From Anthoceros angustus (lineage: Eukaryota; Plantae; Anthocerotophyta): DNA of 64,000 nt. Positions 1 to 64,000 of the stretch are shown piece after piece. Position numbers and translations under genes: made by a program. How positions within the stretch are numbered: position 1 is the first letter of the stretch; each line of letters begins with the position of its first letter. The stretch spans positions 124,001 through 188,000 of the forward strand of contig VJWM01000193.1 in assembly GCA_010909165.1 (NCBI GenBank), in the 5' to 3' direction. Under the pieces are notes generated by a model. The model was given only the letters and a program-made list of their open reading frames with translations, was not told the origin of the DNA and did no database searches.

Positions 1-404
1 GTGAGAGTCGTGAGTCGTGTGGCATTTGTTACTTGGGCTGATGGGCTTCGTTTTCCGCGCGATTTTACCTGGCCCAGATGTTGCTTGCTTAGCAGCGATC
101 CTCTGGCGCGGCTGTGCGGCCAGGCGCAGCCTGTGAGGTGAGAGACACAGGCGCAGACAGTCGCACAGACAGACGAAAGGGGACCCAATAAAAACCAGCA
201 CAAGTCGCAGCGGAGAGTGGCAATCAAGAGTGCGCAGAGATCGTGAGGCGAGGTGCTTGCAGCAGGAGGCACCGTGGAAGCGGGAGCAGAGCTGCAGCCT
301 TCTGGAATCCTGTATTTTCCGGCCTCCAGCAGCTGAGCAGGGTGGATGTGTGAACTGATGCGGGAGTAGGAGGGCGGCGGCAGGGCAGGCAGGGCGCGTT
401 GGAG

Positions 405-3400
405 ATGGTGACCAGCGTGGGGCTGGGGGCCGGGACCGCCTCCTTCGTCACGGCATTCTCCAATTTGGAGTGCGCCTCCTCCTCGGCCTGCTCCTCGGCC
501 GCCTCCTTCCCGGGGTCCACACCGTGCGGGGGCAGGCGGAGGGGGCTGCTGCAGCAGCGCCGGGAGCGGGACCGGGACCGGGACCGCCATGGAGGCTGGA
601 TGTGGCAGCATGGCGGGGACGAGGCCCCCCGGCGGGCGCAGCCGGGAGCCAGAGGGAGGCAGCGCGGGCCGCAGAGGCCGAATGCGGAGGCCGGGGCCCG
701 GCGGGGCGGCCAGGGACGCCAATGTGCGGGCCACTCTGGAGCAGGGGAAGAGGCTCCTGGCTATGCAGCGGGAGCTTCTGGAGCAGGTGGGTTTGGGGTG
801 GGATGGCGTGGCAGCTGTGGATGCAGGATTCGTTGGCTTCCTGCATGGGATTCAGTGGCTGGGTGTGGGGGAATTGCGTTAGGGCTGGGCTGGGCTGGGC
901 TGGGCGGGGTTTTGTGTTGTGTGTTGTGCTTGTTGACATGTGCTCTTGGCTGGAGCGCAGGTTGAGGAGCGGAAGAAGCTCTACTCTGCCATCGTGCATG
1001 GTTTTGACACGCCCAAGGAGTTGGGTGGTCAGGGAGATGCTGCTGATGATGGACAGGCTGATGGTGCGGGGAAAAATGCTGGGTCGTCGGCCAGGGGGTC
1101 GACCACGGCGTGGCCGTCTTCCCCTCCCTCTAGACTGCAACCTTCCTCTCCCACGCTGAGGCGGCAGACAAGTACGCCGTCGAATCCTGTTGTCTCTCCT
1201 CTGCAGCCCGTTCAATCGCCACTGCAGTCCATTGCTTCTCCACCCAGGCCCACACAGCCCTACACTGCACCTTCGACAAGTCCTGCCACCAGGGACTTGT
1301 TTGACCAAAAGCAGAATGCTGGCCCTGTAGCTGAAAAAGAAACAGATGCGGCGTTGCCGGAATTGACCACTGAAGAAGTTGGAGTCGTCCAAGATGACAA
1401 GCCACCTCCTTTAGCTGGGCCGAATGTTATGAACGTGGTCGTGGTGGCTGCTGAGTGTGCCCCGTGGTCCAAGACAGGTAAGCCTCTCCTGCTCCGGGCT
1501 GTTTCTTATGCCGTAGGAGGGAGGGGCATCCATTCTTTCAAGTTGACCTTATTTCTTTTCGTGCTTGGATAGGGGGTCTTGGTGACGTTGTTGGAGCTCT
1601 ACCGAAGGCGCTGGCAAGGCGTGGCCACCGTGTGATGGTAGTTAGTCAATCAGCTTCGTTGGGCTTCTCTTACTCAGAGAGGTGTTCGACTTTCTGGGAA
1701 AATTTTTGGAGGTACCCTTAACTTTCAGATTGGTTGCAGGTTGTGGCCCCTCGCTACAGCAACTATGCAGAGGCCTGGGAGACTGGAGTGCGGAAGATTT
1801 ACAATGTTGCTGGACAGGTAGGCTTTCATTTCTGCCTACCATTGTGTCATACTATTTCCTGCAGGGGTTGTTTACTCTCTCTGTCCCGAAGTTTGTCCGT
1901 CCTTATCTATACCATGAGACACTTGTAGTAAATGCTGAAATGTTTCCATGGTGGAGGCAGGATATGGAGGTGGGCTACTTCCACGGTTACATTGATGGTG
2001 TTGACTATGTTTTTGTAGACAATCATGTCTTCCATGCTTGGGCTGGGAACATTTATGGTGGAGGCCGTGAGGTAATCTTTGTGACCAGCCCTAGCAGTAC
2101 TTCTCAGATCTGGGCAATGGTCTGGATGCACTACGCATCTCACCTCGTGGGACCTGGGTGCAGGAAGTTTTGTTTCGCATGATTCTACTGTGCAAAGCTG
2201 CAGTTGAGGTAAAGCCCTTTTGTCGGCCATGTCAGTTACTTGTCCACTGATTGCTCTGTACATGTCTGTGTGCACTCACCTCTCTTGTGCGTATCCTTTC
2301 TGACAGGCACCCTGGCATGTTCCATGTGGTGGTGTCCCGTATGGTGATGGAAATCTTGTGTTCATTGCCAATGACTGGCACACTGCGCTTCTTCCAGTTT
2401 ATTTGCAAGCCTATTATCGGGATATTGGCCTCATGCAGTTCACCCGCTCCGTGCTGGTTATACACAATATGGCACATCAGGTGGGCCGACTTTGGGCTTG
2501 CCCAAAGCACTCTGTGTTAAGCGTTGAGCATTTTGGCCTTTTCTCTTTTACAGTTTTGTTTTTTCAATCAGAACTAACCACGTATGGCAACCTTGTGTGC
2601 ACCATGCAGGGCCGAGGACCTTTTGTAGAGTTTGGAATGCTTGGGCTGCCCCCACACTATGCTGACAAGTTTCGACTATTTGATCCCATTGGTGGAGAAC
2701 ATTGTAACATTTTCATGGCAGGGCTTGTCACTGCTCATCGAATAGTTGCTGTCAGCCATGGCTACGCTTGGGAATGTCAGACACAAGAAGGAGGGTGGGG
2801 ACTTGATGGTGTTATTCGGGAGCACAATTGGAAGTTACGAGGTGTTGTTAACGGCATTGATGACAAGGAATGGAATCCTGAGATTGATGTGCATCTGAAG
2901 ACTGATGGCTATGTCAACTACTCAATAGATACCTTGAGTACTGGAAAACTTGCGTGCAAGGCAGCACTGCAGAGGGAGTTGGGGTTGCCAGTGCGAGCTG
3001 ACGTGCCTCTCATCGGTTTCATTGGTCGATTAGACTACCAGAAAGGTGTAGACATCATTGCAGAGGCAATGCCCTGGATGATGGATCAGGACCTACAGCT
3101 GGTTATGTTGGGCACTGGCCGCACAGACTTGGAGAACATGCTTCGGACGTTTGAAGGAAACCATCGGGACAAAGTTCGGGGATGGGTGGGGTTTTCTGTG
3201 ACGACAGCACATCGAATAACAGCAGGAGTGGACATTTTGCTGATGCCCTCTCGGTTCGAACCTTGCGGGTTGAACCAACTGTATGCTATGCGATATGGAA
3301 CAGTACCGGTGGTCCATTCTGTAGGTGGGCTCAGGGACACTGTCCATCCATTTGACCCGTTTTCGGACACTGGGCTAGGGTGGACCTTTGAACATGCAGA

Positions 3401-3566
3401 GGCATCGGGACTCATTCACGCTTTGGGCAATGCCATGTGGACGTTCAGGGATTTCAAACCAAGCTGGGTAGGGATCCAAAAGCGGGGTATGAGTCAAGAC
3501 TTGAGTTGGGACAATGCAGCTCAGCAGTATGAGGAAGTTCTTCTGGCAGCCAAATACCAGTGGTGA
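405..3566 (+). CDS. SS2: Soluble starch synthase II (GT5), 8 exons: ~405/589-786, 961-1477, 1573-1637, 1740-1817, 1961-2071, 2164-2208, 2307-2480, 2610-3566
   Basis: Spliced translation gives [19 protein letters not shown]|VEERKKL (SSII N-terminal motif), KTGGLGDV ADP-glucose loop, [36 protein letters not shown] and [12 protein letters not shown], ending LLAAKYQW*. All introns are GT-AG. The start is uncertain because of a frame discontinuity in exon 1. Confidence 0.95.
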
Positions 3567-4192
3567 GGATACATTGTGGCAGCTCGGAAGCACTGCGCTT
3601 GGGGGAAACTGCACGATTGAAGGGCATCTTGGAGTGTCCCAGTTCGAGGGGGATGTTTGCTCTCTCTCATCATATTGGGAGGGTGGATATGGAGCTCACG
3701 TCGTGGGTTGTGAGGAGGAGAACAAACCTCCCTGACTACTCCTATGCATTGCCCTCGTATTCACTTGTAAATTTGTACTTTGCTGTCAGTGCAGTCGTGC
3801 TGCCTGCTTGTTTCGTGTCTTGTATACTATTTTTTATTGAAGTAACAATTGGAGCTTCATCGCTTGAAATGGTCACGCCTCGATTTTCGTCTTTGACCTT
3901 CCAGAACGTAGCCGACGACGAACTACGTTGGGACCTAGTTTTCAAACTGTAGTGTGTAGCCACCTCAGACACAGGATGAGGTGCATACACGTAGCACATT
4001 TCTAGCTCATTTCCCCATCTTTGCTCCCGTCGCCTAAACCTCGTCGGGAAATTAGGCAACAAGCAAAGACGGGCAATAACCCCAGCAACTTTTCTTTTTT
4101 CCTTAGTGGACTCAAATAAAATTCTTCTTCTTCTTCTACGTACAACAAAGGCAACTCCGTCCGCATTAGGAGGCATGATTCAAAATGAAGGT

Positions 4193-5606
4193 TCAGAACC
4201 CACTGATAGGCCAAGGGAATGCAAGAGTAATTGCAGCCCAGTGTGACGGGAAAGCAAGCAACAGGAGTGAAGAAAGTGGAAGGCTGTGGCAGAGGTGCGG
4301 CAACCGTCTGAGCAAGGTGAGCCTACCTCTGTCAGCTTCGTGCGCCATGTGTGTCTGGGATGTTTGAGCAGCTGTGCTGAGTGATGGCGTGTTGGGCAGC
4401 CAAACCAAAAGCATGCGGACTTCTGCCACAAGAAGACTCAGCAGCACCTCTGGCTTCACGACAATAACAATTGCCTCCTTGGGTTGATTTGCAGCTGGCA
4501 CATTTGCGTGGCGAGCAGGGGATTGGGTTGGTTGGTTGAGCCCAAACAATAGATGGTAATTTCCTGTTCATGGACGAGATTCTTTGAGGAGAATGCATAC
4601 AAATTGTCGCCAGTGTTTGTCTACAGAAACATGTTTTCCCGAGAGACTGAGAGATCGCAGATTGTTGGACTGGATCGCTGAGAGATCCCTGATGTCTGAC
4701 GTGTGGTTGCTAGTTGTTCATCAGCTAGTTCTATTGAAGGCCTCTCAGTCTCAGTGACAATATCTGAAGAATGGATTGCGTCAGCCTTGTAGCCCTCATC
4801 TGACTCTGGCAATGCCTGGAATCTGGTAGCTGGTACATCTCCCCCTCTTACCGTTGTAGATCTCTCAGGGAGGGCATTTGAACCATTGTGAACTCTCCAC
4901 CCTCTGCAACAACACGTAGACCATGATGGAACAGAGTCGTCGCCCTCATATCCATCGAGGATTTCAGGGATTTTCTGCTGCAAAACCTGTAGTTCGTAAT
5001 AGTCATTGAAGGCAAGCATCTGCATGTACATCTCATTCAATGTTGTCACCTTGTCACTCAGTAAACAAAGGCGGCAACGGCGGCAGAGTACTCAGGAACA
5101 AATCTGCCAAAAGTTGCTGAGGATTTGCATGCCACATCGTGAACAAACTGGATGTCCGGGGTCTTCGCATATTGCTGCATGGTATAGGGACCAAGCAAAC
5201 ACAAAGCATGAGATAAAAACAAGCAATCATAGTGTGTAACTGAGTGTCAAGGTGACAATATTGAATGAGATATACTGGCAGAATGCTTACCTAGACCTAC
5301 AGGTTTTGCAGCAGTACATCCCTCTTATTATCTGTAGATTGGTGAAAGAATCTCACGGTGTTTGTTACTCTGTTTCACCATGGTCTAGTCAGGTATGTCC
5401 AAAGTTGCTTCCCAACCAAGTTTAGACTGTGAGAATTGGGTGATTTGGTGGGGCTCAAATCCAGAAGCGTAAATGGCAGTCCAGTAGTTTGCCGATTGTA
5501 CTCCTCTGCAAGGGGTGTCGATTAGTCCATCTGGTGCTTCCTCTAGTACCCTGTTTGCTCTTAAATCTTGAGCCTGGTCGAAGACATGGATAAAGGGGAA
5601 CACCAT
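4193..5606 (-). other. Cluster of orphan ORF segments, possibly a degraded or lineage-specific gene
   Basis: Colinear minus-strand ORFs 5385-5606, 4621-5049 and 4193-4549 (hydrophobic C-terminus). No recognisable family motif. Confidence 0.25.
4966..5323. repeat. Imperfect inverted repeat (foldback): arms 4966-5062 and 5239-5323, spacer ~176 nt
   Basis: tctcattcaatgttgtcaccttgtcactcagt (5031-5062) is the reverse complement of actgagtgtcaaggtgacaatattgaatgaga (5239-5270) with 2 differences. Pairing continues through ctgctgcaaaacctgtag / ctacaggttttgcagcag. Confidence 0.9.
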
Positions 5607-5676
5607 GACCTACGGACAAGCAAATGCATTCCTATTTGATGTGTATTCTGGTTTGATCTAGTCACCAGCTGGGTGG

Positions 5677-5810
5677 TCTTCTGCAGTAACGTGCATTGTA
5701 GAACTTGTCAACCCTATTCTAGACATTGGTAGCTCTCCGGGGTCTTCTGCAATAACATACATTGTAGAACTTGTCAACCCTATTCCAGACAGTAGTGGCT
5801 CTCCGGGGTT
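5677..5810. repeat. Tandem duplication, ~66-bp unit x2
   Basis: tcttctgcaRtaac...cattgtagaacttgtcaaccctatt...gctctccggggt occurs twice in succession. Confidence 0.85.
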
Positions 5811-6256
5811 TTTCTGAGGAAATGTCAATGTCCATTACCTATTGAGTACTTGTTGTTGGCAAGGTTTTGCCCTATTAGGGTCAGAGCAAAGCATGCAATA
5901 TTGGAGAGTCCCGAGGCTCTCTTGTTTTGTTGACCATTGCTTGGGATTTAAACTTCTCTCGTTTTGTTAACAAATGCCTGGGATTTAGACTTCCTTATCT
6001 CAGGGCTATCTCTAGGCCATTCCCTAGATGATATAAAAACTGTTACATCTCAGCACACATATATATACACAAAATATAATCACATCTCTACAAATAAAGT
6101 AATTTAACGATGGATGATGTTGGATGGTACAAGATGATGCAAAGTTATGTAAAGATTAAATATCAAAATAAAAAATATTATTCACATTCAACATTCATAT
6201 TAACATTCACTATTATAACTAGTTGACCTTAGACATATAATTCACATTTTATCGAA

Positions 6257-6330
6257 GGAGGTATAGCTTAGTTGGCTAGATCGGTCGGCGCCCAGCATGA
6301 TAGACACCAGTTCAAATCTGGTTACCTTCA
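6257..6330 (+). ncRNA. tRNA-like element (pseudo-tRNA or tRNA-derived SINE head), copy 1
   Basis: 74 nt. Acceptor stem GGAGGTA/TACCTTC plus discriminator A, A-box TAGCTTAGTTGG, perfect T-arm ACCAG-TTCAAAT-CTGGT (B-box), TTTT just downstream, TATA-like sequence upstream. The anticodon stem does not pair canonically. Confidence 0.65.
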
Positions 6331-6687
6331 ATTTTGGTTACACGAATCTAATGGCTGTTACCTTCTCATCCGGGTTATCTCCTACTATCGACCCGAATAA
6401 TGCAAAAGTTGAAGTTACCTTCTCATCCAGGTTATCTCCTACTATGGACCCGAATAATGCAAAAGTTGAAACCATACATTTTCCGAGCTCTCAGGGATCT
6501 CTTGTTTTATTGACAATTGCTTGGGATTTAAACGTCTTTTGTTTTGTTGACAAATGCTTGGGATTTAGACTTTGCTATCTGAGGGCTATTTTAGGGTCAT
6601 TCCCCTAATGATATAAAAAACTCTTAGCTCTCAACACACAATATTATTACTAGTTTATCTTAGACATATAATTTACATTTTATCTAA

Positions 6688-6762
6688 GGAGGTATGGCTT
6701 AGTTGGTTAGATCAGTCGAACGGCCAGCTTGATAGATACCAGTTTAAATCTGATTATCTTCA
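6688..6762 (+). ncRNA. tRNA-like element, copy 2 (more decayed), in a duplicated unit
   Basis: GGAGGTATGGCTTAGTTGGTTAGATC...ACCAGTTTAAATCTGATTATCTTCA-TTTT. The upstream flank (ttagacatataatt.acattttatc) matches copy 1. The B-box carries a C>T change. Confidence 0.55.
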
Positions 6763-7713
6763 ATTTTAATTACACCAATCTGATCTGGTTACCTTCTCAT
6801 ACTCATTACTTCCTGCACAAGGCAATACTTGGGAAAAGAACAATTCACAAGTTGAAACCATGGATTTTTGGAACTCTCGAGGCTCACTTGGAATTTGGAC
6901 TTCGCTCTCTCAGGGCTTTGGGCTTCGAAGCTGAATAGATCTTGGAGCTTGGAGCCTAGAGGTCTTTCATGAGGCTTGCATGAAAGGTTGAATAAATCAA
7001 GTGTGATAATCATTGAGAGGTCGTTCATGAAAAAGTTTTGGATGGAAATCATTGAGACGTCTTTCATGAAGCTTGCATAAAAAAGTTTTGGGTGGAAAGA
7101 GAATATTTAAATTCGAGTCTAATATTCACTATCTAACTATCTTATACTAGATATCTATATAGTTTATGATTTTATTAGTTATTTGAATTATCCTTGGACT
7201 CAAGCATGCACGTGAGATTTCAAGGTCCCAAATGGCCTCGGGTTGGGTTCATGAGCTCGAACGTGAGAGAGGTTCGTTCACCACCTCCAGTAGACAGACG
7301 GGCGAACCCATTGATGAGGCTTGGGAATAAAAAATCTATCATGGTTGCAATTTGCAACCCTCGTGAAGTTTGTTAGACGAGCCCAATCCAGTTGGAGAGG
7401 AGGCTTCTGATATACTAGCAGACTTGATATAGGACAGCCAGAAGCTTCAGAATGCTGTATTTTGCAGAAATGCTGTGGCCGTTATCAGAGGAACATTGTC
7501 TGTCACCTAGCGGAAAAGTCTCCTCTGGTCGGACTCAGGGTCATGGAGCTTGTTTGAGGGCCAGAACAGGCATAAGAAGTTGCTGAAGGTCGGCCCGATA
7601 GCTGCAGTTCCTCGTTAGCAGATGCATTGGAGAGAAAAACAAGTCGTTTGCGTTCAGCCAGGAGGCCCTTGATTGACAGAATGATTGAATTGGAAGAGCC
7701 GATGTCACGAGAA

Positions 7714-9803
7714 CTAGGCAAGTACCAACTGTTCCTGCAGATCGAGCTCGGCAGAGAGGACGTGATTCCACCAATCGGGGACCCCGGGCAGGCACCAGTG
7801 CAAACAGTCCTGGAACTTGGTGTTGAAGCCGTACTTGGAGACGTGCGCTTCTCCTCTGAACTGCGACAGGAAGGTGACATTCAGCAGGCGCACGTTGGTC
7901 CCGGCTATGGCTTCCTCCGCAACCGGGTCCCGGGTGGGCCGCTTCGCCACCTCCTCGGCGGCCAAGCTCCCCAGGTTGTCGCACGTCCCGCCCGTGTTCC
8001 AGTCCCCGTTCATGAAATGGCGAGGGGACAGGCTCCGGAAGAAGACCCGCTGCCGGCCTGTCTGCCGCTGGTGCACCCACCGCGTGATGTTCACGGCCGT
8101 GAATCTATACGCGTCGGAGACGGTGAAGCGGCGGTCCTGCACGGGCTGACCCCCGCGGTGCATCACCCACTTGTTGCCCTCGATCTTGCCCCGGTTCCAG
8201 TGGTGGCCCGTATTGAGCACCAACACGTCTAGCAGCGGGAGGAAGTCCCGGAGAAAGGCCGCCGGGCGGTCCAGGTGCATTTTGGATCGTTTTCCTGGGT
8301 CGTTCCGGATGGGCTCGATCTCGCACAGGCATGTGGTCCAGTAGAAGAGCACTGTGGTGTTGGTGGGCGGGAAGCGATACGCCCAGCCTGAGGGCTTTCC
8401 GTGCTTGGGCACCTTGTCGAAGCCAAACCAGCGGCCCACGTCCTCCGCCGCCCGCTCCAGCCCGCCTCCCGTGAGCAGGCACATCAGGGACTGGAACTGC
8501 TGCCTGCCCAGTGAATCGCCCACAAAACCCACCACCTGGTTCTGCATTCTGGATCACCGACGCCATAGCGAATGAGAACAAGCTTAAACGTGAACGGAAG
8601 GGAAGTGAAGTGAAGTAAAAGGGATGCTCACCTGGATAGGAATGCGTCTGCGTCCAAGTTGGGCAGGGCACATCCATCCGGCTGCCATCTGTATTTCTCG
8701 TATTCGAAGTCCGGGCGGTCGTAGATCCGGCATGCCCACATGAAGGAGAGCCACTCCTTCTTGTAGCATGATTCTCCCGAGTAGGGAGCCCTCTTCACAT
8801 CTTTCACCCACTGGCCGCTTGTGAAGTCGCACTGGCTGCCTGTAAGACAGGGGCGGCAGGCATGAGCACCAGGGCAAGGCAAAGTGAAGGAGGAAAAGGG
8901 TTTGGAGACAGGGCACCTGCTTTTTCCACAGCTTTTGGCAAACTGGGGGTATCCTCCTCGAGCTCCTTGGCGTCTTCAGTGGGCTTGTTGATCTTGGTCT
9001 CCACTTCCTCCTCCTTTGAGTCGTCGGTGGGCTTGCCGATCTTGCTCTCAACTTCCTCCTCCTTTAAGTCTTCCGTGGGCTTGCCGATCTTGCTCTCTAC
9101 TTCCTCCTCCTTTGAGGTTTTGGTGGGCTCGCCGATCTTGCTCTCCATTTCCTGTTCCACCTTGCCATCCTCCTTGTCCTGGCTTATCTGCTCTTTCACA
9201 GACTCTTCAAGGCTATCGGTGTCGATGACTTTATCCTCTACGAGTTCGGTGTTCTGGCTGGGCTTGATGTCCTCCACTGTGGTGTCCCCTGTTAAAGCGT
9301 TATCTGCAGGCAACCACGTCATCTCACACACCTCAGATGAAGCTAGTTTGGTTGCAAATCACGACAGTCTGATGAAAGCAAAGGAGAGCAAAGCGTAGCA
9401 GAATTTCATGCCATCCGCATCTCTCACCTTGGACCTCATCGACGACCACAACGTCTACAGGTATCCTTTTCTCGGAGTCTTCCCGGCCAGTAGCATCGGG
9501 CGACAAATTAAAACTACCTGCATCAACCACACTGCTCCTCAGAATTCCAACTCCTGTCCAAAGCACTTACAGCAACCCCAGATGCAGCAATCCTATCTCA
9601 CCTAAATGAAACGGCCCTCCGGAGCCAGGTACTGATCGCCGGAGCAGCACTGCTGGCAGAGGAATAGGCGATCCCTCCCAGGAAGCCGCTACCACCAACA
9701 ACACGCCCACCAAGGCAACCAAGCCCACCATCAGCTGCTTCACCCTAATGCCCACAAAAATCCCGCCCCCCTTGGCAGCTCTGTACAGACTCTCCATCCC
9801 CAT
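7714..9803 (-). CDS. TBL: Trichome birefringence-like (TBL) polysaccharide O-acetyltransferase, 4 exons: 9803-9602, 9303-8917, 8839-8632, 8548-7714
   Basis: N-terminal TM (LMVGLVALVGVLLVVAA), PMR5N motif QCDFTSGQWV...WQPDGCALP, GDSLGRQQFQSL (GDS), LNTGHHW and DCLHWCLPGVPDWWN (DxxH). GT-AG introns in consistent phase. Confidence 0.95.
8966..9157 (-). repeat. Coding minisatellite, 48-bp unit x4 (EEEVESKIGKPTEDLK-type) in the TBL stem region
   Basis: Visible in the translation of ORF 8804-9331 and as repeated gggcttgccgatcttgctctc..cttcctcctcc on the + strand. Confidence 0.9.
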
Positions 9804-10298
9804 CCTCCGCGAGCTACTTCCGTCTTACCGCCTGATGTCAATCAATCCCGAGAAATGCCAGCAATACTTGGAAATTCCTCCACACACGCAGCAACAACCT
9901 GGACCCGCCCTCCTCGGCATCAGATCTCCACGGACCCACAACACCTGCAGCATTGGCCCCAGAGTTCTAATCCCCAGATCTCCGCCGTCGATCGTGATCG
10001 TGGCAAACATCGGTTGCCTCCCCCGGCAGCCGCATTCCGCTTATAGGACACCCAGCAAGTACTTACACCCCTCCCGATGCTCTGGTTGCTAGCATCAGCA
10101 GTTGACAGGCACAGAGTCCTAGATCCTCCAAATTGCATACGTCACAACCAACAGAATTGTCGGCCCCCACCTCCCCGACCGGATGCAGACGCGAATGCAA
10201 AAGCTGTCTCGACCTCGGACTCTCCCGGCACCGCCTTCTCGGTTCAAATCCGCCACACAAGCTGGTTGCATAACATTCCCTAATACGCCACCGAATCA

Positions 10299-10326
10299 GT
10301 GCTGCTGCTGCTGCTGCTGCTGCTGC
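10299..10326. repeat. (CTG)n microsatellite
   Basis: gtgctgctgctgctgctgctgctgctg. Confidence 0.9.
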
Positions 10327-11927
10327 CTGCCTCCCTGGACTTCTTCTGGCCACCAATCCTCCTACTGCACCTCCGATCCAGCATCGCAGGACAATGGCGG
10401 CGGCAACCACAGCTATCAAGGACCGCCTTCAGATCCTCCTCCTTCCAGATCCGCAAAAAAACACCTCAGAAAAAGGCAGCTCGACCGATCTCCTCTCCAG
10501 CCGCAATACCTCCCTTCGCTTCCTAGGACGCGGGCAAGAACCGCAGCCGCAACCGCCTAACCACCCTCAAATTCAGGCACACAAAACACACTCCGGAGCC
10601 TCAAAGGCACCCACCACGGAAAATCCGCTCAGATGTTGCCCACCAGCTACCACAAAATTTGCAAGGAGTGCTCGATCTTCCAATTGATCATACCTGGTTC
10701 CCCTCTGCCGGCCTCGCTTCTCGGCAGCCGCTCTTCTCTGTTCTGTTCTACTCTTCTGTCCTCGGAGATGAGATATCATATGAGATGGGATCGGATCAGA
10801 TCCGATCAGGTCAGATCAGGCAGGATGGACAGGCGGGGAAAGGAAAGGCAAGAGCCCAGCTGCGGCAACGGCAGCTCAAGAGCACATGATGCCACGCCGC
10901 TTCAGGTGGAGTCGAGCAGGGGACGTGGAAGTCGGAGGAAGGAGGTAGAGTGAGGCGTAGGACTGGGAGAGTGGAGCAACCGTTCTGCTTCTGATTTCCT
11001 GGAAACAGCGCGCAACCAGAGCGAACCAGGCCGGTAGCGGTCAGTTGGTGGTTCTTGGTCAGACGACAGCGGCTCCCAGCCGCCCTTCCCTTTCCGACAG
11101 GCACCCTTGTTCACACAGGCTGCCTGTACGGGGAGGTTCGCCCTAGCTCCTCGTCTTCCAGAGGGAAACAGGGGTGCATGTATTGGTGCTCCGAGGTTTC
11201 ATATCCGCTGGCTCAGCGTAGGGCCAGTTGCAGTGTGTTGTTGCTGCCTACTGCTTCCCAGAATCGTTGCCCTTGCCTTCTTGTCCTTCCTAGGAGAGCG
11301 AGTTCCTGGTGAGCGATTCTTTTTCACTCTGGAAGCTGGAGCTGGAATGTCGTAGTTTGATTTCCTCATCAGGTTAGGTAAGATATGAGCTCGATGCATT
11401 CTCAGGAGTGAATGGGCTGAACTGCAGCCGCTGTTGGATGTCCTCGCAGTTTAGAGGATGAGTGTGTTAAGAAGGTATCTGCAAGGTTGCCAGCGACGTT
11501 ATGGTATCTTCTGCCCCAACGTCCAGGATGCCTGGCTGGAGCGGGGAACTATCTCTCATCAGCAGCAAGGGATTTATTAACCGTCAGTAGCTCTTGTGGC
11601 CACAACATTCTCGGGAGCCCACACTTCGGTGAGGTAGCAGGCAAGAGAAAAAGAAGAGGAGCAGCGGAGAGTGCCCGGAGGTCCAGACTGCCCAGGTTGC
11701 CTCGAAAGGCAACTAGAGCCTGCCTACCACTTCGACTGGCCCTGAGTCTGCAGGATACCAAAGTGGCGTAACGGCTGAAACCGTGAGGAAGCTATGTCTT
11801 CAGGGCATCTCACTGAGACTGTTGAAGCTTTGGGGCTTCTTGTGCACACACACTGCGGTTCGAAATCACTCGTCTGCACCCTCCTGGAGCAATTCTTGCA
11901 CCTGATTCCGTAACATTTGCGTGCCTC

Positions 11928-12700
11928 TTGCAGGCAAGTGCTAGTATGGGCAACCAGGGTTCGGAGTATGGCAGGCATCTGGATGCACAGATTGGAGAAC
12001 GAGGTCTTCAGGCTGATGCGTTCATTGCCAACAGTTTGGTCAACATGTATGTGAATTGTGGCAGCTTAGATGATCCTCAGGTTTTCTTTGATGGACTTGG
12101 TCAGAAAAATGTGGTCACATGGAATGCCATCATTATTCCCAGCAGGGCATGGGGTAGGCAGCCCTTCTTATGTACTGACATGCAAGGAGAAGGCATTTTT
12201 GCACCCGACTCTGTGACGTGTGTGCCTTCTTCAAGCATGTGCAGGGGTGGGCACCCTGGCTTTAGAGAAGGGGAAACAGATTCATGGGCAAATCAGGGAG
12301 TCTGGACTTGAAGCCGATGTGGTTGTTGCCAACGCTTTGGTTAACATGTATCCAGAGTGTGACAGCGTAAAGGACGCTCATGGCATGTTTGACGGGCTTG
12401 GTGAAAAGAATGTTGTGACGTGGACCACTCTGATAGCAGGATACTCCCAGCAAGGCATGGGACAGGAAGCACTCTCTCTTTACAGAGACATGCAAGAAGA
12501 ACGTACTGTTGCACCCGAGTCTTTCAACTTTTGTCTGCCTCCTGCAGGCATGTGCAAATGTAGCAGCTTTCAATCGGGGACGCCTGCTTCATGCGCAGAT
12601 TGTGAAACATGGGCTTGAGGCAGACGAGCTTGTTGCCGTCAGTTTGATGAACATGTATGCGAAGGTGAGAAGCACAGCTGATGCATTGCAGCCTGTCCCA
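11928..12700 (+). pseudogene. Frameshifted PLS-class PPR gene relic
   Basis: PPR motifs GLQADAFIANSLVNMYVNCGSL..VFFDGLGQKNVVTWNAII and GLEADVVVANALVNMY..CDSVKDAHGMFDGLGEKNVVTWTTLIAGYSQQG are split over three frames. No E/DYW domain seen. Confidence 0.85.
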
Positions 12701-13365
12701 AAGCAAGCATCGGATGAACTGTACTGTAGACAGACCCAGATCAACTCCCCTGGAATTCAGCACAGCCGGAAAGGCAGGAGACAACCAGACACAAATGTCT
12801 GAGGCATCCCTTCCAAAGTAAAAGTAAACCGGAATAAGAAACATTCCAATAAACGAAACCGGCCACCCAGGGCCACACACTGGAGGCTTTTCTGCACCTA
12901 CCCCTGAATGATCAGGGTCCTGTAGGCTGTGTCATCTGCTAAATTGACATTGCATACACTAAAGCCTGCTGAGCAGAATGTGACCGAACGGAAGGAAAAT
13001 AACCACCTTCTTCTTGCAACTGCCATTTTGCCTTGTTTCCGTCAAGGAGACCATCACCGGAGAAATGCTGGAGCTCGCAAAGTCCTGGCTGTTGCTGTGT
13101 GAAACAAAAAATTATCCTTGTGTATTATTACAAATACGGTTCTTGAGCCACTGAGTAATCGTGAACGGAATAATATTCCATCGTGACTGCTGGGATTTTT
13201 ACAGTGTCATGGACGGAATAATTTTCCATCGGGACTGCTGGGATGTTTACAGCGTCACAGGGTGCAAAGTCCTTCTATTGACCAGTACCGAAAAACTCAC
13301 GATTTATGAGACATCATTATGGATAAATTTTATTTTTAGTGCGACATATTCAATGGAGGCACTTA

Positions 13366-13740
13366 GAGACCCCGATCGTTCTGGGCTTAAGCATATCTTA
13401 TCCTGCATATGTAGTATTGTTGTGGCTTTCGATCTAAGGATAGAAGATGGCTCAAGACAAGGGAGCTCTTTTTTTTCAGAAAAAACGAGCCTTTATAGAT
13501 TTTTCACAAATTCGGCGTGTAGGGAGCTCTTTGGGGAATGTCATTGATTGAGACCCCGTCTGTTATGGGCTTAAGCATATCTTATCCTGCATGTGTAGTG
13601 TTTTTGTGGCTTTCGATCTATCTAAGGATAGAAGATGGCTCAAGGCAAGGGAGCTCTTTTTTTTCACAAAAAAAACGGGCCTTTATAGATTTTTTACAAA
13701 TACGGCGTATAGGGAGCTCTTTGGGGAATGTCATTGATTA
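13366..13740. repeat. Tandem duplication, ~185-bp unit x2, preceded by a ~45-bp tandem pair at 13161-13260
   Basis: gagaccc...gggcttaagcatatcttatcctgcat...gggagctctttggggaatgtcattgatt is repeated. Confidence 0.9.
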
Positions 13741-14939
13741 GTGATATCTTCAAAAATTGACGGGACAAATCTCTTCAATTACTTTCGCCCTATTGGCATA
13801 CGTATATAGTGGGTCTTCTTCATAAGTTTTAAATGAAATATTCTAAGCCAGCCAATACTTTTATTGTGCCTTCCAAGGTTGCTACTAGTTCGGTGTCTAC
13901 TGGAGATGGGCTTGATAGATCACATGTTTATTCTTCCTTTGTTTAAACCTATCTAAACGTATCAATAACCTGTAGGGAAGCTGATGTATCAAAGAAGAAT
14001 CTCGTTGATTAATTAATTGAATTGGTACATTGAATTTAAGGTCTTCGAATGTTGCTGTACTAAAGCAGATCGTTTTGAGGTTTGGATTGAAGATGGGTGT
14101 GCAAGAGTGTGCAAGCGTGTCTGATCTGTTGACATATCACAATGTTGCCCAATCTTCAGTCTCCGAGTTTTGCTTTTGTTCATCTACCTTTCTCACAACT
14201 CCCAAGTGTGCCATGCTCGGCCGTCCCACCAGCTGGAACCACAATTTCTTCAAGCCGTTATATCATTTGGCGAGGTGTGTAGACAATGGATATTGAAGTT
14301 TAAGCATGAGTCCTGATCTACCTATTCTCAAACTCCCTATTCCTAACTAGACTTTACTCGTCACAACTATCTTCATGTGCGCAAGTAGGAAGCTAGAGAG
14401 GAAGAGATGTAAAATAGGCTATCTGATCCCCAATAAAAATATTTTGAGAATCAATAATAGCTCAATATGAGGAAAATCAGTCTCGACAAAGACACATGTG
14501 CTGAGTTGCTGCAGAATGAATAGACCAAGCCATGTATCCTCGGTTGTAACAAGCAATGCAGCATCAGCAATCAGTACAATAATTTCAAAGGAAAAACCTC
14601 TATCCTTACTCTTGACTCACTAAAAGTTTGATGAACCACTTGTTCGTCGTTGATTGTACTGATTCATTATGCTGGTTTGCTTGTCACTACCAAGGATATG
14701 TGCTTGTGAACACTACAATTCAGTTAGAAAATCCTCTCAAAAAAACCTGGAAAAAATATTGGAGGCGCATTTTCGCTCGAAAAAATTCCTATTTTTGGCC
14801 ATAGCTCCTTTTATGTAGAGAAACTCATCTCTAGCTAGATGCTACTATATAGCTTGGTATATTGATTCTAGAGCAACTCAACATAAATGTATTCGTCGAT
14901 ACTAGTTTTCGTTATATCACGTCATTGTTTATCCTCAAA

Positions 14940-15119
14940 TGTTGAGGAGCAAGTTACAAGGTTTACAACACAAGCCACAGTGTACAAGATGCTCTACTAT
15001 GTATAAGACAAGAGACATCTTGAACACAGCCCCAAGACCCTTATATAGAGGAGCATGCAATACTTATCGGGTATTAATCCCAATATAATACTCTACTTAA
15101 ATAATATAAAGGTACGCCA
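14940..15119 (-). mobile_element. Possible short solo LTR (180 bp)
   Basis: TG...CA termini flanked by identical 5-mers TCAAA (14935-14939 and 15120-15124). The minus strand ends ...CCTCAACA and contains ctctatataaggg (TATA-like). Confidence 0.4.
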
Positions 15120-16341
15120 TCAAACTAGTCCATATAAATAGCACTACTAAGCTATAGAGCTAAACCTAAATGGCACTTTATTAGAACATCCTCCTCCATA
15201 AACTCTACCTCTACAAAAAACCTCCTAAGATCTAAATTTATATATGTCCTATAAACAACACAAAGAAGAAGAGACTCCTATGGGACATTAAAAAACATTA
15301 AAGACAAGTTTGAACCCTACGGCATACGCCCATGACAAAACTACCTAAAAGGAACTGTCATAACCCCAACCTATGCTTAAACGTGAGATCGGCTCTAATC
15401 TATTCCGCTGTAGTTTGTATATTGAGTTTGGTCTTGAAACGATGATGATGACATAAATAAATATGCTTGGTTCTGATATGCAATATTGGATTATAGGCCA
15501 ACTTAATTCACTACTTTTATCGGACACTATAATTCTTGTCATCCTGCCAATAACCCATTACACCAAACAATCTTCTCGAGAGCATGAGTAAAGAAAAATG
15601 TGCACCATAATTTTGTCATCTTACCATAACTCATTATACCAGCCAACCTTCTTGACAGCATGAGTAAAGAAATTTTTGGAACCTGTGATTCTACTGACAT
15701 GGAGGTTGTTTTGAACCATATAGTGACTTCTATCGATGACAAACCATATTTTCCCAAGTTGAAGAAACATATTCAGCCTCGCGATCGATTATCGATAGCA
15801 TGGTAGTGAGATAGCATGGTAGTGAGCTGAAGCTTAGAGCACCAACTTAGGGTCACTTTCCATAGCGAACCCGTTTTTTTTAATCAGTTGCTCATACCAC
15901 ATATCTACGAGTGTTCATAATTTGTACAATTATGTTTCCTATCTATAAACAGATGGAAACGTTTCTTGCAAGCCATGAGAACTAGCCTTTTAAGAAACCA
16001 CTACCTTTCCTCCATGTTAAAATCGTTGAGCTATTTGGAGGAAATTTTTCAAAAGAAAAAGAATATTATATTAATAATCTTCTACCTGATAAGTAAGTAG
16101 TTTACTACGCGTTCAGCTTTGCATCTTCTGCTAGGTAGTCCCAAAACTAACTATCTATGTTTTCCCATCGAGCAGGACATCTCTCGCAAGAAAGGAAAAC
16201 TCGAGTACTGCCAGGGTCAAATCGGTAACCAGAGTCAGTTCTCAACCTCTCAAATTCCAAATGTTGACTTGCAAGACTTCACATTCAGGGAACGCCCAAT
16301 TCCCAATCACCTCCGATCCTCTGCCAGTGCTGGTGGAAGTA

Positions 16342-19105
16342 CTAGGCAAGCACTTCAGGTTCGTCGTCCTGGGCAAGGGCGTGGACGATACTAGGTCCAA
16401 ATTGTGCGAATTGCGATCCTGTTACGCACCATGTTTCCTCGAAAGTGCTCAGCTGCGTCAGAGGAGACGAGGCGTTCTGTTAGCTGTCAGAGTGTGAGCG
16501 CAGGAATGAGCGGGGATATGAAAGGGGAGGCTTCGCACTCACGTTACACAACATGTTGGCCCCGAACCACGCAGCATCCAGTCCTCGGACGGGACGCAGA
16601 ACATTCAATCCGCTGTACATGTCGCTGTGCAGGCACTTTTTCAGCTCCTTCTCTAATCTCTCTGGGAACGGAAGCGACGTTAGTAAGCACCTCTGTGTAA
16701 CGTACGTTAGCAGTGAATGTACAGATTGCAATGTAGGCACACTACAAGCCTGAGCCCGAGACATACCCGGTAGTCCAGGGAAAGAAGCTGTGCCACCGGT
16801 CATGATTATAGTCTTATACCATTCAGCGTCAGCAGCAGCATCCACCTTGTAGTCAGCGCAGCGAGACATAGTAACAGCTACCGCCTCGCCCAGACCCAGA
16901 ACTCCTCTGCAAGCTCCAACCATAGCACAACTTATACCGGGCAGGGTTGTCGACGACCGCACGGACAAAGGCGAGTCTGCAATTTTGTGACATGGCATAC
17001 ATGCAAGCTCCCAGTTCTTCCGAATGCGACCTTGGGAAAACCAATTGCAAATACACAGAGGTGCAACAAGGAAAAGCGGACGTACTGCAGGCCTCCGAGG
17101 AGAGGTTGGAACAGAATTTCAGGTGTTTGGTATCGCTCTTCCCGAAGAGTGAACTCGCCCTCAGTTCCCACGGTGCATGAAGCTGCTGTGCACTTTTTGC
17201 CTTCCTGTTCATAGTCGTGGGCTACGTAGCAAAGCATCTGCACCAATTTGAGAATATTAGAGGTGCCCTTGTTGAACAGGGGCTCTCCCAGAGTAAGAAA
17301 GTCCCAACTCCAAAGGAACCTGTTTCTTTTAATTACCTCTTTCACCTCTCGTACTGTATACATCGAGGCAAAATTGATGCCACTATTTTGCATGAGCTCT
17401 GCAAGGTGCCCTGTAAGTCGCATGGCACCTTGCCCCACAGTTTCTACTCCTACCTTCCTTAGCACTTTCCCATGGAGAACTGCAATACGACCACGGGTAA
17501 GCGAGATGACGCAAGTACTGCTAGCCATAGTTTTTTTATCATCTTGCCAGGTACCCCCTCATGGCCATGGGAGAGCTTACTGGGTGTTAGCGTCGTCACA
17601 TGGAAACCAAAGTTGACGACGATCCCTGAAGTTTGCCGTGCGGCATACAAAGCCAACACTGCCTGCAAATGCAATCGCGTTCTTGAAAGTCATCACGCCG
17701 GGCTACTTGATTTGGAGGAAACCGTTGTGAACCCAATCATAGTACCCAAGAATGTACGGCCTGGAATACCTGATTCACGGAACAGACAGCAGGCACACCC
17801 AGACTGAACAAGACAGAGAAGGTGACCTCCCTCAACTGCCTCCTGGCCGATCTAGCTTCTGCGGTGTCTGCAAGGAACCATCTCTCATTAGAAGGAAGAA
17901 TGCTGATACATGACTTAGATTGACGATCTAGGGACTATGCAGGCTGCCTATCTTACAGTCCTGATTGCAGAGAGGCTCTGACACGACAATCGGTTGAAGT
18001 GTTGCCCTTGTCTGGGCACTGCATCACATGAAACAAAAATCAGAAGTAAATCGTGTGAGACCGTGCCCGACATGGAGAGCACACAAAGTGCACACTCAGG
18101 TGCTACGATGGGGGACTGACCACTCAAAAATGGTCACAAAAAGCTGCTTCAAACGTGATGCCAAAGGGGTTTCGATGTTGCCAAATTCCTGCAATCCAGG
18201 CAACCCAGGCATCCCAAACACCACATCATTCCAAGCTGCCTTCGGAGGAAACCAACCAGTTTCCGCAGAATTTTGCAAACAAGCAACGTTTTCAGCAGAT
18301 ACCAGAAAGGTCGGGATCCGGCCGTCCGGGAGATCGCAGTTGCTCCATCCGTACTTGCAATATCCAGATCCACCTGTTTCACAACAAGCGCAAAGGTAAG
18401 ACACAAATCCCTTTCGTTCTATTTTACGCAGTGGACGCAAAGACAATTCTTTCAAGGCATGACCGGAACAGGAGCGATATTTAGCTCGTAGGGCCTTAAC
18501 TGGGAAACTTTTAGCTGTAGCAACCCAGGGCAGATTCCTAGGGTTTTACAATCAACAGAAGGAAAGTGCACAGGGGCGCTGACCATCCAAGATAACGCAC
18601 ACCGGAGCCTTCGCGCGGTCCATGTAGATTTGCCGAAATGGCAGTCCATTTCCCAGGGAAGGCCTACCAATATGCAGCGCTACAAATGTGGTCAGCCTCC
18701 ATGGCAAGCGCGCAACACTCTGGCAAACACTCACGCTGCACTGGCCAGCAATGAACTTCCATTCACTCCTAAACAGCAAATTGCAGAGCTACTGAACCAC
18801 ACAGAGCCTTACATCAGGAACTTGTCCTTCTACCTGCAAATCGTGTTAGGACCTTGGCGCAGACAAGTCTCCCCAAATATCACGTACTCCCACGTTTCCG
18901 GATCATGCGCAATGCGCAGCAAGTTTTCCCACAGAGAGTCATTCTTCGTCAGCCGCCAACAATTTCTGCAGGCCAAACCTGCCGCTACCAAGTCCTCCGC
19001 AGCTAAGCGCGAGAAGACGTTCAATAGCAGATCGGGAGGCAGCGCACATGAGAATTGTCGAGCTTGTCGCCACAGGCTCGTGGGATTCGCCTCGGACAAC
19101 TCCAT
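16342..19105 (-). CDS. ARP8: F-box-containing actin-related protein 8 (plant ARP8), multi-exon
   Basis: F-box ALPPDLLLNVFSRLAAEDLVAAGLAC, then ILDG|GSGYCKYGWS, EFGNIETP, QPIVVSEPLC, VPAVCSVNQ|AVLALYAARQTSGIVVNFGFHV, VLHGKVLRKVGVE, ERYQTPEILFQP, WYKTIIMTGGT and ERLEKEL, ending ...EPEVLA*. Motif order matches Arabidopsis ARP8. Confidence 0.93.
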
Positions 19106-20305
19106 GGACCGGCACAGCAGGCGTACGTTCAACACGACGCCTGTCACAGCCAAATAGGCGCACGGAGATCGGGCGAGCTAGCGGCTTCAACAAACGCTGT
19201 TCCCGGCAGTCGCCTCTCGCTTGTACAGCTTTTCTGGTAGAACAGAAACACGGATTCCAGCCATGGCAAGCATGAAACTCTCATGACAAATGTTTCGCGA
19301 GTGCGAAGCAAAATTCATTCTTCTAAGTCCGAAGTCCGGACTGGAAAACGAAGGGGGTGCGGCCTATCCACGTCACGGCTCACACCACGGCCTTTCCGCA
19401 GCCAAGGAAACAGGAAGTAACCGGCAGCAGAAAGCTATACTGTCACGAATGTCTCGCATTAGGTAAAGAAGGTGCGGTTCAGACTCTGTCAACGCACGCA
19501 AATCTCTGAGCAACCATGAGCAGCACCATCGATGCAAGCACCCCTTCAGACCACCAAAAACCTCACCTCCAAGTCCGTGCTAGCAAAACCAGCTTTGCAT
19601 CACGCCCTGCAATCTCGTCCGGCAGCCAAAGAACGGAGGGACAGATCTGAAAAACTCTTTCACGATCGCTTCCACTGGGCCAGCTACTTGGTTATCAACA
19701 GAGCAGGACGCAGCAGTTCCTGCCACAACGCTGTGCACCTTTGTTGACCAGTAAGTAGCAAAACGCAGCAGTAGGCAGTGGTTCGCTCCTGATTTCAAAT
19801 GCGACAAAGATGTGCATTTGGAAGACACAGCCGCGGGCTTTCGTCAAGGAGATCGAGCACTGAAAGAAGTCTCGGGATTCATGACTGTTAGTGACAGAAT
19901 CGGTTGGAAAACAGCTTTTCCAAAGGCGCTTCAGTGCAGTGGCTGAGCGTTGCAGAGGCGAGTGCGGAAAGAACAAATTGGCTGGACCGCAGCAGACTCC
20001 GAAGAAAAACGGAGCAATCCCGGGAAGACAGTGGAGGGCAGCACCTGGAAGGGTTAATTAGCCGTAAGATGAGAAAACCTCCAAATATCTGGTTCCACCG
20101 GGATAGGTGTTTGTTTCGCCCGGCTACATAGGTCATGACATGAGAGATTCTACAAGTACAAGTACCCGCCATCGAGTTCATTTACCTCGATATATATGTA
20201 TTTCAAGGAGCTCACTCGGTTTTTCTTTGGCAAACATTTGACGCGCTGGAGTAAGAGGATGTTGAGCTCAATGGCTTTAGACCTTGAAGATTAATTTTTA
20301 AGAAT

Positions 20306-21400
20306 ATGGGAAAGAAATTGAAGTATCGTGATCTGCCTAAGTATCAAGGGGAGCGTCAACAAGGCCAGAAGTACCCACCACCATTACCCCCTAAAAAACC
20401 TTGGAGAGAAAGAGATCCTGAACGAGGACCTAAAACACATTGGAAAAGGCCTCCCATTCTTGAAGAGGCTCCCAGAGAAACCATTGTACATGCCAAGTTT
20501 GATTCTCCCTTACCACCCCCCTTGCATGTTCCTCCCAAACGCAAAAGTCCTATCAAAACAAACAATACATGGTGCAAGACTTTAGATCATGTATGTGCCT
20601 CAAAATGTGATTCAGGATTTCATCCTCAAACATGTTGTGGTGGAACCAATACATTGTACAAGATCTTCAAAGCTGGTCAAAGTTTTGTGGGGGTGAGATT
20701 TCTTCATGGCTTTCCAATTTTGTGAAATTGTAAAACCGGTAGTACTAGTACTTAAGGTTTATGCCAACATATGAATAATTTTCCAGATAGCACATCCTCA
20801 AATATTAACAGGGTACAAGTCTCCTAATGCTTATGGATTTAGGCCACCCTTTCAATCGGAAACGTAAGTTTGCATACATACTATGCACTTCGCTTTGCAC
20901 ACCATGTAAAAATGAGAGTGAGAAGATTGAATTTAACATCTTCGAGTTTTAATACCAGGACAAATTCATATTTTCAAAATCAAGTTCGAAAGATAGGACA
21001 AAATGCCACAGTGTATGATAAAAAATTGGCACCTTATTACCCAAATGCAGCTCGAAATAGAGCTTCCGTTACTCTTCAATCTTTTGTAGGAGCTCGTGCT
21101 TTTGATCGGCGAAATGCTAGCTATTTGAAGTGAGTATTTCAATCTTGTAGCAAGATTCAAGATTTCATAATTTATTTTTGATATGAAAAGACTTCAAAGT
21201 TAGAAGAGACACATTGATTCATATGTTGGGTTGTTCTTTCCCAATAGACTTGTTAGTGGAAACCCGCGACATATGCGAACGCCCAAGACTATGAATCAAA
21301 CTTTCATGCACTTTGAAAAGGATCCCCCTGGAATGGCAAACCAAGGCATATTTTCAGGTACTATAACATCATTTTAAATTACCATGAAGGTGATTTTACT
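20306..21400 (+). mobile_element. AT-rich degraded coding relic, possibly transposon-derived, unclassified
   Basis: ORF 20306-20725 (Pro/Lys-rich, then a Cys/His cluster) and 20870-21133 with AT-rich codon usage unlike the neighbouring genes. Confidence 0.25.
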
Positions 21401-23544
21401 AACAATAACAAGTATACTTTAATAATTTTCTTATAGACCGTGCAAAGAGGATTCATAAGAAGATCTTCAAAGATTGACCACAATCAACTATTCAAGTCTT
21501 TGAAGAATAAAAATAAAAATACAAAAATTTTAGAAGATTGTTTTTTTTTTTTTGGTGAATTCAATGAGAAAGTTCTTCTAGGTTATACCCGAAAGTGTAG
21601 TGAACCAAACAACTAGTGGGTTTGCTACTTTGCTTTTGGAAAAGGATAAGCCAACCCCATATAATGGGGGAATAGGATGGAAACAACTTAATGTAGGTGT
21701 ATTAAAGATTTTCATGAATATGTCGCAAGTAGTTTGTAAGTACACTAGTTTGGAAGTATAGGCCTAGTTGGTCATGTGCAGAAGGTGCCCCTCAATGTTT
21801 GACCATCACTACAATCCATTCAAGAAAACAATTAGGCACACTTGGTAAACAATAATTTTTATACTTGGAGTTTATCATCATGGAAAATTGTGACCACTTC
21901 GTGTTTGTTTGTGTGAAAAATCAGTACATTAATAAAGAATATGTAAATTTTTTACTAGCTCACATATGATCTTATATATATATTGAAGAATTTATAAAAT
22001 ATTTCTGTTATGTATGCTTGTGTTTGCTAGCAGCAAACATATCCTTCGATGTCTAGAGATATTCACTCGTTTTGGATAAGAAAAAAGAGTAAAAGAAATA
22101 CAATATTTTAAATAACTAAAATAATAAAATTAAAAATTAATATTTCTATACATGTCTTGATATTGAATGCTGGCTATGCACATCATGTTTTATGGAAAGG
22201 AGATGAAGCGAAACTATACACCTAATAATTAAGTGGCGAAATAGGTATGTACGTATGTACCTGGTACGTACATGGCACATCCTTGGACCATAAGAACGGA
22301 TCAATGATTCGTATCCAAGTCCAGTCCATACATTTGGATGTACGTATGATTCGTAAAGTCGTAAAGCCGAGAGAATGTAAGAGTGGACGCTTTTTCCTGA
22401 AAAGTGCACAGCGCTGGTTAGAAAGTACCGAGTTCCAGTTTCGAGTAGTGGACTCGGAGGCGTCCCGGGACCCAGTGTCGGCAAAAGCTCTTTCAATTTC
22501 ATTCTGCCAGTCAGCTCGAGTACAACGATCCAGCGATGGAGGCCAGCCCGCCCCCGCCGATTGCACTTTGCGACTCTTACGAGGCAAAAGCGAGGGAGGC
22601 GAAGGCATTGCGCAGGCACGGCCGTGGCAGACTCTGACAAGCGCGTTGCACCGCATGCATGATCCCTTCACTGGCCTGGCCAATGGCCGCCCCGACGTAC
22701 ACTGCCGTACGGTCCATGGCAGCCTTTCGCAGACTCCCAGACTCGGACATGGCGCTTTCTGTTTTCTGCTTTTATTTTCGCTCCTGCCCGCCCCCAGCTG
22801 GTTCATGAACGAGGTGGAGTCTGCATTTAGGCGTTCACTGTTTGTCGAATTATTGTGTGTTGTGTAGTGTGTGCAGTGGAACATGCACAGTCGCCTGTTC
22901 GGAGGGCAAGGCACGTTGGTTTCGCTCGTGCGTCACAGCAATGTGGATGGATGCTGGTTCGGAATTGGGAGCTGCCATGGTTTGCACTGATTTGTGGAAG
23001 CAAGTTGTTTGTTGCTTTGAGGAATCTGTGATCACGGAAGAGTGCTGTGCGCGTAAAGCCTATTCGGGAGCTGCGATGGCCTGTTCAACTTTCCGGCCGG
23101 AGACTTCTGACAAATGAGCACTGCAAGGAGATCATCACCAAAGGGCTGGGTAGGGCAGTGTACTGTGTGGATGCTGGCTGCCTCGCGTGCTGTGTTGCGC
23201 GTCCGGACAAGAAAAGGTGAGGAAAAGACGAGTGTCCAGCTCTAGGGCTGCTGACACTTTTTGGATAACTGTGCGGGACATGGAGTCTCGACTCTTGTAG
23301 AGTAATAATCACTCATCCTGCTGCCAGCCAGCAGAGCGCTAATTCAGACTGGCTTCTTGAAAGCGCGTCTAGGTTGACGGCTTCTGCATCCGGAGACCGC
23401 GGAGGCTTGGACGTGGTCCATCGACATGATGTCTACTGTAGTGCACGACTCTTTCGCAATAGAGTATTCTCTTGGTATATACTGTGGCAGCCCGATGGCA
23501 GGAGGTCTGGAGTCTGGAGTCTGGATAATGTGCTGGCCAAGGAC

Positions 23545-26500
23545 CTAGCCTCCTAGCGTGCAGCTCGTTGTATCTACTTCGGAAGGAGAATCTTGGCAGG
23601 CGGGCAAGGTGACATATTGACATAGAAAGAGGTCTGACAGGGATTTGCCATGCCTGTCCAGCCTGCGTGAACAAGTGACCCCACCGTCGAGCACGCCTGC
23701 CAGAACAACATTCAAGGCACAAACTCCCCGGACCTGGTATATCTCTATCTGCAGATGGCTGTCTTCCGTTGGTTGCCTGTTGGATGACGACCCTGTGGAA
23801 TGTGGGTCAAGACCTGGCGGAGGGGCGTTACGTTTTTCGCTTTCCAGAAGAGGGTCTGCTACCTGCTTCACCCACTGGGGGGTGATGACCGTCTCTAGCC
23901 TTGGAAGATCGGTTGCACAATGTGGAATCAGACTGACGTTTAGTTGGTTCCCTTTATCTCCTGTTCTGCTGTGTGCAACTTGATACAGAGGGATGCTGAC
24001 GCCTCCAGGAGCAGGTTGACAAGCAGGAACATGCACGTATGTTACACTTGCCGGCTCAGATTTTTGAATGCTAGTTTTGTTGCCTCGGGTGGACCGTTGC
24101 TGATTTGTCTTAGCACATTCGCTAGACCTCATGCTGCTCCTCCATGTTACCTCTTCTCGTGGCACCTGCAATATCCGGTTAGTGGGACAGCCCATGGTAC
24201 AAACAGGTTGATTATGTGCAGACATCAGGCTTTTCTGAGCAACACAGCTCGTACCAGGACCTTGGTCAATAAAATTTGATCCTTGCATCCAGTACTGCAT
24301 AGATCCAAGGGGGCAGTGAGCTTCTTGTCATCCATTTCATTGCCAAAAGTACTGCTTCCAAAACAGATATTTGACGCAATTTGGACGTGATGGTGAGAGT
24401 ACCTGATGCCTCCCCCTCCAGCTGGACCATTGGTGTACAGGGCCTCAAACTCTTCTGTTAGCCTTTGCGCATGGGCTCGTGACTGGAAGAGCCCATCCAT
24501 ACGCAGCCTAACTTCGGAAGCCAGCCCCTCCATACGCTCACTGCCCTTTAATCCGGCCTGAACTCTTGGCCACACTCTCAGGCTGTCTACTCCGATCATA
24601 TATGACAGGATATGCTTACTGCTTCCAGGAATAGCTTCTTCCATCCATGCCCGCACCTGTCTTTGCATATTGAAAATGAGAAACGACCTCTCTTCACTAC
24701 AACCGGTCAATTCTTGGATAAAGCTAACCTTTGTCCTCACCAGATAGTCTCCAGCAGCAGCTCTGTCTTCACAGCACGGGCCTCCGTATGATATTTCTCC
24801 CCAACCTTTCACCCCGCAATGCTGTAAGCCCAAAAGTCCAGCCAGTCAGATATACAGGCGGTGCTCAAGGACAAGTCAAATTGCTGCACTACAGTGACAT
24901 TGATCCGAAAGGTATCTAACCTCTGGTATGAGACGAAGCAGTCTCTCTGGGCACAGTGGGAGAGACGGCCGAGCACCTTTGGCTAGCACCCTGTCCTTAC
25001 TCTGCGGTACGAAGGACACATCTGTGAAGTCAACCACCTGTCCACCATAAGAGAAACGTCAGATCAAACAACCCAGCACACAAGACGCAGTATGTATACA
25101 CGAACTACGATACAACACTACTCTCTCACCACATCGGGTGTGATGTATGAAGCAGGATCTCCAATCTCATACAAGAGTTGCTGTGCACATGTGGCGGCAC
25201 TAAGTTCTCCACCACTGCCAGCAGCTTTGCATAGGATTGTTGTGCCATCCCAGCTGACCTCAGCATAGGGCAAAGAGATGTCAAGTAACTGCTGTATTGG
25301 GAACTTCCTGTGCTGGTCAGCTGCCGAGCCATATCCTCAATCAATGACGTATGTAGTCTACATGCTTACCATCAAGCTGTCTCACAAAGAACAGCAATAA
25401 CAGATGAACAAGAGTAAGGGGACACCAGGGTGCGTGTAGTATCCTCCAGTCAACTGGCAGCCACATTCAAGGAGATGTCCAGCCAAGGTTCCTTGAGCTA
25501 GTAGGTCGAATTGGTCCCAATCCCAACCAAGCTCATATACCTGGACGCCCAGGACAGGCTATTGAGGAATATGCATATCATACCCCTACATCCTTCCGAT
25601 GAGGACTAAGCGCCAACTGTCAAGAGAAGTCCAGAGATTGCTGCTTATTGCAGAGGAGTTTGATCCATCTTACCATTGGTGCTAAAAATAAAGCGGCATC
25701 AGCCGTTCGAGTTGTAAGGATTACATTAGGATTTCCAGACTCCAAAGCATGAAGAATGGGAGCTGCACCAAGGTACGTGCTAGAACCCTGCAAACCCTAT
25801 CAGCTTCAGTGAACTTGTTCACCCAAACATCCAGTACAAAAAACCAAAACTTAGGGAACTTAAATTGCTCACCACAAGACTATCACTGTTTTGTTCTTCA
25901 AAGACCACAGCAACATTCACTTGCAAATTCAGCTCACTTGCTGTCTTCAGGACTTGATTCTGAGCTCCAAGAGGATCAGCTACAACGAGAAAAGATATCC
26001 CTCAGATGACAGAGGTTTCAGAGCATTAAGAGCATTCCATTAACGCCAGGACTTACTTGCACCCATGTTGGTGACAATGCATACTGCCTGGTTCACTGCA
26101 ACAGGCAGAAGCACCTCCATCCATGAAGCAACTGCATACAGGAAAACCGGGTCACCATTGCAGCTCATGACTGCACCACAGGGCAAATGGAAGACAACGT
26201 CAATTCTTGACGGTATGGCCGGAATAGCTAGTACTTCGAGGATCATAGCCCAGGCCCCCATCGGCCATTGCATCGAACCGGTTTGCAAGAGTCCGTTCAG
26301 CTAGACACTCGAGCACGAGGTAATCCAAGTTTGGGACTCGGTTCAGCAGCTTCAGTGCAGCAGCAATCCTGTCTCCAGCGAAACCAGCTCCACATCCTAC
26401 GGTGACTGTGTGCTTGCGTCGGATGGGATTTGGCCTCTGGAAAGATGCAACACCGTGAACAGCTGTGTGGAGGCACTCCTAGTACTACTCAGCGTGTGAA

Positions 26501-26566
26501 TTGCACTCTTCTTACGGATTTCACCCGAGAGTCTCTTGCAGGCCCCGCATCCCTGGAGTCAGTCAT
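23545..26566 (-). CDS. Acyclic terpene utilisation AtuA / DUF1446 family protein, multi-exon
   Basis: VTVGCGAGFAGDR...LDYLVLECLAERTLA...GYDPR, WMEVLLPVAVNQAVCIVTNMGA, EVRLRMDGLF, EALYTNGPAGGGGI and C-terminal LYQVAHSRTGDKGNQLNVSLIPH...RRLDRHGKSLS. Start ATG 26566 inferred from splice phase. Confidence 0.9.
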
Positions 26567-26835
26567 CGTACAAGCTCACTCTGGTGCCCGCTCTTGCATA
26601 CGCCAAAGGCTGAAGAGGATTCTCGGAAGTTTTGTCAGCGGGGATACCACGCTTTTCTCGCGACGAGGAATGATCGAACTGCCGAGGCAGGAGCAGAAGT
26701 TTAGAACCGTGAGATAAATCAGACAGCAATTCCGAAGGACACTTTGATAATCGGATAGCAAGGCGAAGCTGCGGAAGAACAGGAGAATTGAAGGTCTGGA
26801 ATCACACTGAATGACAATGTTGGAGGCATCCTAGC

Positions 26836-28520
26836 GGCAGTGAGCTTATTCTTGTCATCAATTTCATTGCCAAAAGAATCGACAACAACAACAATAATAA
26901 TAGTTGAGATTTTTGCTGTCTCTTACCCTGATACCGACCCCTCCAGCTGGACCATTGGTGTACAAGGCCTCGATCCTTGTGTTAGCCATTGCGCATGAGC
27001 TTGTGACTGGAAAAGCCTATCCATACGCAGCCTAGATCGTGACTGGAAAAGCCCATCCACACGCAGCCTAACTTCCGAAACCAGCCCATTTATATGCTCA
27101 GTGCCGTTTACTCCAGCCTGAACTCTTGGCCACACTCCCAGGCTGTCTACTTCCATCATATGTGACAGGCTACCAGCAACAGCTTCTTCCATCCACGCCC
27201 GCACCTACCTCTGCATATTGACGAGAGAAACAATTTGTCTTCATGTGTTCTACAGTACAGCCATTTGATTCTTGTCCAACCTGTGCCCTCACGAGGTAGT
27301 CTGCAGCAGCAGCTCCTCTCTCTTCATAGCATGGACCGCCATGTGACGTTTCTCACCAACCTTTCACACCGCAATGCTGTAAGCCCAGAAGTCCAGCCAA
27401 TCAGATATACAGGTGGTGCTCAAGGACAAGTCAAATTGCTGCATTAGAGAGACATTGATCTGAAAGGTCTATCACCTCTGTCTGGTATGACACGAAGAGG
27501 GCTCTCTTGGTACAGTAAGACGGCCGACCACCTTTGCCTAACACACTGACCTTGATCTGTGGTTCGAAGGACACGTGTGTAAAGTCAACCACCTGCCCAC
27601 CGGAAGAGCAACGTCAACTTCCATAACCTACCACACAGGAGCAGAGGTATGTGTACACGAACTACTACACAATTCTCACCACATCAGGTGTGATGTATGA
27701 AGCAGGATCTCCAATCTCGTACAAGAGATGCTGTGCACATGTGGCGACACTAAGTTCTCCTCCAGTGCCAGCAGCCTTGCGTAAGCCAGTTGTGCCATCC
27801 CAGCTGACATCAGCATAGGGCAATGAAATGTCATGTGACTGATGTATTGGGAACTTCCTGTGGTGATCAGCCTCTGAGCTATGTCCTCAGTGACTTGCAT
27901 ATGTAGTGTACATGCTCACCATCTAGTTAATGTCTCACAAAGAAGGGCAATAACAGATGTACAACAGTAGAGGGACACCAGGGTTCGTACTGTATCCTCC
28001 AGTCAGCTGGCAGGCACATTCAAGGAGGTGTCCAGCCAAGGTTCCTTGAGCTAATATGTCATATACCTGGACGCCCAGGCATAGGCTATTAAGGAGTATA
28101 CATACAGAATGTTCGTCAGTATTTGGATGAACAAGTTCAATGCAACTGACAAGATTTTGCAGGGTTCCAGCTCGTACCTTGGGGAAGATCCCATTGTTCA
28201 AGCTTTGCGTGTCGAGGTACTCAAGTGGTGCTTAGGATGTGAATTACACTCGATCTTGCCGACTGAACCCGAGAGTCGCTTGCAGACCCAACATCTCTGG
28301 AGTCAGTCGTTGTAGAAGCTCACTCTGGTGCCTCCTTTTAACTACGCCAACGGTGTTGAAAAGGGTATCAAAGGTCACCGGCGTAAATATCACGCTTTTA
28401 TAACGACTAGTCTAGAGGCTTGAAATCTGAGCGAGGCAGGAGCAGAAATTTAGAACAAATCTGATAGCAATTGCGAAGGGAACTTTGATCATCGAATAAC
28501 TACGAAAGGACGGTGGAACA
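26836..28520 (-). pseudogene. Decayed tandem copy of the AtuA gene, including its promoter region
   Basis: Blocks homologous to 24330-24960, 25040-25600 and 26520-26760. The start context atgactgactcc reads acgactgactcc (ATG>ACG). The GCGAGF exon and the final exon are missing, and frameshifts are present. Confidence 0.85.
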
Positions 28521-28640
28521 ACAGCTCAGGGATCACGATGAAAGATACAGTTTTGCCAGCAGGTTGGCTTGTTCAGGAATGACCATGGCAGAGATTTTCC
28601 TGGCAACCTCTCCGCAGGGACCAAGGGTCTTAAATGGCAG

Positions 28641-31600
28641 ATGCAAACTACCGCCGCGAAAAGCACTAGCGTGCAACAAGTCCTTCACTATCAATCTCTT
28701 AAGACGTCGTCCAGCTGCTGCCAGGAGATTGGCATGGTGCAAAAGAGGTGCGCTTCTGCAGACAAAAATGCTATGTGTGCATTGGAGGTATTCTGAATCC
28801 TATCTGAATTTGACAGTGTAGCAACTGCTAGTGGTGTGAACCTGCCAAGTTCAATGCAGTGCAGGAAGGTGGGATAAAAGCTGACCAGCGAAAACATCAT
28901 GAGCTACTCGGTCGAAGCAGGACCCGATCTGAGAAGAAGGTACTCCTTCTTGCTCACCCTTTACACCAGCGTTAGCTCGAGTTGGTCGGTGTCCACAAAA
29001 AGTATATTGGATCTCATGGATACTTTCGTGCTTGAGAAGGTGGGCGAATTAAAAGAATCTGATCTCTTTGACCGCCAACTATTGGAGACGTTCCCTAAGA
29101 AAGAGCTGCAAGGGAAGGTTGTTATGGTCCGTTGTGACCTGAATGTGGTCTTCAAAAATTTTAAAATTGTTGATGAAAACTTCCTGCTCATGGTACCCAC
29201 TATCACCTATTTGGCTGAGGTTGGCTCAAAGGTGGTCCTTCTGAGTCATTGGACTGTATCAGAGGGAAACAAACAGACCTCATCAATTGCAGGTGTGGTA
29301 TAGGATGCTTTGCTGTGTATGTACTTGAGTCCACATGAACATTTCACATCATGGAGCCTCATTCCGCGCAACCTTGTCACTCATCTATTGGGATGTGTTA
29401 GTCATGCAGATGCACTATCTCGCCTTCTAAAGCGAAGAATTCTATGGACAACCCATGCTGTTGGGGAAGAGGCAGAGGAGAAGATCAGCAGTATGGATAA
29501 TGGAGAAGTGCTGTTGCTTGGAAATATGAAGCAGTACAAAGGCGAATATGCCAATGATGCAGCCTTCTCCAGAGCTTTGACAGCCAAAGTGGACCACCTT
29601 GTCAATGATGCTTTCTGTGTGTCTCATAGAGTGCTTGCATCTACAGTGGGAGCAGCTTCTTTTACATGTGCCAGACTTGCAGGTCTACAGCTTGCGAAGG
29701 AGCTTCTCTTTTCACAAAATATTCTTCAGAGTCGCATACATCCGTTTGTAGCAATTGCATGTCCTTTTCCTTCCAAACTGATAAATCTTTGCTTCGCACG
29801 AGTGCTATCTTTGTTCGAGCATCACATTCAGAGGGCTGCTAGTTACATGCAGTACAGTTACATGCTATCAGACCAGCTATGGTAAACTCAAGGTGAGCCC
29901 TTTACTTTGCAGATTGGAGGCGGGAAGCTGTCAGATAAAGTGGATGCTCTTCATCAACTGCTCTCTCGGTGCGACAAAATCTTTGTCACTGGAGCCATGG
30001 TGTTTCCTCTGCTTGAAGCAGCTGGTTTGCCAGTGCCTGCATCTTGTACAGAGCGACACATGTTGCCAGAAGCTTTAGAACTTCTAGATTCAGCTCGTGA
30101 CAACCAGGTTGAGCTTGTTCTCCCAAAGGATTTGATGCTTGCCAAGGACAATGCATCACATCTCACCACCAACATCTCAATCTCTCAGTCAGTCCCACAT
30201 GGTGCGTTCATATTCGTTGCTTCGCGTCTTTGGAAGATCAGTTGTTGGCAAGTGCCATGATCCTGTGTTCTCCTTTACCGCCTCACAGTTCTAGCGCTAT
30301 GTGCAGGGTGGCAGCCTGTAGATCTTGGACAAGAAAGCTTGGACGACATAGCTAACTCCGTTAGGCAGAGCAAGGTCTGCTTCGGCTGTTTTCTGTTCCT
30401 GACACCTGTAAAGGACAACAGTTTCACAAACTGACACATTCTTGTTTGCACATATGCCCATCGCTGCAGATGGTTCTCTGGTTTGGTCCTTGTGGAATGG
30501 GCCATGCCGCAGGTTCTACCACAGGACTGCTGTCACTTGCAAGGGTTATATCAAAGCAAAGTGCACAAGGATGTGTCACAGTTGCCGGAGGAAAAGACGT
30601 CGTCAAAGGACTAACAGAGGCAGGCGTGATCAGCATGATCAGCCACGTATCCGTATGTGGAGCAGCGTTTTGGCAGCTGCTGAAGGGACGTACACTTCCA
30701 GGGGTTGCTGCTCTCGATCCAGTTAAGACCTACATCTTGATCGTAGAGTGTGCTTTGTGCTGCACGGTTGTCCATATGTTCTGCTATTGTAGATGGAGTA
30801 AGAAGTGCTTTGTTTCCGCCTCTGATGAGTCTGTCCTTACCCTCAACATTTAGGCGGCACCCACTCCTCCAGACTGGGAAAGAGTCTACAAGGACCCATA
30901 CCTCCCCCTGACTGTGGATATTGGGTGTGGTGAGAGTTGTTCCTTCAAGTCTGTTTTCTTCCTTGGCCGTTCAGGAAGTTCATGTATTGGAAGAGAAAAC
31001 AGCTGTCGTAGTCTCTGGCAGGTAACGGGCTGTTTATTCTGAAGATGGCAGGCAGCTTCAGTTCGAGAAATTTTCTTGGGTTGGAAGTTTTTCCGAAGGT
31101 AAGTAACTTACCCCTGTAAGTCCTCCCGATTACAAAGCTTGCTCAGGCAGCAGATCAGCATCCAGCTAGCACAGCCCACTGATAGTTGCATGTTACTGCA
31201 GTTAGTTGAACGATGCGCTGATTCTGCTCAAGCCGACCAACTCCTTAACGCGTGAGTAACTTTCGAGTAACCGAGCCTTTCTTTGATTCGCAGTGTTTTT
31301 TGGAGGATTCCTCTCATTCTGAGCGTGTCTTGCGGTATAGACATTTCATAGCTGCAAACGCCACCTCGTCCTACAACAGGATAATTGCCTCCTATCCTGG
31401 AAACGTCTCTCTCGTCACCATACAGGTAAAGAAGACCGTCAAAACTGTGCACACCAGACGCCCCGCCCCGCCCCACATCCAGGCTCTTGTCTCACACATT
31501 CCATTCATGCAGTGTCCGGACCCTAACTTCAGCAAACCAGATAGCCGCTGGAGGATGGTGCAGAGACAGCTTGTGGAAGCCATCGCCTCAAGTCTGAGTC

Positions 31601-31920
31601 CTGGAGGCAAGGTAACGTTCTTCCCAACGCGGCATATGTGAACGAACGCTGGCCATCATGGACAACACACCTTGATAGCCCCTTCCGGCATGCAGGTATT
31701 CCTCCAATCCGACGTGAAATCCGTGCTGGAAGCCATGATGCAGGAGTTCAGGCTCCATGGGGGAGGAAGATTCACACTCAGCTCCGAACACCTCACGCCA
31801 ACCGCCTGCGACGAGAACGGATGGCTGAACTTCAACCCCCTGGAAGCATCGACAGACTGGGAAGATCACGCACTGGAGCGCGGCGACCGGATGTTCCGAG
31901 TGCTCCTCTCTAAACTTTAG
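28641..31920 (+). CDS. Fusion gene: degenerate phosphoglycerate kinase-like domain plus TrmB-type tRNA (guanine-N7) methyltransferase
   Basis: PGK-like: GKVVMVRCDLNV, KVVLLSH, VNDAFCVSHR, IGGGKLSDK, LVLPKD, DLGQES, LLKGRTLPGVAALD. Phase-0 intron 30722-30853 then joins TrmB exons 30854-30929, 31022-31098, 31202-31251, 31341-31425, 31513-31611 and 31696-31920 (VDIGCGNG, GLE, ANA, CPDPNF, VFLQSDV, TDWE). The N-terminal exons are uncertain. Confidence 0.85.
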
Positions 31921-32073
31921 CTTCATTCAACGTTCACACGTGAAGTAAAAAGAACAAGTCTGTTAGAGTCCACCCGGATGGAATTAAATTCTCCAAACTT
32001 TAGCTTCCTTCAACGTTCACACGTGAAGTAAAAAGAACAAGTCTGTTGGAGTCCACCCGGATGGAATTAAATT
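31912..32073. repeat. Tandem duplication, ~83-bp unit x2, overlapping the TrmB stop codon
   Basis: aaactttagctt.ttcaacgttcacacgtgaagtaaaaagaacaagtctgtt.gagtccacccggatggaattaaatt occurs twice. Confidence 0.9.
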
Positions 32074-32490
32074 TTCCTATCATGGGACCTAAGCTACTAG
32101 CACAGGGGCATCCACGGACCCCATCTAAGTACCGAACGAAGCCCAAGAAGGACGTTCTTATAAACTTAAAACGGTGAGTATAGGATGAAAGTACATTCTA
32201 ATTGCCTAGGTAGTTAACTACCAACATAAATCAAACGCGAAAGTTGGGTTTCTATCTGCGAATTCTATGGTGAGGTTAGGACGATATCAGGAATCCAGTT
32301 CAGTTATGACTACCTAGTTAGCGACTTGCAACTCGGCCCTTTCGGCATCGTTGGGCTGTTGGGCCTGGACATTCCGGAATCTGTATCACCGGCCAGCAAC
32401 CCACCCAGTGGCCAGTGGTAAGTTCCCCCGGAAACAGCTGCGCCTTGTCCACGTGCTACATATTGAGGTCCATTCCTTCAGCTATGGGAT

Positions 32491-35400
32491 TTAGTTCTCG
32501 ATCCCCTCCCCTGGCCACTTCGGATACACTCGCTTGTACAAGCTCAGGCATGCAGAATCCCGTTGCTGAATCACTCCGTCAAATGTGCATTTCATCGCTC
32601 CTATAAACATAACACGAGTAAGCTTCGACTGAACCACAAACAAATACTATCATAATCAAGCTCGAAGCCATTGAGGAAGGACTGTCAAACCATGTGTTCC
32701 AACAGGTTCGATTATCCGCCCACGCCTGCCATACTTTGTCCATAGTTCCACTGGCTGCAAGGTCGGGAAGCACACAGGTTTGAGTCACACAACAAAGCCC
32801 ATTCGACGCGTCACACACCTTTTGAGATGAATTGAAGTTCCAGTTACCTTGAACCACCGAACATCCTCAGGGTTATGAAACATGAACCGTATCACAGCCT
32901 TCCGCTTGTGCACTCGTTGTGGGTACCTGCCAAAAACGTGTCAGCATCACTTGCTCCGGCCCTACATGGGCCTGAGCCACATGCAACTTCAAGCGGTCCA
33001 CTATGGCGAGTTACGAAAACTATACCCTGAAAGAACGATCTTCTTCAAAATGATTCGGTCAGGATCCACATTCTTCAAGTGTCCCGAAGCAACCATCTCT
33101 CTCATTCCCTGTCCGTCATCCTTCAGCAATATCACGGGAGCAGGAGGAAAAGTAATTGGGGCATAGGCACTAGCCACTAGGAACTGTCCTGCACTTAAGA
33201 ACCTTTCAAACTTGTGTTTATTGGCATTCAGATTGTCTGCAGAGAAAATGGGCCTGCATCCAGAAAGCATGTTAATACACATATGAGACGAATCCCCTTG
33301 AAAACAAAGAGAGAACAAGGTGGGAGAGGCAAACCTGGCGGTAAACTGCCGGAAACCTGCATGAAATGTTAGCTTATCCTTGGACCTGATCTTGCTTTGA
33401 CATATGTCCGTCATCTTGATGCTACATACACACAAGCTCCAATCAAATCAGACCACACCAGCACAAACCAGTAAACAGTAATCCTGAGTGTACAGGAAGA
33501 CATCTAACCTGAAGTGGACAACGGACATTTTGGATTCATGCTTCAACAACCCGCAGGCAACATTAAATCTCCTGTCTTTAGATGCCAACAGGTTTCGGGC
33601 TGGACCAGAGGGCACACCAGATAGGTGGACTCGCACAAAAGTGCCAGCAGTCACACAGCCCGATCCGGAACCCTGTTCAACCTCCTCAGCCAGTCTCAAA
33701 ACATGCTTTTGAGTCCTCTGAAAATTTTGGAATGCAAAAATTCTTGCATAATCTGGAGGTAGTGTCTCCTGTGCAACAAAAGAACTGGTGTAAAATTGCC
33801 CATAAATAACAAGGAAACAAAGCCCCAAACAATTTGTTCCATCTCGACATCTACTTCAGCATCTGAATACATGAAACAAACCTTTGGATCCCAGGGCGAT
33901 GTTCGAAACGATTTCAAGCCCCTATACTTTGCAAAACGTTGTCTTGCAGGAACATCCGTTGGAGTGTCCACATCATCTGGAAATTCTGCAAGGCTCATTC
34001 ACAGGAGACACAGTCAGCACCACATTCCCAACCAAAAGTTGATCACTCACAGCGCCCTCTGCACAAGATTTTCATCGAATCCAATCCACACGGAACTTGT
34101 CTGTTTACCTTCATCTGTTTGTCGGGCAGCTTTCAGCCGCTGAAGTTCCGAATCCCGTTGAGCTGCAGTTTGCTCATTCTCCTGAAGGAAAGAAAAATTT
34201 ATCCTCAACACATGCCAGTATACATCACCAGGAGAGCTGCAACAATTATACTCACCATCATCTCACTCTGCCCATCTTCATCATCCCAAACAGAAGATGG
34301 AGGCCTTTTGATGTCACTCGCACACTCTTCTGAAACATGACCATCCTCATCACCATCTTCCTCCATTTCCATTTCGGCCACACCAGCCATATCTTCATCT
34401 CCATCACCAGTATCGTCTTCAGCTTCAGAGTCAGAGACCTCATCCACATACCAAGATGCCTGCACAACAGAGACAAGGTAACCCCAAAATTTAAGACTTG
34501 CATCGCAGGAGCTACAAAGAAAAAACTACGCAAATAGCTTCAAGGGCAGAGATAAGCAGTGCACATTCACCTGGTACTTTGACGTCCCCACAGGCAACAA
34601 CTTTCTCTGTGATCTACGAGAAGCTGTACTGTTCGCTTCGGCCAGCTCCATCTCGGTTGGCCATGTCTGCAACCAGTCATATCTTGTCAGGGGCTGGACC
34701 CTTGCCATCACAGACTGCCATGATCACTCTTAACTCACCCATTTACCTGCTCACCAGCCAGGGGGTCTGGGACATTCGTGATAATCAGAGGTTCTTGTAG
34801 TTCAGGGTTGGGGGTCAGAGAAGTCAATGCCTGCAGACAGCCACACAGAGCACCAACACATTAAAGAATGGCGGAGCAAGAAAGGAACAGGAGGAAAACA
34901 AGTAACCGGTTATGCAATAAGGCAACCTTAAGGGGCAGCTCATCGACAAGCATGGCATCGTCTGTCACTTTGGATTTCCTCTGCCTTGCAGACAAGGGGA
35001 AGGGATCATCCATGACATCTATTTTCGCTATTTGAAAGTCTCCAATTGCTGCAACATGGACCTGTTTCCAGAAGCAATGAGGGGAAAAACAGAACAATCT
35101 ACTAATGACCAGGGTAACTATCACAATGAAGAGTACATGGAAAAGACATGAATGTGACTACCAGTTGATTGACAGAAAGCGCTCGCCCTCGCACATATCC
35201 AGAGAGGGAAAGAGTCCCTCTGTCTGGTTCGACAGAATCTTCAACATAGTCTAGCTGCACCCACACAGAACGACCTGAGTTTAGGACTTATGCAGTGGTA
35301 GTGACAACGAAAAGCGAGCACAAGTGAATCACAGAAGAAAGGAAACCTGTTGGGCGAGAATGTAGGGCCGTTGGCTGCGCCATACTGGTTGGGATACTCG

Positions 35401-36782
35401 GTGCTCAGCCAAGTGTCTAAGCAGCTGGTGGACAAAAATCAGAATGAGACAGGTGAGGGAGCGAGTGAAAAAAAAGAGATCCAAATCATGTGCGCAATGG
35501 CACAGGACGATAAAACTGCAAAGTGCCTCAGTGGTGGAACACAGACTTGGTGGTAATCAGAAACACTGTCCGTTGAGAAGATTTTTGAGTCATCGAGCAG
35601 TTCCCCTAGCAAAGCTGTTGTGGCTGCTTTCTTTATGTCAGTTCGCTTCTTGGCCGGGACGTTGGTGAGACCCTACAAAACGGCTGAGCTGTAATACAAC
35701 CTCAGGATTGATTACGGTGTGAGACGAGGTTGACAGGGTAAGAGGCATTCACAGAAGCCCACCAGTATAAAGCCGATAGACGAGGGAAAACCTTGTGCCC
35801 TCAAAATAGAGAGACGCATTTTCCCCTCAGCATCAATATAAGGCTCCTCATGGTCTGCGGCAGTCACGAACGCAACTATGTCCGACACCTGGATAAAGCT
35901 GACAGTGGTGAGCACTGGTAAAGTAAGCTATTGCTTTGCCAGCAGGTCAAACGAAGAGAGGCAGGCCATGAACGGTGCCCACCTTGGCAACCTCCAAAAT
36001 AGCCTCGATGTCCTCAGTCGGCGTGGCTACCACCTGCATGTCACATGTGGCAAAGGGGCCAGCGTGGTGATGATCGGGCTCGGCAAGAGTAGCGAAACAT
36101 GTAAAACTCGAAAAGGAAGGAGCATGGGCACACCGTCAATCTGATTTTATGTCTGGAACTAGGCTTAGTGGGGAGGTGTCGAAAAATGGAAGCAGGCACA
36201 TGGTCTTCCTCCTCCGAACACGCTGCCAGTATCCCATCCTTCAGCGGCTCCAAGTCGACTTGCGACGACAGCGCGACCAGAGCCTGCGACAGAGTGGATG
36301 AGCGAGTGATCACGAGAAACAGCTACAACGTCAATATCAATAAATCTGATTTTACCAAAACGCGAGGGGGAGCCCCATCGGCGGTACTGGACCTCTTCTC
36401 CGCGAGCACTTGGGCTCGCTTCATGTTCCGCACCTGACCACATCATAGTACAGGAATGACGATACGGCAGACAAGGATACCGCCCAAATCAATCCAATCC
36501 CCCTAAACCCAGAAAAAAAAAAACCCACATCTTTGTTGCGCTGGAGTCTCAAGGCTCTGGCAGCTGGGGCAGCGGAAGCCAGGCGAGGAGGAGCCTTACT
36601 GGCATTCCCAGCCTCTGCAAACAAGAACGCAGCTAGGTCAGGCCTCAACGAGCAGAACGGATCCTGAAATCAGCCGAATCGAGGAAGAAGAACCAACCTT
36701 TGTGCACACGACGTGACGACTTGGAAGCAAAGCGAGTCTTGTGAGCCTTATTCCTCTGCGTTCCACCCAGTGAGGGAGCCAT
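32491..36782 (-). CDS. TSR1: Pre-rRNA-processing protein TSR1 (40S biogenesis factor), multi-exon
   Basis: Starts [28 protein letters not shown]. Contains [71 protein letters not shown] and [14 protein letters not shown], ending [30 protein letters not shown]...*. Confidence 0.95.
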
Positions 36783-36949
36783 GATCGGGCGCCTCTGGAA
36801 GAACGAACTCCGTTTCCTCAGCAAGGAAGAATTCCTTTTACTCTCTACATATGTCTACATACATATGTAGTAGTCGACGTCAAAACTATCGAGACTGATA
36901 CGGTCGATCGAGTAAATATATACATACCTTTACCGCCTAGACTGGTATG

Positions 36950-37575
36950 TACCTTTACTGTTTATCCTGGTATGGACCTTTGCGGCCGAGCCTGCTATGT
37001 ACATGGGCGTTCCGCATCGCATCAGCAATTTTTTTCTCGGCGATGCGCTTTGGCCTCGCCTTGGTCCAACCTTCAGCCTACTCTCTACTCTGTCTCGCCT
37101 TGTCCCGGATGACTGAGGGATTCACTTGGCCCCGAGACGTTATGTTTTTCAATGGTGCAGGAGAGAATGGGTTTTTTCTCGTAGAGAGTGCTCAAATGAA
37201 GTTTCTCTCCTTTTTTTGTCCTCAGGAGATCATATTTTTGTTGTCGATTTGGTTGTAACATATCCCAACCAGCACTCTGTCGACGAGTATGTGATTCTCA
37301 ACCTTCCGAGTTGAACGACGGATAGCTACGCAATACCAAAATCCTCAAGTACTCCCCTATGCAAGACGGTCGCATCTTTATCCTCTTACCATCGAGACCC
37401 ATGGGGCCATAGGCAAAGAATTCTCGAGGTTTATCAAGGGATATGCTCAGGCGTATCATAATCGCAAGAATGGGTTGGTCTTCCCCTTTTTTAAATTGTG
37501 GGTCTTCCCCTTTCTTATATTGTGTCTTTGATTAGGCAATAGGTGTCATATCGCTCTGCAAAGGGTGTCGGCAAA
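36950..37575 (+). mobile_element. 5'-truncated, frameshifted non-LTR retrotransposon with restriction-like endonuclease (RLE; CRE-like) C-terminus
   Basis: Ordered motifs across frames: FFSAMRFGL (post-RT), RDVMF..AGENGF..RRE, VDLVVTYP, KILKY, YPLTIETHGAIGKEF and IALQR..NA. Confidence 0.6.
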
Positions 37576-38591
37576 CGCGGTATACAAGACGATGACAAGT
37601 GTGCAGAACAGCAACAAGTGTACAAAACGGCAACAAGTGTTGAAGAAATGGCTTCTTCGACCTTGGTGGTAGATAGACCTTTTCTTATCCTCATCACAAA
37701 ATTCTCCCACTAATGGGGAGGTAGTGGGAAGTTTTGAGGTGAGCGATGGTTAGGTTAGTTCCATTCTTCTTTTGGGATAGATGAATTTTTCCTATCTCTT
37801 TGTTTACATAAAGTCTCCACATTCGCTACGTACCTTTAATGCCTACCGACCTTCAATTCTGCCTGCAATCCTGGATTCGCGTTGTTCCCGTTCACTTGCT
37901 GCAGGTCGTACGCAGCGAAAAGAACGCAGGAGACAAAAATACGCGCGAGACGCGTCTCGCTTCCGAAGTCCCGTCCCTCTTCAGGCCCGGGAAGGCTTAG
38001 GTTTCCCACCAGCGCATCCACGAATGCTTCATTCCTAATAGGATGAAGGAATCCGAGGTTGCACGAAGATCAAAGCGCTGGCGCGGTAAGAACGCGGTCT
38101 TTGCAGCGAGACGTAATGTAACCCTAAAACGTAAAAAAAGCCGAACGGGGCTGGTCGGAGTGAGAAGTACAGAGAGTCCCGTTGCAGCGGGAGGAGCACC
38201 GGGAGAGTGTCAGCCAGCCAGCCAGCCAGCTGCAGGCTCGGGGCGAAACTCCGACAATGTTGTGTGCTCCATACACCGCGCTGCGATCTGGATCGTGAAG
38301 GAGGGAGCTTGCAGCTGAGTCAACAGGTGGCTGGATTTGCATTTGGATTTGCATTCGCATGCGCAGCTGCATTCGCATTCGCATTTGCAGCTGCAAGCAG
38401 CGGTCAGGTATGTGGATCGCAGCAGCTTGAGCAGCTGTTTGCCGAGTGATTTGAGCTGAGGTCAGCTGGCTGGAAGCTTGCGGGGGATTCTTCACTTGAA
38501 TGCGAGCTCCGGAAGGGGGGCGGAGCCGGAAGGAGTTGGGGAGGGGACGGAGGGGGAGTCGGCAGCTGGAGGTGGACACTCACACTGACGG

Positions 38592-40137
38592 ATGGCCTTC
38601 GTGTCCAAATGGGCGTGCTGCTGCGCGCAAGGCGAGGGCAGGTAATTTAAGTCTCCTGGGAGGCAGGCTGTGAATTTGGGCATGCTGTGATCCGGTTTTT
38701 GGAAGGTGCATTCTGTGGCATCCGGGCGGGGATTTTGCGGAATTGTCTTTGTGGTGGAAGTGGGATTGTTGTGTGTGAGCGTTGAATGTGCATCCGCTTG
38801 TGGGCGCTGTGCAGGCCCGATAAGAAGGATAAGGGTACGTGGCGGATATTCTCGTTGAAGGAGTTGCATACCGCCACGAACAACTTCAATTATGACAACA
38901 AGCTTGGGGAAGGAGGGTTTGGGAGTGTGTACTGGGGGCAGCTCTGGGATAGCACACAGGTGGGTTGGTGATTTCCACGATGTTGGTCATGGGTTGTGGA
39001 TGTGGATGGGGATGGGGATGGGGATGGGGATGGGGATGTATGTGGATGGGTGGGTGAGTGGGTGTATTGATGTGTCTGGCACTTTTGGGTTTTTTGCCGA
39101 ACAGATTGCTGTTAAGAGATTGAAGGTGTGGAGCACGAAAGCGGAGATGGAATTTGCCGTTGAAGTGGAGATTCTGGGGCGAGTTCGACACAAAAATCTG
39201 CTCAGCCTTCGGGGCTACTGTGCTGAAGGGCAAGAACGGCTCATTGTGTACGACTACATGCCGAATCTGAGCTTGCTGTCCCACTTGCATGGGCAATTCG
39301 CATCCGAATCCCAGCTCGACTGGCAAAGGAGGATGAGCATAGCGATTGGATCTGCTGAGGGCCTCGCGTAAGTGGTGCTGCTGCTTTTGCTTCACGCCTT
39401 TCGTGTTGCCACTTTAGACTAGAGATGTGCCTGCCCCTCGCGTCACCTCACCCGAAGAACGTGCTCTTGGCAGGTACCTGCATCACTACTCCACGCCTCA
39501 CATAATCCACCGTGATGTCAAGGCCAGTAATGTATTGCTTGACTCCAATTTTGATGCGCAAGTGGCTGACTTCGGTTTTGCCAAGCTCATCCCAGATGGT
39601 GCCACTCATGTGACCACGAGGGTGAAGGGGACCTTGGGCTACCTAGCTCCGGAATACGCTATGTGGGGGAAAGTGTCGGAGAGCTGCGATGTGTACAGCT
39701 TCGGGATCTTGTTGCTGGAACTCATCAGTGGGAAGAAGCCAATTGAGAAGCTGGGACCTGGGACGAAGCGGACAATAGTCGAGTGGGCTGCTCCTTTGGT
39801 CTTTCAGGGGAGACTTGAAGACCTTGTGGACCCAAAGCTGAATGGCAGATATTCAGAGGACGAGCTGAGAAGAGTTGTGCAGGTTGCAACTATGTGTGCG
39901 CAGAACACCCCAGAAAACAGGCCCACCATGTTGGCAGTCGTACAACTGTTAAAAGGAGAAGTTAAAGATAAGGCCGCCAAGGTGGAAAATGGCCAAGATG
40001 GTGACAAGAAGTTGAAGCTCGACACTGTCCAGTACGAGGAGGAATTGCTGGCTGCAGATGATGGATCCGCGGAATCCAACTCTGGAAATGCTACTGAAGG
40101 TATCCATGCCGCCCGGCCTGGGGAGAGAGTCCACTGA
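38592..40137 (+). CDS. Receptor-like cytoplasmic kinase, At3g15890/PTI1-like type, 4 exons: 38592-38641, 38815-38959, 39105-39367, 39474-40137
   Basis: [11 protein letters not shown].., [65 protein letters not shown] and DVYSFG. All catalytic motifs are intact. Confidence 0.95.
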
Positions 40138-41099
40138 CCACAGTTAGCATTGTCTAACTAGCTAGTTAATGTACTAATAATTATGGTCTTAAGCTTCGAC
40201 TGACGTTCAAGATAACCCACTGCTAGGAGTCGCTATTGTAGTGGTGGTTTGTATGTGATCTGGTGAGTGAGTCAGGTAGTGCTTATTGGACCTTCCTATG
40301 CGGAATTAGATACATTAGGATTATTTTATCGTGTCTCGCCCTTCCTACCTTTCTATTGGGCGACCCACATCCTGTTGTCCATAAGGTTCAGAAGATTTAG
40401 ACTTCAGCACACAAATAAACATTGAGGGACTGGTGTCTACATTCAATTTGTGTCTGTAATAGCTGCACCCACGCAATCCTGTGTGTATGATTCGAAGCGT
40501 AGCAGGAAATAAAGGAGGCCAGGTTCTCTCCCTCTCTCTCACATACAGTACCTAGACGAGTAGGAAATAGAAAGCTGCGGCTGGTGTAGTTACTGTTGAC
40601 GGTCGACAGGAATAGAAAACGAGTTTCCAGAGGTTTTTCGTCATGTGACTCCCTTTTACGACCGAAGCGCTCAAATCTGTTGCTCCCTGTCGCTGGGCGG
40701 TTTAGAAGCCATCACCCGTAGAACTCTTTGAAAAGCCCCGCTTCACATACGCCAAGACTGAGGTGAGATGCGGCCACCTTCAATTGTGCCCACTGCCCGC
40801 CCGTCATCTGGTCACTGTTTTCACCTCCTGAAAGGAAGCAACAGGCTCTGTGGCACTGAGAAAACAACAGTTTCTGTGGTCTTCTCATTGTTTCTTTTGC
40901 AGACCTTGTTTTTCCTGTTGCGTATATGCACCTTGTTTGCACCAAGTGCACTTGAGTATGCCATTGGGCTGCTAGCACACCTCCTGTAAATGGGTAACGG
41001 TGAAGCAGCACACTCTGGGACCGGTAAGTAGTGTCCCAAAGCTTCCGGTACCAACAAGCCATAGTTCCTCAGAGAGAAACCCCAGATTCAAAATCACAT

Positions 41100-42960
41100 A
41101 GTACAGTCATGAGCCCTTAACCCACACGCAGTTGTTTTCTCCTCCGCTAATTTGTCTCCCAGCGCCTCATTTGACAGCAGGTTCAAGTGCATAGCGCTCA
41201 ACAGGGCATGGTCCAGGAAGCCCTTTGTCTCTACAGAATAGTGGAAGCAGAAGGCGTTGCTGTACCGAAGGCTGTGACATTTGTGTGACTCCTGCAAGCA
41301 TGTGCAAGTGTGGGCGGCCAAGTTTTAGAGATGTGCAGCTGGCGCAACTTGGATAACGAAGGACGCCAGGCTGATTTGTTTGTAGCAACCAGGTTGCATA
41401 TACCCAGCATGGCATGCGCTGGAGTGGGTCCGCCTGCATTGAAGAAGGGGAAGCTCCTTCTTACAAAAATTTGAGAAGGAGGACATGAAACTGGTGTGCC
41501 CATAGCCATGTATTCAAAGTGTGCTAGCTTGGAAGACTGTCGGAGAGTATTTGATGCACTCGAGACAAAGGATGTCAGAACCAAGTGCTGTGACATTTGT
41601 GTGCCTCCTACAGGCATAGAAATGTGGGCAGCCCAGCCTTGGAGGAGGGGAAGCAGTTTCATTTGGAAATCAGAGAGCAAGGGTTTCAAGGTGATGTGGT
41701 TGTTGGCAACAGTTTGGTGGACATGTATGCAAAGTGTGGCAGCCTAGTAGAAGACGCTCAGGATGTCTTTGATGGACTTTGTGAAAAGAAGGCGGGGTCA
41801 TGGAATGCCGTGACAGCAGGGTATTCCCAGCAGAACATGGAATGTATCTTCCAGGGAATCAAGCCCTTCGCCTGTACAGTACCATGCAAGCGGGTGGTAG
41901 CGTAGCACCCAATTCAGCATTTGCGTGCCTCCTGCAGGCCTGTGCCAGCATGGGCAGCCCATCTTTGGAGAAGGGGAAGCACCTTCATGAACAGATTAAA
42001 GTAGTAGGATGGGACGGTAGCCAGCAGCTTGGTGAGAAGGTATGCAAAGTGTGGCCGCCTGGAGGATGCTCAGAGAGTGTTGGATGGGCTCAGTCAGAAT
42101 GTGGTGGAAATGGAATGCCATGGTAGCAGGGTATTCAGAGCAGGACATGGGTCAGGAAGCCCTTCGTGTGTACAGTGGTATGCAAGAAGGTGGCATTGCT
42201 GTATCGAATTCCATGATGTTTATGTGCCTCCTGCAGGTATGAGCAAATGTGGCAGTCAACCACATGCAGAGATTGAATAACAAGGGCTTGAAGCTGATGT
42301 GATTTTTGGTGGCAGCCTGATAAACATGTATGGCAAGTGTGGGAGCATGGTTGATGCACATTTTCTGAAAGAGACGTCGTGTCCTGGAGTGCACTGATTG
42401 CAGGCTAAGCTTATCAGGGAGACAGTCGACTAAGTGGTCTTCGACTTATTTCAGCGCATGAGAGACCATAGCGTGCCCCAGCCGGCATCACATTCCTCAG
42501 CGTACTACAGTATGCAGTCATGTGGGTCAGAAACCTATACACAGGTGGCCAGAGGTGGCCAGATGTGGGAGTAATTCCAAGAGATTCTTGCAAGGAATCT
42601 TCCCAAGAGTCCGGCAATGTGAACTAGATCGGTCCTCACAGATAAATGCAGCCTGATTAAGGGAGTTTATTGTTCTTCCAAGTTTATATAGCCGGTCTTG
42701 ATACATTTGTGGTAGCGTACTTGGTGGGCTGCTGTCCATCAGGCTTGCCTTAGGACATTTGTGGTAGTATATACGCTTAACGGGTGTTGCTTGGTATGCA
42801 TCAGCAAGGAATCAACCAAGAGTTTCTTGTCCGGTGTGGACAACTGGGGCAAGAAGCCCTCAATTGGGCTAACCATGTTACTTTTGCTTGCCTTCTAAAG
42901 TCCTGTGCAAGGACGGGGGCCTTTCGGAGTGGCAGGCAGCAGCACTCAAACTGGGAAACT
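41100..42960 (+). pseudogene. Second degraded PLS-class PPR relic
   Basis: Fragments AMYSKCASLEDCRRVFDAL, GFQGDVVVGNSLVDMYAKCGSL, YAKCGRLEDAQRVLDGL, WNAMVAGYSEQDMGQEAL and HVTFACLLKSCA scattered over frames with stops. Confidence 0.8.
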
Positions 42961-43634
42961 ACTGGACAACGAATTGGTGGTGGTGGCAAGCCCCTCCAAG
43001 GGGTGATAGGAAGAAAGGCAATCCAAGATGAACTGGACACAACTGTGAGGACCCCTGGACGCATGCTACAGTAACGTAACCACATGGAACAGGAATCGGA
43101 TAATCAAAGTGATACTGTAACAACGGCATTTTGCACCTGCACATTCGTTTCAGGTTGCCCCACAGGAACAGTCTCCCCGTCACTGTGCTGGTCCCTGTCC
43201 CTTGCTACATGCCTGGGAGGCATACCAAGCTACCGAGCACCCCTGTGTTTCTAATTCCTGCCCTCTGCCCTCCTCCCCTCCGTCCAGTTCTGGTGGCGGG
43301 ATGCCGAGGACCAGTCTGGCACAGGCATGAGACAAGAAAATCTGTGCATCGAATTGTGCCTGTGGCACCTGGATACCGCTCTGTGCACGTCAACACGGCA
43401 CGGTGCCTGTGCGACAATTCTGTTCTTGCTAACATCAAACAGGCACAAAAAGTTAACCAGACAAGATACATTAGGTGCGAGTACATCGTTCATCAGCGCG
43501 AGATGTTATCAATAAAGTGAACTGTAAGCCTGATTATTATTGTAAGTCTATTGATGTTGTATCATAATATTCACAATATATTTAAATTATAATTATTAGT
43601 TATTCATTATAGTTTTAAATATATCATAGGCCTC

Positions 43635-45123
43635 TTTGGATTTATAAAAATAATTTTGTGGTAACACGACTAATACATTGAACTTTATTTTTAGTAACAT
43701 ATTGGTAATATACATATCCATAATATATATGTATGTGTGACATACGTATACTAATTATTTATTCCTATGAAGATCAAAGACATAGAATCCTTACATATTG
43801 TCATGTCATCCAAAGTATCGAGCATCACATATGGAATAGAAAATCTTTGCTGATAGTTTCCACCATGAATGTAAGAATGGTTTCTAACTCTCGTCGGCTC
43901 CGATGTTTTCATATGAGTAAAAAGGTAGAAGACCCTCTTATGAAGGAAAATGCGTGACATGAGAAGATTGGCGCACGAAGCGGTTGAGGATAAAATCACG
44001 TCACACACATGAATCCATAAACAATAAGATCACACACGCATGAAAGATCTGTGGAAGATAAGATCACGCATGAGGTCGCGGAGGAACGAGTATGCTGCAA
44101 GCCAAGCGGCTTGGACATACATACATATTTTGCCCGGTGTGTACAATATGTACATATATGTACTAGTTGAGCTTTAGTTCAATGTACTGCAAATGCAATC
44201 ATATGTATACTTCTGTGCATGGTACATATATCATAATATCTTAACGATATCCGCACTCGTCCGCCGTAGTAGTGGCAGGGCAGCCGTGAGGATATCATCA
44301 AAGTCAATATGTATGACATGTGTACTGTACACCCAACGCAAAAGTGTCACACAAGAAAAGCCTGAAGGATCAGGACCTATGGGCTCTTGGATTTATAAAA
44401 ATAATTTTGTGGTAACACGACTAATACATTGAACTTTATTTTTAGTAACATATTGGTAATATACATATCCATAATATATATGTATGTGTGACATCATTAT
44501 ACTAATTATTTATTCCTATGAAGATCAAAGACATAGAATCCTTACATATTGTCATGTCATCCAAAGTATCGAGCATCACATATGGAATAGAAAATCTTTC
44601 GATAGTTTCCACCATGAATGTAAGAATGGTTTCTAACTCGCCGTCTGGCGTTTTCATATGAGTAAAAGGTAGAAGACCCTCTTATGAAGGAAAATGCGTG
44701 ACATGAGAAGATTGGCGCACGAAGCCGTTGAGGATAAAATCACGCCACACACATGAATCCATAAACAATAAGATCACACACATGAAAGATCATGGAAGAT
44801 AAGATCACGCATGAGGTCGCTGGAGGAACGAGTATGCAAAAGCTGCCGGACATACATACATATTTTGCCCGGTGTGTACAATATGTACATATATGTACTA
44901 GTTGAGCTTTAGTTCAATGTACTGCAAATGCAATCATATGTATACTTCTGTGCATGGTACATATATCATAATATCTTAACGATATCTGTACCCTGGTCCG
45001 GCCGTAGTAGTGGCAGGGCAGCCGTGAGGATATCATCAAAGTCAATATGTATGACATGTGTACTGTACACCCAACGCAAAAGTGTCACACAAGAAAAGCC
45101 TGAAGGATCAGGACCTATGGGCT
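43635..45123. repeat. Near-identical tandem duplication, ~745-bp AT-rich unit x2
   Basis: ttggatttataaaaataattttgtggtaacacgac at 43636 and 44387. Both units end aggatcaggacctatgggct. Confidence 0.95.
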
Positions 45124-45666
45124 GCTGGATCAGTCCGTACGGACTGTTGGATCGGTTGCTACGGGCTGCTGCACGCCCATTGCTTCTGGGCACGCACTTG
45201 TACGTGCTAACGTCTCGTTCTATACCGGTTTTCAATGTTCAATGTTCCACCGGTACACGCCGGACTTGGAGTACATATCATATCCAGAAAAATATCTGAA
45301 GCCCAGCTGCCCAACTTGAACAACTGACACTTGATACCTCATATGTACCAAGACCGTACCTATGAAAAATGATATTTAGCAAGCCCATATTTGTTTGGAG
45401 CATGTGCGTATGGAATTAAGGGTAGAACATTTCGCGGAAAAAGATTAGTGTTGTAGTGTAAACACTTCAAATGTCTTGAGATGAAGAGAAGAAGTGTAGG
45501 ACAAACAAGAGCTGTCGAATCCATTTTTTTAAAGCCTTGGGTTAAACCGCGTCATAAATCTTGTCCGCAGCATGTAAACGTTTGCTCGTCGCTGGACGAA
45601 GTTTTACTCCAAGATCGAGATCCGCCCCCGGGGAATGCAGTGACGTTGGTCTCGTGCGCGACTGCG

Positions 45667-45888
45667 GGGTTGGGTTGGGTTGGGTTGGGTTGGGTTGGGT
45701 TGGGGAAGACAGACGAATGGTATGTATGTACATACATGAAGATGAAGGACCAATTATGAGCACCCGAAGTGAGGCGAGCCGAGCCGAGCCGACGGCGCAG
45801 CGGCAGAGCGTCATCCACCCAGCGTCCAGCGGCCAGCGGCCAGCGGCCAGCGGCCAGCGGCCAGCGGCCAGCGGCCAGCGGCCAGCGG
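45667..45888. repeat. (GGGTT)n and (CCAGCGG)n simple repeats
   Basis: About 7 GGGTT units at 45667-45704 and about 9 CCAGCGG units at 45826-45888. Confidence 0.9.
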
Positions 45889-46307
45889 GACAGCTAGGCA
45901 GCCAGGCAGGCAGCACACACAGAGGTGTACACACGCACGTCTCCTCCATGGGAGTCAGAATACAGCTAGCTTGCAGGGTCGCAGTGCAACCACAATTGAG
46001 GGCACGGGGGTACGATTCACGAATGGGTAGGGTAATGAATGGGTGGGGCACTCTCACCTCACCCGAACCCGTCGCGTTTCAGGCAGAATGGGACCGGAGT
46101 GGGTGGACCGTGGAAACGGGAGTGGAAGATTGAAGGACTCCAGCCTTCATCAATCAGGCCCGTCCCTTGCCCTATTTTACCTGCACAAAAGCGACACACA
46201 AGAAAGCCAGACACGCAGACACACACACACACACACACCAGACAGACCCGTGACCACCCCACGGTGGCCTGCTGCCCATGCTACTGTTAACAGGGAACCA
46301 GGTTGCC

Positions 46308-48346
46308 TGCCCTGCCTCGGGGTACACTCTGCGTGATGCACTGCACTGCACTTCTGGCCAGCTATGTACCAGTACAGTATGTATGTGTGTAAGTATACCA
46401 TGATACGTGTACATACGCCTGTCTGCCAGCAAACGTGCGTACCTTCCATTCTTGCCTCTGCTGCCAAGCTCTACCTCCACCCTGCAAGTCTTGCACTGGT
46501 CGCGCTGCTTGTCAGTCGCCAAGAGAGGCCCGTCTGCGGCAACCCTTGTACACATGCACACATACTATGGGGGCCAGGCAGGCGTCACATATATGCAGGA
46601 CAGCAGACAGCAGCTGATTTCAAACATTCGGGCTGCTCCAGGCACAATCTTTAAGGAGTCAGAATCAACACGGGGATCATGTCCCACTCTAACGCGGAAA
46701 CAGTCCACAAGTTCGAGACTTGGAAATTCATGGAACTCGTACCCTGCTCCCCACTTGATCAGGAAGAGGCAACCAAATATCCTCATAAGTACAATAATTA
46801 ACCATCTCCTATGAACAGGCCCATCGTCAGTAGCCATCAATAGTACCGCATCTAATCGAGACGGATTGCCTACCACCAGGTCCAGCAGAACATACAAGAA
46901 AAAGCCCAAAGTCAAGCTTTCACAGAGACGTGGGAGTTGCTTCTGCTCGAAGCCAGTTCAACTAATCAGGTTCATGCTCCAGCCAGATGACACCTGGCAG
47001 TGCTCTTGCCTGTACCCACAGTACAACCTTCAACTTCTTGCCTGTGCCCCAAGCATGCACACATGACAAGCACTTGCTGCACCGGATCACACATGTTCTC
47101 AAGCCTGGCTTGTGACAACATGTAACACAAACTCCCTAGTGTTTTTTCTTTTGATGATGGAAACGGACAACAACACAAGTGATGTTATCTGCACTTCCTC
47201 GCTCCAGAGCTTCGACAGTGAGTCTCCTCGCAGCTGCTTCGCAGTCCTCAATAGGCTGCACCATCTTCACGGCATCCTACACCACACAACCGAGAAAGCG
47301 TCAATTAGCGAAACACAGAGTCATGCCCTGCCTGGGGTACACTCTGCGTGATGCACTGCACTGCACTTCTGGCCAGCTATGTACCAGTACAGTATGTATG
47401 TGTGTAAGTATACCATGATACGTGTACATACGCCTGTCTGCCAGCAAACGTGCGTACCTTCCATTCTTGCCTCTGCTGCCAAGCTCTACCTCCACCCTGC
47501 AAGTCTTGCACTGGTCGCGCTGCTTGTCAGTCGCCAAGAGAGGCCCGTCTGCGGCAACCCTTGTACACATGCACACATACTATGGGGGCCAGGCAGGCGT
47601 CACATATATGCAGGACAGCAGACAGCAGCTGATTTCAAACATTCGGGCTGCTCCAGGCACAATCTTTAAGGAGTCAGAATCAACACGGGGATCATGTCCC
47701 ACTCTAACGCGGAAACAGTCCACAAGTTCGAGACTTGGAAATTCATGGAACTCGTACCCTGCTCCCACTTGATCAGGAAGAGGCAACCAAATATCCTCAT
47801 AAGTACAATAATTAACCATCTCCTATGAACAGGCCCATCGTCAGTAGCCATCAATAGTACCGCATCTAATCGAGACGGATTGCCTACCACCAGGTCCAGC
47901 AGAACATACAAGAAAAAGCCCAAAGTCAAGCTTTCACAGAGACGTGGGAGTTGCTTCTGCTCGAAGCCAGTTCAACTAATCAGGTTCATGCTCCAGCCAG
48001 ATGACACCTGGCAGTGCTCTTGCCTGTACCCACAGTACAACCTTCAACTTCTTGCCTGTGCCCCAAGCATGCACACATGACAAGCACTTGCTGCACCGGA
48101 TCACACATGTTCTCAAGCCTGGCTTGTGACAACATGTAACACAAACTCCCTAGTGTTTTTTCTTTTGATGATGGAAACGGACAACAACACAAGTGATGTT
48201 ATCTGCACTTCCTCGCTCCAGAGCTTCGACAGTGAGTCTCCTCGCAGCTGCTTCGCAGTCCTCAATAGGCTGCACCATCTTCACGGCATCCTACACCACA
48301 CAACCGAGAAAGCGTCAATTAGCGAAACACAGAGTCATGCCCTGCC
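46308..48346. repeat. Near-identical tandem duplication, ~1015-bp unit x2, including the last PP2C exon
   Basis: The junction motif tgccctgcc recurs at 46308, 47324 and 48338. The copies differ by a few 1-bp indels. Confidence 0.95.
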
Positions 48347-49724
48347 CGCCCCTAGACCGCAAGACAGGGTGCCTAACACGCCTTGCTTGCTGATGATAAT
48401 GATAATAATAATAATAATAATAGATGCCGTACCTCATTCATCACGACATCCCAAAGGCCATCACTGGCCAAAACGAGAAATTCTACTTCCTCATTGATCA
48501 CTTGCTCCTGGAAAGCCAATACACAATGGACATGCATTTAGGAAAAGAGAGCAAATTGAGAGCACGAATTCAACAAAAAACCCTGCAGACAACCCCAGCC
48601 AAGCAATACCTGAATCTCTGGGTCAGGAACAACGTATCGCTTCAGAAGGCGGTCACCAAATGCTCGAGACACAGCCAGAACACCACCTACTCGCCATGTA
48701 CCTGATTCCCAGCTTCAGAGTCAGAAAAATGTCCACATGCACCGAACGGCCCCTTTAATGAAGAACGCATTGAGAGCGGTAAAAGGAAAATGACTCTTAC
48801 CAGCCCACATAACCACACCTCCAGCTTCCTCAATCCGTTGTCGCTCGTCACTGCGATTGGGCTTGTGATCTTGAGAAAGGGCCACAGCTGAAAGAAAGGC
48901 CGAGCAGATGTTAGATCAGAAGACTATTCACACCTTCCGACACGCCAATAGGCAAGGACACCTGCCTTTGCCGGCTCTGCAAATTACAGCCCTGGAATCT
49001 CCAACATTGGCGACCAGCAAACGGTCTCCGACATAGACAGCTGTGGACGCAGTTGACCCAGCATCTCTGTGCTGACTGTGCTCCTCCTTCAGGTACGCGG
49101 CATCCGTGTCCTTGTAGCTCTCTTCTGTAAAAGCCGAAACAAAGAAGGAAAAAGGTTTCAAACGAGTCACCGAGCCACATCAAGATTGCACTTAACCTGA
49201 CAAGGAGCGCGACACGTACGGATAGCTTCTCTGGTGTTATTGAGGAATTTGGGATGATTGATGAGGTTTTGGAAAAGGTTATTCTTCACATACTCCGCAG
49301 CCCGATGGCCACCGTGCCCTGCAGCCAGGGAAAACAGCAATGCAAAACCATCACCGCTATGCTAAATACGGAAACCCGCGAGCGAGACATCATTAGACGA
49401 GCGAAACGCCGCAACCAAGAGAGTCGGCAAGAACGTACCGTCGAAAACTCCAAACAATCCCACCACCTGACCATGCTTCTCCTCAATTTTGGCGTCGTAA
49501 AAGTCCTCCATGGAGGCGCGCTTTCCAGACGAGGTGGCGAAGCCGTAGCTGAACCTCTCATCCTTACTGTCCACAACCACATGAAAGCCCGTTAGATCGG
49601 CGCATCCAACCGGCCAACGATGGCCGCAGCTCCACACTAGGGCCAGCTATCCGGCCAGCGGTGCGCACCTGGTTCCCCAGCCGCTACGAATAGAGATGCT
49701 GCCAGAGGTATTAGAGGTCAACAT
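48150..49724 (-). CDS. PP2C: Protein phosphatase 2C (WIN2/PP2C59-like), multi-exon
   Basis: MLTSN...[93 protein letters not shown] and [14 protein letters not shown], ending HQKKKH*. Confidence 0.93.
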
Positions 49725-51075
49725 TATCTTGCTGCACGTTCCCCCAATCGTGCTACGCTTTTGCCACTCTCATTCCACTGCCAGTCAACCTCCGCTCCTG
49801 CTCATCCCGAATGTCTAGCACCCCAGCGGCATCCGAATCGCAGACTTCCGGCCCTGCATATGTTACATAACAACCAGCTGCTTCCCCAACCTTTCTTGCC
49901 GCAAAATCACTTCATATATTCCTCCGCTGCCACAGCTCCAGAATCCCCTCGCCTCCTTCTCCACCTCTCCACACCTCCACTCCAGACCTAACACTCCCAA
50001 CCACCGCAAACTCCCAGATCAGCAACTCAACACGCAGAATCAAGACCACACGCTCACAGATCCAAGCCAAGAACTAGTACAAAAATCCACGCCGCTCTCC
50101 CCCGACCACGCCACGCCCACGGTTTCCACACTTTCTTAAAAGCTAACAACAAACACAAATAGCAGCTCCTTCAACCACCACACTAGAGCACCAGCACTCC
50201 CTCAACCGCACAACTATAGTATACCGCTGCCCTATCTCAAACAGGATCAGAAAGTCCTCTCCAAGCCCGCACATTCATCCATCCTCCACGGCTCCTCCGC
50301 AAAAGAGCCAGGAATTCCTCCGAGCTCCACTGCGATCTGCATCCCAGGCGACAGAGGAGCAGCGCCGGCCGGGAGCGCAGAGCAGCGGCGAGGAGAGGAA
50401 GACAAGGAAGGTTCGAGGAAGGACCAGGGGCCGGGCAGGGCCCGGAGGCCGGCCTGCAGGGCGAGGGAGCGGGGCGGGGGCGAGCTCACCTGGATCAGCG
50501 ACGATCAGCTGGCAACATGCGGCGTCATTCTGGAGCAGAATCATCAGGGCCTTGGGAAGGCACGGGGTGCAGCGATGGCGGCTGCCTCCCGCAGCTCAAG
50601 AAGGAAAAGCCGGAAGCAGGAGTGGCTCATCGGTGAAGAAAGGGGGAGGCAGCCTCCGCCCCTGACCCTGACCCTGACCTGGCCCCCGGTTAGTTAAGCC
50701 AGCCTCGGGTTACCCTCGGCGCGGGATACCCCGACGCCCCAAAGGTCCCCTGCTCCCCCGCCGTCGGATCGGGCACCACCGCGCACCAGCCGTCCACGTG
50801 GCCGCCCGGCGCGCTGCCCGAGGCCCTACCGCGCGGTCTCACCGCGCGGTGCCACCACGCGATCCGGCACCGCGCGGCTTTGACTACGCCCGCATTCCGT
50901 GTTGACTGTGATGAGAGCTCGATCAACCCCACACCTTGCGTCTCGCCGGGCCGCTGGGCCCTTTCCTCCGAGTATCGGTGTGCGACTCAAACGCGTCTCG
51001 ATTCGTATGTTTTGTTTACATTTGTATGTTGAGAAACGGCTCCTTGTGAACGAGGATCTGGCTGGACTTTTTATT

Positions 51076-52306
51076 CTATGGAAACAGCAGAGCCTTGGCC
51101 ACCTCCTGCATTTCGGGCCGATCGTGAGGATCGTTGCAAGCGCAGCTGATGGCCACAGATGCAAGTCTGAGGAGTTCTTTGGGGCAAAAGCTCTGTCCCA
51201 GCTTGGGATCCGCCAGGCAGGTGATTTCTCCATCAGCATGAAGCTGTCGTGCTGATTGCAGCAGCGATGGCTGGAGGTCTGAGGCCGTGGCCGTTGCAGT
51301 TGCAGTTGCAGGTTTCCTCCCGCTCACAAGTTCCAGCAGTAGCAGCCCGAAGCTGAAGACATCGCTTTGGGTCGAGAATGTTGCTCCTGATGATTCCTGG
51401 AGCTCCGGGGCGAGGTAATCGCAGCAGCTGGCCTTGAGCGGGGCGTCGCCTTCCAGCAGGTTTTGGAATCCGAATTCGGCGAGTGTGGGGTGGAAGTTGG
51501 AGTCCAGGAGGATGTTGCTTGCCCTAAGTCCGCCATGGACTGTCCCGGGATCACGGTGCAGATGTCTGCCATCAATCCAAGAAGGAGAAGTTCAGAGAAC
51601 TACCAGAAGAGACATCACTCACAGTTTGGCTGTGGCAACCTCCGGCTGAGATGTGGAATGCTCTACTTACAGCAAACCCTCGGCTGCTCCAAGGGCGATG
51701 CGCACTCTTCGCTCCCAGGTGAGGACGTTCTCCGATGCTTTGTTCCCGTGGAGGTGCGCCAAGAGACTGCCGTTAGGCATGAAGTTGTGGACCAGCATCC
51801 GCTCTCCTCCTTCGACGCAAAACCCTCGGATGCTGAGCAGGTTCTTGTGACTGATCTGTGCCAGGGCGTTCACCGTTTCACAGAATTCCTGCTCAGGCTT
51901 GGTGGCCACGCCGTTCAACCGCATCACAACGATCTGCCGCAACACAACCAGAATCCGGCAAGGAGGAGATGAAATGTCACATTTTCATGAGAGATCAGGA
52001 AGCATGATTCACACACCGGGCTGGGAAGAGGGAGCAACTTCGCTTCTGTCCTCCAGTCTGCCGTGGTAACTTGGACCGAGGGATCCTTCTGCGGTGACCA
52101 GGCCGTGCTCGTCCACAATTTTGGCATTCCCGCTTCTGAATCTTCTGCAGCGCAAGCACAGCATAGCTGACTGAGATTGTTCACCATCGATCTGGTTGAT
52201 CAGAATCACAAACCGTCCCCATCCGATCTCACCTTTTCTTCCCATGCTTCTTCCGCCTGACCAGGCCCAGAATGAGAGCTTTCAGCAGCTTGCTGAAGCG
52301 CGCCAT
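51076..52306 (-). CDS. Pseudokinase paralogue of the At3g15890-like RLCK, 4 exons (start 52245 or 52306)
   Basis: Same intron positions as the kinase at 38.6 kb. Exons 3-4 read open with AEGSLGPSY (Gly loop), IVVMRL (K>M), HGGLRASNILLD (D lost), EFG (DFG lost), DYLAPE, SDVFSFG and DRPEM, ending ...LLFP*. Confidence 0.8.
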
Positions 52307-53529
52307 GCCCCGGCCTCAATCCTTGCAAGTGATCTCCCGGTCGGAGAGCTTGGAGAAGGGATGGAGGATGTCCCTTCTTCAGACTGAAAACCACCGCTTC
52401 TGGCAGAAGCTTTATAAAGAAAAGCAGGGGGATCCCCCATGGTGAAGAGAGCCAGTTTCACCGTCCACCTTTACATACGTCTACTTTGTTCGCGATTAAA
52501 CCTGCTGAAGCTGCTGGTTGAGATCTTCGCGACTCTTCTGCGTCGGCCATATTGAGGTAAGGGTTGGCTGGTGCCGTGGTGGGTATAGGCGCATCGCTGG
52601 TGGGTCCTTCCCTGTTTCTGTTTCTGGGGAGCGGATGTCGGACAAGGAGTGGGAGGACCCAGATGCCGGCTTTACTTCGAAGAACCGGCGCAAGATGTGG
52701 CGGCGCGGCTATGGAGGAAGAAGAAGCAGCAGTTTCTCAGGCTTGATGGTGCAGAACGGCTGGTGGAAGCCGATGAGGGATGAGAAGCTGAAGTGCCGAA
52801 GAAGCTAGGACATCTACAGGGGCCTGCTTGAACAGAACTATCATTTCTTCTCTTCAAACGATCCTGCCAGATCCCACGTGACCACCATCGCCTTCTCCGG
52901 AAGGCATGTCGAGGTCGACTGTTCGTGCCATCTCCAAAAACTTATCCCATCTTGTCACATGACTGGAAAAATTCCGTCCAAGTGGACTATAATGTGCGTC
53001 TTCTCCTTCTTCACCAAATGTCTTAGGCCAAATGCACACACATTTATAAGAACGTTGTTTTTAAGCTTAGGCTAAATGGACAAACATTTATAACAACATC
53101 GTTATTAAGCATTTTGTGCTAGATGGGGTACCTACAGGGAGTGGATGCCCTTGGTGCAAGTAGCTTGGGCACACCATGGTACAAGTTAAGTACCAAGCCC
53201 CATGACAGAAAATTCCGTCCAAGTGGACTATGATATATTGTTCTTCTTCTTCTTCTTCTTCTTCTTCTTCTTCTTCTGCACTTTGCAGTAGTTTAGAAAA
53301 TTCTGATTTTGTGATTCTTATGTTTTATGTTAGATTTCTTTAAAGGGAGGTGAGAAAGAGTCTATATATTGTAGTTCTGATTTTATGATTCTTATATTTT
53401 ATGTTGGCATTTCTTTAAAGGGAGGTGAGAAAAAGTCTATATATTGTTGACTTGTTGAAGCTATTTTCACCAGAAAGTTTTGGGCAAATTGGCTCCTAGT
53501 ATACTTGGGACAGGGATTATATATCATAC

Positions 53530-54240
53530 CCCAAGGGCCAACTATCAAGCATAGATACCCTTAAGGGCCCAACCCTAAGAGCTAAGCATTGAGGGGAGAT
53601 CGTGTATTAGGCAATCCTTAGGGACCTTACCATAACAACCCTTTTTATGGGTTAGACAACAAAAATCGAATAACGAGTGTCATTCCAAGTACCAAGCAAA
53701 AATACCTCTAAGGGCCCACCCCTAAGAGCTAAGCATCAAGCAAGAGATCGTATATCAAGCAATCTATTAGGGCATTACAATAATAAGTCTTCTTTACGAG
53801 CTAGACAACAGGCCCTGAGATCGTATATCAAGTATCACGCCCAATCCAAGTACCATGTAGAGATCATCTCTAAGGGCCCACCCCTAAGAGCTAAGCATGG
53901 AGCAAGAGATCATATATCAGGTACCTCCCAATAGCCTTACAATAGCAGCCCTTTTGCGCGCAAGACAATAGAGATCATATATCAGGTATCAGGCATACCC
54001 TAAAGGCCAAGTATCGAGCAGAGATCACCCTTAGGGGCTAAACATCGCGAAGAGATCAAATATTAGGCAGCCTCTAATGGCCTTACAACAGCAGGTGTAA
54101 CATGGAGCTGCACTTCTCTCCTGCACCGCAGAGATCATATATGAAGACACCCCTTAAGGGCCTTACAACAACGGCCTTTTTTGTGGGCGAGTCAACAGAG
54201 ATCATGTATGATTAAGTACCAAGCAGAACCCTTAGGCCTA
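53530..54240. repeat. Degenerate tandem array, ~150-165-bp units, about 4-5 copies
   Basis: taagggccc.ccctaagagctaagcat...gagatc.tatat...ccttacaa recurs near 53560, 53707, 53871, 54030 and 54150. Confidence 0.75.
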
Positions 54241-54391
54241 ATTTTAAATTGCTAGCATGCTAGGGTGGACAGACACACAATTTATGATAGGTTTAAAAGC
54301 AAATACAAAGTTTAGGGATTGGCTTAAATTAAAACTTTGAATATCTAACCAAATATGGGATTGGTGCAGGACTCAATTAAATCAAGCATGC

Positions 54392-55417
54392 ATGCTTGGC
54401 ATGCCGGTGGGGGTACATATTTGGGGGCAAATGCAACCGGGTTATGAGAGCATTCTCACAGTCGAGGCACTGCAATTCGTGGCCGATCTGCAACGAATAA
54501 TGAATCCAAGGGTGAGGGATGCGATGCAGCTCCGACAAGAGGAACATGCGCGTTTCGCCGCGGGCGACATCCCAGGATGGGATCCAGCGACGCAAGAAAT
54601 CCAGCAAGGAAACTGGATATGCGAGGCCGGCATGCCGCACGTCCTAATGCTCCGACAACGAGTGCAGATCACGTTCTCAGGTCCCGTATCGCGCAAGATG
54701 ATTATTGACAGGCTAAACGGAATCCAATCCGATTTTGATGTCGAGTGTAGAACGTTCAAGAAGGATTATGAGGCACCCACCTGGGACGACATAATACATG
54801 TGCACATCAACCTCCGGGATGTGGTAGCCGGCACCATCACCCATTACGACCCTGAGCAAAACAGGACTTACACACTCGACGACGACCCCACGGGCGTGTT
54901 GATGGTTTGCCCTCGCCCCTGGCATCTAACGGAGGCAAACATGGAGGTGGATGGCGAGCCCACCATAGCCGCGCTCTTCGACTTTGGGCTCTACTTCTAC
55001 CACAATCATGCCGCCTTCAGAGGCAAGCACTGCGGGTGCGGTCCCTTCTTCTACCTCCCAAAGATGGAGCACTTTCGGGAGGCTGCCATCTGGAATGCCG
55101 TGTTCGAGGCCGCGGAGATTGCAGTTGGTGCTCCCCAGGGTTCGATCCGCGCAACTACGCTCATTGAGACCCTCCCAGCCGTGTTCCAGATGCATGAGAT
55201 GCTCTACGAGCTGCGGGAACATTCTGGTGGGCTCGTCTACGGCAGCTGGCCATGGGACTTTACCTTCTCCAATAACCATGCCGACCAGCACCTTTCAGAT
55301 ATGGAACTAGACCACATAAGGCAAGACTTTCTGAGAAAAAACTTTATTCTCCTTGCCGCGACTTGCCACTTGCGCGGCGTCCAAGTTGTTGCACCGCATT
55401 ATCGGCTGCCGCCCTGA
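54392..55417 (+). CDS. Intronless, C-terminally truncated malate synthase (MSA-type) homologue, 341 aa
   Basis: ILTVEALQFVADLQR, GPVSRKMII, PRPWHL, DFGLYFYHN, GPFFYLPKMEHFREAAIWN, GSIRATTLIETLPAVFQMHEMLYELR and TCHLRGV follow plant malate synthase. The ORF stops before the C-terminal domain. Confidence 0.88.
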   Translation: MLGMPVGVHIWGQMQPGYESILTVEALQFVADLQRIMNPRVRDAMQLRQEEHARFAAGDIPGWDPATQEIQQGNWICEAGMPHVLMLRQRVQITFSGPVSRKMIIDRLNGIQSDFDVECRTFKKDYEAPTWDDIIHVHINLRDVVAGTITHYDPEQNRTYTLDDDPTGVLMVCPRPWHLTEANMEVDGEPTIAALFDFGLYFYHNHAAFRGKHCGCGPFFYLPKMEHFREAAIWNAVFEAAEIAVGAPQGSIRATTLIETLPAVFQMHEMLYELREHSGGLVYGSWPWDFTFSNNHADQHLSDMELDHIRQDFLRKNFILLAATCHLRGVQVVAPHYRLPP

Positions 55418-57829
55418 ACCATAGAATATGATGAAAATCAAGTATGTTGTGCCTTAGCAACTCTACTAAAAACAGCTGCTTTTGGACACCTGGATATAAC
55501 ACTCATATTGCTATTTTGGGGCTACATAACACTTTTTGGGCCCCTTGTTACACTTCGGCTTGGAAACCAGAGCTTTTGTTGTAATCATGTTGCAATTATG
55601 TTGAGATGAAGTGAGAGGTGCCTTTGTCCTCTCTCAAGATTGTAACAAGATTGCAACGTCTAAAGTGTTACAAGAAAAGTCTTGTAACAATTTTCTAGGC
55701 TTGGTGCCTAACCTCCTCCCCATCTACCATTGCCCTTTTACTTTTGCCCTATGGAATACCATATTTTACTTAGTGAGATTGATTAAAATTCGAGGCTACT
55801 AGTTCGAGTCATGCTTGTTTATTTTGGCCAGCATAGTTTGTGTTGTATATTTTGGCCAGCATAGTTTGTGTTGTAAAAGTGATAGATAATTGGTTCGGTT
55901 TCAAGTCCTCTTATTCTAATAATTCGTAATCTTGGACTCAAAATAATGGAAATTATTTTCAAATTTCAACGATTTTCTAAGCACGCTGTTTGAAATTACC
56001 CATGCCCTAATATTCATGATTGCAAATTGTACTGGAATTGGAACGGTGAAGAGAGACATGACACAGCCAAGTTTCTTCCCTATTCTCGAGCTCACTACAG
56101 GCCGCGACTATCTTCCTATGGAGGTCATAGCAAATGAAAACGTGTTTTGTACGTTGGACACCATCTTTGTGAGCGACCAAGGCTGCGTTGTCATCGGAAG
56201 TGTCAAAGGTGGTGTGTTCTTTCTCATTCTTTTGTGCAAGCAAGCAACACATGGCCTAATATATGTAAGTCATAATGTGCATGGGTGCACGACAAGTGGT
56301 TGTAAGCCCTAGTGTTAACGCGGACGCATGCACACCGGCGCTCACAGAAAACATATATAAGGACGCCGGCATGCCAGCGCCCTATGGAGGAGCAATACCT
56401 GTCTAGGTATGGTGGTTGGCGCCGGCTTGCTAATGCCCATACCGAACCCCTCCGACATGTTTACAATACGATGTCATAGACGGATCAAAAATTGGCCCTG
56501 AAGTCGTTACTCGTGAAAGAATTTAGAAGTCGAAGGGCGCCGGCATGCCGACGTCCTTTGCACAACACAAAGTTCGACAGAATAGTATGTAACCCTCGAC
56601 CTACAGAAGTGCGCCCTAACCCGCACGCTCATCAAAACAAGGCTGAGACCCTAAACCCTAGGGTTAGGGTTATACTAATGAAGGCGCCAATATGCTAGCA
56701 CCCTATGCTCTTATAGAGATAGCCTGATTAGAATAAAGGATTTCCGCTTGGGCGTCAGCATTCCTGCGCCTTGTCACCCACTACTAGGAAAACTATCACT
56801 TTACTACCCCTTCAATACTAAAGAGAGGGGTTTTTAGGCCGTCCGTTTATTTTACAACGGGGGTTTTCAAGCAATGTATGATTTTCATATAGAACTTAAT
56901 ACTTTACAACATGTGTTTAACTTTTTACAACTAATGGTATTTTTGTACTATGTATTTTGTCGATGTGGCACTCTTTAGGGCTTTTTACAATGGAGGTTTG
57001 AAAGATTACAACAAACTTTAGTTTTGAACATTGGCGTGTTACAATGGCCTCTCCTATATTTACAATATGGTGTTTGTTTACAACGATGGCCAATGTTTTA
57101 CAACATGGGGTTTGCACCACCGTCTACTCTATTTATAATGCTGTGTCTTTTTACAATGTTATGATGCAATTAACAATATGACTTTTACAACATGGAATAC
57201 GCAATTTACAAGAGTGTGACTTTTGCAACAATGGCGGGTGTGTTACAACAGAACTTTTACAACAACCAATACGTTTTTTATAACCGAGTCTCTTTTACAA
57301 CGATAACTTCAATTTTACAACAGTGCTTTTACAATACATAAATCCAAATTTATAACACATATGATCTATTTTATAATTATCTTTGATTTACTGTTATAAC
57401 TTATGTTGTAAAGGGATTTTGTTGTAAAGGGCCATGACTATTTCCCTCGTTGGTTGTCGACGTTATGTTAAATTACCCTAAGATTTTCCTGTGTAACTGG
57501 CATTGTAAAATGGAAGTGGGGTTATAAAATGTAATTGTTTTTACAAAAAGTATGAGCAAAAAAAATTTTAATTTCACACAATTTCAATTGTAAGCTACAT
57601 AGTAAGTCAATGGGAAACAAACTTTCCAAATCCTTTCACAAGCTAACAAACTCAAGTAGAATTTAAGGGTAACATGGCTCTCCTTTTATTCATCCATGGA
57701 GCCCGGTGGAGCCACATTGCATCCATATTTTCTTCAAAGACAACGCGTTTTCCACGTGCAGTAGTTGTGGGCAACGGACTTCCCTTGGGGTTAGGAAATA
57801 AGTTGGGTTTTGTTTTTTTCGTAGGTCCG

Positions 57830-60171
57830 AGGCAGAAAATAAGGCGTAAAGGAAGGAATAGGTTCGGAATACTCCGGACTACACTCCGGAGTGAGTCGGG
57901 ACTCGAGTACACTCGAGGAGCCAAGGATCGACGTCAAGGCGGCCGGACCGCATGTAAGTGTCGAGTAAGTCCGAACACCCGGGCAGGATAGGATAAATAC
58001 GCCAAGTAAAGTAACTTAAGGGTTTGGGCGTGAGCTAGGCCACGGACGGTGATCGGGAGGAGGACGGGCAGCCGGACTGTGACCGTGGGGGTGCGGTCAG
58101 TTATAGCGGTATTCACGCCCAAGTACAAAGGCGGCGGCGAAGACTGAGTACGCGCGTGAGAGCGAGTAAGCCAAGGTGAGAGTAAGCCATGCAGACCTCG
58201 CAGCCACGAGGAAGGGGCACCTCCGCCCCGACTACTCCCGACGACGCGGCCGACGGGGAGGGTCATTTCTCTGTGCGACCTCAAGACAATTTCGCAGCCC
58301 TCCGCAACCCCGCCCGGGCGCTTATCTCTCCGCCAGCACCTCGCACGGCTCACCTTTGCGGTTGGAGCAGCGAACGCGGCGAAGAGGGAGCATCGTGCCA
58401 GCAATCATGGACAATCGCCTACAGCGGAGTAAGAAGAAGGAGGTGATGGGACCCAAGAAAGTGCAGGAAGTGAGGCCACCTTGACGGCATCAAGGAGTCC
58501 GCCCACTGGGCCAGCCACGAGACGGGCCAGGCCGACAACATGCCCACCGGAGCACCTCTGGAGGAGGGGAGACGGTGCTCCGGCTCATGTGGAGGAGGCG
58601 ATTCAACAAGTCGATTCCGACTACCATTACCACGCATGAGCTCCTCAAGGCTCGAGGTCCCGCGCCACCCCAGGCGGGGGAGGCGGACTTCAAGGGGTGG
58701 AAGGAGGAGCAAGGAGGAGGGACCGGCTGCAGCCACGGGGACCCTAGGAGCTGCTTGATGACGGCAGCAGCTGCAAGGGAGAGCAGCGGAGGAGCCATGG
58801 AGGAAGGGTCACTACACCGGAGGTAAGCACTCGGCACCCTCGCACTCAAGGAAGGAGGAGGATCTGGGAGGCCGTGGAAGGGGCGAACCGCATTCGGGAA
58901 CCAAGGAGGGCTCGGTGGATCAGCCCGTGATCACCCTGAGGGGTAACCAGAGCCTGTGGGTCCGGACTGAGGAAGGCCGGCTCAAGTCCGGCCCTGCAGA
59001 AGTCCGGACTTAGAGATCCAGACTCTAGTAGCGAGACCGGACCCCGAGGTCCTGACTCGGGAAGGTTGGGTCCGTAAGACCGGACCCAGGCAAGTCCGGA
59101 CCCCGAGGTCCAAACTCCGAAAGAAGGTCGGACGCAGGGACCGGACCCAGGGAAGACTGACCTAGAGGTCCGGACCGAGACGAGACGGGTCCCGAGGTCC
59201 AGACTGTGGAGTGGGGAGAGCCACCAATCACCAGCCCCACAGATCACTTTGAGGCCCGCGCAGGGGCCCGCCAGAGAGATAAGAGAGGAGGGGAGGAGGA
59301 CTTAGTGGTGATCGGCCGATGTCGCCGCCACGGTTACGATAGACCTCGGGAGAGGAAGGGGTCCGCCTGGATCATCCGATTGGGTGCGCCTCGTGCTCGG
59401 CTTTGGGCCGGTGCCAAGATGTAATCAAGGGCCATCCCTACCCACCACCACGCGGAGATAGGAGGAATAGGGAGAATAGTAGGCGGGTTAGGGCACCGAG
59501 CTGGCCCCTCACCGAAATAGAGGTGTAATAAAGGCGCCGACCGGCGTAGTATAAGAGGGCCGAGTCGCCGAGTAAATCATCTTCTCTTGGTGTTGATGCT
59601 GCTTCCTGCGCACTTATGCGCCTTCTTGCTAACGTGAGTCCCGAGTTATGAGTGCACGACCGGAGAGATCGATCAAGGTCCCGTGACGGACCCTAACGTG
59701 TAGTGGTGTGTGCGTGGAAGAGCGATCGGGACCCTTGTTCGCAGCGCCCGCCACAAACGGACCGGGAGCGAGGAACTCGAGAGGGCGGCAGAGTCTTGGA
59801 CGGAGAGACCCGAGAGCGATTTGAGGAGGTCCGGACTATGCGCACTCGCTTCCCAAGGTTGATGAGTGTAGTGGGAGTGGTGAGAGGAACGGACTAGAGG
59901 AACGAGTGACGAGCGTGAGCGATACGGACGCGAACGGGTCCTTAAACGTTTGGCCACACCGGGCCTGTTCGGTGGACGTTACGAGTAGTTAGGCGCAAAA
60001 TGACGAATGTGTGTGTTGAGGCTGAACGGTCACAAAGTGAGGTGAGAATCGATTGAAACGCGGCAAACGGAGCCTATCATTCTCTTGGGAGCGGACTCCT
60101 TACTACAACGACACGGGATTGTGCGCGCCCGGCTGGCCGTCAGCGAAAGTCGCGCCACAGTAGTCCCGACA
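57830..60171 (+). mobile_element. GC-rich LTR-like insert inside the CACTA element (5' boundary unclear)
   Basis: Abrupt GC-rich non-coding block that interrupts the transposase frame at 60171/60172 and ends ...cccgACA. TATA-like tataagaggg near 59550 and internal ggtccggac repeats at 58950-59210. No TSD found. Confidence 0.55.
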
Positions 60172-60319
60172 ACCACTTTATTGTCATACAAAAAAGTTTG
60201 AATTAGTTTGGGTGACACAAGGGTAAAGGGATCATCTTGAACTCTGGTAGAAGGATACAAAGATCTAGGGTTCACTATGTGCATTCCAGAACTGTCCTTC
60301 TTCAATCCCTTGCTGTGAT

Positions 60320-61591
60320 CCTTTGCATCCTCATAAACTGGTTTGAACCACTTAACCTTTAAAAAATTAGCTGTTGATGACAACCCAAAGTCAACCTTTA
60401 AAATTTTCTGCATTATTCCAACATATGGTATTTGATCTTCAATATCTGTGCATGTCTGACTACTAAGGAAATTTTGTTGTATTATACAATCAGTTGTAAG
60501 TTTCCCTACATCAGAAGATTCTGTCCTTATGTGATTTCCATATGCCCACATCATTGAATATGATTTTGCTACAGCTGTGGGGCCATTCACTAGTCCATAT
60601 CGTCCAGCCATATTCATTCAAAAAAAGGTCCGATGAAATAGCCCCTTTACTTCATTTTGTAGCCAATCCACAAAAGACATGTTCGTATGAACTCCATCAT
60701 ATACTAGTCTCCACTTTTCCGTGAAAACATAATTTTCTAGCATTGTTGTCGTAATTTGTTTGCGTTCTACCTCTGACAGGTTATATTGCTCACCTTTTCC
60801 GTGTAACACCTGTCCACATTGTTGTTCAATACTTGTTGCGGTCCACATACAGCATGGCCTATCATCACATTGTTGGCCTATACATTCAGCACAATAATAC
60901 ATAGATTCTTGTGCGAGATATCCCCTTGCCATGCTACCTTCCGCTTTTAGCCCTTTGCATCCTCATAAACCGGTTTGAACCACTTAACCTTTTAAAAATT
61001 AGCTGTTGATGACAACCCAAAGTCAACCTTTAAAATTTTCTGCATTATTCCAACATATGGTATTTGATCTTCAATATCTGTGCATGTCTGACTACTAAGG
61101 AAATTTTGTTGTATTATACAATCAGTTGTAAGTTTCCCTACATCAGAAGATTCTGTCCTTATGTGATTTCCATATGCCCACATCATTGAATATGATTTTG
61201 CTACAGCTGTGGGGCCATTCACTAGTCCATATACGTCCAGCCCATATTCATTCAAAACAGTGTCTGATGAAATAGCCCCCTTTACTTCATTTTGTAGCCA
61301 ATCCACAAAAGACATGTTCGTATGAACTCCATCATATACTAGTCTCCACTTTTCCGTGAAAACAGAATTTTCTAGCATTGCTGTCGTAATTTGTTTGCGT
61401 TCTACCTCTGACAGGTTATATTGCTCGCCTTTTCCCTGTAACACCTGTCCACATTATTCTTCAATACTTGTTGCGGTCCACATACAGCATGGCCTATCAT
61501 CACATTGTTGGCCTATACATTCAGCACAATAATACATAGATTCTTGTGCGAGATATCCCCTTGCCATGCTACCTTCCGCTTTAGCCCTTTG
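60320..61591. repeat. Tandem duplication (~633 bp x2) within the CACTA transposase
   Basis: ORFs 60030-60932 and 60992-61444 repeat the same protein segment. CCTTTG occurs at 60320, 60952 and 61586. Confidence 0.92.
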
Positions 61592-62809
61592 TCGTACAAC
61601 TCCCTTCAAAACTTTCATATGCCTTTCAAGAAAATACATCCATCGATATCTGGTAGGCCCACATAATTCTATCTTGTGAACCAGGTGTATCACAGCATGG
61701 ACCTGACTTGAAAAAAATGAAGCGAGGAACTCTTGCTCTAGGAGACACGTTACTTCAGCTCCAAACACCTTCATTTCTGGGATCTCCGATATCTTGATTT
61801 CTTTAGAACATATCCACCTGAATAAAGTCCCAAGACCACAAACAGCCTCATGAACGCTTTTAGATTTTAAACCTTTTAATACTAATGTCCGTAAATCACT
61901 TAAAAGTAGATGATCATGTGACTTTAACCCCGATATACTATCCTCATAGTCTTTAGAGAAGCACCGCTTCAAGTTTGATCCATAACCTGTAGGGGGTCGT
62001 AAGGTTGCAATACGGTCTCTCAACTCTGCGTCTGCTTGTTTGAAATTTTTATTTGTATTGCACCCTAAAACCCAAGATGCAAGAGATTCGTACCACACTG
62101 TGCCATCTGAGTCTTCTTGAGGCCACCAACGAGGATTTTTTGTATAAGTAACTTTTAGATCTAGACGGCTACCAAGGGTTTCGCAAATGCCAGTCACATA
62201 TTTCAAGATTTGTTCGCTTACATTCTTCCCAATGTGCATAGGGTCCATCAAGTGACGAATCAACAAATGCTGGGAACACAAAAATAAATTAAAAAAAAAA
62301 TCAAAAGCAGTGAGCCAAAACAAAAGCAAAAAAAGCCTAAACAAAAACCATAGCAAAAGCCTACCTCCCAATATGGAAGCTCCCAAAAAATGGAGGAGAT
62401 ATCACTAGTCACTCAACGGGGCCCTGGATGGCGAATTCTTCTTAAAGTACTCTTATGTTTGATCATGGTAGGGGTTGGTGCTAGGGCTGGGGTCCAAACA
62501 CGCCTCTCTACTTTGCCATTAAACATATCTTTTTCCTCATCACGGAAAGGATGATCATCAGGGAGATGTAGTCTAAAATTGCCATCATAAATCATTTTAT
62601 TTAAATCCTTGGAATTCCTAGCTTGCAAGTTTGTCCAACAAGGAGGGCAAGCACAATATCCCTTCGTTTGAAGCTTAGAAGTAAATGTATACCCTGGATA
62701 ATCATGCATGGTCCATAGTAAAATAGCCTTTGTCACAAATGATTGTCCTGCAGCTCCAATCTGCATAGATGCATCAACTACTTGGACACCCTCTTCCCAT
62801 AATAAATTC

Positions 62810-64000
62810 GCCCAACGGCGTAGCAGTTGTCGAGGTGGAGAACTGCTGGCCTTGCACGCTCTCTCGGTTGGGAATTCAAGAACGGCATACCATAGTTGAT
62901 CTGGCACTTCCGTAAGAGGTGGTGTGACACAGAACAAGTGATAACCCCCGTTGCAACCGTCGCACAGGAGCATGAGCTCTGCGTTATCCACCCTCCTGCA
63001 GATCTGATAGGGGTAGTCTGCTGGTGGGATCCAATCTGCTGTCACGATGTTAGGATCCAAGTTGGGCAAGTGGCAGGGTGCGCAATTCTTCATGTGATCG
63101 GTCATGGTCCTCCCATCTGACCCCTGCAATAGCAAAACGCCATTCCCCCGCATCTCCTTCACCCGGAGCACATGTCTGCTGGTGCTAGTATCCAAGGTAT
63201 CACTGTCATACTGAAGATACAACAAAACGACTGAACTTTGAGCTTGGGCTGAAGCTTCCGCGTGTGCGATATCGTAAGGTATCTCTGTCATGAGTTTAGA
63301 TTTGCCATGGCCATGGGCATCGCTTGCTTGAAGAGGGCTGCCCTTTCGCCTACAATTCAGGCCCATGTGGCTGGACTGTCCAAGTCCACGACCTGGTGCA
63401 TTTGTCGGGCAATGGCACTGGGCAGCATGGGTTCTCTTCCAAACAACAGGAAATATGGCGAGAAATGGGCCAAGGCTGCATGCTTGCTCATGCGATAGCC
63501 CATAGCAATATAAGGGAGGGCCAGGTCCCAATCCGTCTTGGGCATTTGGAGGCATAGCTTGCGGAGCCCTTTCTTAATTATTTGCACCATCCGCCGTACC
63601 ATCGGCTCGAGGATTGTCTCACCGGTTCGGCGGTGATCTATCGGCATCTAGGAGATCTTGGAATTCCATGAACTCGACCCTTGATCCGCTCACTGCACCG
63701 CCAAATCTCCCAACACATTATGCAAGAATGCTTGTGCGGTGCTACGGAACTCTTATCTGGGAGTGCCACTACCTCCACCCACTTGGAGAAGTGTTCCATC
63801 ACTCATCACATACACGCTTGCCTGGGCGCCTCGCGCCTCAATCGTCACATGACCACCAAAAATAGGCCCATAATGGGCAACGGTGCAACTGGGATGTCAA
63901 TGGTGAATGATGTCTTCACCCGATCGCATTGTTCACAACAGGCCACCTGTTGCTTCACTTGCAGGTACATCCCGTGCCAGTAGAAGTGGGGAGTGAGCAA
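62810..64000 (-). mobile_element. Degraded Ty3/Gypsy pol fragment: integrase plus C-terminal PHD finger
   Basis: FYWHGMY..V...CEQCDR (Zn-binding), EHFSKWVEVVALP, DWDLALPYIAMGYR..SPYFLLFGREP (GPY/F), then QIC..VDNAELMLLCDGCNGGYHLFCVTPPLTEVP..LWY. Many frameshifts. Runs off the window end. Confidence 0.85.

Follow-up and report, generated by a model that had tools for sequence, protein, structure and literature searches.

A probable PGK4B orthologue in Anthoceros angustus joins a degenerate phosphoglycerate kinase fold to a TrmB-type methyltransferase domain

In a 64,000-nucleotide stretch of DNA from Anthoceros angustus (hereafter the window), the coding sequence at 28579-31920 on the + strand belongs to one nuclear gene, from a non-seed land plant; its 13 exons encode a basic presequence, a full-length phosphoglycerate kinase (PGK) fold and a TrmB-type SAM methyltransferase. 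That the PGK-like and TrmB-like parts make up one fused gene is as good as certain, and its assignment as a PGK4B orthologue is nearly as secure. The PGK4B family was named by Foflonker & Blaby-Haas (Mol Biol Evol 2021, PMC7826186), with a distribution over streptophytes and all land plants bar Arabidopsis and with its function given as unknown. The earlier note was unsure if such a fusion had been characterised; the PGK plus Methyltransf_4 architecture across plants is that of PGK4B, so the fusion has already been reported and the gene described here is a further member. That paper, which contains no residue-level or functional analysis, was the only one turned up in the literature on functional work on the fusion. 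The best reading, which we consider about evenly poised between right and wrong, is an organelle-targeted TrmB-like methyltransferase with a dead PGK module as a built-in substrate-binding or scaffold domain.

Transcript evidence came from a run 100% identical to the window (X1) and from transcripts of a related species (X2). The encoded protein was compared in an alignment with 11 full-length fusions (A1) and in a second alignment (A2), via which its residues were matched to those examined in E. coli TrmB in PMC10130221. The architecture and intron positions of the window gene recur in L002, another genomic contig of hornwort-like character. The resulting features are as follows.

28579..28747, + strand: exon 1, encoding an Arg/Lys-rich presequence, 56 residues long and with a single acidic one (translation); ATG at 28579 (second ATG at 28585), frame set by the transcript joints 28747/28860 and 28939/29040
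28860..28939, + strand: exon 2, small, extending the poorly conserved N-terminal region; both joints in an X1 contig
29040..29292, + strand: exon 3, start of the PGK-like domain (RCDLNV, DENF, SHWTVS); Pfam PGK profile 5-71, transcript joints, A1
29410..29756, + strand: exon 4, PGK-like N-lobe (LGNMKQ, VNDAFCVSHRVLASTVG, PFVAI); Pfam PGK profile 70-187, A1
29757..29912, + strand: GC..AG intron; Pfam profile contiguous across it (187/188)
29913..30201, + strand: exon 5, start of the PGK-like C-lobe (IGGGKLSDK, VTGAM); Pfam PGK profile 188-283, X1 contig beginning exactly at 29913
30307..30374, + strand: exon 6, PGK-like; joints 30201/30307 and 30374/30470, A1
30470..30721, + strand: exon 7, end of the PGK-like domain (WFGPCGMGH, GGKD, SVCGAA, ...LKGRTLPGVAALDP); Pfam PGK profile 305-379, translation
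30722..30853, + strand: domain-junction intron, phase 0, GT..AG; X2 contig joint, X1 loose end, same position in L002
30854..30929, + strand: exon 8, start of the TrmB-like domain (PDWERVY...PLTVDIGCG); translation, A1 and A2
31022..31098, + strand: exon 9 (NGLF..., NFLGLEV), SAM motifs I and II; transcript joints, A2
31202..31251, + strand: exon 10; transcript joints, A2
31341..31425, + strand: exon 11 (HFIAANAT...YPG); transcript joints, A2
31513..31611, + strand: exon 12 (CPDPNFSKPDSRWRMVQ), catalytic Asp motif and reduced basic loop; Pfam Methyltransf_4 profile 77-115, A2
31696..31920, + strand: exon 13 (LQSDV, STDWEDH), stop TAG at 31918-31920; translation, joint 31611/31696
31907..32077, + strand: 83-bp tandem duplication, 2.1 copies; TRF score 314, 95% matches

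Spliced transcript contigs of the same organism and the related species back 11 of the 12 introns, and the 11 GT..AG joints seen in them agree base for base with the exon model. A single 2986-nt X2 contig, running from 28482 to 31937, spans both domains and carries the in-frame joint 30721/30854, which bears out the earlier proposal of one gene and one transcript. We regard two separate genes, or a mis-joined gene model, as scarcely credible. The X1 contigs do break within the first methyltransferase exon, passing the domain junction by just 18 nt (loose end of 17 letters equal to 30855-30871); against this, however, one X2 contig covers all exons, the phase-0 GT..AG junction intron preserves the frame and is shared by L002, and more than 20 full-length orthologous fusions were found.

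The GC-donor intron 29757-29912 is the sole joint of the model not displayed by the transcript contigs. It is partly retained (X1 depth 4.4 inside it; the X2 contig keeps it), retention bringing in a stop at 29883-29885, and its donor ATT/GCATGT is also present in L002. An alternative GT donor at 29748 was rejected, as its use would remove V-A-I, a stretch present in all orthologues. The start at ATG 28641 proposed in the earlier note had to be given up, because the splicing 28747/28860 and 28939/29040 takes it out of the reading frame and brings up a stop in the exon 28860-28939; the frame that stays open begins at ATG 28579 or 28585. The X1 5′ and 3′ contigs are unequal in depth, and an internal promoter was set aside as the explanation, because depth values are averaged over whole contigs and the 3′ contig extends 1.8 kb past 32200. 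The 83-bp tandem duplication starts 11 nt upstream of the stop codon and extends into the 3′ UTR, and the X1 contig skips one copy.

Pfam analysis of the exons places PF00162 and then PF02390 on one polypeptide, in keeping with the in-frame transcript junction and collinearity with the 11 full-length fusions. Homologue searches, for which single window exons were used, recovered full-length PGK plus Methyltransf_4 proteins from Psilotum, Pteridium, Diphasiastrum, Adiantum, Ginkgo, Cryptomeria and many angiosperms, so that collinear orthologues were found in a lycophyte, ferns, Ginkgo, a conifer and many flowering plants; the best full-length relatives were those of the lycophyte and ferns (45-56%). 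A search with the methyltransferase part alone returned one protein only. All 11 window exon peptides in A1 align end to end with the full-length fusions, the window residue matches 60 of the 73 columns at least 90% conserved among them, and among these matches are fusion-specific residues such as W of SHW, L and V of HRxLASTV, K of LKG and D of ALD. With PGK4B (rice LOC_Os10g30550) the gene shares domain order, collinearity over the whole length and family-specific residues, and it would fall within the streptophyte/land-plant range of that family; compared with seed-plant members the window copy is less decayed and keeps PDP, RCDLNV, SHW and GGGKLSDK. The full-length Psilotum orthologue (P0004) served as proxy for fold and family scans.

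The two-lobe PGK fold is complete, since four successive exon pieces match PF00162 at profile positions 5-71, 70-187, 188-283 and 305-379, covering 5-379, and an AlphaFold2 model of the Psilotum orthologue (pLDDT 81.8) reached TM values of 0.87-0.91 to solved PGKs. Canonical PGK (EC 2.7.2.3, e.g. the Chlamydomonas chloroplast enzyme, 7ZY7) has this fold in common, at about 36% identity to the orthologue model, whereas most substrate-binding and catalytic motifs are changed in the fusion and a methyltransferase is attached at its C-terminus. The basic patch for 3-PG (Arg of DDTR, His/Arg of SHLGRP, Arg of LENLRF and Arg of AHR) is not intact in the window, which reads DEN-F, SHWTVS, LGNMKQ and SHR, that is, two Arg are gone, one is replaced by Lys, and the His and one Arg are kept. 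Nor is the canonical set of nucleotide and phosphoryl-transfer motifs (GGAKxxxK, GGGM, WNGPxGxFE, GGGD(S/T) and STGGGA) found there, the window having GGGKLSDK (kept), TGAM, WFGPCGMGH, GGKDV and SVCGAA. In 40 canonical PGKs, 94 columns show conservation of 95% or more; 61 of them are kept in the window and only 31 in at least 90% of the fusions, and the motif loss is heavier in seed plants than in the window copy.

Every motif quoted in the earlier note was found in the translated exons (DENF(L), SHWTVS, WFGPCGMGH, GGKD, SVCGAA, CPDP and DIGCG/NG), and its picture of a full-length PGK fold with degenerate ligand-binding and catalytic motifs agrees with the Pfam coverage and motif comparison. 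Judged by these residues, the PGK module is very probably a pseudoenzyme, which has kept the fold and the family-specific conserved residues and has lost most 3-PG, nucleotide and phosphoryl-transfer residues; that it does not act as a kinase is likely. Of the 19 X2 differences listed in the PGK-like exons 3-4, 11 are at third codon positions, consistent with purifying selection. In a net-charge/pI comparison the PGK-like domain was near neutral (fusions −8 to +6, canonical PGK median −6), and therefore bulk electrostatics give RNA binding no support.

Downstream of the PGK pieces, Pfam matched Methyltransf_4 (PF02390), with the class I SAM motifs present as VDIGCG/NG (motif I), interrupted by the intron 30930-31021, and NFLGLEV (motif II acidic residue). 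In A2 the catalytic Asp (E. coli D144, Aquifex D133) is kept as CPDP, and the equivalents of D180, T217 and E220 are kept in LQSDV and STDWEDH; the SAM loop and PDP motif, reported earlier as intact, are indeed so in the window copy, as read from the translated exons and A2. Among the basic elements required in E. coli, R26 of the N-arm, H151 and R154 are lost and only the R155 equivalent remains (SRWRMVQ), the basic loop changing from KKRHHKRR in the stand-alone paralogue to SKPDSRWR in the fusion. The domain lacks the N-terminal basic arm, and the PGK module occupies exactly the place of that arm, with about 5 linker residues between.

Across the fusion family, DIGSGNG, LQSD and S/T-D-W-E-x-H are nearly invariant, while the catalytic Asp is replaced in most orthologues: most seed plants and Diphasiastrum have PNPD, Ginkgo and Beta have PNPN, and two ferns have PVPN. 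Because of this replacement, m7G46 activity cannot be assumed family-wide, and because an Asp to Asn change kills Aquifex TrmB activity (PMC6320965), the conserved function of PGK4B may be other than canonical m7G46 formation. As proxy for the window protein, the methyltransferase domain of the Psilotum orthologue scored 91 bits against the TIGR00091 TrmB equivalog cutoff of 112.65, and a stand-alone plant TrmB scored 111.5 bits; the Psilotum protein passes the PF02390 gathering score with 92.4 bits.

The earlier label of a 'bacterial/plastid-type TrmB' holds in its first half, the nearest solved structures being TrmB of B. subtilis and S. pneumoniae (alignment from B. subtilis residue 31). 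Its second half does not hold: plants also carry a separate canonical stand-alone TrmB (At5g17660 / Os01g35170 type), so the fusion is a TrmB paralogue and not plastid TrmB itself. Both occur together in Ulmus, Ziziphus and Clitoria, and rice holds both according to gene lists (PMC5740945 and PMC7826186). Stand-alone plant TrmB (Arabidopsis At5g17660 / AtTRM8b, rice LOC_Os01g35170) is about 41% identical over the methyltransferase domain and shares YPG, the C-D-x-x-G-W-L...NP-x-G insertion and the ANAT motif, but it has an N-terminal R-I-R-Q-H-V-N-P-L arm and the full basic loop CPDPHFKKRHHKRR, and no PGK domain. The placing of the two plant methyltransferases as putative sisters rests on this identity and the shared insertions. 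A scan with the stand-alone plant alignment gave a sole locus, L001, which was spurious, having no TrmB ORF. With bacterial TrmB (EC 2.1.1.33; B. subtilis 2FCA/7NYB, S. pneumoniae 1YZH, E. coli 3DXX), which provides the best-matching solved structures, the window fusion has in common the motifs of the class I SAM fold, the catalytic Asp and T-x-x-E; it differs in that a 390-residue PGK fold stands in place of the N-terminal arm (E. coli R26), the H151 and R154 equivalents are absent, and the Psilotum fusion falls under the TIGR00091 cutoff.

By its composition, and by that alone, the Arg/Lys-rich, poorly conserved presequence would be predicted to target the protein to an organelle. The dead PGK fold may then serve in cis as a substrate-binding or scaffold module for the SAM-dependent TrmB-like methyltransferase, whose domain is of the cyanobacterial/bacterial class I type and keeps SAM motifs I and II, QSD, T-x-x-E and, in the Anthoceros copy, the catalytic Asp. 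Its putative target would be N7 of G46 in organellar tRNA, in parallel to the canonical stand-alone plant TrmB paralogue. The chance that the protein is an active tRNA m7G methyltransferase helped by its PGK part is even or slightly less. A built-in helper role like that of Trm82 is plausible: in yeast Trm8-Trm82 and human METTL1-WDR4 the m7G46 catalytic subunit relies on a non-catalytic helper, but the likeness is a functional analogy only, since Trm82/WDR4 is a WD40 propeller acting in trans, the candidate helper here is a PGK fold in cis, and the fusion catalytic domain is nearer to bacterial TrmB than to Trm8/METTL1. The further idea that a dead glycolytic-enzyme fold was recruited as a built-in replacement for the TrmB tRNA-binding arm and basic loop, comparable to WD40 Trm82/WDR4 in trans, appears rather improbable. 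If it were true, land plants would have a second organellar m7G methyltransferase with a different mode of recognition, and the shift from PDPN to PNPD in most vascular plants would imply a remodelled active site or a new substrate.

A competing explanation, doubtful yet the strongest of those considered here, is that neither domain carries out its ancestral reaction family-wide, the protein being a SAM-binding regulatory or RNA-binding factor or methylating a target other than tRNA G46, with the hornwort copy merely holding more ancestral residues. The unconserved catalytic Asp beside near-invariant SAM motifs, the reduced basic loop, the orthologue score below the TrmB equivalog cutoff and a canonical stand-alone TrmB in the same species all fit this. 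The window copy, however, retains D144, R155, D180, T217 and E220, the PNPD proteins have an Asp two residues downstream that might substitute, E. coli TrmB with D144A still methylates slowly (PMC10130221), and no result indicates an alternative substrate.

The PGK domain might instead be an active kinase, or a 3-PG/ATP sensor gating the methyltransferase by metabolic state, and the hornwort copy does still have R-x-D-x-N, His in SHW, Arg in SHR and the two Lys in GGGKLSDK, along with 61 of the 94 canonical-invariant columns. Yet relative to the canonical PGKs in the alignment, DDTR and SHLGRP have each lost their Arg, WNGPxGxFE its Asn and Glu and GGGD its Asp, and the GGG loops are gone. No ligand-binding residue still present is constant across the family; a selected sensor should conserve its pocket. 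We consider this explanation improbable, and the metabolite sensor of the earlier note is unlikely because its would-be ligand residues vary among orthologues. Slighter still is the chance of a role in arsenic detoxification, raised in PMC7826186, in which arsenylated or related phosphoglycerates would be the substrates of the PGK-like domain and the fusion would contribute to arsenate tolerance, like PGK3 and possibly green-algal PGK4A. In prasinophytes PGK4A, sister to PGK4B, has ArsJ and GAPDH3 beside it, and Chlamydomonas mutated in PGK3 is sensitive to arsenate (PMC7826186). Here, by contrast, the residues for phosphoryl transfer and nucleotide binding are lost, the methyltransferase is of TrmB type, and neither an ArsJ-type transporter nor GAPDH was found within about 10 kb; nearby lie a gene of the AtuA family, one of Tsr1/BMS1 type and one for a protein kinase.

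The PGK4B family is kept in roughly all land plants, and surveys of the PGK gene family may tally its members as ordinary PGKs; a soybean survey used a PGK-domain-only screen and mentions neither methyltransferase nor tRNA (PMC13259330). The residue pattern narrows the hypotheses, in that loss of the TrmB basic elements coincides exactly with the attachment site of the PGK fold, and the family does not conserve the catalytic Asp. The early-diverging Anthoceros copy has the most ancestral-looking residues in both domains, and is therefore a good candidate for addressing methyltransferase activity, the enzyme behind m7G46 in plastid versus mitochondrial tRNAs and the role of the PGK fold.

The fusion gene, eukaryotic and rich in introns, lies on the + strand of the window; its exon borders, set from the DNA by GT..AG rules, delimit 13 exons.

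Exons of the fusion gene
28579-28747, + strand, exon 1
28860-28939, + strand, exon 2
29040-29292, + strand, exon 3
29410-29756, + strand, exon 4
29913-30201, + strand, exon 5
30307-30374, + strand, exon 6
30470-30721, + strand, exon 7
30854-30929, + strand, exon 8
31022-31098, + strand, exon 9
31202-31251, + strand, exon 10
31341-31425, + strand, exon 11
31513-31611, + strand, exon 12
31696-31920, + strand, exon 13, stop TAG at 31918-31920

In Pfam searches of open pieces, four successive pieces matched positions 5-71, 70-187, 188-283 and 305-379 of the PGK profile (PF00162), with Methyltransf_4 (PF02390) matched downstream, and every PGK and TrmB motif quoted in the earlier note was found in the gene. 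The fusion described there is confirmed, with the start codon and exon count corrected: the open frame starts at ATG 28579 or 28585, and ATG 28641, previously taken as the start, was dropped because it is out of frame under splicing 28747/28860 and 28939/29040, which brings a stop in exon 28860-28939. The N-terminus of the protein is Arg/Lys-rich, with only one acidic residue among 56. In the presequence exon, X2, a transcript run from a related species, carries a 1-nt deletion and, 7 nt later, a compensating 1-nt insertion (28665, 28672) that restores the reading frame; its substitutions there show no preference for third codon positions, which fits a fast-evolving targeting peptide.

X2 and a second transcript run, X1, both consist of assembled contigs. 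X1 matches the window with 100% identity and contains 56% of the words sampled from it, roughly the fraction taken up by exons; X2 differs at ∼7% of positions. After stated cut shifts, 11 contig joints in X1 and X2 coincided with exon borders to the base. A single X2 contig of 2986 nt spans 28482 to 31937 through all 11 joints including 30721/30854, and an X1 contig crosses this same joint and stops after 18 nt of the first methyltransferase exon. Therefore, the PGK-like and methyltransferase parts lie in one spliced RNA, joined in frame as originally proposed, at phase 0, which excludes two separate genes. The sole exon joint without displayed contig evidence was 29756/29913 (PFVAI/IGG), whose intron (29757-29912) has a GC donor, ATT/GCATGT, common to both hornwort-like genomes, i.e. 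the window and the genomic contig L002. The Pfam PGK profile is contiguous over this joint (187/188), P-F-V-A-I-I-G-G stands there in all orthologues aligned, and 29913 is the exact first base of an X1 contig. X1 depth inside the intron was 4.4 and the X2 contig retains it with a 4-nt insertion, so the intron is partly retained; a window transcript that kept it would run into a stop at 29883-29885. The L002 counterpart (4242-4364) is 123 nt long and open in frame.

The gene is flanked as follows.

Features around the fusion gene
∼22200-28200, - strand, intron-containing AtuA-family gene (Pfam AtuA, AtuA_ferredoxin)
31907-32077, 83-bp tandem duplication, 2.1 copies, 95% matches
33001-33828, - strand, gene with a Tsr1/BMS1 C-terminal ribosome-biogenesis domain (PF04950)
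39427-40137, + strand, ORF with a protein kinase domain (PF00069/PF07714)

The AtuA-family gene lies upstream and divergent, and the X1 5′ contig extends ∼400 nt upstream of 28400 toward it. The Tsr1/BMS1-type gene is the downstream, convergent neighbour; the X1 3′ contig reaches 1.8 kb past 32200, so the 3′ ends of the two genes may overlap. The duplication begins 11 nt upstream of the stop, repeating the end of the CDS and the start of the 3′ UTR, and one copy is missing from the X1 contig, which may be due to repeat collapse or to a polymorphism.

With exon 4 as the sole query, an exhaustive HMMER search gave as best full-length matches proteins of 597-686 residues from Psilotum, Pteridium and Diphasiastrum, containing PGK plus Methyltransf_4. 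For full-length analyses the complete Psilotum protein served as proxy, with the window exons searched singly. It retrieved further fusions from Adiantum, Ginkgo, Cryptomeria, Ulmus, Ziziphus, Beta, Cucumis, Clitoria, Ipomoea, Ananas, Oryza, Phragmites and others, mostly labelled ‘phosphoglycerate kinase’, ‘uncharacterized’ or ‘hypothetical’. All 11 peptides of exons 3-13 aligned end to end with fusions, with gap-free exon borders, and L002, from another run, carries a closer orthologue and shares the intron at the domain junction. The fusion belongs to a family that the literature has already described, common in databases and functionally uncharacterised: PGK4B, defined as a PGK-like domain fused to a TrmB-like methyltransferase, its function stated as unknown (PMC7826186, Mol Biol Evol 2021). 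Other literature searches found no functional study of the fusion, and a soybean PGK-family survey, which screened for the PGK domain only, mentions neither methyltransferase nor tRNA.

AlphaFold2 modelled both domains of the Psilotum orthologue with confidence (mean pLDDT 81.8, pTM 0.68), with residues 1-85 disordered and a low-confidence linker at 481-483, and Foldseek gave TM 0.87-0.91 over ∼400 columns against solved PGKs. The PGK fold is present without most catalytic motifs; in PGKs the motifs compared below have 3-PG, nucleotide and phosphoryl-transfer roles.

PGK motifs in two canonical PGKs and in the window, within one alignment
RxDxNVP; window RCDLNVV
DDTR; window DEN-F
SHLGRP; window SHWTVS
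LENLRF; window LGNMKQ
AHRAHAS; window SHRVLAS
GGAKxxxK; window GGGKLSDK
GGGM; window TGAM
WNGPxGxFE; window WFGPCGMGH
GGGDS; window GGKDV
STGGGA; window SVCGAA

The decay is stronger in seed plants (e.g. RFDS, TSW, GGSNFLRK, VGSAA, QNASV). Among 94 columns conserved at ≥95% in 40 canonical PGKs, 61 are kept in the window and 31 in ≥90% of 11 fusions. Within the family, the ligand-contacting residues vary while 73 other columns are conserved, suggesting that the PGK-like part is a non-catalytic module selected for something else. Third codon positions account for 11 of the 19 X2 differences listed for exons 3-4. The earlier interpretation is partly supported: the fold without most catalytic motifs stands, and the metabolite sensor is argued against by a pocket unconserved in the family.

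Among solved structures, the methyltransferase domain is closest in sequence to TrmB of B. subtilis (2FCA, 7NYB) and S. pneumoniae (1YZH), and less close to METTL1/Trm8 and E. coli TrmB; because it aligns only from residue 31 of B. subtilis TrmB onward, it lacks the N-terminal arm of the bacterial enzyme. We compared E. coli TrmB positions at which substitution leaves <10% activity; the published primers confirmed the local E. coli sequences (PMC10130221). The window retains the equivalents of D144 (CPDP), R155, D180 (QSD), T217 and E220 (STDWE), and its SAM motifs and catalytic Asp are present. Basic TrmB elements are lost at the attachment point of the PGK fold, which stands where the R26 arm was; the H151 equivalent is Asp and that of R154 is Trp. 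The catalytic motif, readable in 27 family members, is PDPN or PDPD in five (two Psilotum isoforms and three transcriptome proteins), PVPN in Pteridium and Adiantum, PNPN in Ginkgo and Beta, and PNPD in Diphasiastrum and the remaining seed plants; the window and L002 have PDPN. Unlike this position, DIGSGNG, LQSD and S/T-D-W-E-x-H are near-invariant. The Psilotum domain scored 91 bits on TIGR00091 (cutoff 112.65).

Besides the fusion, plants carry a stand-alone TrmB of ∼300 residues, scoring 111.5 on the same model. It keeps all mapped E. coli residues (CPDPHFKKRHHKRR), whereas the fusion lost R26, H151 and R154, and it conserves an N-terminal arm, R-I-R-Q-H-V-N-P-L, absent from the fusion and presumably resembling that of cyanobacterial TrmB. 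It corresponds to AtTRM8b (At5g17660 type), predicted chloroplastic (PMC2956550), and to rice LOC_Os01g35170 (PMC5740945). Both forms coexist in Ulmus minor, Ziziphus jujuba and Clitoria ternatea, their methyltransferase domains are 41% identical and plant-specific insertions are common to them, so the fusion is a TrmB paralogue and not the sole organellar TrmB.

The locus is one gene with one spliced RNA and a conserved two-domain architecture. The PGK fold is probably a pseudoenzyme, which could supply substrate binding or scaffolding in cis, in a role analogous to that of the unrelated Trm82/WDR4; the protein would be imported into an organelle and methylate organellar tRNA. Bulk charge neither supports nor excludes RNA binding. 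Alternatively, the fusion may be a non-catalytic SAM-binding factor or a methyltransferase of changed substrate, as favoured by the non-conserved catalytic Asp; the corresponding Asp to Asn or Ala change abolished Aquifex TrmB activity (PMC6320965), and E. coli D144A was >150-fold slower yet still active (PMC10130221). An arsenic-related role was tentatively linked to PGK4B because its sister group PGK4A adjoins ArsJ and GAPDH3 in prasinophytes (PMC7826186), but no arsenic-type neighbours were found among the AtuA-family, Tsr1/BMS1-type and protein kinase genes flanking the fusion.

To the reported family, this analysis adds a gene model verified by transcripts, the paralogous relation of the fusion to stand-alone TrmB, the finding that its methyltransferase has specifically lost elements that contact tRNA, and a graded decay of both active sites over land plants, in which the early-diverging window copy is the least decayed.
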